A stretch of 42,548 nucleotides of DNA from a virus (Duplodnaviria; Heunggongvirae; Uroviricota; Caudoviricetes), in the IMG/VR virus record IMGVR_UViG_2671180275_000010. One strand, given 5' to 3'. Numbering within the stretch: the first letter of the stretch is position 1; every line of letters starts with the position of its first letter. The position numbers and the translations under genes are program-made. The notes below the pieces were generated by a model that saw only the letters and a list, made by a program, of their open reading frames with translations, made no database searches and was not told where the DNA came from. Below, piece after piece: positions 1-42,548 of the stretch.

Positions 1-1287
1 TCAGAGTCTGGCTCTATGGGGCATGTATGGGACACTCTCTGTCAACTGCTTATTGAGTAGTTCTATTTGCCCGATATTGTTATCTTCCATCCATGCACCG
101 TAAACGTTGAATACCATTTGTGCATTTGCATGGCCCATTTGGTTTGCTATGAAGCTTGGATTCGCTCCTGCCGATAATGCCCAGCAGGCATAAGTATGCC
201 TGGACTGATAGGCTTTTCTGTGCCGCAGTCCTGCTCGCCTTAATGCAGATGCCCAGGAATCTCTGATGGAATCTGCTTTATAGTGGTGGCCGACGTGCTG
301 GCATTTTTTCACCAGTTGCGGATTAAAAACAAACGTGCATTCATGGCTTGTGCTGCGTCCGAACTCCCGCAGTTTGACATCAATTTGATATTGCTGGTCA
401 AACCTTGTCATTTCAGCCTGGCTTTTCAGGGCATCAACAGCTGGTTGAACAAGATGAATAACACGATCAGTTCCCGCCTCTGTTTTTGGTAGAGTGAACT
501 CCCCGAGTTTTGTATAATTACGACGGATAGTCATTGTTTTAGCTTTTAAATCAATATCCTCCCAGGCGAGAGCTATTAGCTCACCGTGACGAATGCCTGT
601 GTATACTGCTAAGGACCACAGGTTTTTCGTTTGTTGATGGTGACAGGCATCAATAAAGCGAATAAATTCGTCACGCGTGAGCGGATCTGGCTCTGTTCTG
701 GATCTCTTTAATGGTGTCAGCCCGTTAAATGGGTTTGACACGATATAGCCGTTATCAGCCGCAAATTGAAACATTCCTGCAATTGTCGTCATGTAGTAAT
801 TAACCGTAACTACTGACCTTCCTTTAATCGGCGTTGTTTTTCCGTTAGAGAGATTATGATACCCGGTTAACAAGTCTTTCCTGATAAACAGTAAATCTTC
901 CTTTGTTACCGACGAAGCAAGACGTTTTTCCCCTATGCGAGGAAGCATGTTTCTCACCACGGATTGATACCGACTGAATGCATTACTTCCTATCTCAATT
1001 TTCTTAAGGTCCAGCCATTTTTCCGAAAGTGCCTTAACGGTTATCTCTCTTTTTCCCAGACCAAAGTGTTTCAGGTTAGGGGAATTAGGGAACTGCGCGG
1101 CGTAGTCGAAACTCCCCATTCTGATTGCAAAACAAACGGAAGTGCGAAGTTCACCAGCGATCTTCCGGTTTTTGGCTGTGTCAGGAACACCGAGGTTTTC
1201 TCTGACACGTTTGCCATTATAGTGAAACCATATACGGAGTGATCCTCCATGGTTTTCAACGCCTGTCGGGTATGATGCGTTACTCAT
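1..1287 (-). CDS. int: Tyrosine-type site-specific integrase (lambda Int family); stop codon lies at window positions 1-3, so the att site is outside the window
   Basis: 428-aa ORF with a phage-integrase-like C-terminal catalytic region (conserved Arg/His/Tyr-containing segments); sits at the prophage end immediately upstream of an excisionase-like gene. Confidence 0.9.
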   Translation of the reverse strand: MSNASYPTGVENHGGSLRIWFHYNGKRVRENLGVPDTAKNRKIAGELRTSVCFAIRMGSFDYAAQFPNSPNLKHFGLGKREITVKALSEKWLDLKKIEIGSNAFSRYQSVVRNMLPRIGEKRLASSVTKEDLLFIRKDLLTGYHNLSNGKTTPIKGRSVVTVNYYMTTIAGMFQFAADNGYIVSNPFNGLTPLKRSRTEPDPLTRDEFIRFIDACHHQQTKNLWSLAVYTGIRHGELIALAWEDIDLKAKTMTIRRNYTKLGEFTLPKTEAGTDRVIHLVQPAVDALKSQAEMTRFDQQYQIDVKLREFGRSTSHECTFVFNPQLVKKCQHVGHHYKADSIRDSWASALRRAGLRHRKAYQSRHTYACWALSAGANPSFIANQMGHANAQMVFNVYGAWMEDNNIGQIELLNKQLTESVPYMPHRARL

Positions 1288-1320
1288 TAAACCTCCCAGA
1301 CGTCCAGGAGCATTAACAGG

Positions 1321-1575
1321 TTAACCGGAACTTGCATTTTTGGCACCTGGTTGTTTCTGGTTTTCGATCCATCGCATAATTTCTTCGATGTTGTACAGGC
1401 ATTCACTGTAGTGCCCCGGATCACCTTCTACAGCGTAATGGCGGTATTCTTTTCCCTGCATCCATGACTTTCTTCTTGCCCGCTCAATGGTGCCAGGCTT
1501 TAGCCCTGTTGATGCAATGAGGACTCTCTCCGTACACCATTTGCTGGGGGTTATCTGATAGATGATTGTCTGCAT
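1321..1575 (-). CDS. xis: Excisionase-like small DNA-binding protein
   Basis: 84-aa ORF directly upstream of int on the same strand; central segment (KPGTIERARRKSWMQGKEYRHYAV) resembles the lambda Xis winged-helix region (RRWVRECRIFPPPVKDGREYLFHESAV). Confidence 0.6.
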   Translation of the reverse strand: MQTIIYQITPSKWCTERVLIASTGLKPGTIERARRKSWMQGKEYRHYAVEGDPGHYSECLYNIEEIMRWIENQKQPGAKNASSG

Positions 1576-1731
1576 GCCAACCTCATAAAACTTTCATCCA
1601 CGGCAGTGGCACCACACTTCAAACATTCGCTTCACAACTTAACGACAGTAGAAGCCGTCAACATCTCGCGTCAGGTCATAGCGATTGCCGTAACGCTGGT
1701 GGACCCATCGTTCAAATGCTTTATTCATTCT

Positions 1732-2010
1732 TTACTTCCTTTTTATGGCTCGTAATTTTTTCAGGTGCTTTTCCTGCTCAGTGTCCGCGAGAATTTTGCG
1801 GTACTCCTGGTGGTCAATATGTTCGAACAGGCAGTTTAACTCACCAATGCGTACCCGCCCGGATCGTCCGTCCATCCGTCGAAAGAACACTGAGTGCTCA
1901 GTGATGCGAGTAATCACCACGGGGTATCCAGCTCTGTCCGTGTATATCTGACCGCGTTGAATCAAAGCGAACATGTGGTTATCCCCATCGACAAATCGAG
2001 AACACAACAA
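1732..2010 (-). CDS. Hypothetical early-left-operon protein
   Basis: 92-aa ORF co-oriented with the leftward operon; no recognisable motif. Confidence 0.35.
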   Translation of the reverse strand: MLCSRFVDGDNHMFALIQRGQIYTDRAGYPVVITRITEHSVFFRRMDGRSGRVRIGELNCLFEHIDHQEYRKILADTEQEKHLKKLRAIKRK

Positions 2011-2058
2011 ACGCTGCTGCGAATACCACCCCCAGAGTTACGATTGCATCAGGCCAGC

Positions 2059-3003
2059 TCATTGATTCACCTCCTGCCTGTCGTCCGGCATTCGCTCACT
2101 ACAGCTTATCCAACCATCCGGAGTTACCGGAACTTGTGGAATGGCTGTCTGCTCTCGAACGTCATTAGGCGCTATAGGTTCTGCTGCCAACTGACTGGCA
2201 TATTTGTTAATGGTAACGATAAGCTCTTGCTCAGCCTCATCCAGACAATCACCGATACCTCGCCTGTCACCGTCAAAATCATCGAAATCGGCACGAATCC
2301 TGGCAACCTTCAGGATTGCGGACAACACCTCACTAGGAATTGCCGGATAGTTGGTTGACGTTTCCGCGATTTCCCGAAAATTATTGGTTGACGAATTCTT
2401 GTTTTCCCGAAAGTTTCCGGACTGAAGCATGGCGGCGCGGCAGGCGTTCCATATTTCGGCAGCAATATCGCGCTCGCTATCGGTTAATTTGTACGTTGAA
2501 ACATAGCCAGAGAGCATTTCTACGTTTTCCGGAGTTGCTTCTTCAGGCACTACCGGTGCTGGCTCACGTATTACAGGCTCGCCCATGCGTGATTCTCCCT
2601 GCGCCTCTTTCACCATGTGGTCATTGATTTGCTCCAGTCGCCGAACGTGCTCATCAGCTTCAAGCGCTCGCCGTTTCCAGATGGACAGGTCTTCACGAGC
2701 GCCCTGATATGCGTCACCGTATTCGCCGTTAAATACTGGCGCTGGCGGGGCGATGCGTCCAAGCAACTTATTTACCTCTTTCGCCATCGCGTCATATTTA
2801 TCTAAATAGCGATTAGCTTCTAAGCAGACTCGGTGCATCTGATCTGAGTTAACTCGTTTAACTGGATCTGCTTCCAATGATGCCAGTGCAATCCGTGCCA
2901 GTTCTTCCGCTTCTTCTGCTGGCAGTACAACGTTGCTACCCGGTCCGTATGTTTCGCGCCACTGCTTGATTGTCAGCAGTCGCCCTTTGGTAATAGTGAT
3001 CAT
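2059..3003 (-). CDS. Hypothetical phage protein, acidic with coiled-coil segments (possibly Ea22-like family)
   Basis: 314-aa ORF; its start overlaps the stop of the upstream gene in an ATGA arrangement (translational coupling); family assignment is from memory of prophage Ea22-like proteins only. Confidence 0.45.
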   Translation of the reverse strand: MITITKGRLLTIKQWRETYGPGSNVVLPAEEAEELARIALASLEADPVKRVNSDQMHRVCLEANRYLDKYDAMAKEVNKLLGRIAPPAPVFNGEYGDAYQGAREDLSIWKRRALEADEHVRRLEQINDHMVKEAQGESRMGEPVIREPAPVVPEEATPENVEMLSGYVSTYKLTDSERDIAAEIWNACRAAMLQSGNFRENKNSSTNNFREIAETSTNYPAIPSEVLSAILKVARIRADFDDFDGDRRGIGDCLDEAEQELIVTINKYASQLAAEPIAPNDVREQTAIPQVPVTPDGWISCSERMPDDRQEVNQ

Positions 3004-3515
3004 GCCGCGTTTCCTTCTTTCTTATTAACAATCACACCGTCATATATTTCATTAAGGTGCCCTCTCAACTCCATGCGCCTTAATGCAGATAACATGTAAT
3101 CGCATTCAACCTGCTTATTCCCGGTAAATGGCTTATCGTCAGGATTACCCCAACAGCAATTACCCCTGGGCCATCCATGTACTTTCCGTACTCTTCCGTT
3201 AACAACGTGAAGTAATCCCCAGCCGGGAGGTAAATCCTCAACTGAAATAATTTCCGGCTCACTAATAAAGAATCGCCAGTCGCCCATGCCAAGTGAGGGA
3301 TTTTTACGGAAACGCTTTTTTCTATCTGCCAACAAGTCAGCACGAGAACACTTCGCCTCTATCAGGCATGATGCTGAATTTCTGAATCCCATAGCATCTG
3401 GCTGTTCTCCGGTACTGGTTACAGCAACAAAGCGGTCATGAAAGCAAACCTTGAACCCGTTGCGCTTAAGGAACTTGTACGCAATCTGACAGAGTTCGTG
3501 GTGTGTTAACGCCAT
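3000..3515 (-). CDS. Putative PD-(D/E)xK nuclease-fold protein (MmcB-like)
   Basis: 171-aa ORF with AAGGAGA Shine-Dalgarno; contains ...QPDAMGFRNSASCLIEAKCS..., i.e. a PD...(D/E)xK-like spacing. Confidence 0.45.
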   Translation of the reverse strand: MALTHHELCQIAYKFLKRNGFKVCFHDRFVAVTSTGEQPDAMGFRNSASCLIEAKCSRADLLADRKKRFRKNPSLGMGDWRFFISEPEIISVEDLPPGWGLLHVVNGRVRKVHGWPRGNCCWGNPDDKPFTGNKQVECDYMLSALRRMELRGHLNEIYDGVIVNKKEGNAA

Positions 3516-3516
3516 A

Positions 3517-4089
3517 TCACTCTCCTTTGATGCGAATGTCAGCGACGCGTAATGCGTGTTCTAGGTCAATCAGGTAAAGCCAACTGCCATTTTCTTTAGG
3601 TATCATGACTTGTCGCTCATCTGCATTTATCGGGTGTCCATATCGAAGGTCGTAGCGAGTCGGTAATTGAACTTCCCGCGCTTCCAGTTCAGCAATACGC
3701 TTGCACCCATCAGAGATAACTCCCTCGTAATACTCGCGCTGCTCGTTGAGTTTTGATTTTGCTGCTTCAAGCTCAACGCGCAGCTTCCCAACCGTAAGCG
3801 CAATATCCTCGTTCTCCTGGTCACGGCGTTTGATGTATTGCTGGTTTCTTTCCCGTTCATCCAGCAGCGCCTGCACTACTTCAGGGTTGAAAGCTGCGAT
3901 ATAACGAGCGTTGTTCTCTGCGTTGTTCTGTCCATCAAAGCCGGTCCATTTGATAACGTCTTCACATCGTTTATCACCAGGTGTATGCACCGCATATGTA
4001 CCAGTACCAGACGAAATAAATGCGACCCATTCACCCTGTGTTGCCAGTTGCGCCGCTTTACGCAGTGCCTGATAGTCAATCTTGCTCAC
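3517..4089 (-). CDS. Ead/Ea22-like family protein (start moved to in-frame GTG preceded by AAGGAGG)
   Basis: Track ORF 3517..4125; GTG at 4089 has a strong SD and overlaps the stop of the upstream 79-aa gene (GTGA); N-terminal ...IDYQALRKAAQLATQGEWVAF... resembles the conserved N-terminus of prophage Ea22-like proteins; coiled-coil C-terminus. Confidence 0.5.
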   Translation of the reverse strand: MSKIDYQALRKAAQLATQGEWVAFISSGTGTYAVHTPGDKRCEDVIKWTGFDGQNNAENNARYIAAFNPEVVQALLDERERNQQYIKRRDQENEDIALTVGKLRVELEAAKSKLNEQREYYEGVISDGCKRIAELEAREVQLPTRYDLRYGHPINADERQVMIPKENGSWLYLIDLEHALRVADIRIKGE

Positions 4090-4325
4090 TGGTTGCCTCC
4101 TTTGCGGATCTGCGCTGCGATGCACGAAAAAAAAGACTCCCGCGTATGACTGTTAAGAGCTGGCGCGAACGCTGCGTTAAGAACGGCAGCATCACAGCCG
4201 TCATCGATATAGAGCGCAATTTTTTTCTCCAGGCGCGCTTTGGCTTCCTGCAACTGCATACCCCGGCACGCACGCGGGATATAATCAGCAATTTGAGCGA
4301 TAGCTTTTTCGTTCTGTTTAAACAT
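4086..4325 (-). CDS. Hypothetical small protein
   Basis: 79-aa ORF, stop overlaps downstream GTG start, start overlaps stop of upstream ORF; operon-style packing. Confidence 0.4.
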   Translation of the reverse strand: MFKQNEKAIAQIADYIPRACRGMQLQEAKARLEKKIALYIDDGCDAAVLNAAFAPALNSHTRESFFSCIAAQIRKGGNQ

Positions 4326-4521
4326 GCTTCACCTCGATAGGCTTGATGGTGTCTAACAGCAGTCGGCGGCACGTATTTTCTGCAAAGTGGCGGCGTCCAG
4401 TTTCTTTGTGGTAAAACTCGTTTTTGCCGACGACCCACATCCGTTCTGTTTGGTGCAATTTTTTTACCTGCGGTCCATCTTTGGTGATCACGGTACCGGT
4501 ATGGGTTTTTACGATTGTCAT
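4318..4521 (-). CDS. Hypothetical small protein
   Basis: 67-aa ORF; ATGA overlap with the stop of the PAPS-reductase-like gene. Confidence 0.4.
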   Translation of the reverse strand: MTIVKTHTGTVITKDGPQVKKLHQTERMWVVGKNEFYHKETGRRHFAENTCRRLLLDTIKPIEVKHV

Positions 4522-5396
4522 GCCACTACCTCTTCGAATTTCAACTCCAATTGGTCACCCCAGATTTCACATGATTCGGAACACGAACCAGTATCAAACC
4601 GCTTGGCCAGCACCATCGCCTGATACAAACTTCTGTAGTCGCTGTCGGCATACATTCTGGCAATCCTGTCAAGCGTCAGGTGACCACGGTACATAACGTC
4701 TTTACCTGTTCTGCGATGACCATCCCGGACGTGTTTGCCTGTAACCAGTTCATTAAAAACCCGCATCAGACCAGGTTCGTCTTTACATGCGATCCCCAGC
4801 TTTTGCGTTGACTTTTTGATGCAGAAAACACAGTTCCCGAGGTGCTCCGGGATTTGCAAATCAAAAGGTTGTTTACGCCACCACCGGATAACATCCGACT
4901 TATCAAAATCTGACAGCTCGGCAAGATACCGGACGCCCGGTTTCGGTTTCAGCCTACGGTGTTCGTCCGCACGAATACCCAGCCATGTGATGTAATTCCC
5001 TCGCCCAAAATGGTCATCGCAATATTTCGTGAAAGGGGTGAGTTTTAGCCTGTCAGTACAGAATGCGCCGCCGATGTATGGCGTACCGTACTTTTTAACC
5101 ATGTCCATAAACGGTTTAAGCACCGGCATTCGCGTCTGAATATCCTTTGGTTCCCATTCCGTATAACCATTTGGCTGCCCAAGCTCTGGATTTATATCGA
5201 CCTGCAACACAGTTAGCGGTATGCCCCAGAACTTCACAACCTCCCGAATAAAGCGGTATGTCAGCGGATGTTCGCAACCGGTATCCATAAAGATGTAGCA
5301 GACGTTATTGCCAGCCTTTCTTTGTTCTTCCATCAGGTGAACAAGATATGCAGATGTTCTCCCGCCAGAAAAACTAACTACATGAGTTATGCACAT
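4518..5396 (-). CDS. PAPS reductase-like PP-loop ATP-pyrophosphatase family protein (adenine nucleotide alpha-hydrolase superfamily)
   Basis: 292-aa ORF; N-terminal PP-loop VVSFSGGRTSAY followed by ...CYIFMDTGCEHP..., typical of the CysH/PAPS-reductase family; function in phages unknown. Confidence 0.75.
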   Translation of the reverse strand: MCITHVVSFSGGRTSAYLVHLMEEQRKAGNNVCYIFMDTGCEHPLTYRFIREVVKFWGIPLTVLQVDINPELGQPNGYTEWEPKDIQTRMPVLKPFMDMVKKYGTPYIGGAFCTDRLKLTPFTKYCDDHFGRGNYITWLGIRADEHRRLKPKPGVRYLAELSDFDKSDVIRWWRKQPFDLQIPEHLGNCVFCIKKSTQKLGIACKDEPGLMRVFNELVTGKHVRDGHRRTGKDVMYRGHLTLDRIARMYADSDYRSLYQAMVLAKRFDTGSCSESCEIWGDQLELKFEEVVA

Positions 5397-5923
5397 TTGC
5401 GTAATTCCGATAACTCGTTGAAGCGTTCCATAAACATCCCGTAGGCATGGCCCGGTGCCAGTGGAATCACTTTGAACATCTCTGTTGCCGGGATACCTTC
5501 CAATACAGGCCAGAAAGAGCCATCATCAAGTCCGAGATCGCGGCGTTCGGTTGCCAGCATGATGAGATCGGCATATTTCACTGGCGTGCTCATAACAGGA
5601 GGTAACCCGTATTTCTCACGGATTACGGCGTCTATTTTTTCTTCCATCCGTTTATAGTCAGGAAGAAGTCGTTTCAGTGGTGCGGGGATGTCCTGGCAAT
5701 ACGCTTCTGTTGCATCATGCATTAACGCTTCAAAAGCAAATTCCTGCGGCACCAGCTGGCTGCAAAGCACCGCATGCTGGGCGACACTGTAGAAGTGTGA
5801 AAGATGTCCTGCAAAGCGACAGATATTTGAAAGGGAAACCGCGATATCGTTAATCACGATGTCGTCTTTATTTATCTTGTCATAATAAAAATGCTTCCCG
5901 GAAAAAGTTTTAATAAATGACAT
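5387..5923 (-). CDS. HD-domain 5'-deoxynucleotidase (YfbR/YfdR-like)
   Basis: Start placed at internal ATG (Met22 of track ORF 5387..5986) preceded by GGAGA; 178 aa; H...HD motifs (SVAQHAV, LMHDATEA) and KYADLIMLATE block align with E. coli YfbR; length matches CPS-53 prophage YfdR as I recall it. Confidence 0.75.
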   Translation of the reverse strand: MSFIKTFSGKHFYYDKINKDDIVINDIAVSLSNICRFAGHLSHFYSVAQHAVLCSQLVPQEFAFEALMHDATEAYCQDIPAPLKRLLPDYKRMEEKIDAVIREKYGLPPVMSTPVKYADLIMLATERRDLGLDDGSFWPVLEGIPATEMFKVIPLAPGHAYGMFMERFNELSELRKCA

Positions 5924-6051
5924 TTCGTTCTCCACTTTATATGCGCTGCACCGCGCTGAATTCGGGTAAAAGGAATCCCGCACCATCCGGCGATTATTGA
6001 GTTAATTACGTTTCCATAAATGCCCCCGCAGGAGCATTTGCAGTAATGAAA

Positions 6052-6876
6052 TCAGGCGGTGAAAGTACCAATAAAGGTTTCTACTTTGCTGTCTTTGAAT
6101 TTCTCAACAAGCAGATCACGAAATTCGTTAGCCATTTCTTCCTGCACTGCTTCCAGCTGAATAATGCGCAGAACCAGTACAGGACGATCGCCAGTGATAA
6201 TGCTGAGGCGTAATTTAAATGGACGTTCTTTCAGACCTTCAAACGGAACGCATTTAAATTCAAATGCCACTGGCATAATATCTTTGGTCTTCGCTTCGAC
6301 AGACTCCATCAGGGAGCGTTTGCCGCTGAAGTCATTATCTTCAAAATCAGCGGTCTGGTTTGCTTCAATCGTGATTTTACGGACCGCCGCAGCCGCTTTT
6401 GTTGCCTGAATAGCGTCACCATTAGCATCAAAGCCCACAAGGTAGTCGGACCAGTCTTCAATCCATTCTGCCAGTGACTTCTGGGAGTTACGCTCGCCGT
6501 TAACAGACAACAGGGCAGAGAACGGTGCTGTCTTTTTCAGTTTGAGAGTGGCGGTGTTATCTGCGTGACCTGGTTCATCAATAGTACCCAGGTTAAGCAC
6601 ACTGACTGCTCGCATATTATCGGCATCGATAAATCAGCGGGTGCCTTCATCTGCAAGATCTTTAGAATAACGGGTAAAGTCATCGATGCTGGCAGTGGAA
6701 AGCGCACCACGGAAACGGAAGCGATTTAAATTAAATTTTTCCAGATCATGAATGCGGAAATTCTCAGGCAATGCCACAGCATCGGCACCAATCTTACTGA
6801 TAATTTCATTAACACCCTGAGCAGAAATAAGGGAATGAATTTGATTAATTGCGGTTGCGTCTAAGTTCTGAGACAT
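6052..6876 (-). pseudogene. yfdQ-like (DUF2303-type) gene interrupted by a single in-frame stop codon (track ORFs 6634..6876 and 6052..6615 share one frame)
   Basis: 80-aa and 187-aa ORFs are in the same frame, separated by one stop (read as TGA at 6634-6636) plus 6 sense codons; combined 274 codons equals the length I recall for E. coli CPS-53 YfdQ. Confidence 0.45.
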
Positions 6877-6941
6877 AATAAGTCCTCACTATATAAAGAT
6901 ATTCAGTGATGAGATAAATAATCGGTTAATTAAGAACGATA

Positions 6942-7304
6942 TTAATGACCTGCTGCGCGGAGTTTTCCGTCAGGTTCACCGGCAAGAGTCAGTAATTGTC
7001 CCTGGTCTTCCTGCAGAATAGTCAGGCGACCACCGCGATTGACATACATCGGCGTTTCGGTGGTGTCTTCTTCGGAAATTTTCCCGCGGTTAGTCGGGCG
7101 AACATATGAGAGTTTGTGTTTGATTTTCACACGGTTCTCATCAAACGGTTCGATTTCCAGGTTGAGCGAGACCTTACCTTTGGTTTTCGTGTTCATCACA
7201 CCGGAAGCGACTTCACTGAGAACAGCTCCGATTTTGGTTTCAAATACGCCGCCGTCCAGCTCCCCGATAAATGCCTGCACATCAGTACTACGTTCGCTAG
7301 CCAT
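6942..7304 (-). CDS. Hypothetical protein, first gene of leftward operon (YfdP-like by size and synteny)
   Basis: Start set at Met63 of track ORF (ATG 7302-7304) preceded by GAGGAG SD; 120 aa. Confidence 0.5.
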   Translation of the reverse strand: MASERSTDVQAFIGELDGGVFETKIGAVLSEVASGVMNTKTKGKVSLNLEIEPFDENRVKIKHKLSYVRPTNRGKISEEDTTETPMYVNRGGRLTILQEDQGQLLTLAGEPDGKLRAAGH

Positions 7305-7436
7305 TTTGCTGCTCCTCATCATATCGACCCTGCAAGGTCGGTTGGTTTCCCCACAAAACAGAGAAGAACACCTGCGGTGGCAGCCGCCCGGATGGATTGG
7401 GTTATGAGCCCGTCGTCCGGTGATGCTCTTCTCTGT

Positions 7437-7487
7437 TTTGTAAAAAGAGCGGTACCAGCCGGAAGCAAGTGTACAAACTGGTACCGC
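7437..7487 (-). terminator. Intrinsic terminator-like hairpin on the leftward transcript (10-bp stem GCGGTACCAG/CTGGTACCGC followed by U-tract), upstream of first left-operon gene
   Basis: Perfect 10-bp inverted repeat with about 19-nt loop followed on the minus strand by TCTTTTTA; a second 14-bp long-range inverted repeat (about 7354-7367 / 7427-7440) flanks it. Confidence 0.45.
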
Positions 7488-7932
7488 CAAAGCAGTGGCT
7501 GTTGTGGTGACCGGTGCTGATCTCCGGCTTGCGGTTATTTCAGACTCTCACGGGCGTTTAATTGCCCCGCCGAACAGCTCTTTTCCGCAATAGCTGCAAT
7601 GTCTTTCGCGCATCAGCCTGCGCCTTCACCACAACACTGAGAGCACTTAGCCAGTTACGGCACCACACTTTGTCGCGGTTCCATAAATGCCCTCATCGTT
7701 GCACCCTGGTCTCTTCCCAGGCGTCAAACCGAATCGCCACGCTGGTTAGGCGTCTTATCAGCATCATCATTGACTTGCACATTCCGGCTACCTGGTTTGT
7801 TTGCCCGAGCAAGGAGTGGATTGTCTCCTTTAACGTCCCCAGACCGCTAACGACGCATGTGCCATACGCCGTGTTACAACCAAATTTTGTTAGTACCTTG
7901 TTTGTTGGTCTGGAAAGAAAGATAAAATGAAG

Positions 7933-7971
7933 TTGCGCATTATGCAAGTATTTTTGTTGCGAGATATGCAA
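7933..7971. promoter_or_regulatory. OL-like operators: two TTGC-N7-GCAA sites (TTGCGCATTATGCAA, TTGCGAGATATGCAA) with a putative leftward promoter
   Basis: Same TTGC-N7-GCAA half-site pattern as the sites between cI and cro; located just beyond the cI terminator. Confidence 0.4.
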
Positions 7972-7980
7972 TTTGATGAG

Positions 7981-8005
7981 TAATGAAAAGCCACCTTCGG
8001 GTGGC
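7981..8005 (-). terminator. Intrinsic terminator downstream of cI
   Basis: GCCACC-TTCG-GGTGGC hairpin followed on the minus strand by TTTTCATT, about 20 nt after the cI stop. Confidence 0.6.
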
Positions 8006-8026
8006 TAATTGATGAGGAGGTAAGGG

Positions 8027-8719
8027 TTAATTGTGTCGCTTAAGGGTTTGTGACTGGCTGATTAAGACCTTTCCAAAGACCATAAACCGGTGTTCATTTT
8101 CGCTGGTAATTCCCCATTCACGGTAAATCTGGTTATCAGAAATTACCAGTAGTTTGTCAGGTATCATTTGCAGTCGTTTGACATAAATTTTATCATCAAA
8201 ACCAAACACATAGATACCATCCCCATCAAACTGATTGATACTGATATCAACGAAGATGAGATCTCCTGGCTCAATGGTTGGACACATACTGTCCCCACGA
8301 ACGTTGATAACTTTAATGTGATTTGCTGGTCGTCCACCAAACATCGATACAGCATTATCAGTTCTGTATTCAATGGCATGAATCACATCAATGACATCAC
8401 CGCCCTGGATAAGGCCATTTCCCGCACTGGCACTGACATCCAGCATTTCAATACGGAATACATCCTTCACCTGCGCAACATCCTCACTAATACTGTTTTT
8501 ACATACAGTATTACTTTTGAGGTCTGAGGTAAAGAGATCAGCAATATCAACACCTAAGCTCCTGGCAATATTACTCAGGGCTTGTTCAGTGAATTGTTTC
8601 TGCTTACCTGTTTCGAGGCGCGAGATATTCGCCGCATCCACTCCTATTGCTTCAGCGAGATCGGCGATTTTCATGTTCTTCGCCTGGCGAAGTTGTCTGA
8701 CTCGATTTCCTATGTTCAT
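8027..8719 (-). CDS. cI: CI-like prophage repressor (HTH_XRE N-terminal domain + S24 LexA-like autopeptidase domain)
   Basis: 230 aa; HTH (IADLAEAIGVDAANISRLETG); Ala-Gly cleavage site (SASAGNG); S24 catalytic Ser in GDSMCPTI and Lys in VKRL; divergent from cro. Confidence 0.9.
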   Translation of the reverse strand: MNIGNRVRQLRQAKNMKIADLAEAIGVDAANISRLETGKQKQFTEQALSNIARSLGVDIADLFTSDLKSNTVCKNSISEDVAQVKDVFRIEMLDVSASAGNGLIQGGDVIDVIHAIEYRTDNAVSMFGGRPANHIKVINVRGDSMCPTIEPGDLIFVDISINQFDGDGIYVFGFDDKIYVKRLQMIPDKLLVISDNQIYREWGITSENEHRFMVFGKVLISQSQTLKRHN

Positions 8720-8816
8720 GCGTTTATTACATTTCTTTATTGCGCGTTAAGCAAATCAACTTGCGCAAAATATTTGCGTGAAATAATATGCTCATCACGC
8801 AATATGTGGAGGTTAT
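8720..8816. promoter_or_regulatory. Divergent immunity promoter/operator region (OR with PR and PRM analogues)
   Basis: Three operator-like sites with TTGC/GCAA half-sites (TTGCGCGTTAAGCAA at about 8740-8754, CGCAAAATATTTGCG, ATGCTCATCACGCAA); putative PR -35 TTGCGC / -10 TAATAT; GGAGG SD before cro. Confidence 0.6.
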
Positions 8817-9077
8817 ATGCAATCACCATTACGGAATGTGCGTAAGGCGCACGGATTTACTTTGCAGCATGTTGCTGCGGGCGTTCAGGTCAATCCAGCG
8901 ACGCTGAGTCGTATTGAAAGACTGGAACAAATTCCATCTATCGATCTTGCAGAACGTCTGGCCAATTTTTTTAAGGGTGAAATCAGCGAAATGCAGATTC
9001 TTTATCCGGCACGTTTTCAATCTAGCCAAAACCAGAATGGGTTTAAACCACAGGAACAGGAGGTAAGCCGTGGGTAA
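8817..9077 (+). CDS. cro: Cro-like HTH regulator
   Basis: 86-aa ORF divergent from cI with HTH (FTLQHVAAGVQVNPATLSRIE). Confidence 0.7.
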   Translation: MQSPLRNVRKAHGFTLQHVAAGVQVNPATLSRIERLEQIPSIDLAERLANFFKGEISEMQILYPARFQSSQNQNGFKPQEQEVSRG

Positions 9078-9627
9078 GCATCACTGGAAAGTGGAAAAAC
9101 AACCTGAGTGGTACGTGAAAGCTGTCAGAAAAACTATCGCGGCATTGCCTGGGGGTTACGCTGAAGCTGCTGACTGGCTGGATGTAACAGAGAACGCTTT
9201 ATTCAACCGCCTTCGTGCAGATGGCGATCAGATTTTCCCGCTGGGATGGGCAATGGTTTTACAGCGTGCGGCTGGCACTCACTACATTGCGGATGCTGTC
9301 GCACAGTCTGCTGGTGGGGTGTTCGTATCGCTTCCTGAAATTGAGGCAGTAGAGAACGCCGATATAAACCAGCGCCTGCTGGAAGTCATTGAACAGATCG
9401 GCGGTTATTCCAGACAGATTCGTTCAGCAATCGAAGACGGTGTAGTGGAACCGCATGAGAAGACAGCAATTAACGACGAACTGTATCTTTCAATTTCGAA
9501 GCTCCAGGAGCATGCAGCACTGGTCTACAAAATCTTCTGCGCTCCAGAAAATAGTAACGCCCGCGAGTGTGCAGCTCCGGGCGTCGTGGCGTCGATTGCT
9601 TCTGGTTGTGGAGAAACTAACGCATGA
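9070..9627 (+). CDS. CII-like / YdaT-like regulatory protein
   Basis: 185-aa ORF with GTG start overlapping the cro stop; N-terminal HTH-like segment; position equivalent to cII/ydaT. Confidence 0.4.
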   Translation: MGKHHWKVEKQPEWYVKAVRKTIAALPGGYAEAADWLDVTENALFNRLRADGDQIFPLGWAMVLQRAAGTHYIADAVAQSAGGVFVSLPEIEAVENADINQRLLEVIEQIGGYSRQIRSAIEDGVVEPHEKTAINDELYLSISKLQEHAALVYKIFCAPENSNARECAAPGVVASIASGCGETNA

Positions 9628-9772
9628 ATAGTTTAACGGCAAATAACCGTTTGTCGCAACAGCTGGTGGTCAGCGTCGCTGAACACCTGTTGTTACGGCA
9701 TGAATGCAGATTACCAAATCACCTGGCTGTAAGTAACCACAGAGAACTTTACCTGACTGTGGGGGGCGAGTT

Positions 9773-9952
9773 GTGCAGGAACTTAACCGCTGGTTTCGTG
9801 ACGGAAGAGGGCTTTATGTCCATGTTATTCGTTGGGAGCCAGAAACACAGCGCGTTATCTATCTTCGCAAAGACTACCCGCATGAGTGCTTTAGTCCTTT
9901 GTGGAAATTCAGGCGTGATTTTGTTGAGTGTGAAGGACCACCAGCATATTGA
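9773..9952 (+). CDS. Possible small protein (59 aa) in an alternative frame of the long track ORF 9624..10775
   Basis: Frame gives protein-like sequence (...RWFRDGRGLYVHVIRWEPETQRVIYLRKDYPHECFSPLWKF...) with GTG start after a G-rich stretch; not in ORF track (under 60 aa). Confidence 0.25.
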   Translation: MQELNRWFRDGRGLYVHVIRWEPETQRVIYLRKDYPHECFSPLWKFRRDFVECEGPPAY

Positions 9953-10037
9953 TTCTGCAATTCCGGGACGTTACACTGTTCCGGCACCTTATAAAGCGGG
10001 TGCCGGGCGTGGAAACCCGAAATTCAATATAGAGCAC

Positions 10038-10060
10038 AACCGCGCTCATGCGGTTTTTTC
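10038..10060 (+). terminator. Intrinsic terminator-like hairpin (AACCGC-GCTCAT-GCGGTT + TTTTTT)
   Basis: 6-bp GC-rich stem followed by a 6-T run; lies inside the implausible N-terminal extension of the Rha ORF. Confidence 0.4.
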
Positions 10061-10229
10061 GTGTCATGAGCATCGTTACGCCCAAATTATGGTGGGGCGT
10101 GCAGGGCCAACTTCGGTTGGGCCGGGTTCTATGTTGACCGGTATTTCCACCCCTGTACGTCTCACCACCTATATGGTCGTGGAAAGCCTTGGTGGTGAGT
10201 TCATTGAATTCAACATAGGGGCTGTCACC

Positions 10230-10775
10230 ATGACTACTCTCCCAACCCAATCTCACCCTGAAATCACGATTATCAATGGTCGCGTTGTCACCACATCTCT
10301 TGCAGTAGCTAATTACTTTACTAAACGGCATGAGCGGGTTTTAGATAGAATTAGAAACCTCGAATGTTCCGCTGAATTTACTGAACACAATTTTGTGTTA
10401 AGTGAATACACCGACGCATCAGGCCGCAAACTCCCTTGTTACCAAATCACCCGCGACGGTTTTGCGTTTCTTGCTATGGGTTTCACGGGTAAACGTGCTG
10501 CCCGGTTCAAAGAGGCATACATCAATGCCTTTAACCAGATGGAAAAACTGCTTTCAAAGCCATCCACGCTGAGCGATGCCGCAGATAACGCCAGCGTGCT
10601 TTACTCCCACCTGTCGGTAATCCACAAGGTCTGGCTGCAGCAGCTTTATCCCATGTTGGCAAAAGCCGAATCCCCGCTGGCTGTAAGTCTGTATGACCGC
10701 ATCAACGACGCGGCGCTACTGGCCAGTCTCATAAATTTGTCGCTGAACCCTTCAGAGGTAAGGGGGCGCAAATGA
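10230..10775 (+). CDS. Rha-family phage regulatory protein (antirepressor-like)
   Basis: C-terminal 181 aa of track ORF 9624..10775 starting at internal ATG; ITIINGRVVTTSLAVANYFTKRHERVLDRIRNL ... YQITRDGFAFLAMGFTGKRAARFKEAYINAFNQME matches the Rha domain signature. Confidence 0.7.
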   Translation: MTTLPTQSHPEITIINGRVVTTSLAVANYFTKRHERVLDRIRNLECSAEFTEHNFVLSEYTDASGRKLPCYQITRDGFAFLAMGFTGKRAARFKEAYINAFNQMEKLLSKPSTLSDAADNASVLYSHLSVIHKVWLQQLYPMLAKAESPLAVSLYDRINDAALLASLINLSLNPSEVRGRK

Positions 10776-10996
10776 TCCGGAATATTTTCAAACGGTTTAC
10801 CAATCAGACTTTCCGTTGTCCTCGTCCTGGTCAGTGGTACACCACGCCTGCAGGGCATGTTCTACGTGTTAGCCTGGTTGACCGTGAATGTCAGAAGGTG
10901 ATTTGTGAACCGCTGGGCCGTAATTACCGCGTCAGTATGCCGCTTATAGCCTTTTGCTCCGGAAAAATGTTTAAGCGTCTGGGAGGTGTGGCGTGA
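10772..10996 (+). CDS. Hypothetical small protein
   Basis: 74-aa ORF, ATGA-coupled to Rha. Confidence 0.4.
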   Translation: MIRNIFKRFTNQTFRCPRPGQWYTTPAGHVLRVSLVDRECQKVICEPLGRNYRVSMPLIAFCSGKMFKRLGGVA

Positions 10997-11292
10997 ACTG
11001 TTTTCAGTTTGTGTGCGGATGTGCTTTCGATAACCCGATTCAGCGCCTGATTATGTTGCGTGTTTTGATGTCGGGTTCTTCAGACGGTGAAGGCGAGAGA
11101 GTTATTGATCATCAGGTGCTTGCTGATTTCTGCTGTTGTTCTAAGCAAGCGATATTCAGGGAAACCCTGGCACTGGAAAGAGCTGGTTATCTTCATATCC
11201 GAAAAATTGCAACGCTTACTATTGATGCAAAAGCCAGACTACAACCTGCGCGTGGCTACACAATTCTCATGCTGCGGAAGGAGGTTGTATGA
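10993..11292 (+). CDS. Putative winged-helix DNA-binding protein
   Basis: 99-aa ORF, coupled to neighbours; HTH-like segment CSKQAIFRETLALERAGYL. Confidence 0.4.
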   Translation: MNCFQFVCGCAFDNPIQRLIMLRVLMSGSSDGEGERVIDHQVLADFCCCSKQAIFRETLALERAGYLHIRKIATLTIDAKARLQPARGYTILMLRKEVV

Positions 11293-12272
11293 GCCGTTAC
11301 GCCCCCACACCGGAAGTTATGGCTATTGGTCAAATTAATATTTCCGGCAATGTTACACCTGCGACCTGGTGGAAATATATTCGACTACCCAGTGGGCGTC
11401 CGGATGCGACGGCTATCGCTCTGCTTTCAGAGATCGTTTACTGGTACCGCCCGACAGAGGTCAGGGATGAGCACACCGGAGCGTTGCTGGGATATCGCAA
11501 GCGTTTTCAGGGCGACAAACTGCAAAGAAGCTACCAGGCGTTTGCTGAGCAGTTTGGTTTCGGGAAAAGGGAAACCGCAGATGCGCTGAAGCGTCTGCGC
11601 GATGCAGGGTTTATTACTCTGGATTTACGCACGGTGGAAATGCTCGATGGGGTGAAATGCAGCAATATTTTGTTTGTCGGGATCAACCCACAGGCAATTG
11701 CGGCCATCACCACACCTTCTTCTGTTTCGCCAGAAAGTAACAGCAATAATGCAATCAGCGATACAGCTATTACGTTAAAACGGAACACCCCCCGACGTCA
11801 TAACGGAACAGGGGATACGCCGAATGTTGATACAAATACAGAGATTACTACAGAGATTACAACGGAGACTAAAAACACTATTGATGCATCCGCTGACGCG
11901 TCTGCGCCAGCGCGTTCTGCCCGACAGGAATATTCACCGGAATTTGAACAGGCCTGGCAGGAATATCCCAAACGTGCTGGTGGCAATTCAAAATCAGCAG
12001 CCTTCAAAGCCTGGAAAGCCCGTTTGAACGAGGGGGTAAACCCCGAAACCATGCTGGAAGGTGTGAAACGCTACGCGGGCTGGGTATCTGCGATGGGCAA
12101 TAGCGGCACACAATTTGTGAAACAGGCTGTCACGTTCTTTGGTCCGGATCGTCATTTCGAAGAATCCTGGGAAGTTCCTGCGGTATCTGCAGCCAGACGC
12201 GAGGACCCGTACTTCAAAGCCAGTTACGACAACGTGGACTACAGCCAGATCCCGACAGGATTCAGGGGGTGA
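11289..12272 (+). CDS. Putative phage replication initiation protein (O-like role; carries in-gene iterons)
   Basis: 327-aa ORF in the replication position; two domains joined by a Thr/Glu-rich linker (TEITTEITTET) encoded by tandem repeats, as in lambda O / ori. Confidence 0.55.
   Translation: MSRYAPTPEVMAIGQINISGNVTPATWWKYIRLPSGRPDATAIALLSEIVYWYRPTEVRDEHTGALLGYRKRFQGDKLQRSYQAFAEQFGFGKRETADALKRLRDAGFITLDLRTVEMLDGVKCSNILFVGINPQAIAAITTPSSVSPESNSNNAISDTAITLKRNTPRRHNGTGDTPNVDTNTEITTEITTETKNTIDASADASAPARSARQEYSPEFEQAWQEYPKRAGGNSKSAAFKAWKARLNEGVNPETMLEGVKRYAGWVSAMGNSGTQFVKQAVTFFGPDRHFEESWEVPAVSAARREDPYFKASYDNVDYSQIPTGFRG
11829..11873. repeat. Iteron-like tandem 12-bp direct repeats (ACAGAGATTAC(T/A) x2 plus degenerate copies); candidate replication origin inside the replication gene
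   Basis: Perfect tandem duplication ACAGAGATTACT ACAGAGATTACA followed by ACGGAGACT; coordinates derived from codon positions 184-194 of the ORF. Confidence 0.4.
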
Positions 12273-12763
12273 TCATGAGTCTGATGAACGATGTACAGAA
12301 ATTCATTGAAGCCCATCCGGGGTGTACTTCAGGTGACATTGCGGATGCTTTTGCTGGTTACTCACGACAGTGCGTTCTGCAGTCAGCAAGCAAGTTACGT
12401 CAGAGTGGCCGTGTGGCTCACTGTTGTGAAGGGAAAACACGCAGACATTTCCCACACCAGGCTGAGATATCGCAGGAGGAGAAACTGCAACCTGTTCTTG
12501 AAACCATACCTGTGCGCAATTTCTATGTCGGCACTAACGATCCCCGGGTGATTTTGTGCCTGACCCGCCAGGCGGAAGAACTGGAGTCCAGGGGCTTATA
12601 CCGTCGTGCTGCAACCGTGTGGATGGCGGCATTCCGTGAAAGCCACTCCCAGCCAGAACGAAACAATTTTCTGGCGCGTCGTGAGCGGTGCTTACGGAAA
12701 AGCAGAAAGCGCGCTGTAGCGGGTGATGAGTGGTATCTGTCAGGGAATTACGTGGGGGCTTAA
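12269..12763 (+). CDS. Hypothetical replication-module protein
   Basis: 164-aa ORF, coupled between the replication initiator and the methylase. Confidence 0.4.
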   Translation: MIMSLMNDVQKFIEAHPGCTSGDIADAFAGYSRQCVLQSASKLRQSGRVAHCCEGKTRRHFPHQAEISQEEKLQPVLETIPVRNFYVGTNDPRVILCLTRQAEELESRGLYRRAATVWMAAFRESHSQPERNNFLARRERCLRKSRKRAVAGDEWYLSGNYVGA

Positions 12764-13416
12764 TGAGTAATAAATATTGCCAGGCGCTGGTGGAACTACG
12801 GAACAAACCAGCCCATGAACTGAAGGAAGTGGGCGATCAGTGGCGCACGCCGGACAACATTTTCTGGGGAATTAACACCCTGTTTGGCCCGTTTGTTCTG
12901 GATCTGTTTACTGACGGTGATAACGCCAAATGTGCCGCGTATTACACGGCGGAAGACAACGCGCTGGCACATGACTGGTCAGAACGTCTTGCGGAGCTTA
13001 AAGGTGCTGCCTTTGGTAATCCCCCGTACAGCCGCGCCAGTCAGCATGAGGGACAATACATCACCGGCATGCGTTACATCATGAAGCATGCCAGTGCCAT
13101 GCGTGATAAAGGCGGGCGCTATGTTTTCCTGATCAAAGCGGCCACCAGCGAAGTGTGGTGGCCGGAAGATGCAGATCATATTGCTTTTATTCGCGGGCGT
13201 ATTGGTTTTGAACTGCCAGCCTGGTTTATCCCGAAAGACGAAAAGCAGGTGCCAACAGGTGCTTTCTTCGCTGGTGCTATTGCTGTTTTCGACAAGACCT
13301 GGAAGGGAGCGGCAATCAGCTACATCGGGCGCGATGAACTTGAGGCATGTGGTGAGGCATTTCTGGCGCAGGCTCGCCAGCAGGCGGAAAAACTGGTCAG
13401 GGAGATGGCGGCATGA
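12763..13416 (+). CDS. Phage Dam-family N6-adenine DNA methyltransferase (orphan)
   Basis: Start at Met12 of the track ORF (ATG overlapping the upstream stop); motifs DLFTDGDN and catalytic FGNPPYS (NPPY); no adjacent restriction endonuclease. Confidence 0.8.
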   Translation: MSNKYCQALVELRNKPAHELKEVGDQWRTPDNIFWGINTLFGPFVLDLFTDGDNAKCAAYYTAEDNALAHDWSERLAELKGAAFGNPPYSRASQHEGQYITGMRYIMKHASAMRDKGGRYVFLIKAATSEVWWPEDADHIAFIRGRIGFELPAWFIPKDEKQVPTGAFFAGAIAVFDKTWKGAAISYIGRDELEACGEAFLAQARQQAEKLVREMAA

Positions 13417-13739
13417 CGACATTAACTCAATGCCAGCAGCAGGTGCTGGATATGCTGATTTCTTATCAGAAAGAACGTGGCTTCCCGCCAACCAATCAGG
13501 AGGTGGCAACCATGCTGGGATACCGTTCGGTGAATGCAGCGGTGGAGCATCTTCGCGCACTGGAGAAAAAAGGCGTCATCACGATAAAGCGTGGCGTGGC
13601 CCGGGGGATAACGCTTCATACTGCGATGAAGGACGACGACAGCGAGGCGGTCGGGATTATCCGCGCACTGCTTGCCGGTGAGGAAAACGCAAGGCTGCGT
13701 GCAACCCACTGGTTACATGAGAGGGGCCTGAAAGTATGA
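13413..13739 (+). CDS. LexA N-terminal DNA-binding-domain-only protein (no S24 peptidase domain)
   Basis: 108 aa; aligns with E. coli LexA residues 1-70 including the recognition helix (ours RSVNAAVEHLRALEKKGVI vs LexA RSPNAAEEHLKALARKGVI); the ORF ends where the LexA cleavage/peptidase domain would begin. Confidence 0.75.
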   Translation: MTTLTQCQQQVLDMLISYQKERGFPPTNQEVATMLGYRSVNAAVEHLRALEKKGVITIKRGVARGITLHTAMKDDDSEAVGIIRALLAGEENARLRATHWLHERGLKV

Positions 13740-14131
13740 AGCTAATACTGCCTTTTCCGCCCAGCGTGAACACGTACTGGCGACACCCTAACAAAGGGGC
13801 GTTTGCTGGTAAGAGCCTGATAAGCGCGGCGGGGCGAAAATTCCAGAGCGCGGCGTGTGCAGCAATAGTTGAGCAGTTACGTCGTCTGCCGAAACCAACG
13901 TCGGCACCTGCTTCAGTGGAGATCGTGTTGTTTCCTCCGGATAACCGGATCCGCGATCTGGACAACTATAACAAGGCGCTGTTTGACGCCCTGACCCACG
14001 CGGGTGTGTGGGAAGACGACAGCCAGGTGAAAAGAATGCTGGTGGAGTGGGGACCGGTTATCCCGGAAGGGAAGGTCGAGATCACTATCAGTAAGTACGA
14101 AAAAGCGAGTTGCAAATTAGCAACTCGGTAA
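13736..14131 (+). CDS. rusA: RusA Holliday-junction resolvase
   Basis: 131 aa; LPFPPSVN and DLDNYNKALFDAL signature blocks of RusA. Confidence 0.9.
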   Translation: MKLILPFPPSVNTYWRHPNKGAFAGKSLISAAGRKFQSAACAAIVEQLRRLPKPTSAPASVEIVLFPPDNRIRDLDNYNKALFDALTHAGVWEDDSQVKRMLVEWGPVIPEGKVEITISKYEKASCKLATR

Positions 14132-14176
14132 CGGAATTGAGCAACACCCTAAATTTGGGTATTACCTCGTTAAAGA

Positions 14177-14196
14177 TACTGTATTTATGAACAGTG
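14177..14196. promoter_or_regulatory. LexA (SOS) box TACTGTATTTATGAACAGTG in the promoter region upstream of the KilA-N gene
   Basis: Matches CTGT-N8-ACAG with AT-rich spacer; sits in the 150-bp intergenic gap with -35/-10-like elements (TTGATA ... TAAGTT) immediately downstream. Confidence 0.65.
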
Positions 14197-14293
14197 TATC
14201 CTTGATAACTATTAAAAATCGCAGTAAGTTCATCCTGCATCAACGAAAAGGGAGTGCAGTCCCGCTCGTGGATAAAAATTTGTGGAGAAACCA

Positions 14294-15109
14294 ATGAATC
14301 AGTTGCTTGTAATTGATGGCGTTTCTGTGCGCCAGTACTTCGAATCTAACTACTGTCTTAACGACCTTCAGAAAGCTGCTCTTCTTGCCGCTGGTGAGAA
14401 TCGCTCCTCCCGTTCGCTGGAAGTTCACGAGTTTATGCGTCGTCCTGAAACGAAGGCTCTTGTGGAATTATTGGAAGAAGAAACTACGGGAGATTCCCGT
14501 AGTATTCCTGTCATCACCATTCAGGGGCGCAATGGTGGGACGTATGTCTGTAAAGAGCTGGTCTATGCATATGCAATGTGGATCAGCCCGGCATTCAGCT
14601 TAAAAGTGATACGTACTTTTGATGCGCTTCATAATTCATCACCAGAAGAAACCACATCCGACAAAATTAAATCCGGGGTCATTCTGCTTGAATCAGCAGC
14701 AAAGACTCTAAATCTGTCAAACTCCTCGAAACTTGGTGCATACCAGAAATTATCAAAGGTAGCTGGTCTTCCTGAACTTATGCCGATCTATGCCATTGAT
14801 GCACCTGCTGATGCGCCAGATGGTTCAAGCCGCCCTACGCTGTCGCTGAGTGCACTGCTGAAGCAGTATGGTATCCGCCTGACGGCTAATCAGGCATATC
14901 ACCAGATGGCGAAGCTGGGGATCGTTGAACAACGCGAACGATACAGCCGTACCGCGATTAACAACATCAAAAAATTCTGGTCGCTGACAGCGAAAGGCTG
15001 CATGTTCGGCAAGAACATCACCAGTCCTGCAAATCCGCGCGAGACGCAGCCGCATTTCTTCGAATCCCGATTCCCTGAGCTGTTAAAGCTGCTCGATACC
15101 GTTCACTGA
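14294..15109 (+). CDS. KilA-N domain protein (antirepressor-like)
   Basis: Start at ATG preceded by GGAGAA (track ORF starts at GTG 14282); KilA-N/APSES-like core GTYVCKELVYAYAMWISPAFSLKVIRTFDAL. Confidence 0.8.
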   Translation: MNQLLVIDGVSVRQYFESNYCLNDLQKAALLAAGENRSSRSLEVHEFMRRPETKALVELLEEETTGDSRSIPVITIQGRNGGTYVCKELVYAYAMWISPAFSLKVIRTFDALHNSSPEETTSDKIKSGVILLESAAKTLNLSNSSKLGAYQKLSKVAGLPELMPIYAIDAPADAPDGSSRPTLSLSALLKQYGIRLTANQAYHQMAKLGIVEQRERYSRTAINNIKKFWSLTAKGCMFGKNITSPANPRETQPHFFESRFPELLKLLDTVH

Positions 15110-15124
15110 TGGGAGGCGTGGAGC

Positions 15125-15640
15125 ATGAGAATTACACCACCCCATCTGCAGCCAGTTTTATCCAGGGTTAAACGTTTTGTTGAACGAATGCCGGAAGGCG
15201 CAACACTGACCCAGATATCACAGAAAGTGCAGGCGTACAGTCTACTGAATAAAAGGGATAAGGAGATACTCATTGGCATTATCCGCGACAGTGGACTTCT
15301 GGTCGTTGCGAATGATGGAAGAACTACAACGTTACATCATCCTAAATTTGGACATCAGGCAGTAAATAGTGAAATACCAGTAAAAACAGAGGAACCCGTT
15401 GTGATTAAAAAGACCGTTACTCCGGATGAATTACGCAGGCATGCTGAGGAGCTGATCAGGGCTGCGGAAGAAGCAGAGAAGAAATTTAATGATCGTGCGG
15501 AAATTAAAAAGCAACTGGATCCTCTGAAACTGGAAATCCTCCAGGCGTATGGAATGGCAAGTCGTAAATTTGATGAGTTTGTTGATGCTATGGCGGATAT
15601 GGGGAAAGCGGTACAGAAACTGAAACAGATTGTGCTGTGA
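15125..15640 (+). CDS. Hypothetical protein (N-terminal wHTH-like, C-terminal coiled coil)
   Basis: 171-aa ORF in the KilA-N to Q operon. Confidence 0.45.
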   Translation: MRITPPHLQPVLSRVKRFVERMPEGATLTQISQKVQAYSLLNKRDKEILIGIIRDSGLLVVANDGRTTTLHHPKFGHQAVNSEIPVKTEEPVVIKKTVTPDELRRHAEELIRAAEEAEKKFNDRAEIKKQLDPLKLEILQAYGMASRKFDEFVDAMADMGKAVQKLKQIVL

Positions 15641-15649
15641 GGTTCTACG

Positions 15650-16639
15650 TTGAGAGCACTACTGACCCCTGAAATTGCCCCGCGTATGGGGATCGTATTG
15701 TTCAGGCCAGGTTCAGAGCTGATGCCCCTGTTTATGCAGGGGCGTGTCCTGCTGGAGCCTGAGCCGGAGCGTTATTCATCTTTCGCCAGTGGTGCCGTTC
15801 CGGCGGCATCACAACCGCTGGCGGATGATCCTGCCGTTCGGGCCGTGTTCCGCAATGAGGCGGTGATCCGTCGTGCTGGTGGCGTGGAATGCCTTGAGAG
15901 CTGGTTACTTCGTGAAAAGGGCTGTCAGTGGCCTCATTCCGACTGGCACAGCGAGAACATGACCACAATGCGGCACGCGCCAGGCGCAATCCGTCTGTGC
16001 TGGCACTGTGACAATCTCCTCCGTGACCAGTTCACGGAACGGCTGGAATCAATGGCAACGGATAACTGTGCCCGCTGGGTGTTGTCTGTTGTGCGCCGTG
16101 ATCTTGGTTTTGATGACAGTCACGTTGTGACAATGCCGGAACTGTGCTGGTGGCTGGTTCGTAATGACCTGGCGGATGCCTTACCGGAAAGTGCAGCCCG
16201 TAAGGTACTGAGATTACCGAAGACGGTTGTGCCGTCTGTCACCCGGGAAAGTGACCTTGTGCCTTCGGTTCCCGCCACCAGTATTATCCGGGATAAAGCG
16301 AAAAAGGTGCTGGCGCTGAAAGTGGATCCGGAGTCGCCGGAGTCTTTTATGTTACGCCCAAAACGTCGCCGCTGGGTTAATGAAAAGTACACGCGCTGGG
16401 TTAAGACGCAGCCGTGCGCATGTTGTGGAAAACCTGCTGATGATCCCCACCACCTGATAGGTCACGGTCAGGGCGGAATGGGTACAAAAGCGCATGACCT
16501 CTTTGTGTTGCCTTTGTGCAGAAAGCATCACGACGAGCTGCATGCGGATACCGTGGCATTTGAAGAGAAGTATGGCTCCCAGCTGGAGCTGATATTTCGT
16601 TTTATCGATCGCGCGCTGGCGATTGGTGTGCTGTCCTGA
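15650..16639 (+). CDS. DUF968-domain protein (YdfU-like) with C-terminal Cys/His-rich HNH-like cluster
   Basis: 329 aa; C-terminal CACCGKPADDPHHLIGHGQGGMGTKAHDLFVLPLCRKHHDELH; alternative start possible at Met13. Confidence 0.65.
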   Translation: MRALLTPEIAPRMGIVLFRPGSELMPLFMQGRVLLEPEPERYSSFASGAVPAASQPLADDPAVRAVFRNEAVIRRAGGVECLESWLLREKGCQWPHSDWHSENMTTMRHAPGAIRLCWHCDNLLRDQFTERLESMATDNCARWVLSVVRRDLGFDDSHVVTMPELCWWLVRNDLADALPESAARKVLRLPKTVVPSVTRESDLVPSVPATSIIRDKAKKVLALKVDPESPESFMLRPKRRRWVNEKYTRWVKTQPCACCGKPADDPHHLIGHGQGGMGTKAHDLFVLPLCRKHHDELHADTVAFEEKYGSQLELIFRFIDRALAIGVLS

Positions 16640-16656
16640 TTTTGTGGAGAAAGTTG

Positions 16657-17049
16657 ATGCGTGATATTCAGATGGTTCTCGAACGCTGGGGGGCATGGGC
16701 GGCAAGTGGTAACGCCGGGGTGGACTATTCTCCGATAGCTGCTGGATTTAAAGGCCTTTTACCATCCACCGCTAAACCTCGCCCGGCCTGCAGCGATGAT
16801 GACGGCCTTATCATCGAAAACTGCCTTACGCGCCTGAAGAAGAAAAAACCGGACGAGTATTCGCTGCTGGTAGCTCATTATCTGCTGCGCATATCAAAAA
16901 GGCAGATTGCCAGAACAAGAAAGAAGAGCGAAAAGGCAATACGAATTGAGATGCAGATTGCTGAAGGATTTATTGACGGATGTCTGTCGATGCTGGGTGT
17001 AAGGCTGGAGATGGACGACTGGCTGCCCAAAAAAGTAAAAAATGATTAG
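16657..17049 (+). CDS. Q: Late-gene antiterminator Q (QuuD/phage-82-type)
   Basis: MRDIQMVLERWGAWAA... N-terminus matches E. coli DLP12 QuuD as I recall it; located directly upstream of the late-regulatory region; track ORF starts at alternative codon 16642. Confidence 0.8.
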   Translation: MRDIQMVLERWGAWAASGNAGVDYSPIAAGFKGLLPSTAKPRPACSDDDGLIIENCLTRLKKKKPDEYSLLVAHYLLRISKRQIARTRKKSEKAIRIEMQIAEGFIDGCLSMLGVRLEMDDWLPKKVKND

Positions 17050-17107
17050 CGCGGTCCGCAAAAAGTATGTCAGTATGTTAAGAGTGGTTACTACGCCACA
17101 CAACTTA

Positions 17108-17132
17108 AACCCGCCGCCTGGCGGGTTTTTTA
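17108..17132 (+). terminator. Intrinsic terminator just downstream of Q
   Basis: AACCCGCC-GCCT-GGCGGGTT hairpin followed by TTTTTTAT. Confidence 0.6.
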
Positions 17133-17268
17133 TGACTGAAATCGCATCAGTACAGTAAACGTGCTGGTGGTGAATACCTGTCTTTCAGCTTGCTGGCTTT
17201 TTAGACAAGAGTTATTGGTATGTCACGTTAACCGGAAAAGGGAAAAAGACATGCTAAAACAGTAGGAT

Positions 17269-17448
17269 ATGACAGAAACCGCCAGAGTGGTGTTTAATGA
17301 ATTAAGCGTCACCTACCCGGCGACAGTCGGGGAGATTGCGCAGAATACTTACCTTTCACGCGAACGCTGCCAGTTAATACTGACCCAGCTGGTTATGGCG
17401 GGTCTGGCAGACTATCAGTTCGGTTGTTACAGACGCCTTCCGCAGTGA
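17269..17448 (+). CDS. Small hypothetical protein (59 aa, winged-helix-like)
   Basis: ATG preceded by AGGA; ends inside a terminator hairpin; not in ORF track (under 60 aa); MTETARVVFNELSVTYPATVGEIAQNTYLSRERCQLILTQLVMAGLADYQFGCYRRLPQ. Confidence 0.35.
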   Translation: MTETARVVFNELSVTYPATVGEIAQNTYLSRERCQLILTQLVMAGLADYQFGCYRRLPQ

Positions 17449-17460
17449 AGGCTTTTTTAT
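17435..17460 (+). terminator. Intrinsic terminator (GCCTTC-CGCAGT-GAAGGC + TTTTTTATTT)
   Basis: Perfect 6-bp stem and long T-run directly after the small ORF. Confidence 0.6.
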
Positions 17461-17570
17461 TTGTGGTAAATGGGCGGCTGGTGGGTGTGGTGGTTGTTGC
17501 TTTCCCGTTGCTGAAAAAGAAAGCATCAGGCGATTAGCAGGGTATCAGTTACCCGTTGAAATTTTTAAAT

Positions 17571-17805
17571 ACCTCACAATTCAGGCGGTTGACTGTTGTC
17601 TGGTTTGCGGGGAGTTTGTTAAAAGAAACTGGCATGGTGAATCCCCCTGTGCGGAGGGGCAATCAGCAACTGGTGTTTTGTCACCGACCCTTATCCTTTC
17701 TGTGCGGGTTCAGGTGCTGATACTGAACTCACCGGGAGGCACCCGGCACCATGCAATGGCACATAGCGCCACTCTCCAGCCCCTCTCCGGAGGGGCTTTT
17801 CTGTG
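17571..17805 (+). repeat. Late promoter/leader/terminator-like unit, copy 1 (TTGACT -35-like motif, conserved hairpins, terminal GCCCCTC-TCCG-GAGGGGC hairpin + U-tract)
   Basis: Shares three conserved blocks with copy 2, in the same order and spacing. Confidence 0.5.
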
Positions 17806-17991
17806 CCGGATACATCACAGTTTCTGGAACCTTGGGTACTACAGTATCAGTCAGGGTGCTATATTTTCAGATGTGATGAAAGCCTGTCAGCAGGCAGGGC
17901 GTATCGGAAATGACCCAGTAGAGAAAACGTTGACTCAGATACCGGTGCTGAGTTACCGGGAAACCGGCATCACATGACCGCTATCCTTCCA

Positions 17992-18018
17992 GGCCCATCC
18001 GCTCCGGTGGGCCTTTTT
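17992..18018 (+). terminator. Intrinsic terminator (GGCCCA-N10-TGGGCC + TTTTT)
   Basis: Hairpin with T-run between the two repeat units. Confidence 0.5.
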
Positions 18019-18055
18019 ACTGCAGAAAACAGGTTCCCCGTTAAATGCTATGTTG

Positions 18056-18292
18056 CTCACAATTCAGTAAGTTGACAGTTGCCTGTCAGACTGGGCATTT
18101 GTTAAAAAAATTTCGCATGGTGAATCCCCCTGAGCGGAGGGGCGACTGGTGACGGTATAATCTCTGATTATCAAAACGAGAATGACGCGGGTTTAGTGGC
18201 ACCGGGCTGAACTCACCGGGAGGCACCCGGCACCATGTGCATGATGATACAGATACGCGGCTTTAGCCCCTCTCCGGAGGGGCTTTCTTGTG
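18056..18292 (+). repeat. Late promoter/leader/terminator-like unit, copy 2 (TTGACA motif, internal TATAAT at about 18156, terminal GCCCCTC-TCCG-GAGGGGC hairpin)
   Basis: Paralogous to copy 1; immediately upstream of nanS-p and the lysis genes. Confidence 0.5.
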
Positions 18293-18295
18293 GGC

Positions 18296-18321
18296 AAAAA
18301 AAAGCCCGAGTGGGTTCGGGC
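18296..18321 (-). terminator. Minus-strand intrinsic terminator (GCCCGA-GTGGGT-TCGGGC followed by 8 U on the minus strand)
   Basis: Hairpin preceded on the plus strand by AAAAAAAA. Confidence 0.45.
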
Positions 18322-18376
18322 AACAGCATGAGATATACATTTTTATAATCGAATGGATTTTAACCAGAATTCATAA

Positions 18377-18401
18377 GGCTGCGCAACTGCGCGGCCTTTT
18401 T
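18377..18401 (+). terminator. Terminator-like hairpin + T-run upstream of nanS-p
   Basis: GGCTGCGCAACTGCGCGGCC near-palindrome followed by TTTTTCG. Confidence 0.4.
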
Positions 18402-18503
18402 CGTATTGCGGGCTGTAGTCTTCCTCCTGCAATTGTCCTGTAACTTCCGGACTTCAGCTCGCTCCTTATCTGACTCACAACATTATCCCGACCGGGAGGA
18501 TTC

Positions 18504-20483
18504 ATGACATTTAAACACTACGATGTGGTCAGGGCGGCGTCGCCGTCAGACCTTGCGGAGCGACTGACTCAAAAACTGAAGGAGGGGTGGCAGCCATTTG
18601 GCAGCCCGGTGGCCATCACGCCTTATACCCTGATGCAGGCCATTGCGGCGGAAGGTGATGTCACCACACCTGTGGTGGTGAAGCCGTCGGATGGAGAAGG
18701 CACAGTTATCAGCACCACCAGCGAACCGGAGTATTACTTTGTTGTTGTTCTGGCGGGGCAGTCAAACTCAATGTCTTTTGGTGAAGGGCTGCCGCTGCCG
18801 GAGACATATGACCGTCCGGACCCGCGTATTAAACAGCTGGCGCGTCGCAGTACGGTGACGCCGGGTGGTGCCGCCTGTAAATATAACGACATCATTCCGG
18901 CAGACCACTGTCTGCATGATGTGCAGGATATGAGTAACCTGAATCATCCTCATGCAGACCTGAGTAAGGGACAGTACGGTTGTGTGGGGCATGCTCTGCA
19001 TGTTGCCAAAAAGCTGCTGCCGTTTATGCCTGCGAATGCGGGTATCCTTCTTGTTCCATGTGGCCGTGGCGATTCGGGATTTACTGCGGGAGTCGAGGGG
19101 GCGTTTAACGAAGCGTCGGGAGCGACCGCAGGCTCGTCCCTGTGGGGGGCGGATAAACCGCTGTATCATGACCTGGTCAGCAGAACCCGTGCGGCCCTGA
19201 AGAAAAATCCGAAGAACGTGCTGTTATCAGTGATTTGGATGCAGGGAGAAAAAGATGTCAGTTCGGGGAGACATGCAGAACACAATGCGCTTTTCCTTGC
19301 CATGGTAAATCAGTTCCGTACGGAACTGGCAGATGTGGCAGAGCAGTGTACTGGCGGGACAACGGCCAGCGTCCCGTGGATTTGCGGTGATACCACGTAC
19401 TACTGGAAGGAAAGGTATGCAGCGCCGTATGAGGCGGTTTACGGTGGGTATAAAGGCAAAGCTGCGCAGAATATTCACTTTGTGCCGTTGATGACGGATG
19501 AGCATGGTGTGAATGTGCCGACAAACGAGCCGTCAGAAGATCCGGACATTATCCCGGCGGGATACTATGGCGCTGCGTCACGCACTGCCAGTAACTGGAC
19601 GTCAGCCGATCGTAAAACGCACTTCAGTTCATGGGCGCGAAGAGGCCTTGTTTCAGACCGCCTGGCAGGTGCCATTTTGCAGTACGCCGGGCGGACATTA
19701 TCGTTCCTTACCGGGCAGAGCGCATCGCTGTCGGGTGGTACAACTCCTGTCAGTCCGGGGACACCGGATGTTGAGAAACCGCAGGATGGCGGTGTTGCTG
19801 GTACTGGTCATGATGAGGCCGTGAGCAGTACCAGGACGGTGGCTGAATATGATGCGAACAGTGGAAATGGTGTATGGACAGAGCAGCAGTGGGGGGCTGC
19901 CGGTGGCAAAGGCACTGTGACTGATGACGGTGGACGGAAAGCGCTGCGACTGGAAAAACAGCCCGGTAAACTGACGTCCTGGAAAATGTTCCGTACTGTT
20001 GCAGTGGAGGAGGCAAAAAATCTTCTCAGCAAGGGGGGTGAAATTGCCGTACGGTTCAAAATTCCGGATGGAAGCGAACTGGTGAACGGACAGTTTGTCT
20101 TTGGTCTCTACTGGCCGGTGTCGCAGTGGGCGTCAGGCGCGGCAGCAAACAGTATGCTGGCATCATTCTTCCTTCAGACGGATGCATCAAATCTGAATCT
20201 TATGCACCACAAGGGCACGTCGAATGCACAACTGGGTACATTTGGTGCGTTTGACCATAACTGGCATACGGTTGTTTTCCGCTTTGCGGGAAATAACAGC
20301 GAAAGAGTCGTTCCGGTGATTGATGGTACAGAGCAGACGGCGTTTGACCTTGTGATGTGGACAAATGATGGCTTTACAGCAGATACGCTGACGCTGACAG
20401 ATATCACGGGGGCAAAAGCGACGTATCCTGTCCTGCTTGATACGGTCACAGTCAAAGTTAACGAAAGCCGGGCATCATCATAA
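18504..20483 (+). CDS. nanS-p: NanS-p-type phage sialate O-acetylesterase (DUF1737 N-terminal domain + SGNH/SASA esterase domain + C-terminal carbohydrate-binding-like region)
   Basis: 659 aa; N-terminal MTFKHYDVVRAASPSDLAERLTQKLKEGWQPFGSPVA (DUF1737-like); esterase block YYFVVVLAGQSNSMSFGEG; GGGAGG SD; occupies the Q-to-lysis moron position as in EHEC Stx prophages. Confidence 0.85.
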   Translation: MTFKHYDVVRAASPSDLAERLTQKLKEGWQPFGSPVAITPYTLMQAIAAEGDVTTPVVVKPSDGEGTVISTTSEPEYYFVVVLAGQSNSMSFGEGLPLPETYDRPDPRIKQLARRSTVTPGGAACKYNDIIPADHCLHDVQDMSNLNHPHADLSKGQYGCVGHALHVAKKLLPFMPANAGILLVPCGRGDSGFTAGVEGAFNEASGATAGSSLWGADKPLYHDLVSRTRAALKKNPKNVLLSVIWMQGEKDVSSGRHAEHNALFLAMVNQFRTELADVAEQCTGGTTASVPWICGDTTYYWKERYAAPYEAVYGGYKGKAAQNIHFVPLMTDEHGVNVPTNEPSEDPDIIPAGYYGAASRTASNWTSADRKTHFSSWARRGLVSDRLAGAILQYAGRTLSFLTGQSASLSGGTTPVSPGTPDVEKPQDGGVAGTGHDEAVSSTRTVAEYDANSGNGVWTEQQWGAAGGKGTVTDDGGRKALRLEKQPGKLTSWKMFRTVAVEEAKNLLSKGGEIAVRFKIPDGSELVNGQFVFGLYWPVSQWASGAAANSMLASFFLQTDASNLNLMHHKGTSNAQLGTFGAFDHNWHTVVFRFAGNNSERVVPVIDGTEQTAFDLVMWTNDGFTADTLTLTDITGAKATYPVLLDTVTVKVNESRASS

Positions 20484-20488
20484 CCGGC

Positions 20489-20525
20489 AAAAAAAGCCGC
20501 CAGCGGCAGGAACGGAAGCTGGCGG
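20489..20525 (-). terminator. Minus-strand terminator-like hairpin after nanS-p
   Basis: GCCGCCAGC ... GCTGGCGG stem preceded on the plus strand by AAAAAAA. Confidence 0.35.
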
Positions 20526-20622
20526 AGGTAATCCCAATGGAGAATGTAAAGAAAAGATGCTTTCGTATATCGGTTTTTTAAATGAAAACAGTTCTCATTG
20601 TCAACCATAACGGTAAGAAACT

Positions 20623-20817
20623 ATGACATTTATTCATCAGGTGATGCTGTACTTCTGTACGGCGGTCTGTGTGCTGTATCTTCTTTCGGGTGGGTACAGG
20701 GCAGTGCGCGATTTCTGGCGCAGGCAGATTGATAAAAGGGCCGCAGAGAAAATCAGCGCCAGTCAGTCAGCCGGAGCAAAAACAGAAGCCCCACTCATTC
20801 CGGAACAACCTTCTTAA
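20623..20817 (+). CDS. Small membrane protein, hypothetical
   Basis: 64 aa with N-terminal hydrophobic helix (LYFCTAVCVLYLLSGG). Confidence 0.4.
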   Translation: MTFIHQVMLYFCTAVCVLYLLSGGYRAVRDFWRRQIDKRAAEKISASQSAGAKTEAPLIPEQPS

Positions 20818-20842
20818 TAACCCCTTTCAACGAGAAAATCCT

Positions 20843-21112
20843 ATGTCAGAAATAAAATCGCTGGTCACTGCTGAGGCAGTGAAGGAAGTCCTGCGCTCTG
20901 AAGAAGTCCGGAGCGCACTGAAACAGCAACTTCGGCAGAACCTTGAGGCGCGTCTTGATGCAGAAGTGGATGCCATTCTGGATGAACTGCTGGGCGCACC
21001 GACTGTTCCGGAGCCGGAAGGCATTGCGGATGACAGTGCTGTTTCAGATGGCGTCGGGTCTCAGCCTGACGGTAGTGAAGAGCCTCAGCCTGACGGCGAA
21101 ATGATGATGTAA
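20843..21112 (+). CDS. Acidic hypothetical protein
   Basis: Internal ATG (Met59) of track ORF 20669..21112; 89 aa, highly acidic C-terminus. Confidence 0.4.
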   Translation: MSEIKSLVTAEAVKEVLRSEEVRSALKQQLRQNLEARLDAEVDAILDELLGAPTVPEPEGIADDSAVSDGVGSQPDGSEEPQPDGEMMM

Positions 21113-21187
21113 CCATGCGCAGGGGGTGTCGGTGTGAGCTGATGCCCCACTTGTTGTTGTGAGCTTCCGGATTGCGGGAGACGGGGT

Positions 21188-21403
21188 ATGTACCAGATGG
21201 AAAAAATCACAACAGGTGTGTCATACACCACGTCAGCGGTGGGAACGGGCTACTGGTTCCTGCAGTTGCTGGACAGGGTTTCCCCGTCTCAGTGGGCGGC
21301 AATAGGCGTGCTGGGGAGTCTGCTGTTTGGTCTGCTGACATATCTGACGAACCTGTATTTCAAAATTAAAGAAGACCGGCGTAAGGCGGCGCGGGGAGAG
21401 TAG
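21188..21403 (+). CDS. S: Class II holin, phage-21 S-type (pinholin) with possible dual-start motif (MYQMEK)
   Basis: 71 aa; near-identical over most of its length to my recollection of S21 ([51 protein letters not shown]). Confidence 0.85.
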
Positions 21404-21406
21404 ACG

Positions 21407-22042
21407 ATGAATAAACAATACGAACTGGTTGTTAAAGGGATAAATAATTACCCGGATAAGATTACTGTTACTGTGGCACTGGAAATTGCCGGGCAGCCGT
21501 CGTTGTTGTCGCCATATGTGGCGATTAGTCTTGACCGTACTGAAGGTGCCACGCTGGAATTTTACGAAGCTGAGGCGAAAAAACAGGCGAAGCAGTTTTT
21601 CATGGATATTGCTGCCGCTTTATGTGAAGGGGATGAGCAGTCGCCGGAAAAGCGCCCCATAATTTTAGAGGCGCAGGATGTGTTGATAACCTACAGAGGA
21701 AAACTACCGGGAATAATTACTGGTTCTCTGAAGACGCCACCGACGGCATTGCGGTCAGAAAACGATGATATTGAATCACGCATTGAAAAACTGGAGTGCT
21801 ATATCGCTGAATTGAAAAAAAGCACCCCAACAAAAAATGAGGTGCTTGCAGCAGATGAAATGAAAGAAACTATTCTTGATCGCGCGGCGCATCTAAGCTG
21901 CGCTTCACGGTTGAAAGAGCATCTTCAGCGGCCTGAAGAAAAACGCCGCGATGAGCAGTTCGCGGCGTTTTACGATTATTGCATTGAAGTTACTCGCAGG
22001 AATTTTGTGAAGGCTTTTGAGGAGAGTAAATCTCTTCAGTAA
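21407..22042 (+). CDS. Hypothetical protein inserted in the lysis cassette
   Basis: 211-aa ORF starting 3 nt after the holin stop with GGAGAG SD; AT-richer than neighbours; no recognisable motif. Confidence 0.55.
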   Translation: MNKQYELVVKGINNYPDKITVTVALEIAGQPSLLSPYVAISLDRTEGATLEFYEAEAKKQAKQFFMDIAAALCEGDEQSPEKRPIILEAQDVLITYRGKLPGIITGSLKTPPTALRSENDDIESRIEKLECYIAELKKSTPTKNEVLAADEMKETILDRAAHLSCASRLKEHLQRPEEKRRDEQFAAFYDYCIEVTRRNFVKAFEESKSLQ

Positions 22043-22250
22043 GCTTAATGGCGGACGCTGCAATTAATTCAGGAAGGTCCGCAAGGTCATCTGTCAGTGG
22101 GAATGATGAAAAATCGGCGGCAGTTCTGTTAAGAATTGCTTTAACTAATTCCTTTTCCTCATCCGGCAACACGTTGATTAGAGCTACGACTGCTTGCCTG
22201 AGTGCGATTAAATCAGCAAAAGTTTGTTTTGGTAGATTTGGATAATCCAT
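21990..22250 (-). CDS. Hypothetical 86-aa protein, convergent with and overlapping the 3' end of the 211-aa gene
   Basis: Internal ATG (Met76) of track ORF 21990..22475 preceded by GAGGTG SD; protein-like composition; the competing plus-strand ORF 22048..22245 is low-complexity. Confidence 0.45.
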   Translation of the reverse strand: MDYPNLPKQTFADLIALRQAVVALINVLPDEEKELVKAILNRTAADFSSFPLTDDLADLPELIAASAIKLTEEIYSPQKPSQNSCE

Positions 22251-22361
22251 AGTCACCTCTGTGTTTATCAGATTGACATACCCTGGCCAGTGCCCACCAC
22301 TGGCGGGGTGAAGGCTTAACATATCCAGGGATTCGGAACCGATAAATCCTGATAAATATCC

Positions 22362-22895
22362 ATGAACGCAAAAATCAAATACGGCCTGTCGGCTGCCGTT
22401 CTGGCGCTGATTGCCGCAGGGGCTTCTGCGCCTGAAATTCTCGACCAGTTTCTGGATGAAAAGGAAGGTAACCACACCACGGCATACCGTGATGGTGCAG
22501 GTATCTGGACCATCTGCCGTGGTGCCATCATGGTGGATGGCAAACCTGTCGTTCCGGGCATGAAGTTGTCGAAGGAAAAATGCGACCAGGTTAACGCCAT
22601 TGAGCGTGATAAAGCGCTGGCGTGGGTGGAGAAAAACATCAGAGTGCCGCTGACCGAACCCCAGAAAGCGGGGATCGCGTCATTCTGTCCGTATAACATT
22701 GGTCCCGGTAAGTGTTTCCCGTCGACGTTTTATAAACGAATTAATGCAGGCGATCGCAGGGGAGCGTGTGAGGCGATTCGCTGGTGGATTAAGGACGGTG
22801 GCAGAGACTGCCGTATTCGTTCAAACAACTGCTACGGTCAGGTATCCCGTCGTGACCAGGAGAGCGCGCTGGCGTGCTGGGGTATCGACAGATAA
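22362..22895 (+). CDS. R: SAR endolysin (T4-lysozyme-like muramidase, GH24, R21-type)
   Basis: 177 aa; N-terminal weakly hydrophobic SAR-like segment (YGLSAAVLALIAAGASAP); catalytic E-x8-D-x5-T (EGNHTTAYRDGAGIWTICRG) as in R21. Confidence 0.9.
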   Translation: MNAKIKYGLSAAVLALIAAGASAPEILDQFLDEKEGNHTTAYRDGAGIWTICRGAIMVDGKPVVPGMKLSKEKCDQVNAIERDKALAWVEKNIRVPLTEPQKAGIASFCPYNIGPGKCFPSTFYKRINAGDRRGACEAIRWWIKDGGRDCRIRSNNCYGQVSRRDQESALACWGIDR

Positions 22896-22984
22896 GCAGA
22901 ATATTTTGCTGAAAAATAAGGTATGGCCACGCGGGCGGATAACACGAAATCCTGCGAACTGACAAAAACTAAGTGAATAAAAGT

Positions 22985-23026
22985 AAAAACCCCGTTTGTT
23001 GGCTGCAAGCGGGGTTTTGTGTTTCC
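22985..23026 (+). terminator. Terminator-like hairpin downstream of R
   Basis: AAAACCCCG ... CGGGGTTTT stem followed by GTGTTT. Confidence 0.35.
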
Positions 23027-23054
23027 TGACTCTGGAAAAGTCAAAGGAGAAAGT

Positions 23055-23192
23055 GTGTTTGATTTTAGCAAACTGATTCGGGAGATTCGAGTGATGGCTG
23101 AAAAATTATCCACCTGGAAGTTCATTCTTATCTGGCTGGTGTTTGTGATTATGGCCTCCGGTTATTTCATCGGTCAGATACGCTGGTGGTGA
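23055..23192 (+). CDS. Small hydrophobic protein (45 aa) between R and Rz
   Basis: GTG start 5 nt after AAAGGAGA SD; hydrophobic core WKFILIWLVFVIMASGYFIG; stop lies 1 nt before the Rz start codon. Confidence 0.4.
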   Translation: MFDFSKLIREIRVMAEKLSTWKFILIWLVFVIMASGYFIGQIRWW

Positions 23193-23193
23193 A

Positions 23194-23661
23194 ATGAACC
23201 GCGTACTGTGCGTGGTCATCATTGCCCTGCTGGTGGCCTGTGGTGCGCTTAGTCTGGGGCTGAATCATTACCGTGATAACGCCATAACCTACAAAGAGCA
23301 GCGCGATAAAAAAGTCAGTGAGCTGGAGCTGGCAAATGCAACCATTACTGATATGCAGCAGCGCCAGCGTGATGTTGCTGCACTTGATGCCAGATACTCG
23401 AGGGAATTAGCCGATGCGAGAGCTGAAAATGAAACTCTTCGCGCTGACGTTGCCGCTGGTCACCGCAGCCTGCGGATCAACGCCACCTGTCCAGGTCCCG
23501 TGCGTGAAGCCACCGGCACCGCCCGCGTGGATAATGCAACCGGCCCCCAACTGGCAGACACCGTTACACGGGATTATTTCACCCTCAGAGAGCGGCTGAT
23601 GACGATGCAGAAGCAACTGGAAGGGGCACAGGACTATATCCGCACTCAGTGCCTGAAATAA
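23194..23661 (+). CDS. Rz: Rz i-spanin
   Basis: 155 aa; N-terminal TM helix and coiled-coil periplasmic domain; contains embedded Rz1 frame. Confidence 0.85.
   Translation: MNRVLCVVIIALLVACGALSLGLNHYRDNAITYKEQRDKKVSELELANATITDMQQRQRDVAALDARYSRELADARAENETLRADVAAGHRSLRINATCPGPVREATGTARVDNATGPQLADTVTRDYFTLRERLMTMQKQLEGAQDYIRTQCLK
23414..23599 (+). CDS. Rz1: Rz1 o-spanin lipoprotein, embedded in the +1 frame of Rz
   Basis: 61 aa; lipobox LVTAAC, proline-rich mature part. Confidence 0.75.
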   Translation: MRELKMKLFALTLPLVTAACGSTPPVQVPCVKPPAPPAWIMQPAPNWQTPLHGIISPSESG

Positions 23662-24011
23662 GTTTTGCTGATGCGCGGTATTGTCGCCGTATCCCCGCAT
23701 TAACAGAGACCGCAGCCCGACAGGGAGACTCCTCTGCGCGAGTGTGCGGGGATAATCAAAAACGATACACACCGGGGTTTACCGCGTTAACGGAGCGCGG
23801 CGTTGTCCCCTCATAGTCGCCTGTCCGGTGCGATGGTGGAAGAAGCCGGATGTTTATCACTATTAATTGATGACACAGAAATGGATTCATTGAATTTCAG
23901 CACGTTTTTGTATTCGTGTTATTGAACATCTGTTTATTTTACTTTTAACATATTGATAATAAAAAGAGCTGTAAATCTTTAGATGAGTCGATTTTGTCCG
24001 GGGAAGTTCAA

Positions 24012-24152
24012 ATGGATTTTATGCTGACGGTTTCTGGTGTGGTTATCCTGTCCATTGCTTATACTGCAGATAAATATGGCTGCCATTTGTTATCACGTAT
24101 TGGCGCTTATTGTTCGTTGATGCTGATTTTCTCGTCGCTTTTTTTTGAGTAA
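24012..24152 (+). CDS. Possible small membrane protein (about 46 aa)
   Basis: Hydrophobic ORF in the AT-rich Rz-cos region; weak SD; not in ORF track. Confidence 0.2.
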   Translation: MDFMLTVSGVVILSIAYTADKYGCHLLSRIGAYCSLMLIFSSLFFE

Positions 24153-24284
24153 GTTATATTAATTATAACAAATAATTTTCTGTGTTATTTTTTCAGGCTA
24201 TCCCGTCAGAGGGGAAGCCTGTACTGCCAGGGAGCGAATGGAAAACTGATGTGTCCGGTAACTGCGTGTTCTGTGAACACCATG

Positions 24285-24470
24285 TTACTTAATTATGTAA
24301 TTCATACCCGAACTCTCTGTTGACAGCCTTCTTCTGCAGGCTTCAATAACCCACGCTGAAAAGTTTCCTGAACCTTTCAGATCAAGAGCGATGTTAATTT
24401 GTTCAATCATCTGGTTTGGAAATCGGATGTTGCGGGTTGTTGTTCTGCGCGTTCTGTTCTTTGATGACAT
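24285..24470 (-). CDS. Ribbon-helix-helix (Arc/MetJ/CopG-like) DNA-binding protein
   Basis: 61 aa; beta-strand/helix/G-x-S turn/helix pattern (RNIRFPNQMIEQINIALDLKGSGNFSAWVIEACRRRL); GGGGAA SD; inverted repeats (TGACGCAG ... CTGCGTCA) in its upstream region. Confidence 0.55.
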   Translation of the reverse strand: MSSKNRTRRTTTRNIRFPNQMIEQINIALDLKGSGNFSAWVIEACRRRLSTESSGMNYIIK

Positions 24471-24676
24471 AATGTTTCCCCATATTCAGTGTTGCTGATT
24501 TGTATTATCAGAAGTTGCTTTTACGTTAATTTGACGCAGATCAATTAATACGATACCTGCGTCATAATTGATTATTTCTCGTGGTTTGATGGCGTACACA
24601 CATGTTGTGATAAACCTTATATAGATGATAATCATTATCATTTCGTGGGTCCTTTCCGGCGATCCGACCGGTTACG

Positions 24677-24688
24677 GGGCGGCGACCT
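24677..24688. other. cos: cosN cohesive-end site (GGGCGGCGACCT), lambda-type; flanking cosQ/cosB region about 24600-24870
   Basis: Twelve-base sequence identical to the lambda cohesive end, in lambda-like context (CGCGGATTTTCACTATTTATGAAAATTTTCCGG) just upstream of Nu1. Confidence 0.8.
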
Positions 24689-24871
24689 CGCGGATTTTCA
24701 CTATTTATGAAAATTTTCCGGGATCCATGTCCGGTTTCTCTGCAAGTTAACCATATGAAAAATATAAAAACATGCTTTCCATGAACCGGACATGCGCAAA
24801 AAATAGACACTAAAACCGGACATGACCGGTTTTGTTGTGATTGTGAGGTGAGAGTTTTTGCGAGGTGAGGA

Positions 24872-25381
24872 GTGGCTACGCAGACTGAAGTTGCCAGGCA
24901 TTTAAGTCTGACCGATCGCCAGCTTCGCAGATTGCAGAAATTGCCGGGTGCCCCGATATCGAATAAGCGAGGGCAACTGGATCTGGATGCCTGGCGCGAT
25001 TTTTACATATCGTATCTGAGAAGAAGTAAAAACGATGTGCCTGATGGCGATAGCGAAGACGACTATGAGGAGAAATTGCTTATTGCCAGATGGGAACTGA
25101 CAGCAGAACAGGCTGTTACACAGCAGTTAAAAAATGAGGTGTCAAAAGGAAAACTTATTGACACCGGGTTCTGTATTTTTGCCCTCAGCAAGCTGGCAAT
25201 GGCGTTATCCAGTACGCTTGATTCCATCCCTTTATCCATGCAGCGACAGTTTCCTGATTTAACTCCGCGCCATCTTGACCATCTGAAAACCCTTATTGCG
25301 AAGGGGGCAAATCAGTGTGCGCGGGCGGGGGATAAATTACCGGATTTACTCGATGAATATATCAGAGCAACAACTGAATAA
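24872..25381 (+). CDS. nu1: Terminase small subunit (Nu1-like)
   Basis: 169 aa; C-terminal block FCIFALSKLAMALSSTLDSIPLSMQRQFPDLTPRHLDHLK aligns with lambda Nu1. Confidence 0.9.
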   Translation: MATQTEVARHLSLTDRQLRRLQKLPGAPISNKRGQLDLDAWRDFYISYLRRSKNDVPDGDSEDDYEEKLLIARWELTAEQAVTQQLKNEVSKGKLIDTGFCIFALSKLAMALSSTLDSIPLSMQRQFPDLTPRHLDHLKTLIAKGANQCARAGDKLPDLLDEYIRATTE

Positions 25382-27281
25382 TATGATGAGTGCTGTCACA
25401 ACAGCATTACAGCCCCTGATAAGGGCATTGCCGGTGACGCCAGTTGAATGGGCTGATCAAAATTATTATCTGCCTAAAGAATCTTCATATGGTGAGGGAG
25501 AATGGAAAACGCTGCCGTTCCAGATCGCCATCATGAACAGCATGGGGAATGATCAGATCCGGACTGTTAATTTGATTAAATCTGCCCGTGTTGGCTATAC
25601 AAAGATGTTGCTGGGAGTCGCCGGGTATTTTATTGAGCATAAATCCCGAAACAGTCTGCTTTTTCAGCCCACGGATTCTGCCGCTGAAGATTTTATGAAG
25701 TCTCACGTGGAGGCGACGATTCGCGATGTTCCCTGCCTGAAAAAACTTTCTCCCTGGCTGGGACGTAAACATCGTGATAATACCCTCACGCTGAAACGCT
25801 TTTCATCGGGTGTGGGTTTCTGGTGCCTGGGTGGTGCGGCAGCAAAAAACTACCGTGAAAAATCCGTGGATGTGGTCTGCTATGACGAGCTTTCCTCGTT
25901 CGAGCCGGATGTTGAAAAAGAGGGCTCGCCAACCCTGCTGGGGGATAAGCGTATTGAGGGCTCGGTATGGCCAAAATCCATTCGCGGCTCGACGCCAAAA
26001 ATAATAGGTTCCTGCCAGATCGAAAAAGCGGCCAACGAGTCGGCGCATTTTATGCGTTTTTATGTGCCCTGCCCACACTGCGGGGAGGAGCAGTATCTGA
26101 AATTTGGCGATGAGTCCACGCCTTTTGGCCTTAAATGGGAGAAGGACAGTCCAGAAAGTGTTTTCTACCTCTGTGAACATCATGGCTGCGTGATCCATCA
26201 GTCTGATCTTGACCAGAGCAACGGGCGGTGGATCTGTGAAAACACGGGCATGTGGACCCGTGACGGCCTGACGTTTTTCAGCGCTGCGGGTAATGAAATT
26301 CCGCCGCCGCGCTCCATCACATTCCATATCTGGACGGCGTACAGTCCGTTCACCACCTGGGTACAGATTGTCTATGACTGGCTGGATGCACTGAAAGATC
26401 CCAACGGCCTGAAAACCTTTGTGAACACCACGCTGGGCGAGACCTGGGAAGAGGCCGTGGGCGAAAAACTCGATCACCAGGTGCTGATGGATAAGGTTGT
26501 GCGTTACACGGCTGCGGTGCCTTCCCGGGTGGTTTATCTGACGGCGGGCATTGACTCGCAGCGAAACCGTTTTGAGATGTATGTCTGGGGATGGGCTCCG
26601 GGAGAGGAAGCCTTTCTGGTGGATAAAATCATCATTATGGGGCGTCCCGATGAGGAAGAGACGCTGTTACGTGTGGATGTGGCGATCAACAAAAAATACC
26701 GCCATGCAGACGGAACCGAAATGACCATTTCCCGTGTCTGCTGGGACACAGGGGGGATCGATGGCGAAATTGTCTATCAGAGGTCAAAAAAACACGGTGT
26801 TTTCCGGGTGCTGCCGGTAAAAGGTGCATCTGTTTATGGCAAGCCGGTGATCACCATGCCAAAAACCCGCAATCAGCGGGGCGTGTATCTGTGCGAAGTG
26901 GGGACGGACACCGCAAAAGAAATTCTCTATGCCCGTATGAAAGCCGATCCCACGCCTGCGGATGAAGCCACGTCGTATGCCATCCGTTTTCCTGATGATC
27001 CGGAGATTTTTTCGCAGACAGAGGCGCAGCAACTGGTGGCGGAAGAGCTTGTGGAGAAGTGGGAAAAAGGAAAGATGCGTCTGCTGTGGGATAACAAAAA
27101 GCGGCGTAACGAAGCGCTGGACTGCCTGGTGTATGCCTACGCGGCATTACGTGTGTCCGTGCAACGCTGGCAGCTTGATCTGGCTGTACTGGCAAAATCC
27201 CGGGAAGAAGAGACGACCCGGCCAACCCTTAAAGAACTGGCAGCGAAGCTGTCCGGAGGAGTGAATGGTTACAGTCGCTGA
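25353..27281 (+). CDS. A: Terminase large subunit (gpA-like)
   Basis: Start at Met20 of track ORF; strong similarity to lambda gpA along its length (e.g. VEWADQNYYLPKE, FMRFYVPCPHCGEEQYLKFGD). Confidence 0.95.
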   Translation: MNISEQQLNNMMSAVTTALQPLIRALPVTPVEWADQNYYLPKESSYGEGEWKTLPFQIAIMNSMGNDQIRTVNLIKSARVGYTKMLLGVAGYFIEHKSRNSLLFQPTDSAAEDFMKSHVEATIRDVPCLKKLSPWLGRKHRDNTLTLKRFSSGVGFWCLGGAAAKNYREKSVDVVCYDELSSFEPDVEKEGSPTLLGDKRIEGSVWPKSIRGSTPKIIGSCQIEKAANESAHFMRFYVPCPHCGEEQYLKFGDESTPFGLKWEKDSPESVFYLCEHHGCVIHQSDLDQSNGRWICENTGMWTRDGLTFFSAAGNEIPPPRSITFHIWTAYSPFTTWVQIVYDWLDALKDPNGLKTFVNTTLGETWEEAVGEKLDHQVLMDKVVRYTAAVPSRVVYLTAGIDSQRNRFEMYVWGWAPGEEAFLVDKIIIMGRPDEEETLLRVDVAINKKYRHADGTEMTISRVCWDTGGIDGEIVYQRSKKHGVFRVLPVKGASVYGKPVITMPKTRNQRGVYLCEVGTDTAKEILYARMKADPTPADEATSYAIRFPDDPEIFSQTEAQQLVAEELVEKWEKGKMRLLWDNKKRRNEALDCLVYAYAALRVSVQRWQLDLAVLAKSREEETTRPTLKELAAKLSGGVNGYSR

Positions 27282-27471
27282 ACTGCAGGCGCTGCGTCAG
27301 GCGCGCCTTGATTTATTAACCGGTAAACGGGTGGTGTCTGTCCAGAAAGATGGTCGCAGAATTGAATATACGGCAGCTTCTCTGGATGAGCTTAACCGGG
27401 CGATCAATGATGCGGAGTCGGTACTGGGGACAACCCGCCGTCGCCGTCGTCCGCTGGGAGTGAGGTTATGA
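27265..27471 (+). CDS. W: Head-tail joining protein W
   Basis: 68 aa; LTGKRVVSVQKDGRRIEYTAAS matches lambda gpW. Confidence 0.85.
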   Translation: MVTVAELQALRQARLDLLTGKRVVSVQKDGRRIEYTAASLDELNRAINDAESVLGTTRRRRRPLGVRL

Positions 27472-29060
27472 AACGAACGCCTGTCCTGATTGATGTGAAC
27501 GGCGTTCCGCTTCGGGAGAGCCTAAGCTACAACGGGGGCGGCGCAGGATTTGGCGGGCAAATGGCAGAGTGGTTGCCACCCTCGCAGAGTGCCGATGCGG
27601 CCCTGCTGCCCGCGTTGCGTCTGGGGAATGCCCGTGCAGATGATCTGGTGCGCAATAACGGAATAGCGGCCAATGCGGTGGCCCTGCATAAGGATCACAT
27701 TGTCGGGCATATGTTTCTGATTAGCTACCGTCCGAACTGGCGCTGGCTGGGGATGCGGGAGACCGCGGCAAAAAGTTTTGTCGATGAGGTGGAGGCGGCC
27801 TGGTCAGAATACGCAGAAGGGATGTTTGGTGAGATCGACGTGGAAGGGAAACGCACGTTTACGGAATTTATCCGTGAAGGTGTGGGCGTTCATGCGTTTA
27901 ACGGCGAAATCTTTGTGCAGCCGGTCTGGGATACGGAGAGCACGCAACTGTTTCGTACGCGTTTTAAAGCCGTGAGTCCGAAACGGGTGGACACGCCAGG
28001 ACACGGTATCGGGAACCGTTTTCTGCGGGCCGGTGTGGAGGTTGATCGATATGGCCGTGCCGTTGCGTACCATATCTGTGAGGATGATTTTCCTCGCTCC
28101 GGGAGTGGACGATGGGAACGGATCCCGCGTGAACTTCCCACCGGGCGTCCGGCCATGCTGCATATTTTCGAGCCGGTGGAGGACGGGCAGACCCGTGGGG
28201 CCAATCAGTTTTACAGCGTCATGGAACGGCTGAAGATGCTCGATTCCCTGCAGGCAACACAGCTTCAGTCGGCCATTGTTAAAGCCATGTATGCAGCGAC
28301 GATTGAAAGTGAACTTGATACCGAAAAGGCCTTTGAATATATCGCCGGTGCGCCGCAGGGGCAGAAGGATAATCCGCTTATTAATATTCTGGATAAGTTC
28401 TCCACCTGGTATGACACGAATATCGTGACGCTGGGCGGTGTCAAAATTCCGCACCTTTTCCCCGGTGATGATCTGAAACTTCAGACCGCGCAGGATTCAG
28501 ACAATGGATTTTCGGCGCTTGAACAGGCGCTGCTGCGGTATATCGCTGCCGGTCTTGGCGTTTCCTACGAACAGTTGTCCCGTGATTACTCGAAGGTCAG
28601 TTATTCAAGTGCCCGCGCATCCGCCAATGAGTCGTGGCGCTATTTTATGGGGCGGCGAAAATTTATTGCGTCCCGGCTGGCCACGCAGATGTTTTCCTGC
28701 TGGCTGGAAGAGGCACTTCTTCGGGGGATTATTCGTCCGCCACGGGCACGTTTTGATTTTTATCAGGCGCGATCAGCCTGGTCACGGGCTGAGTGGATTG
28801 GAGCCGGAAGAATGGCCATTGACGGGCTCAAGGAGGTTCAGGAATCAGTGATGCGCATTGAGGCCGGACTGAGCACGTATGAGAAAGAGCTGGCGCTGAT
28901 GGGCGAGGATTATCAGGACATTTTCCGCCAGCAGGTCAGGGAATCTGCAGAGCGGGAAAAAGCCGGACTCTCACGTCCGGTGTGGATAGCGCAGGCGTAT
29001 CAGCAGCAGATAGCGGAGAGTCGCAGGCCGGAAGAGGAGACAACACCACGTGAGACGTAA
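27468..29060 (+). CDS. B: Portal protein (gpB-like)
   Basis: 530 aa; lambda gene order and size. Confidence 0.95.
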   Translation: MKRTPVLIDVNGVPLRESLSYNGGGAGFGGQMAEWLPPSQSADAALLPALRLGNARADDLVRNNGIAANAVALHKDHIVGHMFLISYRPNWRWLGMRETAAKSFVDEVEAAWSEYAEGMFGEIDVEGKRTFTEFIREGVGVHAFNGEIFVQPVWDTESTQLFRTRFKAVSPKRVDTPGHGIGNRFLRAGVEVDRYGRAVAYHICEDDFPRSGSGRWERIPRELPTGRPAMLHIFEPVEDGQTRGANQFYSVMERLKMLDSLQATQLQSAIVKAMYAATIESELDTEKAFEYIAGAPQGQKDNPLINILDKFSTWYDTNIVTLGGVKIPHLFPGDDLKLQTAQDSDNGFSALEQALLRYIAAGLGVSYEQLSRDYSKVSYSSARASANESWRYFMGRRKFIASRLATQMFSCWLEEALLRGIIRPPRARFDFYQARSAWSRAEWIGAGRMAIDGLKEVQESVMRIEAGLSTYEKELALMGEDYQDIFRQQVRESAEREKAGLSRPVWIAQAYQQQIAESRRPEEETTPRET

Positions 29061-30555
29061 TCTTTCACACATTATTGCAGCAGCATTCAATGAACCGCTG
29101 CTTCTGGAGCCCGCCTATGCGCGGGTTTTCTTTTGCGCGCTCGGGCGCGAGATGGGGGCAGCAAGTCTTTCGGTACCACAACAGCAGGTACAGCTTGATG
29201 CACCCGGAATGCTGGCTGAAACGGACGAGTACATGGCCGGAGGTAAACGACCGGCCCGTGTTTACCGGGTGGTGAACGGTATTGCTGTACTGCCGGTCAC
29301 AGGCACGCTGGTGCACCGGCTGGGGGGTATGCGGCCATTTTCCGGAATGACAGGCTATGACGGCATTGTCGCCTGTCTTCAGCAGGCAATGGCGGATAGC
29401 CAGGTGCGGGGTGTACTGCTGGACATTGACAGTCCGGGCGGGCAGGCCGCCGGTGCGTTTGACTGTGCTGACATGATTTACCGCCTCCGTCAGCAGAAGC
29501 CGGTCTGGGCACTGTGCAATGACACGGCCTGTTCTGCAGCCATGCTGCTGGCGTCGGCCTGCTCCCGACGGCTGGTTACCCAGACATCCCGTATCGGCTC
29601 CATTGGCGTGATGATGAGCCATGTCAGCTATGCCGGTCATCTGGCGCAGGCCGGTGTGGATATCACGCTGATTTACTCAGGGGCGCACAAGGTGGATGGC
29701 AATCAGTTTGAAGCGTTGCCGGAAGAGGTTCGCCAGGACATGCAGCAGCGGATTGATGCGGCGCGCCGGATGTTTGCCGAAAAAGTGGCGATGTATACCG
29801 GTCTGTCTGTTGATGCAGTCACGGGAACAGAGGCCGCCGTTTTTGAAGGTCAGTCCGGCATTGAGGCCGGGCTGGCGGATGAATTAATCAATGCGTCGGA
29901 TGCCATCAGCGTGATGGCTGCGGCGCTGAACACACATGATACAGGAGGCACTATGCCGCAATTAACTGCAACGGAAGCTGCCGCGCAGGAGAACCAGCGA
30001 GTGATGGGGATCCTGACGTGTCAGGAAGCGAAAGGACGTGAACACCTTGCCACGATGCTGGCAGGACAACAGGGCATGAGCGTTGAACAGGCCCGGGCGA
30101 TTCTGACCGCGGCAGCACCACAGCAGCTGGTGGCATCCACGCAGAGTGAAGCCGATCGCATTATGGCGTGTGAAGAAGCTAAAGGTCGTGAACAACTGGC
30201 GGCAACGCTGGCGGCGATGCCGGAGATGACGGTGGAAAAAGCCCGCCCGATCCTGGCGGCTTCACCGCAGGCGGATGCCGGACCCTCACTCCGTGATCAG
30301 ATTATGGCTCTGGATGAGGCAAAAGGGGCTGAGGCGCAGGCTGAAAAACTGGCGGCGTTTCCCGGAATGACGGTGGAGGCTGCCCGCGACATTCTGTCCT
30401 CATCGCCGGATAAAGCAGAACCGGTTTCTGCATCCACAACCGCCATGTTTGAACGCATCATGGCGAACCATTCACCGGCAGCCGTGCAGGGTGGCGTGTC
30501 ACAGACGTCGGCAGACGGTGATGCGGACGTGAAAATGCTCATGGCCATGCCATGA
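29050..30555 (+). CDS. C: Head maturation protease / scaffold (gpC-like, S49 peptidase family, with Nu3-like scaffold region in the 3' third)
   Basis: 501 aa; ClpP/S49-like N-terminal region; C-terminal third holds three tandem 47-50-aa repeats (IMAxxEAKG ... MxVExAR.IL). Confidence 0.9.
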   Translation: MRRNLSHIIAAAFNEPLLLEPAYARVFFCALGREMGAASLSVPQQQVQLDAPGMLAETDEYMAGGKRPARVYRVVNGIAVLPVTGTLVHRLGGMRPFSGMTGYDGIVACLQQAMADSQVRGVLLDIDSPGGQAAGAFDCADMIYRLRQQKPVWALCNDTACSAAMLLASACSRRLVTQTSRIGSIGVMMSHVSYAGHLAQAGVDITLIYSGAHKVDGNQFEALPEEVRQDMQQRIDAARRMFAEKVAMYTGLSVDAVTGTEAAVFEGQSGIEAGLADELINASDAISVMAAALNTHDTGGTMPQLTATEAAAQENQRVMGILTCQEAKGREHLATMLAGQQGMSVEQARAILTAAAPQQLVASTQSEADRIMACEEAKGREQLAATLAAMPEMTVEKARPILAASPQADAGPSLRDQIMALDEAKGAEAQAEKLAAFPGMTVEAARDILSSSPDKAEPVSASTTAMFERIMANHSPAAVQGGVSQTSADGDADVKMLMAMP

Positions 30556-30591
30556 AGTCAGTGCTGACCATCAATATGAGGTTTTTACAAT

Positions 30592-30939
30592 ATGGTAACG
30601 AAAACCATCACTGAACAACGTGCAGAAGTACGTATTTTTGCCGGTAATGATCCGGCTCATACCGCCACAGGCAGCAGCGGGATTTCTCAGGCAACACCGG
30701 CACTGACGCCCCTGATGCTGGATGAAGCCAGCGGGAAACTGGTGGTCTGGGACGGACAGAAAGCCGGTAGTGCGGCTGGCATACTGGTACTGCCGCTTGA
30801 AGGCACAGAGACGGTGCTGACGTATTACAAGTCGGGGACCTTTGCGACGGAGGCAATCCGCTGGCCTGAAAGTGTGGATGAACACAAAAAGGCCAACGCC
30901 TTTGTCGGCACAGCCCTGAGTCACGCGGCGCTGCCGTAA
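30592..30939 (+). CDS. D: Head decoration protein D
   Basis: 115 aa; DPAHTAT ... TPLMLD ... YKSGTF blocks match lambda gpD. Confidence 0.9.
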   Translation: MVTKTITEQRAEVRIFAGNDPAHTATGSSGISQATPALTPLMLDEASGKLVVWDGQKAGSAAGILVLPLEGTETVLTYYKSGTFATEAIRWPESVDEHKKANAFVGTALSHAALP

Positions 30940-30996
30940 CACGTTATCAGGCCACCGCGTTGGCCTGACTGATTTCTGAATGAAAGGAACTGATTT

Positions 30997-32025
30997 ATGG
31001 GATTGTTTACGACCCGCCAGTTACTCGGTTATACCGAACAAAAAGTGAAATTTCGTGCGCTGTTTCTGGAACTGTTTTTCCGCCGTACGGTGAATTTCCA
31101 CACCGAAGAGGTGATGCTGGACAAAATTACCGGAAAAACGCCGGTGGCAGCCTATGTCTCCCCGGTTGTTGAAGGAAAAGTGCTGCGTCATCGTGGTGGT
31201 GAAACCCGCGTGTTACGTCCGGGCTACGTCAAGCCGAAACACGAATTTAATTACCAGCAGGCGGTGGAGCGCCTTCCCGGTGAAGATCCGGCGCAGCTGA
31301 ACGACCCGACCTACCGTCGTCTGCGTATCATCACCGATAACCTCAAACAGGAAGAGCACGCCATTGTCCAGGTGGAAGAAATGCAGGCGGTGAATGCCGT
31401 GCTGTATGGCAAATACACCATGGAAGGAGACCAGTTCGAGAAAATTGAGGTTGATTTTGGCAGATCGACAAAGAATAACATCATACAGGGTAGCGGTAAG
31501 GAGTGGTCAAAACAGGACCGTGACACGTTCGACCCGACATATGATATCGACCTTTTCTGTGATCAGGCCAGCGGTCTTGTGAATATTGCCATCATGGACG
31601 GTACCGTCTGGCGTCTGCTGAATGGCTTTAAGCTGTTCCGCGAAAAACTGGATACCCGTCGCGGCTCAAATTCACAACTCGAAACGGCAGTGAAAGACCT
31701 GGGGTCGGTGGTGTCTTTCAAGGGGTATTACGGTGATCTGGCCATTGTGGTGGCGAAAACGTCTTATGTGGCAGAGGACGGTACCGAAAAACGTTATCTG
31801 CCGGAGGGCACGCTGGTCCTGGGAAATACGGCTGCTGAGGGCATCCGTTGCTATGGTGCCATTCAGGATGCGCAGGCGTTGTCCGAAGGTGTGGTGGCCT
31901 CTTCCCGTTATCCGAAACACTGGATGACCGTGGGCGATCCGGCCCGTGAATTCACCATGACGCAGTCCGCTCCGCTGATGGTGCTGCCGGATCCGGATGA
32001 GTTTGTGGTGGTACAGGTGAAATAA
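30997..32025 (+). CDS. E: Major capsid protein E
   Basis: 342 aa; lambda gpE size and position. Confidence 0.95.
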   Translation: MGLFTTRQLLGYTEQKVKFRALFLELFFRRTVNFHTEEVMLDKITGKTPVAAYVSPVVEGKVLRHRGGETRVLRPGYVKPKHEFNYQQAVERLPGEDPAQLNDPTYRRLRIITDNLKQEEHAIVQVEEMQAVNAVLYGKYTMEGDQFEKIEVDFGRSTKNNIIQGSGKEWSKQDRDTFDPTYDIDLFCDQASGLVNIAIMDGTVWRLLNGFKLFREKLDTRRGSNSQLETAVKDLGSVVSFKGYYGDLAIVVAKTSYVAEDGTEKRYLPEGTLVLGNTAAEGIRCYGAIQDAQALSEGVVASSRYPKHWMTVGDPAREFTMTQSAPLMVLPDPDEFVVVQVK

Positions 32026-32077
32026 TCCGTGAGCGGGGGCGAAATGCCCCCGTGTCTTTTTTCACAGGGGGCTGGAT

Positions 32078-32446
32078 ATGGCAACAAAAGAAGAAAATCA
32101 GAAACGTCTTCGTGAACTGGCTGGCCTGCTGGGGCGCGAGGCGGATATGTCGGGGAGTGCAGCGGATATCGCACAGCGTGTGGCAGAGTGGGAAGAGGAG
32201 GTTTGCGCATCGGAAAATGAAATCGCAGATGTTGATGATACCGTTTATGAGCAGGCATACAGGAACACCGGTGAGGATGCTTTCGGTATTCTGGAACGTA
32301 TCATGCTTCTGAAGTGTTTTTACCTGTGCGGTGTTGACGATGAAACAGGTGAGCCTGTTGAGCATGTTGATGCTGGCAGAGTAATTCTGATGCCCCCCTC
32401 AGTGGCAAAAGACATGGTCAAGAGTGGAATGGCCGTTTATGCGTGA
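32078..32446 (+). CDS. FI: DNA-packaging protein FI
   Basis: 122 aa, acidic; position between E and FII. Confidence 0.8.
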   Translation: MATKEENQKRLRELAGLLGREADMSGSAADIAQRVAEWEEEVCASENEIADVDDTVYEQAYRNTGEDAFGILERIMLLKCFYLCGVDDETGEPVEHVDAGRVILMPPSVAKDMVKSGMAVYA

Positions 32447-32792
32447 TTTTCAGAATGCCTTCGATGCTGCCCTCGCCGGGGTGGACAGCACGATTGTTGA
32501 AGTGATGGGACTCTGTGCGCAGTTCACCTCGGGGGCACAGCGTGGTGGCGAAGTTCAGGGGGTTTTTGACGATCCGGAGTCGCTGGGTTTTGCCGGTGGC
32601 GGGGTCCGTATTGAAGGAAGCAGCCCGTCATTATTTGTGCGGACGGATACGGTTCGGGCTGTGCGGCGTGGTGACACGCTGACCATTAACGGCGAGATGT
32701 TCTGGGTGGATCGTGTTTCTCCGGATGACGGGGGAAGCTGTTATCTCTGGCTCAACCGTGGGCAACCACCCGCTGTTAACCGGCGACGATAA
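32439..32792 (+). CDS. FII: Head-tail connector protein FII
   Basis: Start at Met6 of track ORF; C-terminus FWVDRVSPDDGGSCYLWLNRGQPPAVNRRR nearly identical to lambda FII. Confidence 0.85.
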   Translation: MRDFQNAFDAALAGVDSTIVEVMGLCAQFTSGAQRGGEVQGVFDDPESLGFAGGGVRIEGSSPSLFVRTDTVRAVRRGDTLTINGEMFWVDRVSPDDGGSCYLWLNRGQPPAVNRRR

Positions 32793-32807
32793 ACGCAGGG
32801 TGAAATT

Positions 32808-33341
32808 ATGGCGATAAAAGGGCTTGATCAGGCGATTGATAATCTGAGCCGGGTTCGTAAAAACGCCATTCCGGCGGCTTCAGCAATGACGATTAACCGC
32901 GTGGCCACAACGGCGATTAATCAGTCTTCGTCACAGGTTGCCCGGGAAACCAGGGTGAGACGGAAACTGGTAAAGGAACGGTCCAGACTGAAACGGGCGA
33001 CGGTCAGAAATCCGAATGCCAGAATTATCGTTAACCGCGGTGATCTCCCTGTGATTAAGCTGGGGATCAGGATGCTGGGGCGTCGCCCGAACAGCATACT
33101 TAAAGCCGGTCAGCATCGGTATCAGCGGGCATTTATTCAGCGATTAAAAAATGGTCGCTGGCATGTCATGCAGCGTGTGGCCGGGAAAAACCGTTACCCC
33201 ATTGATGTGGTGAAAATCCCGATGGCGGCCCCACTGAAACAGGCATTTGATGAGAATGTTGACCGTATCCGGCGTGAACGCCTGCCTAAAGAACTGGCAT
33301 ACGCGCTGAAACAACAACTGAGGATTGCAATAAAACGATGA
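32808..33341 (+). CDS. Z: Tail completion protein Z
   Basis: 177 aa; MAIKGLDQAIDNLSR ... WHVMQRVAGKNRYPIDVVKIPMA match lambda gpZ. Confidence 0.85.
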   Translation: MAIKGLDQAIDNLSRVRKNAIPAASAMTINRVATTAINQSSSQVARETRVRRKLVKERSRLKRATVRNPNARIIVNRGDLPVIKLGIRMLGRRPNSILKAGQHRYQRAFIQRLKNGRWHVMQRVAGKNRYPIDVVKIPMAAPLKQAFDENVDRIRRERLPKELAYALKQQLRIAIKR

Positions 33342-33733
33342 AACACACTGACATTCGTGCCGCAGTGCTGGATGCACTCGAGCAGCATGAACACGGGGCG
33401 ACGCTGTTTGATGGTCGCCCCGTTGTTTTTGACGAAGAGGATTTTCCTGCGATCGCGGTTTATCTGACGGATGCAGAGTATACCGGTGAAGAGCTGGATG
33501 CAGATACCTGGCGGGCCACACTGCATATTGAGGTGTTTTTACCGGCACAGGTACCTGATTCGGAGCTCGATCAGTGGATGGAAAGCCGGATTTATCCGGC
33601 GATGACTGCGATCCCGGCACTGGCAGGACTGATTACCACGATGGTTACGCAGGGCTATGAGTATCATCGTGATGACGATATGGCGTTATGGAGCTCTGCG
33701 GATCTGACTTATTCCATTACATACGAGATGTGA
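33338..33733 (+). CDS. U: Tail terminator protein U
   Basis: 131 aa; lambda gpU position and size. Confidence 0.9.
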
Positions 33734-33740
33734 GGACGAT

Positions 33741-34487
33741 ATGGCAACACCAAATCCCCTGGAGCCGGTAAAAGGTGCCGGTACCACTCTGTGGGTTTAC
33801 AACGGCAAGGCTGATGCTTATGCAAACCCGTTGTCAGACGATGACTGGCAGCGACTGGCTAAGGTGAAGGATCTGACGCCGGGCGAGATGACGGCTGAAT
33901 CCTACGATGATAACTACCTGGATGATGAAGACGCGGACTGGACCGCGACCGGGCAGGGACAGAAATCTGCAGGTGATACCAGTTTTACGCTGGCCTGGAA
34001 ACCGGGTGAGAAAGGTCAGAAAGGGCTTATCGCATGGTTTGAAAGCGGGGATGTCAGGGCCTATAAAATCCGGTTCCCGAATGGTACGGTGGATGTGTTC
34101 AGTGGCTGGGTCAGCAGTATCGGTAAGGCCGTGACGGCGAAGGAAGTGATCACCAGAACGGTGAAAGTTACCAATGTGGGACGCCCGTCGATGGCTGAAA
34201 ATCTCACTAAAATTACGCCGGTTTCCGGTGTGACCATTAAACCGGAAACCCTGACCCTAGAAAAAGGGAAGGCAGGCACACTTACTGTGGCTGTGTTGCC
34301 GGATAATGCGTCTGATCCTTCATTAAGGGTGTCGACCGTGCATCGTGCGGTGGCCACAGCCACGTTGAAGGAGAACACAGTGACGGTAAACGCACTTGAG
34401 AAAGGAACAACGTCGGTCGTGGTCATGAGTGATAACGGTAATTTTGTTGCTCTGGCGACAGTAACCGTTAATGTCCCTGCCGCGTAA
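33741..34487 (+). CDS. V: Major tail tube protein V (with C-terminal Ig-like domain)
   Basis: 248 aa; lambda gpV position. Confidence 0.9.
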
Positions 34488-34508
34488 CGGGTGTTTAGGA
34501 GAACACGC

Positions 34509-34940
34509 ATGTTTCTTAAAACAGAACAATTTGAATATAACGGTGTGTCTGTCACGCTTTCGGAGCTGTCTGCGCTGCAGCGTATCGAGCATCTTGCCCT
34601 GCTGAAACGGCGGGCAGAAGAGGCTGAAGCCAGCGGCAACCTGCAGGTGAGTGTGGAAGATCTTGTCAGAACCGGCGCGTTTCTGGTGGCGATGTCCCTG
34701 TGGCATAACCATCCGGAGAAAGTGCAGCTGCTGTCAATGAATGAGGCCGTGATGCAGATCGAACAGGATGTGCTGACGACCTGGCCGGCTGATGCCATTG
34801 CCCGGGCGGAAGAGGTGGTGTTACGTCTGTCCGGGATGAGCGGGGCTGTTCATGCGGATACTGACAGCACCGAAGTGGCGAAAAATAACGCGCTTACTGA
34901 TGATGATTTTTCTGCGGGAAAGTTTTCGACGGCGAGCTGA
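34509..34940 (+). CDS. G: Tail assembly chaperone G
   Basis: Start at Met7 of track ORF (MFLKTEQFEYNG...) matching the lambda gpG N-terminus; GGAG SD. Confidence 0.85.
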   Translation: MFLKTEQFEYNGVSVTLSELSALQRIEHLALLKRRAEEAEASGNLQVSVEDLVRTGAFLVAMSLWHNHPEKVQLLSMNEAVMQIEQDVLTTWPADAIARAEEVVLRLSGMSGAVHADTDSTEVAKNNALTDDDFSAGKFSTAS

Positions 34941-35380
34941 ATTTTGCCCTCAGACTGGCGCGTGAGATGGGGAGGCCTGACTGGCGCGCCATGCTTGCCG
35001 GGATGACATCCACCGAATATGCCGACTGGCGACATTTTTACCGCACGCATTATTTTCAGGATACCCAACTGGATATGCATTTTTCCGGGCTGATGTACGC
35101 CGTACTCAGCCTGTTTTTTTGCGATCCGGATATGCATCCCTCGGATTTCAGTCTGCTGGCTCCCCGGCGAGAGGAAGCGCAGACGGAGATGCCGGATGAG
35201 GAAGACATGCTGATGCAGAAAGCGGCAGGACTTGCCGGAGGCGTCCGGTTCGGTGGGGAGGGAGGGGGCGATATTTCACCTTCTGCAGATGTGGTGGATG
35301 TCAGCGAGGATGATGTTGCATTAATGATGGCTTCAGCGGGGATTTCCGGAGGTGTGAGATATGTCCCAGCCGGTTGGTGA
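34509..35380 (+). CDS. T: Tail assembly chaperone G-T fusion produced by -1 frameshift at 34916-34922
   Basis: T-frame ORF continues in the -1 frame from the slippery site; conserved lambda arrangement. Confidence 0.7.
34916..34922 (+). other. Programmed -1 ribosomal frameshift slippery heptamer G_GGA_AAG at the end of G
   Basis: Heptamer identical to the lambda G-T slip site; the -1 frame continues into the T ORF (track 34967..35380). Confidence 0.75.
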
Positions 35381-37934
35381 TCTTGTTATTGACCTGAGTC
35401 TGGATGCGGCCCGTTTCGATGAGCAGATGAGCCGGGTAAGGCGTCATTTTTCAGGACTGGATACCGACGCCAGAAAAACCGCCGGTGCCGTTGAGCAGAG
35501 TCTGAACCGTCAGGCGCTGGCCGCACAAAAAGCCGGGATTTCCGTCGGGCAGTATAAAGCAGCCATGCGTACCCTGCCCGCACAGTTTACGGATATCGCC
35601 ACGCAGCTTGCCGGTGGTCAGAATCCCTGGCTCATCCTGCTGCAACAGGGCGGTCAGGTGAAGGACTCCTTCGGCGGGATGATCCCCATGTTCAGGGGGC
35701 TTGCCGGTGCGATCACCCTGCCGATGGTCGGGGTCACCTCGCTGGCGGTGGCGACAGGTGCGCTGGCGTACGCCTGGTACCAGGGGGATTCCACGCTTTC
35801 AGAATTTAATAAAACGCTGGTCCTTTCCGGCAATCAGGCCGGACTGACTGCCGATCGTATGCTGACGCTCTCAAGAGCCGGGCAGGCAGCAGGGCTGACG
35901 TTTAACCAGGCGGGAGAGTCACTGGCAGCCCTGGTGAATGCCGGTGTGCGTGGTGGTGAACAGTTTGATGCCATTAACCAGAGTGTCGCGCGTTTTGCGT
36001 CTGCATCCGGTGTGGAGGTGGATAAAGTCGCTGAAGCCTTCGGGAAGCTGACCACTGACCCGACGTCGGGACTGATGGCGATGGCGCGCCAGTTCCGTAA
36101 CGTGACGGCAGAGCAGATTGCGTATGTTGCACAACTGCAGCGTTCCGGAGACGAGGCCGGGGCCTTACAGGCGGCGAACGATATCGCCACGAAAGGCTTT
36201 GATGAGCAGACCCGTCGCCTGAAAGAAAACATGGGAACACTGGAGACCTGGGCGGATAAAACAGGGAAGGCATTCAAATCGATGTGGGATGCCATTCTGG
36301 ATATCGGTCGTCCGGAATCCTCAGCGGATATGCTCGCCAGTGCGCAGAAGGCATTTGATGAGGCGGATAAAAAATGGCAGTGGTACCAGAGCCGGAGCCA
36401 GCGCCGCGGTAAAACCTCCTCTTTCCGGGCCAACCTTCAGGGCGCATGGGATGACCGGGAAAATGCCCGTCTGGGTCTGGCAGCGGCAACGCTGCAGTCG
36501 GATATGGAAAAAGCCGGTGAACTGGCGGCAAGGGACAGGGCTGAGCGTGAGTCGTCACAGCTGAAGTATACCGGAGAGGCGCAGAAGGCGTATGAGCGCC
36601 TGCTGACGCCACTGGAGAAATATACCGCCCGGCAGGAAGAGCTGAATAAGGCCCTGAAAGACGGGAAAATCCTGCAGGCGGATTACAACACGCTGATGGC
36701 GTCGGCAAAAAAGGATTATGAGTCGACGCAGAAAAAGCCGTCCGGTGTGAAGGTGTCTGCCGGTGAGCGCCAGGAAGACCGGGCGCATGCAGCCATGCTG
36801 ACGCTTCAGGCAGAACTCCGGACGCTGGAAAAGCATGCCGGTGCGAATGAAAAAATCAGCCAGCAGCGCCGGGATTTATGGAAAGCGGAAAATCAGTATG
36901 TGGTCCTGAAAGAGGCCGCCACGAAACGGCAGTTATCTGAGCAGGAAAAATCCCTGCTGGCCCATGAGAAAGAGACGCTGGAGTACAAACGCCAGCTGGC
37001 TGACCTGGGCGACAAGGTTGAACACCAGAAACGGCTGAATGAGCTGGCACAGCAGGCGGCGCGGTTTGAACAGCAGCAGAGCGCGAAGCAGGCCGCCATC
37101 AGCGCAAAAGCCCGCGGCCTCACCGACCGTCAGGCGCAGCGGGAGTCGGAAGAGCAGCGCCTTCGTGACGTGTACGGTGATAATCCGGATGCGCTGGCGA
37201 AGGCCACATCTGCACTGAAGAACACCTGGTCTGCGGAGGAGCAGCTTCGTGGAAGCTGGATGGCGGGTCTGAAGTCCGGCTGGGGCGAGTGGGCGGAAAG
37301 TGCGACGGACAGTTTTTCGCAGGTTAAAAGCGCGGCCACGCAGACCTTTGACGGTATTGCACAGAATCTGGCAGCGATGCTGACCGGCAGCGAACAGAAC
37401 TGGCGTGGTTTCACCCGTTCCGTGCTCTCCATGCTGACAGAGATTTTTCTGAAGCAGGCGATGGTGGGGATTGTCGGGCGTATCGGCAGCGCCATTGGTG
37501 GTGCTTTCGGTGGTGGCGCATCCGCTTCCACGGGGACGGCCATTCAGGCTGCGGCGGCGAACTTCCATTTCGCGACCGGGGGATTTACGGGAACCGGTGG
37601 CAAATATGAGCCAGCAGGGATTGTCCACCGCGGGGAGTTTGTCTTCACGAAGGAGGCAACCAGCCGGATTGGTGTCGGGAACCTGTACCGCCTGATGCGG
37701 GGCTATGCGGAAGGGGGGTATGTGGGTGCTGCCGGAAGTCCGGCGCAGATGCGGCGGGCCGAAGGCATTAATTTTAATCAGAACAATCACGTGGTGATTC
37801 AGAACGACGGCATCAACGGACAGGCCGGGCCGCAGCTGATGAAAGCGGTGTATGAGATGGCCCGTAAAGGTGCGCAGGATGAGCTCCGGCTGCAGTTGCG
37901 TGATGGCGGTCTGTTATCGGGGAGCGGGCGATGA
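35361..37934 (+). CDS. H: Tail tape measure protein H
   Basis: 857 aa; extensive similarity to lambda gpH (e.g. DLVIDLSLDAARFDEQMSRVRRHFSG, GIVHRGEFVFTKEATSRIGVGNLYRLMRGYA). Confidence 0.95.
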   Translation: MSQPVGDLVIDLSLDAARFDEQMSRVRRHFSGLDTDARKTAGAVEQSLNRQALAAQKAGISVGQYKAAMRTLPAQFTDIATQLAGGQNPWLILLQQGGQVKDSFGGMIPMFRGLAGAITLPMVGVTSLAVATGALAYAWYQGDSTLSEFNKTLVLSGNQAGLTADRMLTLSRAGQAAGLTFNQAGESLAALVNAGVRGGEQFDAINQSVARFASASGVEVDKVAEAFGKLTTDPTSGLMAMARQFRNVTAEQIAYVAQLQRSGDEAGALQAANDIATKGFDEQTRRLKENMGTLETWADKTGKAFKSMWDAILDIGRPESSADMLASAQKAFDEADKKWQWYQSRSQRRGKTSSFRANLQGAWDDRENARLGLAAATLQSDMEKAGELAARDRAERESSQLKYTGEAQKAYERLLTPLEKYTARQEELNKALKDGKILQADYNTLMASAKKDYESTQKKPSGVKVSAGERQEDRAHAAMLTLQAELRTLEKHAGANEKISQQRRDLWKAENQYVVLKEAATKRQLSEQEKSLLAHEKETLEYKRQLADLGDKVEHQKRLNELAQQAARFEQQQSAKQAAISAKARGLTDRQAQRESEEQRLRDVYGDNPDALAKATSALKNTWSAEEQLRGSWMAGLKSGWGEWAESATDSFSQVKSAATQTFDGIAQNLAAMLTGSEQNWRGFTRSVLSMLTEIFLKQAMVGIVGRIGSAIGGAFGGGASASTGTAIQAAAANFHFATGGFTGTGGKYEPAGIVHRGEFVFTKEATSRIGVGNLYRLMRGYAEGGYVGAAGSPAQMRRAEGINFNQNNHVVIQNDGINGQAGPQLMKAVYEMARKGAQDELRLQLRDGGLLSGSGR

Positions 37935-38260
37935 AAACCTTTCGCTGGAAAGTGAAACCGGATATGGAGGTGAACTCGCAGCCATCGGTGCGTGAAGTGC
38001 GTTTTGGTGACGGGTACTCACAGCGTATGGCGGCAGGGCTGAATGCTGACCTGAAAACATACCGGGTGATGCTTTCCGTGACCCGGGAGGAGGCCCGTCA
38101 TCTGGAAGCGTTCCTGGCAGAGCACGGTGGCTGGAAGGCATTTTTGTGGAAGCCACCCTATGCATACCGGCAGATAAAGGTGACCTGTGCCGGGTGGTCT
38201 GCGCGGGTCGGGATGTTGCGCGTTGAGTTCAGCGCGGAGTTTAAGCAGGTGGTGAACTGA
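37931..38260 (+). CDS. M: Minor tail protein M
   Basis: 109 aa; lambda gpM position. Confidence 0.9.
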   Translation: MKTFRWKVKPDMEVNSQPSVREVRFGDGYSQRMAAGLNADLKTYRVMLSVTREEARHLEAFLAEHGGWKAFLWKPPYAYRQIKVTCAGWSARVGMLRVEFSAEFKQVVN

Positions 38261-38958
38261 TGCAGGATATTCACGAAGAAAGTCTGAACGAGTCGGTTAA
38301 ATCAGAGCAGTCACCGCGGGTGGTGCTCTGGGAAATCGACCTGACGGTGCAGGGCGGTGAGCGGTATTTTTTCTGCAATGAGCTGAATGAAAAAGGGGAG
38401 CCGGTGACCTGGCAGGGGCGTGAATATCAGGCGTACCCGATTGAGGGCAGCGGCTTTGAGATGAACGGAAAGGGCAGCAGTGCCCGCCCGTCGCTGACGG
38501 TGTCCAATCTTTTCAGCCTTGTCACCGGGATGGCGGAGGATTTGCAGAGCCTGGTGGGTGCCACGGTGGTCCGCCGCCGGGTGTATGCGCGTTTTCTTGA
38601 TGCGGTGAACTTTGTGGCGGGGAATCCGGAGGCAGACCCGGAGCAGGAGCTGACGGACCGGTGGGTGGTGGAGCAGTTATCAGCGCTGACGGCCATGACG
38701 GCCTCGTTTGTGCTGGCGACACCGACGGAGACGGACGGTGCGCTGTTTCCCGGTCGCATCATGCTGGCGAACACCTGTATGTGGGATTACCGGGGCGATG
38801 AATGCGGGTATAACGGTCCGGCAGTGGCGGATGAGTTCGACAACCCCACCACGGATATCCGGAAGGACAGATGCAGTAAATGCATGCGCGGGTGTGAGAT
38901 GCGCGGCATGGTGGCTAATTTCGGCGGTTTCCTTTCCATTAATAAACTTTCGCAGTAA
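38260..38958 (+). CDS. L: Minor tail protein L
   Basis: 232 aa; C-terminal Cys cluster as in lambda gpL. Confidence 0.9.
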   Translation: MQDIHEESLNESVKSEQSPRVVLWEIDLTVQGGERYFFCNELNEKGEPVTWQGREYQAYPIEGSGFEMNGKGSSARPSLTVSNLFSLVTGMAEDLQSLVGATVVRRRVYARFLDAVNFVAGNPEADPEQELTDRWVVEQLSALTAMTASFVLATPTETDGALFPGRIMLANTCMWDYRGDECGYNGPAVADEFDNPTTDIRKDRCSKCMRGCEMRGMVANFGGFLSINKLSQ

Positions 38959-38968
38959 ATCCCGTTTT

Positions 38969-39712
38969 ATGACACAGACTGAATCAGCGATTCTGGCGCA
39001 TGCCCGGCGGTGTGCGCCAGCGGAGTCGTGCGGCTTCGTGATAAGCACCCCGGAGGGCGAACGGTACCAGCCCTGCGTGAATATCTCCGCAGAGCCGGAG
39101 GCGTATTTTCGTATTGCACCGGAAGACTGGCTGCGGGCAGAGATGCAGGGGGAGATTGTGGCACTGGTCCACAGTCATCCCGGTGGTCTGCCCTGGCTGA
39201 GCGAGGCTGACCGGCGGCTGCAGATAAAAAGCGCACTGCCCTGGTGGCTGGTCAGCCGGGGTGACATTCACAAATTCCGCTGTGTGCCACATCTGACAGG
39301 ACGGCGCTTTGAGCACGGGGTGACGGACTGTTACACGCTGTTCCGGGATGCCTACCATCTGGCGGGAATTGATATGCCGGATTTTCATCGCGAGGATGAC
39401 TGGTGGCGCAACGGCCAGAACCTGTACCTGGACAATATGGAGGGAACGGGCTTTTACCGGGTGCCCCTGTCCTCTGCACAGGCGGGCGATATTCTGCTGT
39501 GCTGCTTTGGTGCTTCGGTACCGAACCATGCCGCCATTTACTGTGGCAACGGTGAGCTGCTTCACCATCTGCCTGAACAACTGAGTAAACGGGAGAGGTA
39601 TTCCGAAAAATGGCAACGACGAACGCATTCTGTCTGGCGTCACCGCCACTGGCACGCATCTGCCTTCACGGGGATTTACAACGATTTGGCCGCCGCCTCA
39701 GCCTGTATGTGA
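38969..39712 (+). CDS. K: Tail assembly protein K (JAB/MPN + NlpC/P60-like)
   Basis: Start at Met88 of track ORF (MTQTESAILAHARRCAP...) matching the lambda gpK N-terminus; HSHPGG motif. Confidence 0.85.
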   Translation: MTQTESAILAHARRCAPAESCGFVISTPEGERYQPCVNISAEPEAYFRIAPEDWLRAEMQGEIVALVHSHPGGLPWLSEADRRLQIKSALPWWLVSRGDIHKFRCVPHLTGRRFEHGVTDCYTLFRDAYHLAGIDMPDFHREDDWWRNGQNLYLDNMEGTGFYRVPLSSAQAGDILLCCFGASVPNHAAIYCGNGELLHHLPEQLSKRERYSEKWQRRTHSVWRHRHWHASAFTGIYNDLAAASACM

Positions 39713-40290
39713 ACACGGCAGCGGAAGCCATCCGGGCGCTGTCGTTACAGGTGCCCGGATTCCGCCGTCAGATGAACGAAGGCTGGTACCAGATACGCAT
39801 TGCCGGTGAGGATACGGCACCGGAGGCGGTGTATGCCCGCCTTCACGAACCACTGGGTGAGGGAACGGTTATCCATATTGTGCCGCGACTGGCCGGGGCC
39901 GGAAAGGGCGGACTACAGATTGTGCTGGGGGCAGCTGCCATTGTGGGGTCTTTCTTCACGGCCGGAGCATCAATGGCGTTATGGGGTTCAGCCCTGGCAG
40001 TCGGTGGTTTTTCTGCCACCACGATGCTGTTTTCACTGGGTGCCAGTATGATTCTGGGCGGTGTGGCCCAGATGCTGGCCCCGAAGGCAAAAACACCGGA
40101 TTACCGCGCAACGGATAACGGCAGACAGAACACGTACTTTTCGTCACTGGACAACATGATTGCCCAGGGTAACCCGATGCCGGTGCCTTACGGGGAAATG
40201 CTGGTTGGCTCCCGCCGTATATCCCAGGACATCAGTACCCGTGATGAAGGCGGGGGCGGGAAAGTGGTGGTTATCGGACGGCAGGGGTAA
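39610..40290 (+). CDS. I: Tail assembly protein I
   Basis: 226 aa; N-terminus ...ARICLHGDLQRFGRR... and Gly/Ala-rich hydrophobic centre as in lambda gpI; overlaps the 3' end of K. Confidence 0.85.
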   Translation: MATTNAFCLASPPLARICLHGDLQRFGRRLSLYVNTAAEAIRALSLQVPGFRRQMNEGWYQIRIAGEDTAPEAVYARLHEPLGEGTVIHIVPRLAGAGKGGLQIVLGAAAIVGSFFTAGASMALWGSALAVGGFSATTMLFSLGASMILGGVAQMLAPKAKTPDYRATDNGRQNTYFSSLDNMIAQGNPMPVPYGEMLVGSRRISQDISTRDEGGGGKVVVIGRQG

Positions 40291-40331
40291 AAAGAATAAA
40301 AAAATCCCGCAGTGATCGCGGAGCTGCGGGA
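40291..40331 (-). terminator. Minus-strand terminator-like hairpin between I and J
   Basis: TCCCGCAG ... CTGCGGGA stem preceded on the plus strand by an A-run (U-run on the minus strand). Confidence 0.4.
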
Positions 40332-40373
40332 GATTCAGACAAATGAAGATTAGTGTTAAGGAGTTGTTTTTTT

Positions 40374-40469
40374 ATGTCACGGCAAAAAAACACTAACGCA
40401 GCGAAATTATACGCGCCACAGTCAGTTTGTGAAAATGTGAAGATATTCAGAATTTTTATTCCGTCATGA
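40374..40469 (+). CDS. Possible 31-aa small ORF in the I-J intergenic insert
   Basis: ATG about 10 nt after AAGGAG; followed by a strong terminator; could instead be part of a small RNA. Confidence 0.2.
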   Translation: MSRQKNTNAAKLYAPQSVCENVKIFRIFIPS

Positions 40470-40473
40470 TGCA

Positions 40474-40503
40474 GGCACCCTCCGGGGTGCCTGTTGTTTT
40501 TAT
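40474..40503 (+). terminator. Intrinsic terminator (GGCACCC-TCCG-GGGTGCC + TGTTGTTTTTAT) just upstream of J
   Basis: Perfect 7-bp GC-rich stem, tetraloop and T-rich tail. Confidence 0.55.
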
Positions 40504-40544
40504 ACATCAACAGTGTCCGGCAGCGGACGGTGAAGGGGGATTCT

Positions 40545-42548
40545 GTGGGCAAAGGCGGCGGCAAGGCGCACACACCTCGTGAGGCGAAGGATAATCTCAA
40601 ATCCACGCAGATGATGAGCGTGATTGATGCCATTGGTGAGGGACCGGTGGAAGGTCCGGTGAAGGGACTGCAGAGTATTCTGGTGAACAAAACCCCGCTG
40701 ACGGACACGGACGGTAATCCCGTGATACACGGTGTGACCGCCGTCTGGCGTGCCGGGGAGCAGGAGCAGACACCACCGGAAGGCTTTGAGTCCTCCGGAG
40801 CTGAAACTGTACTGGGTGTGGAAGTGACGAAGGCAAAACCGGTGACGCGCACCATTACGTCAGCGAACATTGACCGCCTGCGGGTGACCTTCGGGGTGCA
40901 GTCACTGGTGGAGACCACCTCAAAGGGTGACCGTAACCCGACGTCTGTCCGCCTGCTGATTCAGCTTGAGCGTGGTGGTAAATGGATGACGGAAAAGGAT
41001 GTCACCATTAACGGCAAGACCACCTCGCAGTTCCTGGCGTCGGTGATTCTGGATAATCTGCCGCCCCGGCCCTTTAACATCCGGATGGTCCGGGAGACGG
41101 CGGACAGCACCACGGACCAGCTGCAGAATAAGACGCTGTGGTCGTCATACACCGAAATCATCGATGTGAAACAGTGCTACCCGAACACGGCCATTGTGGG
41201 GCTGCAGGTGGATGCGGAGCAGTTCGGCGGCCAGCAGATGACGGTGAACTACCATATCCGCGGTCGCATCATCCAGGTGCCGTCAAACTATGACCCGGAA
41301 AAACGCACGTACAGCGGTATCTGGGACGGCAGTCTGAAACCGGCATACAGCAACAACCCGGCCTGGTGTCTGTGGGACATGCTGACTCACCCGCGCTACG
41401 GGATGGGAAAACGCCTGGGGGCGGCGGATGTGGACAAGTGGGCGCTGTATGCCATCGGGCAGTACTGCGACCAGACGGTCCCGGATGGTTTCGGGGGCAC
41501 AGAGCCGCGGATGACCTTCAATGCGTACCTGGCACAACAGCGTAAGGCATGGGACGTGCTCAGTGATTTCTGCTCGGCGATGCGCTGTATGCCGGTATGG
41601 AACGGCCAGACGCTGACGTTCGTTCAGGACCGCCCGTCGGATGTGGTGTGGCCGTACACCAACAGCGATGTGGTGGTGGATGATAACGGCGTGGGGTTCC
41701 GCTACAGCTTCAGTGCCCTGAAGGACCGGCACACGGCGGTGGAGGTGAATTACACCGACCCGCAGAACGGCTGGCAGACCTCCACGGAACTGGTGGAAGA
41801 CCCGGAAGCCATACTGCGCTACGGACGCAACCTGCTGAAGATGGACGCGTTCGGCTGTACCAGCCGCGGTCAGGCCCACCGTGCCGGGCTGTGGGTGATA
41901 AAGACCGAACTGCTGGAAACGCAGACGGTGGATTTCACACTCGGGTCTCAGGGGCTGCGGCACACACCCGGTGACATTATTGAAATCTGTGATAATGACT
42001 ATGCCGGGACCCTGACCGGCGGACGTGTCCTGTCCATCGATGCTGCCACCCGCACCCTGACGCTGGACCGTGAAGTGACACTTCCGGGGACAGGTGCATC
42101 GACGGTGAACCTGATTAACGGCAGCGGTAAGCCGGTGAGTGTGGACATCACCGCACACCCCGCGCCGGACCGGATACAGGTCAGCCCCCTGCCGGATGGC
42201 GTGGAGACATACGGGGTATGGGGACTGAAAATGCCCGGTCTTCGCCGTCGCCTGTTCCGCTGTGTGGCCATCCGGGAAAACACGGACGGCACCTTTGCCA
42301 TCACGGCAGTGCAGCACGTACCGGAAAAAGAAGCCATTGTGGATAACGGAGCCCGCTTTGAGCCGCAGTCAGGCACCCTGAACAGCGTTATCCCACCGGC
42401 AGTACAGCACCTGACGGTGGAGGTGAGCGCAGCTGACAGCCAGTATCTGGCGCTGGCGAAATGGGACACGCCGAGGGTGGTGAAGGGCGTGCGCTTCAGT
42501 CTGCGCCTGACCAGTGGAAGCGGTGAGAACAGCCGCCTGGTGACCAGC
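40545..42548 (+). CDS. J: Tail tip / host-specificity protein J (5' partial; continues beyond window end)
   Basis: GTG start after AAGGGGG; N-terminus (M)GKGGGKAHTPREAKDNLKSTQMMSVIDAIGEGPVEGPV collinear with lambda gpJ; open frame runs to the last base of the window. Confidence 0.95.
   Translation, partial: MGKGGGKAHTPREAKDNLKSTQMMSVIDAIGEGPVEGPVKGLQSILVNKTPLTDTDGNPVIHGVTAVWRAGEQEQTPPEGFESSGAETVLGVEVTKAKPVTRTITSANIDRLRVTFGVQSLVETTSKGDRNPTSVRLLIQLERGGKWMTEKDVTINGKTTSQFLASVILDNLPPRPFNIRMVRETADSTTDQLQNKTLWSSYTEIIDVKQCYPNTAIVGLQVDAEQFGGQQMTVNYHIRGRIIQVPSNYDPEKRTYSGIWDGSLKPAYSNNPAWCLWDMLTHPRYGMGKRLGAADVDKWALYAIGQYCDQTVPDGFGGTEPRMTFNAYLAQQRKAWDVLSDFCSAMRCMPVWNGQTLTFVQDRPSDVVWPYTNSDVVVDDNGVGFRYSFSALKDRHTAVEVNYTDPQNGWQTSTELVEDPEAILRYGRNLLKMDAFGCTSRGQAHRAGLWVIKTELLETQTVDFTLGSQGLRHTPGDIIEICDNDYAGTLTGGRVLSIDAATRTLTLDREVTLPGTGASTVNLINGSGKPVSVDITAHPAPDRIQVSPLPDGVETYGVWGLKMPGLRRRLFRCVAIRENTDGTFAITAVQHVPEKEAIVDNGARFEPQSGTLNSVIPPAVQHLTVEVSAADSQYLALAKWDTPRVVKGVRFSLRLTSGSGENSRLVTS

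Follow-up and report, generated by a model that had tools for sequence, protein, structure and literature searches.

Predicted STnc100-family small-RNA genes in tandem between Q and nanS-p of a Caudoviricetes genome

Several groups of short prophage RNAs have been described. The EcOnc sRNAs were shown to associate with Hfq by Hfq CRAC, and the convergent pair EcOnc02/EcOnc27 was described in the same work (PMC4104026). STnc100 copies are transcribed in uninduced EDL933, one of them confirmed by Northern blot (PMC5331693). For PasD1 and PasD2, Hfq association and base pairing in trans with many partners were reported by RIL-seq; PasD2, found by Hfq RIL-seq and confirmed by Northern blot, is 172 nt long with an estimated start at GCAUGGUGAAU (PMC8550237). 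The PasA and PasD copies are distal, not tandem (2026 Pas preprint, bioRxiv 10.64898/2026.05.13.724894). For antiterminators of the Q21 type, the Q-binding element consists of two 8-bp direct repeats (Yin, Kaelber, Ebright 2019).

The window analyzed here is a stretch of 42,548 nucleotides of Caudoviricetes DNA (IMG/VR record IMGVR_UViG_2671180275_000010), and the interval in question, positions 17050 to 18503, lies between its Q and nanS-p genes. A preliminary description, made from the letters alone, had presented this interval as a terminator-dense regulatory region with a duplicated promoter-leader-terminator unit. It contains, with its two flanking genes, the following features.

16658..17049, plus strand: Q antiterminator of the Q21/933W family (Pfam PF06530, E 3e-52; PHROG 79, anti-termination protein Q-like)
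17050..17107, plus strand: probable late promoter PR′ and initial transcribed region, by homology to Sakai Sp5
17108..17131, plus strand: candidate tR′, first intrinsic terminator past PR′ (~+25 to +48), AAACCCGCC-GCCU-GGCGGGUUUUUU, −15.6 kcal/mol by folding
17269..17448, plus strand: conserved small ORF of 59 aa (PHROG 331, unknown function, E 6.5e-33)
17435..17458, plus strand: terminator overlapping the end of the small ORF, −8.9 kcal/mol, U6
17471..17537, plus strand: deletion scar, with a microhomology junction at 17471-17488 and a DUF3927 3′ remnant to 17537
17573..17631, plus strand: region ahead of sRNA gene 1, with the conserved block CTCACAATTCAG..TTGACT
17632..17803, plus strand: STnc100-family sRNA 1, ~172 nt (Rfam RF02076, 141.4 bits, E 1e-32)
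17778..17803, plus strand: terminator ending sRNA 1, −17.3 kcal/mol
17857..18019, plus strand: gene of a diverged third paralog (middle unit), predicted RNA ~17870-18019, ~150 nt (Rfam STnc100, 30.1 bits, E 6e-4)
17991..18019, plus strand: terminator ending the middle unit, −16.3 kcal/mol
18056..18114, plus strand: region ahead of sRNA gene 2, with the conserved block CTCACAATTCAG..TTGACA
18115..18288, plus strand: STnc100-family sRNA 2, ~174 nt (Rfam RF02076, 165.5 bits, E 1e-38)
18265..18290, plus strand: terminator ending sRNA 2, −17.2 kcal/mol
18299..18351, minus strand: AsxR/AgvB-type anti-sRNA gene, 53 nt, converging on sRNA 2 (Rfam AsxR RF02703)
18321-18304, minus strand: terminator followed by U8, −11.1 kcal/mol
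18375..18403, plus strand: final plus-strand terminator ahead of nanS-p, −18.3 kcal/mol, hairpin identical in Sp5
18504..20483, plus strand: nanS-p-type sialate O-acetyl esterase gene, the first late gene past the interval (Pfam DUF1737 + SASA + DUF6645), annotated in relatives as "SASA family carbohydrate esterase"

The general picture given before was borne out. No credible long ORF was found between 17050 and 18503, the longest frame being one of 99 aa with a TTG start at 17678 that crosses the RNA units, and the 59-aa ORF is real. Folding revealed six plus-strand hairpin/U-tract sites, where at least five had been counted, and one on the minus strand. A terminator scan of 16400-19200 gave 12 terminator-like sites versus 3.1 ± 1.9 in shuffles; the hairpin at 17108-17131 was missed by the scanner because A-U pairs use up its U-tract. 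The toxin and tRNA genes are absent: the window holds zero tRNA genes, and the best tblastn match for stx2A/stx2B had an E-value of only 0.74.

The two paralogous units of ~240 bp are likewise real. Positions 17573-17660 and 18056-18143 form a direct repeat of 80% identity, the segments 17723-17753 and 18207-18237 are 100% identical, and 17778-17805 matches 18265-18292 at 93%, the 20-nt hairpin being identical in both. Each unit resembles a cassette of promoter, RNA and terminator, whose RNA belongs to the STnc100 sRNAs and is most likely not a pR′-qut-tR′ leader. A covariance search assigned units 1 and 2, over their full length, to Rfam STnc100, which is the EcOnc27/PasD family of prophage sRNAs associated with Hfq: the matches at 17603-17808 and 18086-18295 both span model positions 1-206, and both scores lie above the RF02076 gathering threshold of 47 bits. 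Over the predicted RNAs the two units are 71% identical. The fold of sRNA 1 comprises a closing helix GCAUGGUG/CACCAUGC, four internal hairpins, a variable linker at 17756-17777 and the terminator (MFE −73.4 kcal/mol, z −3.6); the variable hairpin and linker of sRNA 2 (18238-18264) differ from those of sRNA 1. Phage PhiR5_1 carries an sRNA 1 that is 100% identical, and the sRNA 2 region (18057-18595) is 84% identical to the Sp5 copy downstream of stx2B. The U-tracts of both units are short (UUUUCUGUG and UUUCUUGUG), so termination may be leaky.

Between these units lies a third paralog, which had been overlooked; the array thus consists of three genes with a period of ~240 bp rather than of two units. 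The middle unit is 56-58% identical to units 1 and 2 and folds like them, with a compensated closing helix AUGUGAUG/CAUCACAU. Its score of 30.1 bits falls below the gathering threshold, and on the basis of the same helix architecture combined with a sub-threshold score we consider it best called a diverged relative of the family, like PasD, of which PasD2 scores 41 bits on the STnc100 model. The middle unit was also considered as PasD itself and this was rejected, its identity to PasD2 being 53% and no BLAST match linking the two.

Family covariation was analyzed with mafft and RNAalifold on loci chosen by an exact 22-mer that covers the closing helix and the 3′ hairpin, and is therefore uninformative for these two elements; in these loci CG/GC/UA variation was seen only in the 5′ hairpin. 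The assignment to the family is based instead on the Rfam scores and the compensated helix of the middle unit. Some other functions were considered for the scaffold and rejected. A Put-like processive antitermination RNA does not fit with family members accumulating in lysogens as discrete terminated RNAs, an ops/RfaH-like element in the 5′ hairpin loop does not fit with the varying position of GCGGNGG, and a CsrA decoy does not fit with the lack of conservation of GGA in the 5′ hairpin.

Alignment of ~110 family members from many Enterobacteriaceae placed a sigma-70-like −35 element at 37-40 nt and a −10 element at 10-15 nt before the motif GGTGAAT, a layout shared by the PasD2 promoter. The corresponding predicted promoter of sRNA gene 1 is TTGTCT (17596-17601), an 18-nt spacer and TGt-TAAAAG (17620-17625), that of sRNA gene 2 is TTGCCT (18079-18084), an 18-nt spacer and TGt-TAAAAA (18103-18108), and for the middle unit an extended −10, TGcTATATT, is predicted at 17857-17865. 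From the family-wide comparison and the estimated PasD2 5′ end (PMC8550237) we infer that the RNA of each unit starts ~4 nt before GGTGAAT. The motifs pointed out in the preliminary description are present, TTGAC(T/A) in both units (TTGACT at 17589-17594 and TTGACA at 18072-18077) and a perfect TATAAT in copy 2 alone (18156-18161). They do not, however, correspond to the predicted promoter elements, as the former sits 7 nt upstream of the family-predicted −35 position and the latter at +42, inside RNA 2. The conserved block CTCACAATTCAG..TTGAC, for which the predicted promoters do not account, lies upstream of them. A generic promoter scan returned zero plus-strand promoters in the interval; its rule demands a T at hexamer position 6, which TAAAAG and TAAAAA do not have, and its silence was therefore not taken as absence.

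The minus-strand gene at 18351-18299, which faces sRNA 2, has the position and orientation of AsxR in Sp5. It scores 63.0 bits on the AsxR model, exactly at the threshold of 63, and 43.4 bits on the AgvB model (RF02702), below the threshold of 56. The minus-strand terminator at 18321-18304 with its U8 belongs to this gene.

The 741-bp array is present at a coverage of at least 80% in 347 of 5426 complete E. coli genomes (about 6%) and in 5 phage records, and it occurs in plaque-forming phages such as PhiR5_2; the full 1454 bp are covered in 19 of the 5426 genomes. Strain JNEC-KY203 is a lysogen with this prophage, at 99.9% identity. A duplication produced by faulty assembly, or a repeat arisen by chance, has a negligible probability, and nothing was found in its favour: the same array in 347 independent complete genomes and 5 phage records speaks against an artefact, units that are only 71% identical would not collapse or expand in assembly, and the Rfam E-values of 1e-32 and 1e-38 speak against chance. 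The middle paralog is found in 673 of the same 5426 genomes (~12%), among them that of the type strain and those of ExPEC/APEC strains, for instance S88 and BEN2908. STnc100 is found in tandem in other genera as well, with three copies in Superficieibacter and two in Enterobacter.

The Q gene starts at ATG 16658, where the ORF list instead begins at TTG 16642, and its DNA is 91% identical to Q of Stx2a phages. Directly 3′ of it, the window shares the block AAAAA..ATG.TAAGAGTGGTTAC...GCCAC.CA (17050-17107) with Sakai Sp5. There, the PR′ start was mapped 258 nt upstream of tR′ by dRNA-seq/Term-seq (PMC7547250), which corresponds to position 1846 of the Sp5 locus (L004:1846). By homology, the −10 region of the window is predicted at ~17066-17079 and the start at ~17083-17087. 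The hairpin at 17108-17131 is found as the same hairpin at the same place in Sp5, PhiR5_1, Stx2_EH2201 and ABU 83972. Homology to the ABU 83972 prophage begins only at 17110; in that prophage a lambda-like PR′ (TTGATT-17-TAAATT...AACGAT) after a PF03589 Q replaces exactly the PR′ stretch ahead of this hairpin. The segment 17050-17131 is thus homologous to a mapped PR′ of the same Q family, with a terminator next, and the late promoter most likely lies at 17050-17107, just 3′ of Q. The Sp5 −10-like pause hexamer TACATT has the counterpart TACTAC in the window, without the final T, which may mean a change in PR′ or Q loading; in PhiR5_1, a phage that forms plaques, this hexamer is TACTTC.

This location bears on the proposal of the preliminary description that the repeated units are duplicated pR′-qut-tR′ cassettes giving the late operon two Q-responsive starts. 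Each unit does consist of a promoter-like region, a structured leader of ~170 nt and a terminator, co-oriented with the late genes. The lambda 6S RNA, for comparison, has a length of 194 nt. In addition, ~20 loci in other genera hold a family member between a PF03589 Q gene and holin/lysozyme genes, and a PR′-tR′ by-product can turn into an sRNA (Sy et al., PMC7547250). We nevertheless regard this proposal as very improbable. The homology to the mapped PR′ lies outside the units, which begin at least 580 nt from Q and behind two terminators. Family members are found behind all three Q families, which use different binding sites: PF06530 (window, Sp5), PF03589 (ABU 83972, E2348/69 PP4) and PF06323 (E2348/69 PP2). 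A near-identical array (97.7%) follows both the PF06530 Q of the window and the PF03589 Q of ABU 83972, and since these Q families are unrelated the units are not cognate Q-loading sites. The Sp5 copy sits behind stx2B, a long way from PR′/StxS as mapped there (PMC7547250), in E2348/69 two ORFs stand between Q and PasD1/PasD2, and in loci where Q and the RNA are close together (L035, L025) they are still separated by a terminator. Nor is a pause element apparent, as no -10-like hexamer is conserved in the first 45 nt of the units. From +1 to +45, unit 1 and the middle unit hold no hexamer with at least 4 of 6 matches to TATAAT (A2, T6), the TATAAT at +42 is unique to unit 2, and the first −10-like hexamers appear at +38 in the Sp5 copy and at +29 in PasD2, the early region being empty.

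The layout that had been likened to that of Stx phages was confirmed. Stx2_EH2201 (Stx2a) shares the Q allele and the small ORF with the window, followed there by a methylase gene, three tRNAs, stx2AB, STnc100 and nanS-p; in Sakai Sp5 the order is stx2B, STnc100, convergent AsxR and nanS-p. The small ORF also comes after Q in ABU 83972 and PhiR5_1. Its longer form in relatives starts at the equivalent of ATG 17251, and the window has a TAG at 17263-17265. A Pfam search gave zero matches for the 59-aa ORF, and its AlphaFold model, computed for the ORF alone, has a pLDDT of 58; the wHTH-like fold suggested for it before is therefore putative. Past this ORF, comparison with the ABU 83972 prophage (locus L003) revealed a deletion: window positions 17110-17488 correspond to 453-834 of that locus (95.6%) and 17471-18600 to 2993-4121 (97.7%). 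The 2.16 kb missing in the window contain a methyltransferase gene, tRNA-Ile, two tRNA-Arg, TerB and the 5′ part of DUF3927, and the junction carries the motif GCTGGTGG(C)GGGTGT. Moron gain or loss had both been suggested for this site, and it is loss that is supported, the window matching the ABU 83972 prophage except for 2.16 kb that are missing at a microhomology junction. The stx-less state, reached by a clean microhomology deletion, is a concrete case of moron loss at the place where Stx phages hold the toxin. We consider it quite probable that we are looking at the moron zone in the late operon of a lambdoid prophage, one in which cargo genes were lost and small-RNA genes kept.

A family member may not always be a gene of its own. 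In Klebsiella, Enterobacter and Kosakonia chromosomes the STnc100 scaffold forms the predicted 5′ leader of a kdgM-type porin gene, so the family does not seem to be purely one of stand-alone sRNAs. In 19 loci a KdgM-family porin gene begins only ~45 nt past the RNA (counted from hairpin to ATG), always co-oriented and with a periplasmic pectate lyase gene next, and these copies score 84-96 bits as STnc100. The scaffold could accordingly be taken for a leader that acts in cis, as an attenuator or as a switch responding to a protein or ligand, with the short RNAs as by-products. It would control read-through into nanS-p here and into the kdgM-type porin and pectate lyase genes in other genera. 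A P1-closed multi-hairpin domain with a terminator-like hairpin directly after it, and the high conservation of the scaffold sequence between genera, would fit such a leader. We find this reading improbable. The first two units of the array precede another unit and no gene, and the last one is parted from nanS-p by the convergent sRNA gene and a strong terminator. No conserved alternative pairing between scaffold and terminator was seen, the terminator stems of Sp5, PasD2 and the window differ, and a metabolite switch would make little sense before holin/lysozyme genes. PasD, moreover, is a discrete RNA that accumulates, is recovered together with Hfq and has many trans partners.

We therefore return to the reading of the units as sRNA genes in a moron zone, for which the following working can be proposed. 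Behind Q would come PR′ with the first terminator, the small ORF with its terminator, the deletion scar and three sRNA genes, then the convergent AsxR/AgvB-type anti-sRNA gene, one more terminator and nanS-p. Each sRNA gene would have its own sigma-70 promoter, with a weak −35 and a TG-extended −10, and its own intrinsic terminator, and would give an RNA of ~150-175 nt in which a closing helix surrounds four hairpins, with a variable single-stranded linker. In the lysogen, transcripts from PR′ would end at the first terminator, and the sRNAs would be made from their own promoters and act in trans via Hfq, different linkers possibly addressing different targets; the series of terminators would keep nanS-p and the lysis genes silent. 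Upon induction, Q would load at PR′ and the modified polymerase would pass every hairpin. In a bolder reading, which we hold to be rather unlikely, the STnc100 scaffold might be a reusable RNA chassis, employed as a kdgM-porin/pectate-lyase leader as well as in stand-alone prophage genes, in tandem (2-3 copies, in several genera) with swapped linkers. Recombination at the terminator hairpin that the units share may then lengthen and shorten the arrays, and PhiR5_1 looks like a collapsed form. If this were true, the near-invariant scaffold would serve to bind a host factor that is itself conserved, several specificities would be supplied together by one array, and a subfamily so far unannotated, carried by ~12% of complete E. 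coli genomes, would begin with the middle unit.

Most of the interval is ordinary, already described biology, and the array leaves the current understanding of Q antitermination unchanged. What changes is the annotation: the repeated units are best read as sRNA genes and not as extra Q-loading sites, and the late promoter is most likely in the 60 nt after Q. The middle paralog is unannotated, and standard Rfam thresholds miss it. The tandem arrangement of STnc100 recurs in other genera, versus the distal copies of the latest Pas sRNA survey.

Among the described systems, STnc100 (EcOnc27 in Sp5), with the related PasD1/PasD2 (EcOnc13) of EPEC, is close to units 1 and 2. In common are the scaffold, the length of ~172 nt, the predicted start GCAUGGUGAAU, the terminator, the place upstream of a sialate esterase gene and the convergence with an AsxR-type gene (PMC4104026; bioRxiv 10.64898/2026.05.13.724894); unlike in STnc100/PasD, the window has three head-to-tail family genes with a ~240-bp period and differing linkers. 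The AsxR/AgvB-type gene shares with its relatives a conserved 3′ part of ~42 nt, including the terminator GCCCGAACCCACUCGGGC-U8, and the place between STnc100 and nanS-p, whereas several of the first 19 nt at its 5′ end depart from the AsxR consensus (CGAUUAUAAAAAUGUAUAU versus CGAUUAUUAAAACGAGUAU), which makes pairing with FnrS, the target of AsxR, uncertain. With the PR′-tR′ transcripts StxS and lambda 6S RNA the window has in common the homologous PR′ block with the first hairpin, behind a Q that belongs to one and the same Pfam family. It lacks the StxS body of 258 nt together with the tR′ of StxS, homology to Sp5 stopping past the first hairpin, and the STnc100 units are a different RNA in a different place; in a search of the Sp5 locus, StxS was covered by no Rfam family. 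The idea of short late-region RNAs serving as Hfq sRNAs applies all the same (PMC7547250). The Q21-type cassette (Yin, Kaelber, Ebright 2019) is alike in its order, with a probable promoter region and a terminator right behind a PF06530 Q and the late genes after them, and differs in the hexamer TACTAC that aligns with the Sp5 −10-like TACATT.

Other tandem paralogous sRNA genes are OmrA/OmrB and PrrF1/PrrF2, mentioned in the 2026 Pas preprint. These belong to other families and seem to resemble the array in that paralogs stand side by side in one orientation, every one having a promoter and a terminator to itself as well as a conserved and a variable part; in the window, a large scaffold at the 5′ side is what is conserved, with the variable part 3′ of it.

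Direct reading of the interval between the Q gene and the nanS-p-like esterase gene (17050-18503) gave no credible long ORF, as in the preliminary description; the longest frame, of 99 aa with a TTG start, crosses the RNA units. The two paralogous units of about 240 bp were recovered as direct repeats of 80% identity over 88 nt, 100% over 31 nt and 93% over 28 nt. The interval also proved terminator-dense, with 12 terminator-like sites in 16400-19200 versus 3.1 ± 1.9 in shuffled sequences. Folding gave six plus-strand and one minus-strand hairpin/U-tract sites of −8.9 to −18.3 kcal/mol; the hairpin at 17108-17131 was missed by the scanner because A-U pairs there consume its U-tract. Neither tRNA genes nor stx were found in the window, again in agreement with the preliminary description. 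A small ORF after Q has a longer form in relatives, which would start at ATG 17251; its fifth codon is TAG in the window and CAG in the comparison phage PhiR5_1. What remains is a frame of 59 aa starting at ATG 17269, whose ribosome-binding site is poorly spaced, and the ORF may be inactivated here.

An Rfam scan assigned both units to STnc100, a prophage sRNA family, with a weaker match to a third, middle unit between them.

Features of the interval and its flanking genes
16658-17049, Q gene (Pfam PF06530, E 3e-52)
17603-17808, unit 1, STnc100 (RF02076), full length, 141 bits (threshold 47)
17847-18020, middle unit, weak STnc100 match, 30 bits, E 6e-4 (below the threshold of 47)
18086-18295, unit 2, STnc100 (RF02076), full length, 165 bits (threshold 47)
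18351-18299, minus strand, AsxR, 63 bits (at threshold)
18504-20483, nanS-p-like esterase gene, 659 aa (DUF1737 + SASA + DUF6645)

The model of a second anti-sRNA, AgvB, matches the AsxR stretch below threshold, and units 1 and 2 are 71% identical across the predicted RNAs. At gathering threshold, isrK (9984-10060, plus strand, 61.6 bits) and an adjoining C4 antisense RNA (10085-10172, plus strand, 82.4 bits) were also matched in the prophage early region. EDL933 carries 11 STnc100 copies, transcribed without induction, one of them confirmed on a Northern blot (PMC5331693), and the stx2 operon is followed, 75 nt downstream, by a copy (PMC12370729). EcOnc02 (= AsxR) and EcOnc27 (STnc100) are convergent sRNAs 3' of stx2B in Sakai Sp5, at a moron insertion site, an organisation repeated in seven further Sakai prophages (Tree et al. 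2014, PMC4104026). The EPEC sRNAs PasD1 and PasD2, identified in Hfq RIL-seq data and verified on Northern blots, were tied to STnc100 by a 2026 preprint, and pasD2 lies upstream of a sialate esterase gene. The order in Sp5 is Q, tRNAs, stx2AB, STnc100 (208 bits), AsxR on the minus strand (88 bits) and nanS-p. Compared with this and the other stx-carrying relative, Stx2_EH2201, the Stx-phage-like layout proposed for the window holds, and the interval is a normal lambdoid late-leader/moron zone with parts from described families.

To place the RNA starts, species-representative genomes were searched for the exact 22-mer CACCGGGAGGCACCCGGCACCA from the inner 3' hairpin of the units, which yielded 110 stretches, nearly all from Enterobacteriaceae. 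These were aligned on an independently conserved 5' block, GGTGAATCCCCCU..GCGG.GGGGC. Most copies have recognisable sigma-70 elements, with a -35 (often TTGACN) 37-40 nt and a -10 10-15 nt before GGTGAAT. PasD2, with estimated ends at 741157-741328 in E2348/69 (172 nt; table S6, PMC8550237), scores 41 bits on the STnc100 model, opens with GCAUGGUGAAU 4 nt ahead of the conserved block and has the promoter TTGACT-17-TTAAAA. From this comparison we infer the following promoters.

Predicted promoters and starts, by alignment
Unit 1: TTGTCT (17596-17601), 18 nt, TGt-TAAAAG (17620-17625), start ~17632
Middle unit: TGc-TATATT (17857-17865), start ~17870
Unit 2: TTGCCT (18079-18084), 18 nt, TGt-TAAAAA (18103-18108), start ~18115

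Successive predicted starts lie 238 and 245 nt apart. The TTGAC(T/A) motif noted earlier is present in both units, 7 nt ahead of the predicted -35; the copies in E. albertii, E. ruysiae and Shigella lack it but keep TG.TAA.AA, and it is an unlikely promoter element. The perfect TATAAT of the second copy likewise exists (18156-18161), as +42 in the variable hairpin of the predicted RNA and not as a promoter. The block CTCACAATTCAG...GTTGAC(T/A) (17573-17595 and 18056-18078) is conserved ahead of the predicted -35 in units 1 and 2 and in the Sp5 copy, and some Enterobacter copies have a similar TCTCACAACTC about 55 nt upstream.

Unit 1, unit 2, the Sp5 copy and PasD2 adopt one architecture in their minimum-free-energy folds. 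The helix GCAUGGUG/CACCAUGC closes a domain of four hairpins (5', variable, GGGUU..AACUC and CCGGG-AGGCA-CCCGG), which is followed by a linker of 15-35 nt that differs between copies and by the terminator. The middle unit (17870-18019), which differs in the sequence of every hairpin, shares 56-58% identity with units 1 and 2 and 53% with PasD2. Since it keeps the same fold, with the closing helix altered on both strands to AUGUGAUG/CAUCACAU, it is a diverged third gene and not debris. With a conserved scaffold and differing linkers, the three RNAs presumably have different targets; the predicted PasD seed lies within the linker.

The late promoter itself most likely lies directly after Q. In Sp5 the PR' start (dRNA-seq) and the tR' 3' end (Term-seq) are 258 nt apart, and the transcript is cleaved by RNase E at +173, GU|AUU (Sy et al., PMC7547250). 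The mapped start falls at position 1846 of our Sp5 locus (L004), within TAAGAGTGGTTAC, with TATCAT as -10. Window positions 17060-17131 have in common with Sp5 the TAAGAGTGGTTAC block, the stretch to the first hairpin and the hairpin, after which homology stops; Stx2_EH2201 and PhiR5_1, with the same Q allele as the window, also have this region. In the ABU 83972 prophage, a PF03589 (lambda-type) Q is followed by TTGATT-17-TAAATT-TGCTCT-AACGAT, which we take to be lambda-like, joined to the same hairpin and 95.6% identical to the window from 17110 on. The hairpin at 17108 therefore lies just beyond the Q-specific promoter cassette and by its position would be the first terminator met by PR' transcripts. 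Window 17089-17094 (TACTAC) aligns with the -10-like TACATT at +7 of the Sp5 transcript; its counterparts are TACTTC in plaque-forming PhiR5_1 and TACTTT in Stx2_EH2201, and two of these three lack the final T normally needed by sigma, a caveat in that pausing may be affected. In E. coli 2018-166 (L002 48-2439), two minus-strand genes of about 2.4 kb, for a hypothetical and a nucleoid-associated protein, split Q from its presumed promoter, the PR'-like block AAGAGTGGTTAC.

The units had been proposed to be duplicated Q-responsive late promoters. We consider this very improbable, since a PF06530 Q precedes the array in the window and a PF03589 Q precedes its near-identical counterpart (97.7%) in ABU 83972, and no conserved -10-like pause element was found between +1 and +45 of any unit. 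Elsewhere, family members come after a PF06323 Q (E2348/69 PP2, PasD2) and a further PF03589 Q (PP4, PasD1), with two ORFs between Q and RNA in each, and Sp5 has its unit downstream of stx2B. About 20 copies in other genera do lie between a PF03589 Q and P21-type holin and lysozyme genes, which lends the proposal its appeal, but at loci with only a short distance to Q a terminator stands between Q and the RNA's own promoter.

Moron loss, the other suggestion made for the window, was borne out. Window 17110-17488 corresponds to 453-834, and 17471-18600 to 2993-4121, of the ABU 83972 locus (L003), the two sides overlapping by GCTGGTGG(C)GGGTGT. The 2.16 kb missing from the window hold a DNA methyltransferase, tRNA-Ile, two tRNA-Arg, TerB and most of a DUF3927 gene, of which the 3' 49 nt remain, up to 17537. 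Since Stx2_EH2201 has methylase, tRNAs and stx2AB after the same left boundary, the absence of stx and tRNA genes is best explained by cargo loss through a microhomology deletion. In PhiR5_1, unit 1 (100% identical) is joined at the terminator hairpin to the unit 2 flank, with about 487 bp missing. Recombination between the two identical 20-nt hairpins would explain this, and by it array copy number could change.

The 741-bp array of three head-to-tail genes was found in 347, the full interval in 19 and the middle unit, in two sequence variants, in 673 of 5426 complete E. coli genomes. Five phage records carry the middle unit and with it the array, one being PhiR5_2, grown on K-12; unit-2-type copies occupy 359 places in 353 phage records, mostly Stx phages and nearly always singly.

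Some STnc100 copies begin within about 10-60 nt of a tRNA gene 3' end, the edge of an integrated element, at L033 6655-6909 and L105 ~1025. In a Raoultella sp. prophage (L082 ~6520-6570), GGGCAAAAAAAAAGCCCGCATGG... directly after the STnc100 terminator mirrors an AsxR/AgvB-type terminator, and the convergent pair thus seems to persist beyond Escherichia. On Klebsiella, Raoultella, Kosakonia, Enterobacter and Citrobacter chromosomes (L037, L046, L023, L071, L079, L009, L066), a family RNA (84-96 bits) immediately precedes genes for a KdgM-family porin and then a periplasmic pectate lyase, with a divergent LuxR-type regulator gene. The porin ATG comes only about 45 nt after the RNA's last hairpin, so that the scaffold there resembles a 5' leader and not an independent sRNA gene, a mildly new use of it in other genera.

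Also mildly new are the three-gene array, its unannotated middle paralog and the deletion scar. Tandem arrays of two or three genes with a period of about 220-250 bp occur in Superficieibacter electus (L029 6323-7018, three copies, ~250 bp), Enterobacter quasiroggenkampii (L025 3418-3847, two copies) and at L107 4045-4589, so that the arrangement is a recurring family trait, not peculiar to this prophage. It seems not to have been pointed out before; the PasA and PasD copies of the Pas preprint are distal, not tandem.

Follow-up and report, generated by a model that had tools for sequence, protein, structure and literature searches.

The 958 nt between the pinholin gene S and the endolysin gene R were shown to be an allele of an accessory slot that is highly polymorphic among S21-type lysis cassettes. 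The allele lies in an E. coli prophage, within a viral window of 42,548 nucleotides (the whole stretch of DNA that was analysed) and carries two genes that converge. ORF1, on the strand of the late operon, was shown to encode a three-part mosaic in which a DUF1327 core is joined by a disordered linker to a coiled-coil tail. ORF2, on the opposite strand, was shown by comparison of related loci to be a genuine conserved orphan gene, predicted to encode a small acidic protein. The same loci show that ORF2 and the end of the predicted coiled-coil tail make up a convergent pair whose 3' ends overlap and which is conserved. The novelty of the survey is a matter of description: it covers the polymorphism of the slot, the hairpin and leader shared by its alleles, and the conservation of the overlapping gene pair. 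Annotated copies of the cassette already exist in public records, and no new kind of system is revealed. The features are listed below in the coordinates of the window.

21188-21403, plus strand: S, pinholin gene, 71 aa; S21-type class II holin with a Met1/Met4 dual start; TAG at 21401-21403
21407-22042, plus strand: ORF1, 211 aa, YdfR-family mosaic; stop codon ends at 22042
21407-21625, plus strand: DUF1327 core of ORF1, aa 1-73; predicted three strands and one helix; AF2 pLDDT 64-86
21626-21742, plus strand: linker of ORF1, aa 74-112; predicted disordered, pLDDT 22-37; ends ..SLKTPP
21743-22039, plus strand: helical C-terminal tail of ORF1, aa 113-211; coiled-coil start, 'A' segment, 'B' end
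21820-21847, minus strand: terminator-like hairpin and T-run, 143 nt past the ORF2 stop, inside the ORF1 'A' segment
21990-22042, both strands: convergent 3' overlap of ORF1 and ORF2, 53 nt
21990-22250, minus strand: ORF2, 86 aa; stop codon ends at 21990; SD GAGGTG at 22254-22259
22286-22304, no strand: palindrome GCCAGTG-N5-CACTGGC, at -76 from R; delimits the variable cargo region on the right
22316-22361, plus strand: R leader, 46 nt, with both GATAAAT copies (22341-22347 and 22351-22357)
22318-22346, minus strand: putative ORF2 promoter; -35 TTTATC at 22346-22341, 17-nt spacer, -10 TATGTT at 22323-22318
22362-22895, plus strand: R, endolysin gene, 177 aa, SAR-type N-terminus

The S product matches the Pfam family PF04971 'Bacteriophage P21 holin S' (E 7.2e-33) and the holin groups phrog_9876/phrog_20, and its N-terminus, MYQMEKIT.., provides the Met1/Met4 dual start of a P21-type holin. 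The R product matches PF00959 Phage_lysozyme (E 3e-24) and phrog_7 endolysin. It begins MNAKIKYGLSAAVLALIAAGASAP.., a hydrophobic N-terminal SAR segment.

A first-pass annotation of this DNA had described a convergent pair of genes between S and R. That observation was confirmed, and the interpretation attached to it is partly supported. The interval, given as about 0.95 kb, measures 958 nt (21404-22361). Only 3 nt separate the holin stop from the ORF1 start, an ATG at 21407 that has its own SD sequence, GGAG at 21395-21398, 8 nt upstream. ORF2 starts with the ATG at 22250-22248, preceded by its GAGGTG at 22259-22254. The overlap of about 50 nt proved to be 53 nt and the spacer of about 110 bp proved to be 111 nt from the ORF2 start to R, and the palindrome was found 2 nt away from where it had been placed. 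The higher AT content of the segment, which had been noted, was also found: GC is 0.43-0.49 there against 0.54-0.58 in S and R, a modest difference. ORF1 had also been proposed to be carried on the late transcript; it is on the late-operon strand, and no plus-strand terminator-like site was found between S and R, so that late transcription can run through. ORF2, described as an antisense gene, is a genuine convergent gene, and any transcript of it would be antisense to the late transcript. As for the suggestion that the insert is a moron, the presence/absence polymorphism and the deviant GC content were both found, and its own promoter and terminator are represented by candidate sites only.

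The polymorphism of the slot was seen in a survey of 71 IMG/VR viral loci with R and a holin at least 97 % identical to S. That the segment is accessory, as the first reading had it, is evident from the 12 loci in which S and R are adjacent, separated by 1-4 nt. A further 18 of the 71 have a gap of 358-418 nt, which holds a short YdfR gene only, and the other 41 have longer inserts of 596-1316 nt. In these loci the YdfR-family proteins have lengths between 86 and 328 aa, and they combine a small set of modules in varied ways. The place of ORF2 is taken by at least six unrelated minus-strand genes, encoding 86, 90, 91, 104, 105 and 210 aa. Most of these cargo proteins are acidic and all are small; five of them correspond to PHROGs of unknown function. 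None of these families has a credible match in Pfam or PADLOC; the 105-aa one matches the candidate defence protein PDC-S51 weakly and in part (E 1.3e-5). Several other minus-strand ORFs of related inserts are enclosed entirely within plus-strand ORFs and are probably spurious.

In the alignment of the variants, the relatives of ORF1 diverge directly after ..SLKTPP, at codon 112, and the sequences rejoin where the palindrome begins with its left arm. The motif CCACC is found near both points, at 21737-21741 and at 22294-22298. The 114-aa YdfR of Stx2a phages reads like the product of a deletion between the CCACC copies, which would be a case of microhomology. A transposon origin of the insert was considered and rejected, as inspection by eye found no terminal inverted repeats at its ends.

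The whole cassette is 99.6 % identical to that of phage PhiR5_1 and 100 % identical to that of a prophage of strain STEC2018-607, and viable phages carry it (PhiR5_1 and the PhiR12 series). The view that an insertion after the holin is unusual did not hold: a YdfR gene directly behind a class II holin is the commonest arrangement, found in Qin, Stx phages and E. coli genomes, and the order holin-YdfR-lysozyme is annotated in Stx phages and many E. coli genomes. The first-pass annotation had itself named as grounds for its refutation that the two ORFs are a conserved, annotated part of the lysis cassette in most 21-like phages, and for ORF1 this is partly the case, a YdfR gene behind the holin being both widespread and annotated. 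In the Qin prophage of K-12, ydfR is of the same family and occupies the same slot as ORF1, in the order essD-ydfR-rrrQ (essD/essQ holin). The K-12 protein differs in having 103 aa, in overlapping the start of rrrQ and in having no convergent partner gene, whereas ORF1, at 211 aa, continues beyond its core into the disordered linker and about 100 aa of coiled-coil tail, and is followed by ORF2. Stx2-converting phage 86 (gp05/gp06) has the holin, a 268-aa YdfR, a convergent 104-aa gene and R, and shares the palindrome and the R leader with the window. Its YdfR tail and its minus-strand protein are, however, unrelated in sequence to those of ORF1 and ORF2, and its two genes have no 3' overlap. 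Stx2a_WGPS2, which has the short 114-aa YdfR, also shares the R leader with the window.

By its sequence ORF1 is a member of the known, widespread and uncharacterised YdfR family. Residues 1-112 match Pfam DUF1327 (PF07041) over profile positions 1-92/93 with 135.7 bits, well above the gathering cut-off of 25. The gene stands directly behind a class II holin, with the lysozyme next, and this is the position of YdfR genes in lambdoid prophages. An identical 211-aa protein (P0085) is named 'YdfR family protein' by NCBI, and BLASTP aligned K-12 YdfR with ORF1 at 45 % identity over residues 1-74; the predicted strand-strand-strand-helix order of the ORF1 core matches as well. The earlier statement that neither protein matches a family that can be named thus fails for ORF1; for ORF2 there was nothing in Pfam at the cut-off. 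The AlphaFold model of ORF1 has disorder over about residues 74-123, followed by three helices of low confidence.

Within the tail, the 'A' segment is also present in 176-aa forms of YdfR, and the 'B' end comprises aa 177-211 (21935-22039, EEKRRDEQFAAFYDYCIEVTRRNFVKAFEESKSLQ). Homologues of the tail are 51-57 % identical along its whole length and its variation is biased to third codon positions. It also occurs as a stand-alone protein, for example one of 67 aa directly behind S and without a DUF1327 domain (P0079), with separate forms of 67-73 aa overall. Judged by these homologues, the third-position bias and the stand-alone form, the tail is real coding sequence. RefSeq calls ORF1 a truncated pseudogene in the STEC2018-607 prophage, which according to the present analysis is wrong. 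The products of both ORF1 and ORF2 are soluble, with no transmembrane segment or signal sequence.

The ORF2 product has a pI of 4.3 and three predicted helices (AF2 pLDDT 65), and matches phrog_2572 from end to end (E 3.6e-50). Its reading frame is intact in all 85 related loci, with a pN/pS of about 0.4-0.7 and variation that leans to third codon positions, and of 5426 complete E. coli genomes 314 carry it, as do 8 phage records, some of them of phages isolated on laboratory hosts. In a scan of one genome per species it was present in E. coli only. An exhaustive, profile-free search gave homologues of the same length at 42-58 % identity, and a scan of metagenomes added one further diverged locus at 38 %; the start and the length of the gene are kept throughout these 38-58 % homologues. 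A spurious ORF2 is excluded because the gene is conserved. Neither ORF looks like a product of chance, ORF1 in view of its DUF1327 match and ORF2 in view of its intact frames and its homologues. Two other identities proposed for ORF2 were rejected. For the label DUF1823 of the PhiR5_1 record, the PF08853 score is 15.3 bits where the cut-off is 25 (E 0.023, over 30 residues only), and matches to fungal TPR/CHAT proteins (P0169, P0170) reflect a helical-repeat resemblance.

In the 85 loci with ORF2, the converging plus-strand gene carries the 'B' end, in about 8 of them with a broken tail. This gene encodes a 183-aa YdfR in 54 loci, a 176-aa YdfR in 8, the 211-aa form of ORF1 in 5 and the stand-alone 67-aa protein in another 5. 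In the remaining 13 it is of other lengths (169-173 aa) or has a broken tail. Most of the 85 loci have a 52-nt overlap between ORF2 and the gene with the 'B' tail. An intact tail with a lost ORF2 was found in none of the 85, and about 8 keep ORF2 with a broken tail. The 3' overlap ties the two genes physically, so that their co-occurrence is partly forced and is not by itself proof of a functional pair. More diverged examples extend the pattern. In one locus (L229) the gene behind the holin encodes a 243-aa YdfR whose tail is related; an ORF2 homologue of 93 aa converges on it with a 59-nt overlap, and R follows. In three others (L175-L177) a 73-aa homologue of the coiled-coil tail is overlapped by an ORF2 homologue, and the pair lies after an Rz-like gene and not between S and R. 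A convergent overlap of 52-59 nt is kept in the diverged ORF2 homologues. That the overlap persists down to 38-58 % identity, and at two places in the cassette, suggests that tail and ORF2 may be a functional pair.

The palindrome is not peculiar to this cassette, for it flanks five unrelated cargo genes. It stands at -76/-77 from R in these five cargo families, and cargo-free loci do not have its left arm. The 90-aa cargo family has a different hairpin in the same place. The folds of the hairpins are unexceptional (z -1.2 to -1.9), and a search of 21000-22600 with Rfam matched no RNA family. Neither an operator nor a terminator was accepted as the identity of the palindrome: it occurs once in the window, and there is no T-run on either strand there. 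An 11-mer of it matches lambda OL1, and this match was treated as chance.

The GATAAAT direct repeat exists as first described, but it is not a part of the insert. The R leader that contains both copies is conserved in all variants having it, including a cargo-free locus, and since the repeat is thus kept even where there is no minus-strand gene, it belongs to the leader of R. The hexamers of the candidate ORF2 promoter lie in the same leader. Among 42 unique R-leader sequences these hexamers are invariant, and 7 of the 17 spacer positions vary. The invariance could equally reflect constraints on the translation of R. The weight-matrix score of the candidate is 7.5, which is not above background (about 1.9 sites per kb per strand), and a stricter consensus promoter scan gave nothing at this site. 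The terminator-like site on the minus strand is absent from related cassettes without the 'A' segment and is thus a property of this allele only.

The explanation that we favour, and which we consider about evenly poised between being right and wrong as a whole, is that the stretch is a slot allele with a late ORF1 that acts on RNase E or RNA and a leftward ORF2 that is expressed when the late operon is not, and whose product possibly binds the tail of ORF1. From its position directly behind the holin on the late-operon strand, ORF1 would be made late, together with the holin and the endolysin. By analogy with the 45 %-identical K-12 YdfR, it may act in the cytoplasm on RNase E or on RNA and not on the envelope, and could there modulate the decay or processing of phage late mRNA. 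ORF2 would be transcribed leftward from the candidate promoter inside the R leader. With a start there, the cargo mRNA would begin with the palindrome, which could form a 5' stem-loop, and ORF2 could be expressed while late transcription is off, in the lysogen or early in infection. As a transcript of ORF2 would be fully complementary to the late transcript, mutual interference is expected, and the converging late transcript may shut ORF2 off. The helical tail of ORF1 may be a binding partner of the ORF2 protein, and probably neither gene is needed for lysis itself.

Several phages modulate RNase E, by means of T7 gp0.7 kinase, phiKZ Dip and T4 Srd, all of which act early. If ORF1 is like K-12 YdfR, it would contact RNase E as these proteins do, although it has no sequence or fold similarity to any of them. 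The link between K-12 YdfR and RNase E comes from a 2026 study (PMC13232886), the only functional study found in the literature on DUF1327/ydfR. Residues 1-72 of K-12 YdfR were sufficient to bind RNase E 1-597 in a two-hybrid assay, the full-length protein pulled down the N-terminal domain of RNase E, and RNA co-purified with YdfR. Overproduction of YdfR barely altered the transcriptome and growth was unaffected (PMC13232886). For the RNase E lead it is of interest that the core, which has the RNase E binding in K-12 YdfR, is the only constant part of the mosaic late protein.

Other readings would give the slot or the pair a different task. The slot could be a place where genes for defence, exclusion or anti-defence accumulate, with cargo of the ORF2 type expressed in the lysogen or serving as early anti-defence, and with ORF1 having a separate late function. 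The presence of at least six unrelated small genes in one place and orientation speaks for this, such turnover being typical of defence and anti-defence islands, and so do the small and mostly acidic cargo proteins, the AT-richness of the segment and the partial PDC-S51 match. Yet neither ORF1 nor ORF2 has a credible match in PADLOC or NCBIfam, the other cargo has none in Pfam or PADLOC, and the cargo families correspond to PHROGs of unknown function. We regard a hotspot of this kind as unlikely. The pair might also set the timing of lysis, through triggering of the pinholin, release of the SAR endolysin or an ORF2 antisense RNA that lowers R. It sits between S and R with ORF1 only 3 nt behind the S stop, its geometry would give a full-length antisense of the ORF2 transcript to the late mRNA just upstream of R, and a screen for envelope integrity picked out a ydfR mutant of K-12 (cited in PMC13232886). 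This reading is nevertheless distinctly unlikely, in view of two soluble products with no membrane or signal sequence, the adjacent S and R in 12 of the 71 same-holin loci, and the homologous pair after Rz in L175-L177. In addition, S21 already supplies an antiholin of its own by means of the dual start.

A convergent, overlapping two-gene unit kept across diverged lineages and in two cassette positions would also suit a toxin-antitoxin or abortive-infection pair made up of the coiled-coil tail and ORF2 and acting through antisense RNA or protein binding. However, neither protein matches a toxin or antitoxin family or has a membrane segment or nuclease motif, and viable, plaque-forming phages carry the pair. 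The finding of ORF2 without an intact tail in about 8 of the 85 loci, and of the reverse in none, is compatible with ORF2 as an antitoxin and is not diagnostic. On balance we find such a pair very unlikely. It is even harder to maintain that ORF2 is a chance antisense frame and the tail of ORF1 a read-through into non-coding DNA, as the RefSeq pseudogene annotation of ORF1 and the probably spurious minus-strand ORFs within plus-strand ORFs of related inserts might lead one to think. The intact ORF2 in 85 of 85 loci, the start and length kept in distant homologues, the tail homologues with their stand-alone form and the bias of variation to third codon positions all argue against it, and make it extremely unlikely.

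Searches for a function by similarity were made at several levels. ORF1, ORF2 and a profile of the ORF2 family gave nothing credible against the sequences of the PDB, and there was no credible match for ORF1 or ORF2 among the PADLOC and NCBIfam models and the Pfam models for defence, toxins and antitoxins. The sole match in the defence libraries, to Cmr5 (E 0.018), was rejected as not credible. The structure models are of low confidence, with a mean pLDDT of 53 for ORF1 and 65 for ORF2, and Foldseek found no match at E <= 0.001 for the ORF1 model in PDB and BFVD or for the ORF2 model in PDB. The weak leads, all with TM < 0.25, were to ERF/SAK3 annealing proteins, repeatedly (BFVD), and in single PDB matches to the dsRNA-binding proteins DCL4 and Loqs-PB.

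YdfR proteins are among the commonest uncharacterised proteins of E. coli prophages and are encoded in the lysis operon of Shiga-toxin phages. The DNA behind their core is a site where small antisense genes are swapped, and among these ORF2 pairs with a coiled-coil tail. A more far-reaching proposal goes beyond the favoured explanation, and we hold it to be decidedly improbable as it stands: the exchangeable slot, reaching from about codon 112 of ydfR to the R leader, would come with a fixed leftward promoter and 5' hairpin as an 'expression platform', and ORF2 together with the tail of an RNase E-binding ORF1 would form a two-protein switch. If the platform were true, lambdoid phages would obtain an accessory gene inside the lysis operon that is expressed in the lysogen and silenced late, and if the two-protein switch were true, host RNA decay would be linked to the transition from lysogeny to lysis. 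A small gene against the direction of late transcription has a parallel in lambda, where bor, a neighbour of the lysis genes that is read from the other strand, is active in the lysogen from its own promoter and gives a lipoprotein that confers serum resistance. ORF2 is similar to bor in being a small, variable accessory gene in or beside the lysis region and in running against late transcription, but differs in that its product is predicted to be cytoplasmic, its promoter is a candidate only, and it overlaps a late gene.

The 211-aa YdfR-family gene is given in RefSeq for the related STEC2018-607 prophage (locus L173) as a pseudogene 'missing C-terminus' at positions 6258-6599, which correspond to 21407-21748 of the window, yet the 211-aa frame is intact there. 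The 176-aa and 183-aa forms, found in loci L004 and L005, are likewise given as RefSeq pseudogenes 'missing C-terminus'. For all three forms the pseudogene calls look like an annotation artefact arising from a short family model.

The palindrome preceding the endolysin gene R also occurs in the Stx2 phage 86, where it is followed by UUUUU on the minus strand (locus L002, 4374-4470) and looks like an intrinsic terminator; in the window, by contrast, the palindrome does not have this appearance. In the window, the palindrome's right arm carries ACCACTGGCGG (22296-22306), the core sequence of the lambda operator OL1. This likeness was set down to chance; the exact copy is the only one in the whole window.

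Three further features were located downstream of R:

22986-23018 (+), strong terminator-like hairpin of 14 pairs, immediately 3' of R on the late strand
23019-23192 (+), 57-aa ORF that has a single hydrophobic stretch, WKFILIWLVFVIMASGYFIGQIRWW, and is flanked by R and Rz
23800-24300, AT-rich patch with a GC content of 0.35-0.39, after Rz and ahead of the terminase genes

A close homologue of the 57-aa ORF is found at the matching place in the diverged metagenome locus L229 (2547-2741), and the ORF may encode a further small accessory protein of the lysis cassette. The hairpin sits within an operon that is expected to be Q-antiterminated. An indel downstream of R sets the STEC2018-607 prophage apart from the window, and the annotation of this prophage has a frameshifted gene for a Rha-family regulator after the lysis gene and ahead of the terminase genes.

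Matches at the Rfam gathering level placed small RNAs in two parts of the window:

9984-10060 (+), isrK Hfq-binding RNA
10085-10172 (+), C4 antisense RNA
17603-17808 (+), STnc100 sRNA, one of two copies
18086-18295 (+), STnc100 sRNA, the other copy
18299-18351 (-), AsxR, single copy

The Q antiterminator gene and the SASA esterase gene flank the STnc100 copies and AsxR. In Stx phages this interval houses the stx genes; no stx gene was present there in the window. The isrK and C4 antisense RNAs are neighbours in the early region.

Follow-up and report, generated by a model that had tools for sequence, protein, structure and literature searches.

A probable antisense small RNA gene of the EcOnc22/23/24 family in the spacer between tail genes I and J of a lambdoid prophage

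The region described here is the tail-tip portion of a lambdoid prophage, contained in a window of 42,548 nucleotides (IMG/VR record IMGVR_UViG_2671180275_000010). Gene I ends with a TAA stop codon at 40288-40290 and gene J begins with GTG at 40545, leaving a spacer at 40291-40544. The initial annotation had drawn attention to this segment, which is real, although it measures 254 bp and not the 255 bp given. The minus-strand terminator, 31-codon open reading frame (ORF) and plus-strand hairpin recognised at that time are all present where they had been placed. Its premise that I and J abut in lambda is wrong, since a 60-bp spacer separates them there, and it overlooked a transcription unit on the minus strand, with a promoter -10 element at 40411-40406 and a conserved block at 40436-40451. 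The features of the locus are as follows.

39610-40290, plus strand: gene I (tail assembly), the left flank, 226 aa; Pfam Lambda_tail_I, E = 1.4e-15
40298-40399, minus strand: predicted small RNA (sRNA) transcript of ~102 nt, 5'-GCGUUAGUG..., a homologue of EcOnc22/23/24 by profile match
40298-40331, minus strand: intrinsic terminator of the sRNA, from a terminator scan and RNAfold; U7 at 40304-40298
40374-40469, plus strand: 31-codon ORF from ATG 40374 to a stop at 40467-40469, the antisense image of the sRNA body, rejected as a gene
40406-40433, minus strand: sigma-70-type promoter, scoring 11/12 in a promoter scan; -10 TATAAT at 40411-40406, -35-like TTCACA at 40433-40428
40436-40451, no strand assigned: conserved inverted repeat preceding the promoter; reads TGTGA-N6-TCAGA in the plus-strand direction and resembles a CRP site
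40471-40501, plus strand: terminator-like hairpin followed by UGUUUUU, 43 nt upstream of the J start, from a terminator scan and fold
40545-42548, plus strand: 5' part of gene J (tail tip), which exits the window; GTG start; Pfam FNIII-A_GpJ, Phage-tail_3 and Ig_J

Upstream, ORFs of the K region (38708-39712) overlap the start of I by ~100 nt. This is ordinary, as K and I overlap by 103 nt in lambda.

The minus-strand promoter and minus-strand terminator together define a leftward transcription unit of ~100 nt. TTCACA and TATAAT are spaced by 16 nt, and the transcription start, inferred from the -10 element and a conserved 5' GCGTTAC, lies at ~G40399, 7 nt past the -10. At the other end, the hairpin reported in the initial annotation was called by the terminator scan and is now read as the 3' end of an sRNA gene. 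RNAfold gives it an 8-bp stem, in which UCCCGCAG (40331-40324) pairs with CUGCGGGA (40312-40305) around an 11-nt loop, and the predicted transcript terminates in the U7 tract, 8 nt past the gene I stop codon. A sequence search of a phage collection recovered the I-J segment in 147 records, and in relatives the pairing of both spacer hairpins is kept through compensatory changes. The terminator is the sole helix in the RNAalifold consensus, with two pairs changing on both sides (CCCACAG/CUGUGGG), while the other ~70 nt are unstructured, as they would be in a base-pairing sRNA. A conserved 5' hairpin or long-range helix was considered and set aside, the single-sequence folds disagreeing between types and RNAalifold retaining the terminator alone. 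The window cassette thus combines a promoter of its own with a Rho-independent terminator and its long U tail, as expected of Hfq-dependent trans-acting sRNAs.

RNAs from this position have been recovered before. Using UV-crosslinked Hfq-RNA complexes from E. coli O157:H7 Sakai, Tree et al. reported 55 unannotated prophage sRNAs, among them the mutual homologues EcOnc22 (prophage Sp15), EcOnc23 (Sp14) and EcOnc24 (Sp11), which give a northern band of ~85 nt described as 'destabilised' in an hfq deletion (Tree et al., 2014; PMC4104026, Table S2). The northern probe of that study, GGGAGAGAACGATGAAGATTAAC..., coincides over its first 23 nt with the I-J spacer of Sakai Sp15 in the I-to-J sense, so that the RNA detected is the antisense strand. 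RNase E-CLASH reads labelled EcOnc22 and EcOnc23 contain GCCTGAAAAATAACTCCATAACGTTAATCTTCA (Waters et al., 2017; PMC5286369, supplementary file 9), an exact match to the antisense strand of the Sakai I-J spacer. When the offset of +135 between the paper's genome version and RefSeq, derived from a CLASH read, is applied, the Hfq-CRAC peaks of EcOnc22, EcOnc23 and EcOnc24 map antisense to I and J, each inside the 240-bp I-J spacer of its own prophage (Sp15, Sp14 and Sp11, respectively). For the Sakai copy, the -10 element (AATAAT) and terminator predict an RNA of 87-91 nt, near the reported ~85 nt. Multiple CLASH reads start at GCCUG, and one joins ...CUGCGGGAUUUUUUU to GCCUG (PMC5286369); these read ends suggest that RNase E processes the 5' end and that the 3' end lies inside the U7 tract. 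In supplementary file 4 of the same study, the EcOnc22 locus (Sakai 2902729-2902766) carries the label 'asxR2', apparently through a find-and-replace error (EcOnc2 to asxR) that could misdirect users mining that table.

The window sequence from 40399 to 40296 matches an nhmmer profile built from 19 family members (E = 1.4e-19), which makes the window copy a variant within the EcOnc22/23/24 family. Its spacer aligns over the full length with that of Sp15/VT1-Sakai at 76% identity, and a 300-base alignment of window and Sakai Sp15 that includes the flanks has a mean column identity of 86%. Closer relatives exist: bases 6-211 of the spacer, cassette included, share 98.6% identity with three inducible phages, PhiR12_1, PhiR12_4 and PhiR12_5, and the cassette of E. 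coli JNEC-KY203 (AP045179.1) is 100% identical to that of the window. The window and Sakai copies share their position in the I-J spacer, the strand antisense to the late operon, and the whole series of inverted repeat, -10, GCGUUAC, ACUCC, UUAAUCUUCAU, CCCGCAG/CUGCGGG terminator and U7 tail. They differ in that the window copy is ~11 nt longer, through insertions of 7 nt and 4 nt, has CCUUAACACU in the variable middle where the Sakai EcOnc RNAs have CCAUAACGUU, and possesses a good -35 (TTCACA, 16-nt spacing), which the Sakai copies lack.

The initial annotation had proposed a covariance search, and this was run: no Rfam family is found at the I-J junction, either with the locus searched at E <= 10 or with the whole window at gathering thresholds. 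The weak matches at the junction (DUF3800-I, ncS54, BTnc201, Trp leader and GcvB) reflect terminator-like shape only. Three other phage RNAs were eliminated as identities. Lambda PreS/LPR1 sits between ea10 and ral, AgvB lies at the PR' moron site and differs in sequence, and HnrS (EcOnc10-12) is a different RNA. The EcOnc22/23/24 family is already published but uncharacterised, its function being listed as unknown in a 2021 review, and the window copy is a new sequence variant of it. We consider it probable, with good though incomplete confidence, that the insert in the I-J spacer is a self-contained antisense sRNA gene of this family whose product is bound by Hfq and most likely acts in trans. 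What the present analysis itself establishes is the homology of the gene, where and on which strand it lies, how its promoter and terminator are built, how it is distributed, and that coding is not conserved. Expression, Hfq dependence and RNase E association of the window sRNA are attributed to it from the published data on its homologues and would hold by analogy, while the trans mechanism, the seed regions and the roles of the upstream repeat and the plus-strand hairpin are what we infer from these features.

Comparison across the family defines a modular cassette. I-J spacers were gathered from IMG/VR through two independent anchors and then aligned; a degenerate seed pattern applied to viral contigs gave many chance matches, which were filtered by the terminator arm. 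The architecture is kept in 47 unique cassettes. In sRNA orientation it begins with an upstream block, AAAA-N-TTCTGA-N6-TTCACATTT, followed by 24 variable bases, the -10 element, 6 bases and the start site. The transcribed part consists of GCGUUAC, a U-run, an A-rich variable stretch, ACUCC, a variable stretch and GUUAAUCUUCAU; a further variable stretch then leads to the CCCGCAG-loop-CUGCGGG terminator and U7. According to the alignment and RNAalifold, the conserved unpaired motifs of the sRNA are GCGUUAC, ACUCC and UUAAUCUUCAU. Throughout the 47 cassettes the -10 (nATAAT or TATCAT) stands at a constant distance from GCGTTAC. Mean pairwise identity is 0.94 in the upstream block, compared with 0.61-0.77 in the sRNA and core promoter.

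The upstream block contains the inverted repeat, which is centred at ~ -44.5 from the inferred start in 43 of the 47 cassettes. TGTGA-N6-TCAGA has one mismatch to a CRP site, and two such matches occur in the 42.5 kb where 1.6 are expected. CRP activates from -41.5 (class II) or from -61.5 or -71.5 (class I). The position of the repeat at ~ -44.5 agrees with none of these. The -35-like TTCACA is restricted to the sequence type of the window, and most cassettes have no good -35, so that expression may require an activator. The conserved upstream block was also compared by eye with the sigma-E, sigma-54 and sigma-28 consensus sequences, with an IHF site and with a -35 at TTCACA 40441-40436, and all of these were rejected because spacing or conservation did not fit. 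The repeat appears to be a conserved operator-like element, a role that we infer from its sequence and placement. In the proposed mechanism the repeat, together with the -10 TATAAT, would direct the leftward start at ~G40399, antisense to the late operon.

The cassette is widespread. A search with the cassette alone (40296-40460) recovered it from 1813 of 5426 complete E. coli genomes, at 5546 places and in up to 11 copies per genome, and no annotated feature coincides with any of these places among the matches listed. A lambda-type short I-J junction with no cassette is found, with at least 80% of the query covered, in 4178 of the 5426. Comparison of the junctions identifies the cassette as a presence/absence insertion. 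The view of a moron-like insert, here one with a regulatory-RNA gene, has accordingly held up, as lambda and ~77% of the complete E. coli genomes have a short I-J junction that lacks it. In the phage collection, all 147 of the 147 matching records are Escherichia, 'Enterobacteria' or Stx phages. A scan of genome contigs with the terminator pattern of the sRNA returned unrelated generic terminators only, from many phyla.

Tandem arrays of 2-4 cassettes, with a period of ~225 bp, are present at 19 of 112 viral loci. Each cassette in an array has its own upstream block (including the inverted repeat, present in every one), -10, GCGUUAC start and terminator, while the bodies differ. Since every cassette has its own promoter and terminator, the arrays fit a series of independent RNA genes. 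Examples are loci L050 (10116-10880), L027, L047, L065, L093, L098, L103 and L104, with four cassettes, and L023 and L046, with three. The stretches between cassettes resemble the 3' ends of other I alleles, which suggests that arrays arose by recombination between junctions. At two loci, L296 (~10650-10960) and L330 (~4673-4980), a window-type cassette is followed by unrelated DNA with a terminator-like hairpin, AAACCCCGGTATC...GATACCGGGGTTT, and neither the J hairpin nor J; the extra DNA may be a further insertion between cassette and J. The EcOnc and O157 sRNA literature examined contains no mention of cassette arrays. Lambdoid morons (Juhala et al., 2000, as cited in PMC4104026) are likewise extra DNA between late genes with their own promoter and terminator. 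The cassette differs from them in that its product is an RNA and not a protein, it points against the late operon, and it multiplies to 2-4 copies.

The hairpin in front of J belongs to a different and probably older layer. Its 10-bp stem (40471-40480 with 40485-40494) closes a UCCG loop and is followed by UGUUUUU, and the 81-nt fold has a z-score of -4.8. It is nearly invariant among relatives, and the variants keep the stem, as in GGCATCC..GGATGCC, G-U intermediates and GGCACC-CGGTGA-GGTGCC. As a GC-rich, conserved hairpin with a U tract it is a predicted intrinsic terminator, as had been stated at first. It is not part of the insert, however: in tandem arrays it follows the J-proximal cassette only, and the 60-bp lambda spacer, which has no cassette, also forms a GC hairpin with a U-rich tract behind it. 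What had been counted among the parts of the insert is thus a separate feature of the I-J junction. The lambda hairpin (NC_001416, ~15463-15483) is likewise GC-rich and, with its U-rich tract, closely precedes the J ribosome-binding site (RBS), but differs in sequence from that of the window; a simple terminator scan made no call in the lambda spacer, where the hairpin emerges from the fold alone. We know of no published function for it. Just before the lambda hairpin (L123, NC_001416 15445-15504) stands AAAATGTTTTATGTGAAA, faintly like the upstream block AAAATGTGAAGA of the cassette, and this resemblance could be a cassette remnant or a coincidence.

The initial annotation had supposed that this terminator makes J specially dependent on antitermination. 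The late genes of lambda all depend on Q-modified polymerase, which reads through intrinsic terminators across the late operon. Nothing therefore sets J apart in this respect. As an older feature of the junction, the hairpin would halt polymerase that is not Q-modified in the lysogen and let the Q-modified enzyme pass in lytic growth; it may also protect the mRNA upstream of it from decay. Downstream of it, the 42 bp from the hairpin to the J start (40503-40544) diverge from almost all relatives, which are ~0.92 identical among themselves across the stretch from hairpin to J. The BLAST matches to the PhiR12 phages end at base 211 of the window spacer, making the J leader of the window unusual.

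With regard to function, the RNA would be ~100 nt long, A/U-rich and largely unstructured, ending at an intrinsic terminator with a U7 tail. Most likely it is made in the uninduced lysogen from its own promoter and, like EcOnc22/23/24, is stabilised through binding to Hfq and cleaved by RNase E, and most likely it acts in trans by pairing with mRNAs or with further sRNAs. Pairing might take place at the 5' GCGUUAC, at the ACUCC motif or at UUAAUCUUCAU, while the hypervariable stretch between conserved motifs probably sets target specificity. If this variable stretch is the seed, variants have different targets. Partners of the Sakai EcOnc RNAs appear in the CLASH rows covered with 1-2 reads each, the coding region of yjbJ, with 3 reads, being the only recurrent one (PMC5286369). 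In the pairing read by eye from the CLASH read, Sakai CCAUAACGUU pairs with AACGUUAUGG of yjbJ. The window has CCUUAACACU in its place, and the yjbJ pairing would consequently be lost. A search for targets of the sRNA inside the window (complementarity of at least 10 nt) gave only matches of U-runs with A-runs, at a number near that expected from shuffled sequence.

Among other explanations for an RNA in this position, an action in cis or between prophages is unlikely but the better placed. The RNA would pair with the I-J spacer of late mRNA, from its own, a superinfecting or a co-resident prophage, and cleavage by RNase III or RNase E would lower the supply of J; the hypervariable body would then decide which phages cross-react. 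Perfect complementarity to ~100 nt of the late transcript speaks for such a role, as do the hypervariable body between conserved ends, the multiplicity of copies (up to 11 per genome) together with arrays that mix types, and the RNase E association in CLASH. However, the J RBS lies ~135 nt from the 5' end of the sRNA here and up to ~900 nt in arrays. The complementary stretch is thus outside both the I coding sequence and the J RBS, which makes direct translational control impossible and a cis role less likely. Furthermore, Hfq dependence and a U7 terminator are hallmarks of trans-acting sRNAs, and the carrier phage itself would be harmed on induction.

Another possibility, and a decidedly improbable one, is that the RNA is a sponge that sequesters a core-genome sRNA, as AgvB and AsxR do. 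It has in its favour the shared prophage source and screen with AgvB/AsxR (PMC4104026), a variable region adjoining a conserved 3' module, the paucity of mRNA partners in CLASH, and an A-rich, ARN-like stretch, AAAAAAACAAC, which on direct reading could bind the distal face of Hfq. It is opposed by the absence of any similarity to the AsxR/AgvB family and of a partner sRNA among the CLASH rows examined (PMC5286369). The Rfam AsxR model (RF02703) has no match in 39900-40900 even at E <= 10.

AgvB/AsxR (RF02703) and HnrS (EcOnc10-12; bioRxiv 10.1101/2025.11.27.690950) are nonetheless comparable to the I-J sRNA in being prophage-encoded, Hfq-associated and multicopy and in having emerged from the same O157 screens. 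Lysogens express them, and they influence host regulation (PMC4104026; bioRxiv 10.1101/2025.11.27.690950). Their locations differ, with AgvB/AsxR at the PR' moron site, HnrS elsewhere in the late genes and the I-J sRNA in the I-J spacer. They are also shorter (51-66 nt), have no sequence similarity to the I-J sRNA, and have known targets (GcvB, FnrS and hha). The window itself encodes further RNAs, all above Rfam gathering scores. One is an anti-sRNA of the AsxR/AgvB family at 18299-18351 on the minus strand, accompanied by two STnc100 copies on the plus strand (17603-17808 and 18086-18295); the pair and the anti-sRNA form the convergent layout of sRNAs reported for the PR' moron site by Tree et al. 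(2014; PMC4104026). The Hfq-binding RNA isrK (9984-10060, plus strand) adjoins a C4 antisense RNA (10085-10172, plus strand).

The plus-strand mini-ORF, by contrast with the RNA, does not behave as a gene. The initial annotation had listed a 31-aa ORF with an AAGGAG Shine-Dalgarno sequence and had entertained a regulatory peptide as the product. The sequence is present, with AAGGAG at 40358-40363, 10 nt upstream of ATG 40374, but AAGGAG...ATG is simply the complement of CAU...CUCCUU in the sRNA, and neither frame, length nor start is conserved. Read from the conserved ATGAAGATT, the plus strand of relatives stays open for 10, 13-17, 29-31, 39 or 54 codons, with no fewer than five stop positions. 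The ATG is replaced by CTG or ACG in some sequence types and falls within the 7-nt stretch that is absent from Sakai Sp15. In the 98.6%-identical PhiR12_1, one extra A in an A-run shifts the frame and gives another product, of 32 aa, which its GenBank record annotates as a 'hypothetical protein'. The mini-ORF product matches no Pfam or PHROG family. Because the stops and start vary, the frame shifts in a near-identical phage and no family is matched, the coding reading was rejected, and with it the regulatory peptide, for which the mini-ORF has no coding conservation; the frame, start and stop that a coding moron would keep among relatives are not kept. A small protein-coding moron, expressed from the late transcript as the 31-aa ORF or as an ORF from ATG 40343, is therefore extremely improbable, despite the well-placed AAGGAG, the 32-aa annotation in that one record and a 39-aa ORF intact in the Sp15 type whose C-terminus (NVKSFRNFIPS) is like that of the window ORF, given an ORF that ranges from 10 to 54 aa, the lost starts, the single-base change in product, substitutions that, read directly from the alignment, are not enriched at synonymous positions, the lack of a family match and an experimental signal of the homologue that lies on the opposite strand.

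The preferred reading, an antisense sRNA gene of the EcOnc22/23/24 family, has consequences beyond this prophage. A 'terminator plus mini-ORF with a Shine-Dalgarno sequence' in a phage spacer can turn out to be an sRNA gene seen from the opposite strand. About one third of complete E. coli genomes carry the cassette, often in multiple copies, and it has no Rfam model; it is unannotated in the RefSeq records among the matches, and one GenBank phage record has a spurious peptide in its place. To a family already known, the cassette arrays, the operator-like block and the wide but unannotated distribution add modestly. A more speculative and improbable extension is that the I-J junction of E. coli lambdoid prophages serves as a dedicated landing site for diversifying sRNA cassettes, 1-4 at each junction and up to 11 in a genome, that share an operator-like repeat and use their hypervariable bodies as specificity determinants. 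These would serve as antisense weapons aimed at the late transcripts of related phages, co-resident or superinfecting, or else as dosage-tunable, possibly cAMP-responsive host regulators, and neither the weapon role nor that of a host-regulator set has been described for the EcOnc22/23/24 family. Other sRNAs from the same O157 screens, namely AgvB, AsxR, StxS and HnrS, reprogramme host metabolism and virulence. A widespread, multicopy, Hfq-bound family such as this one is thus a reasonable candidate for similar roles.
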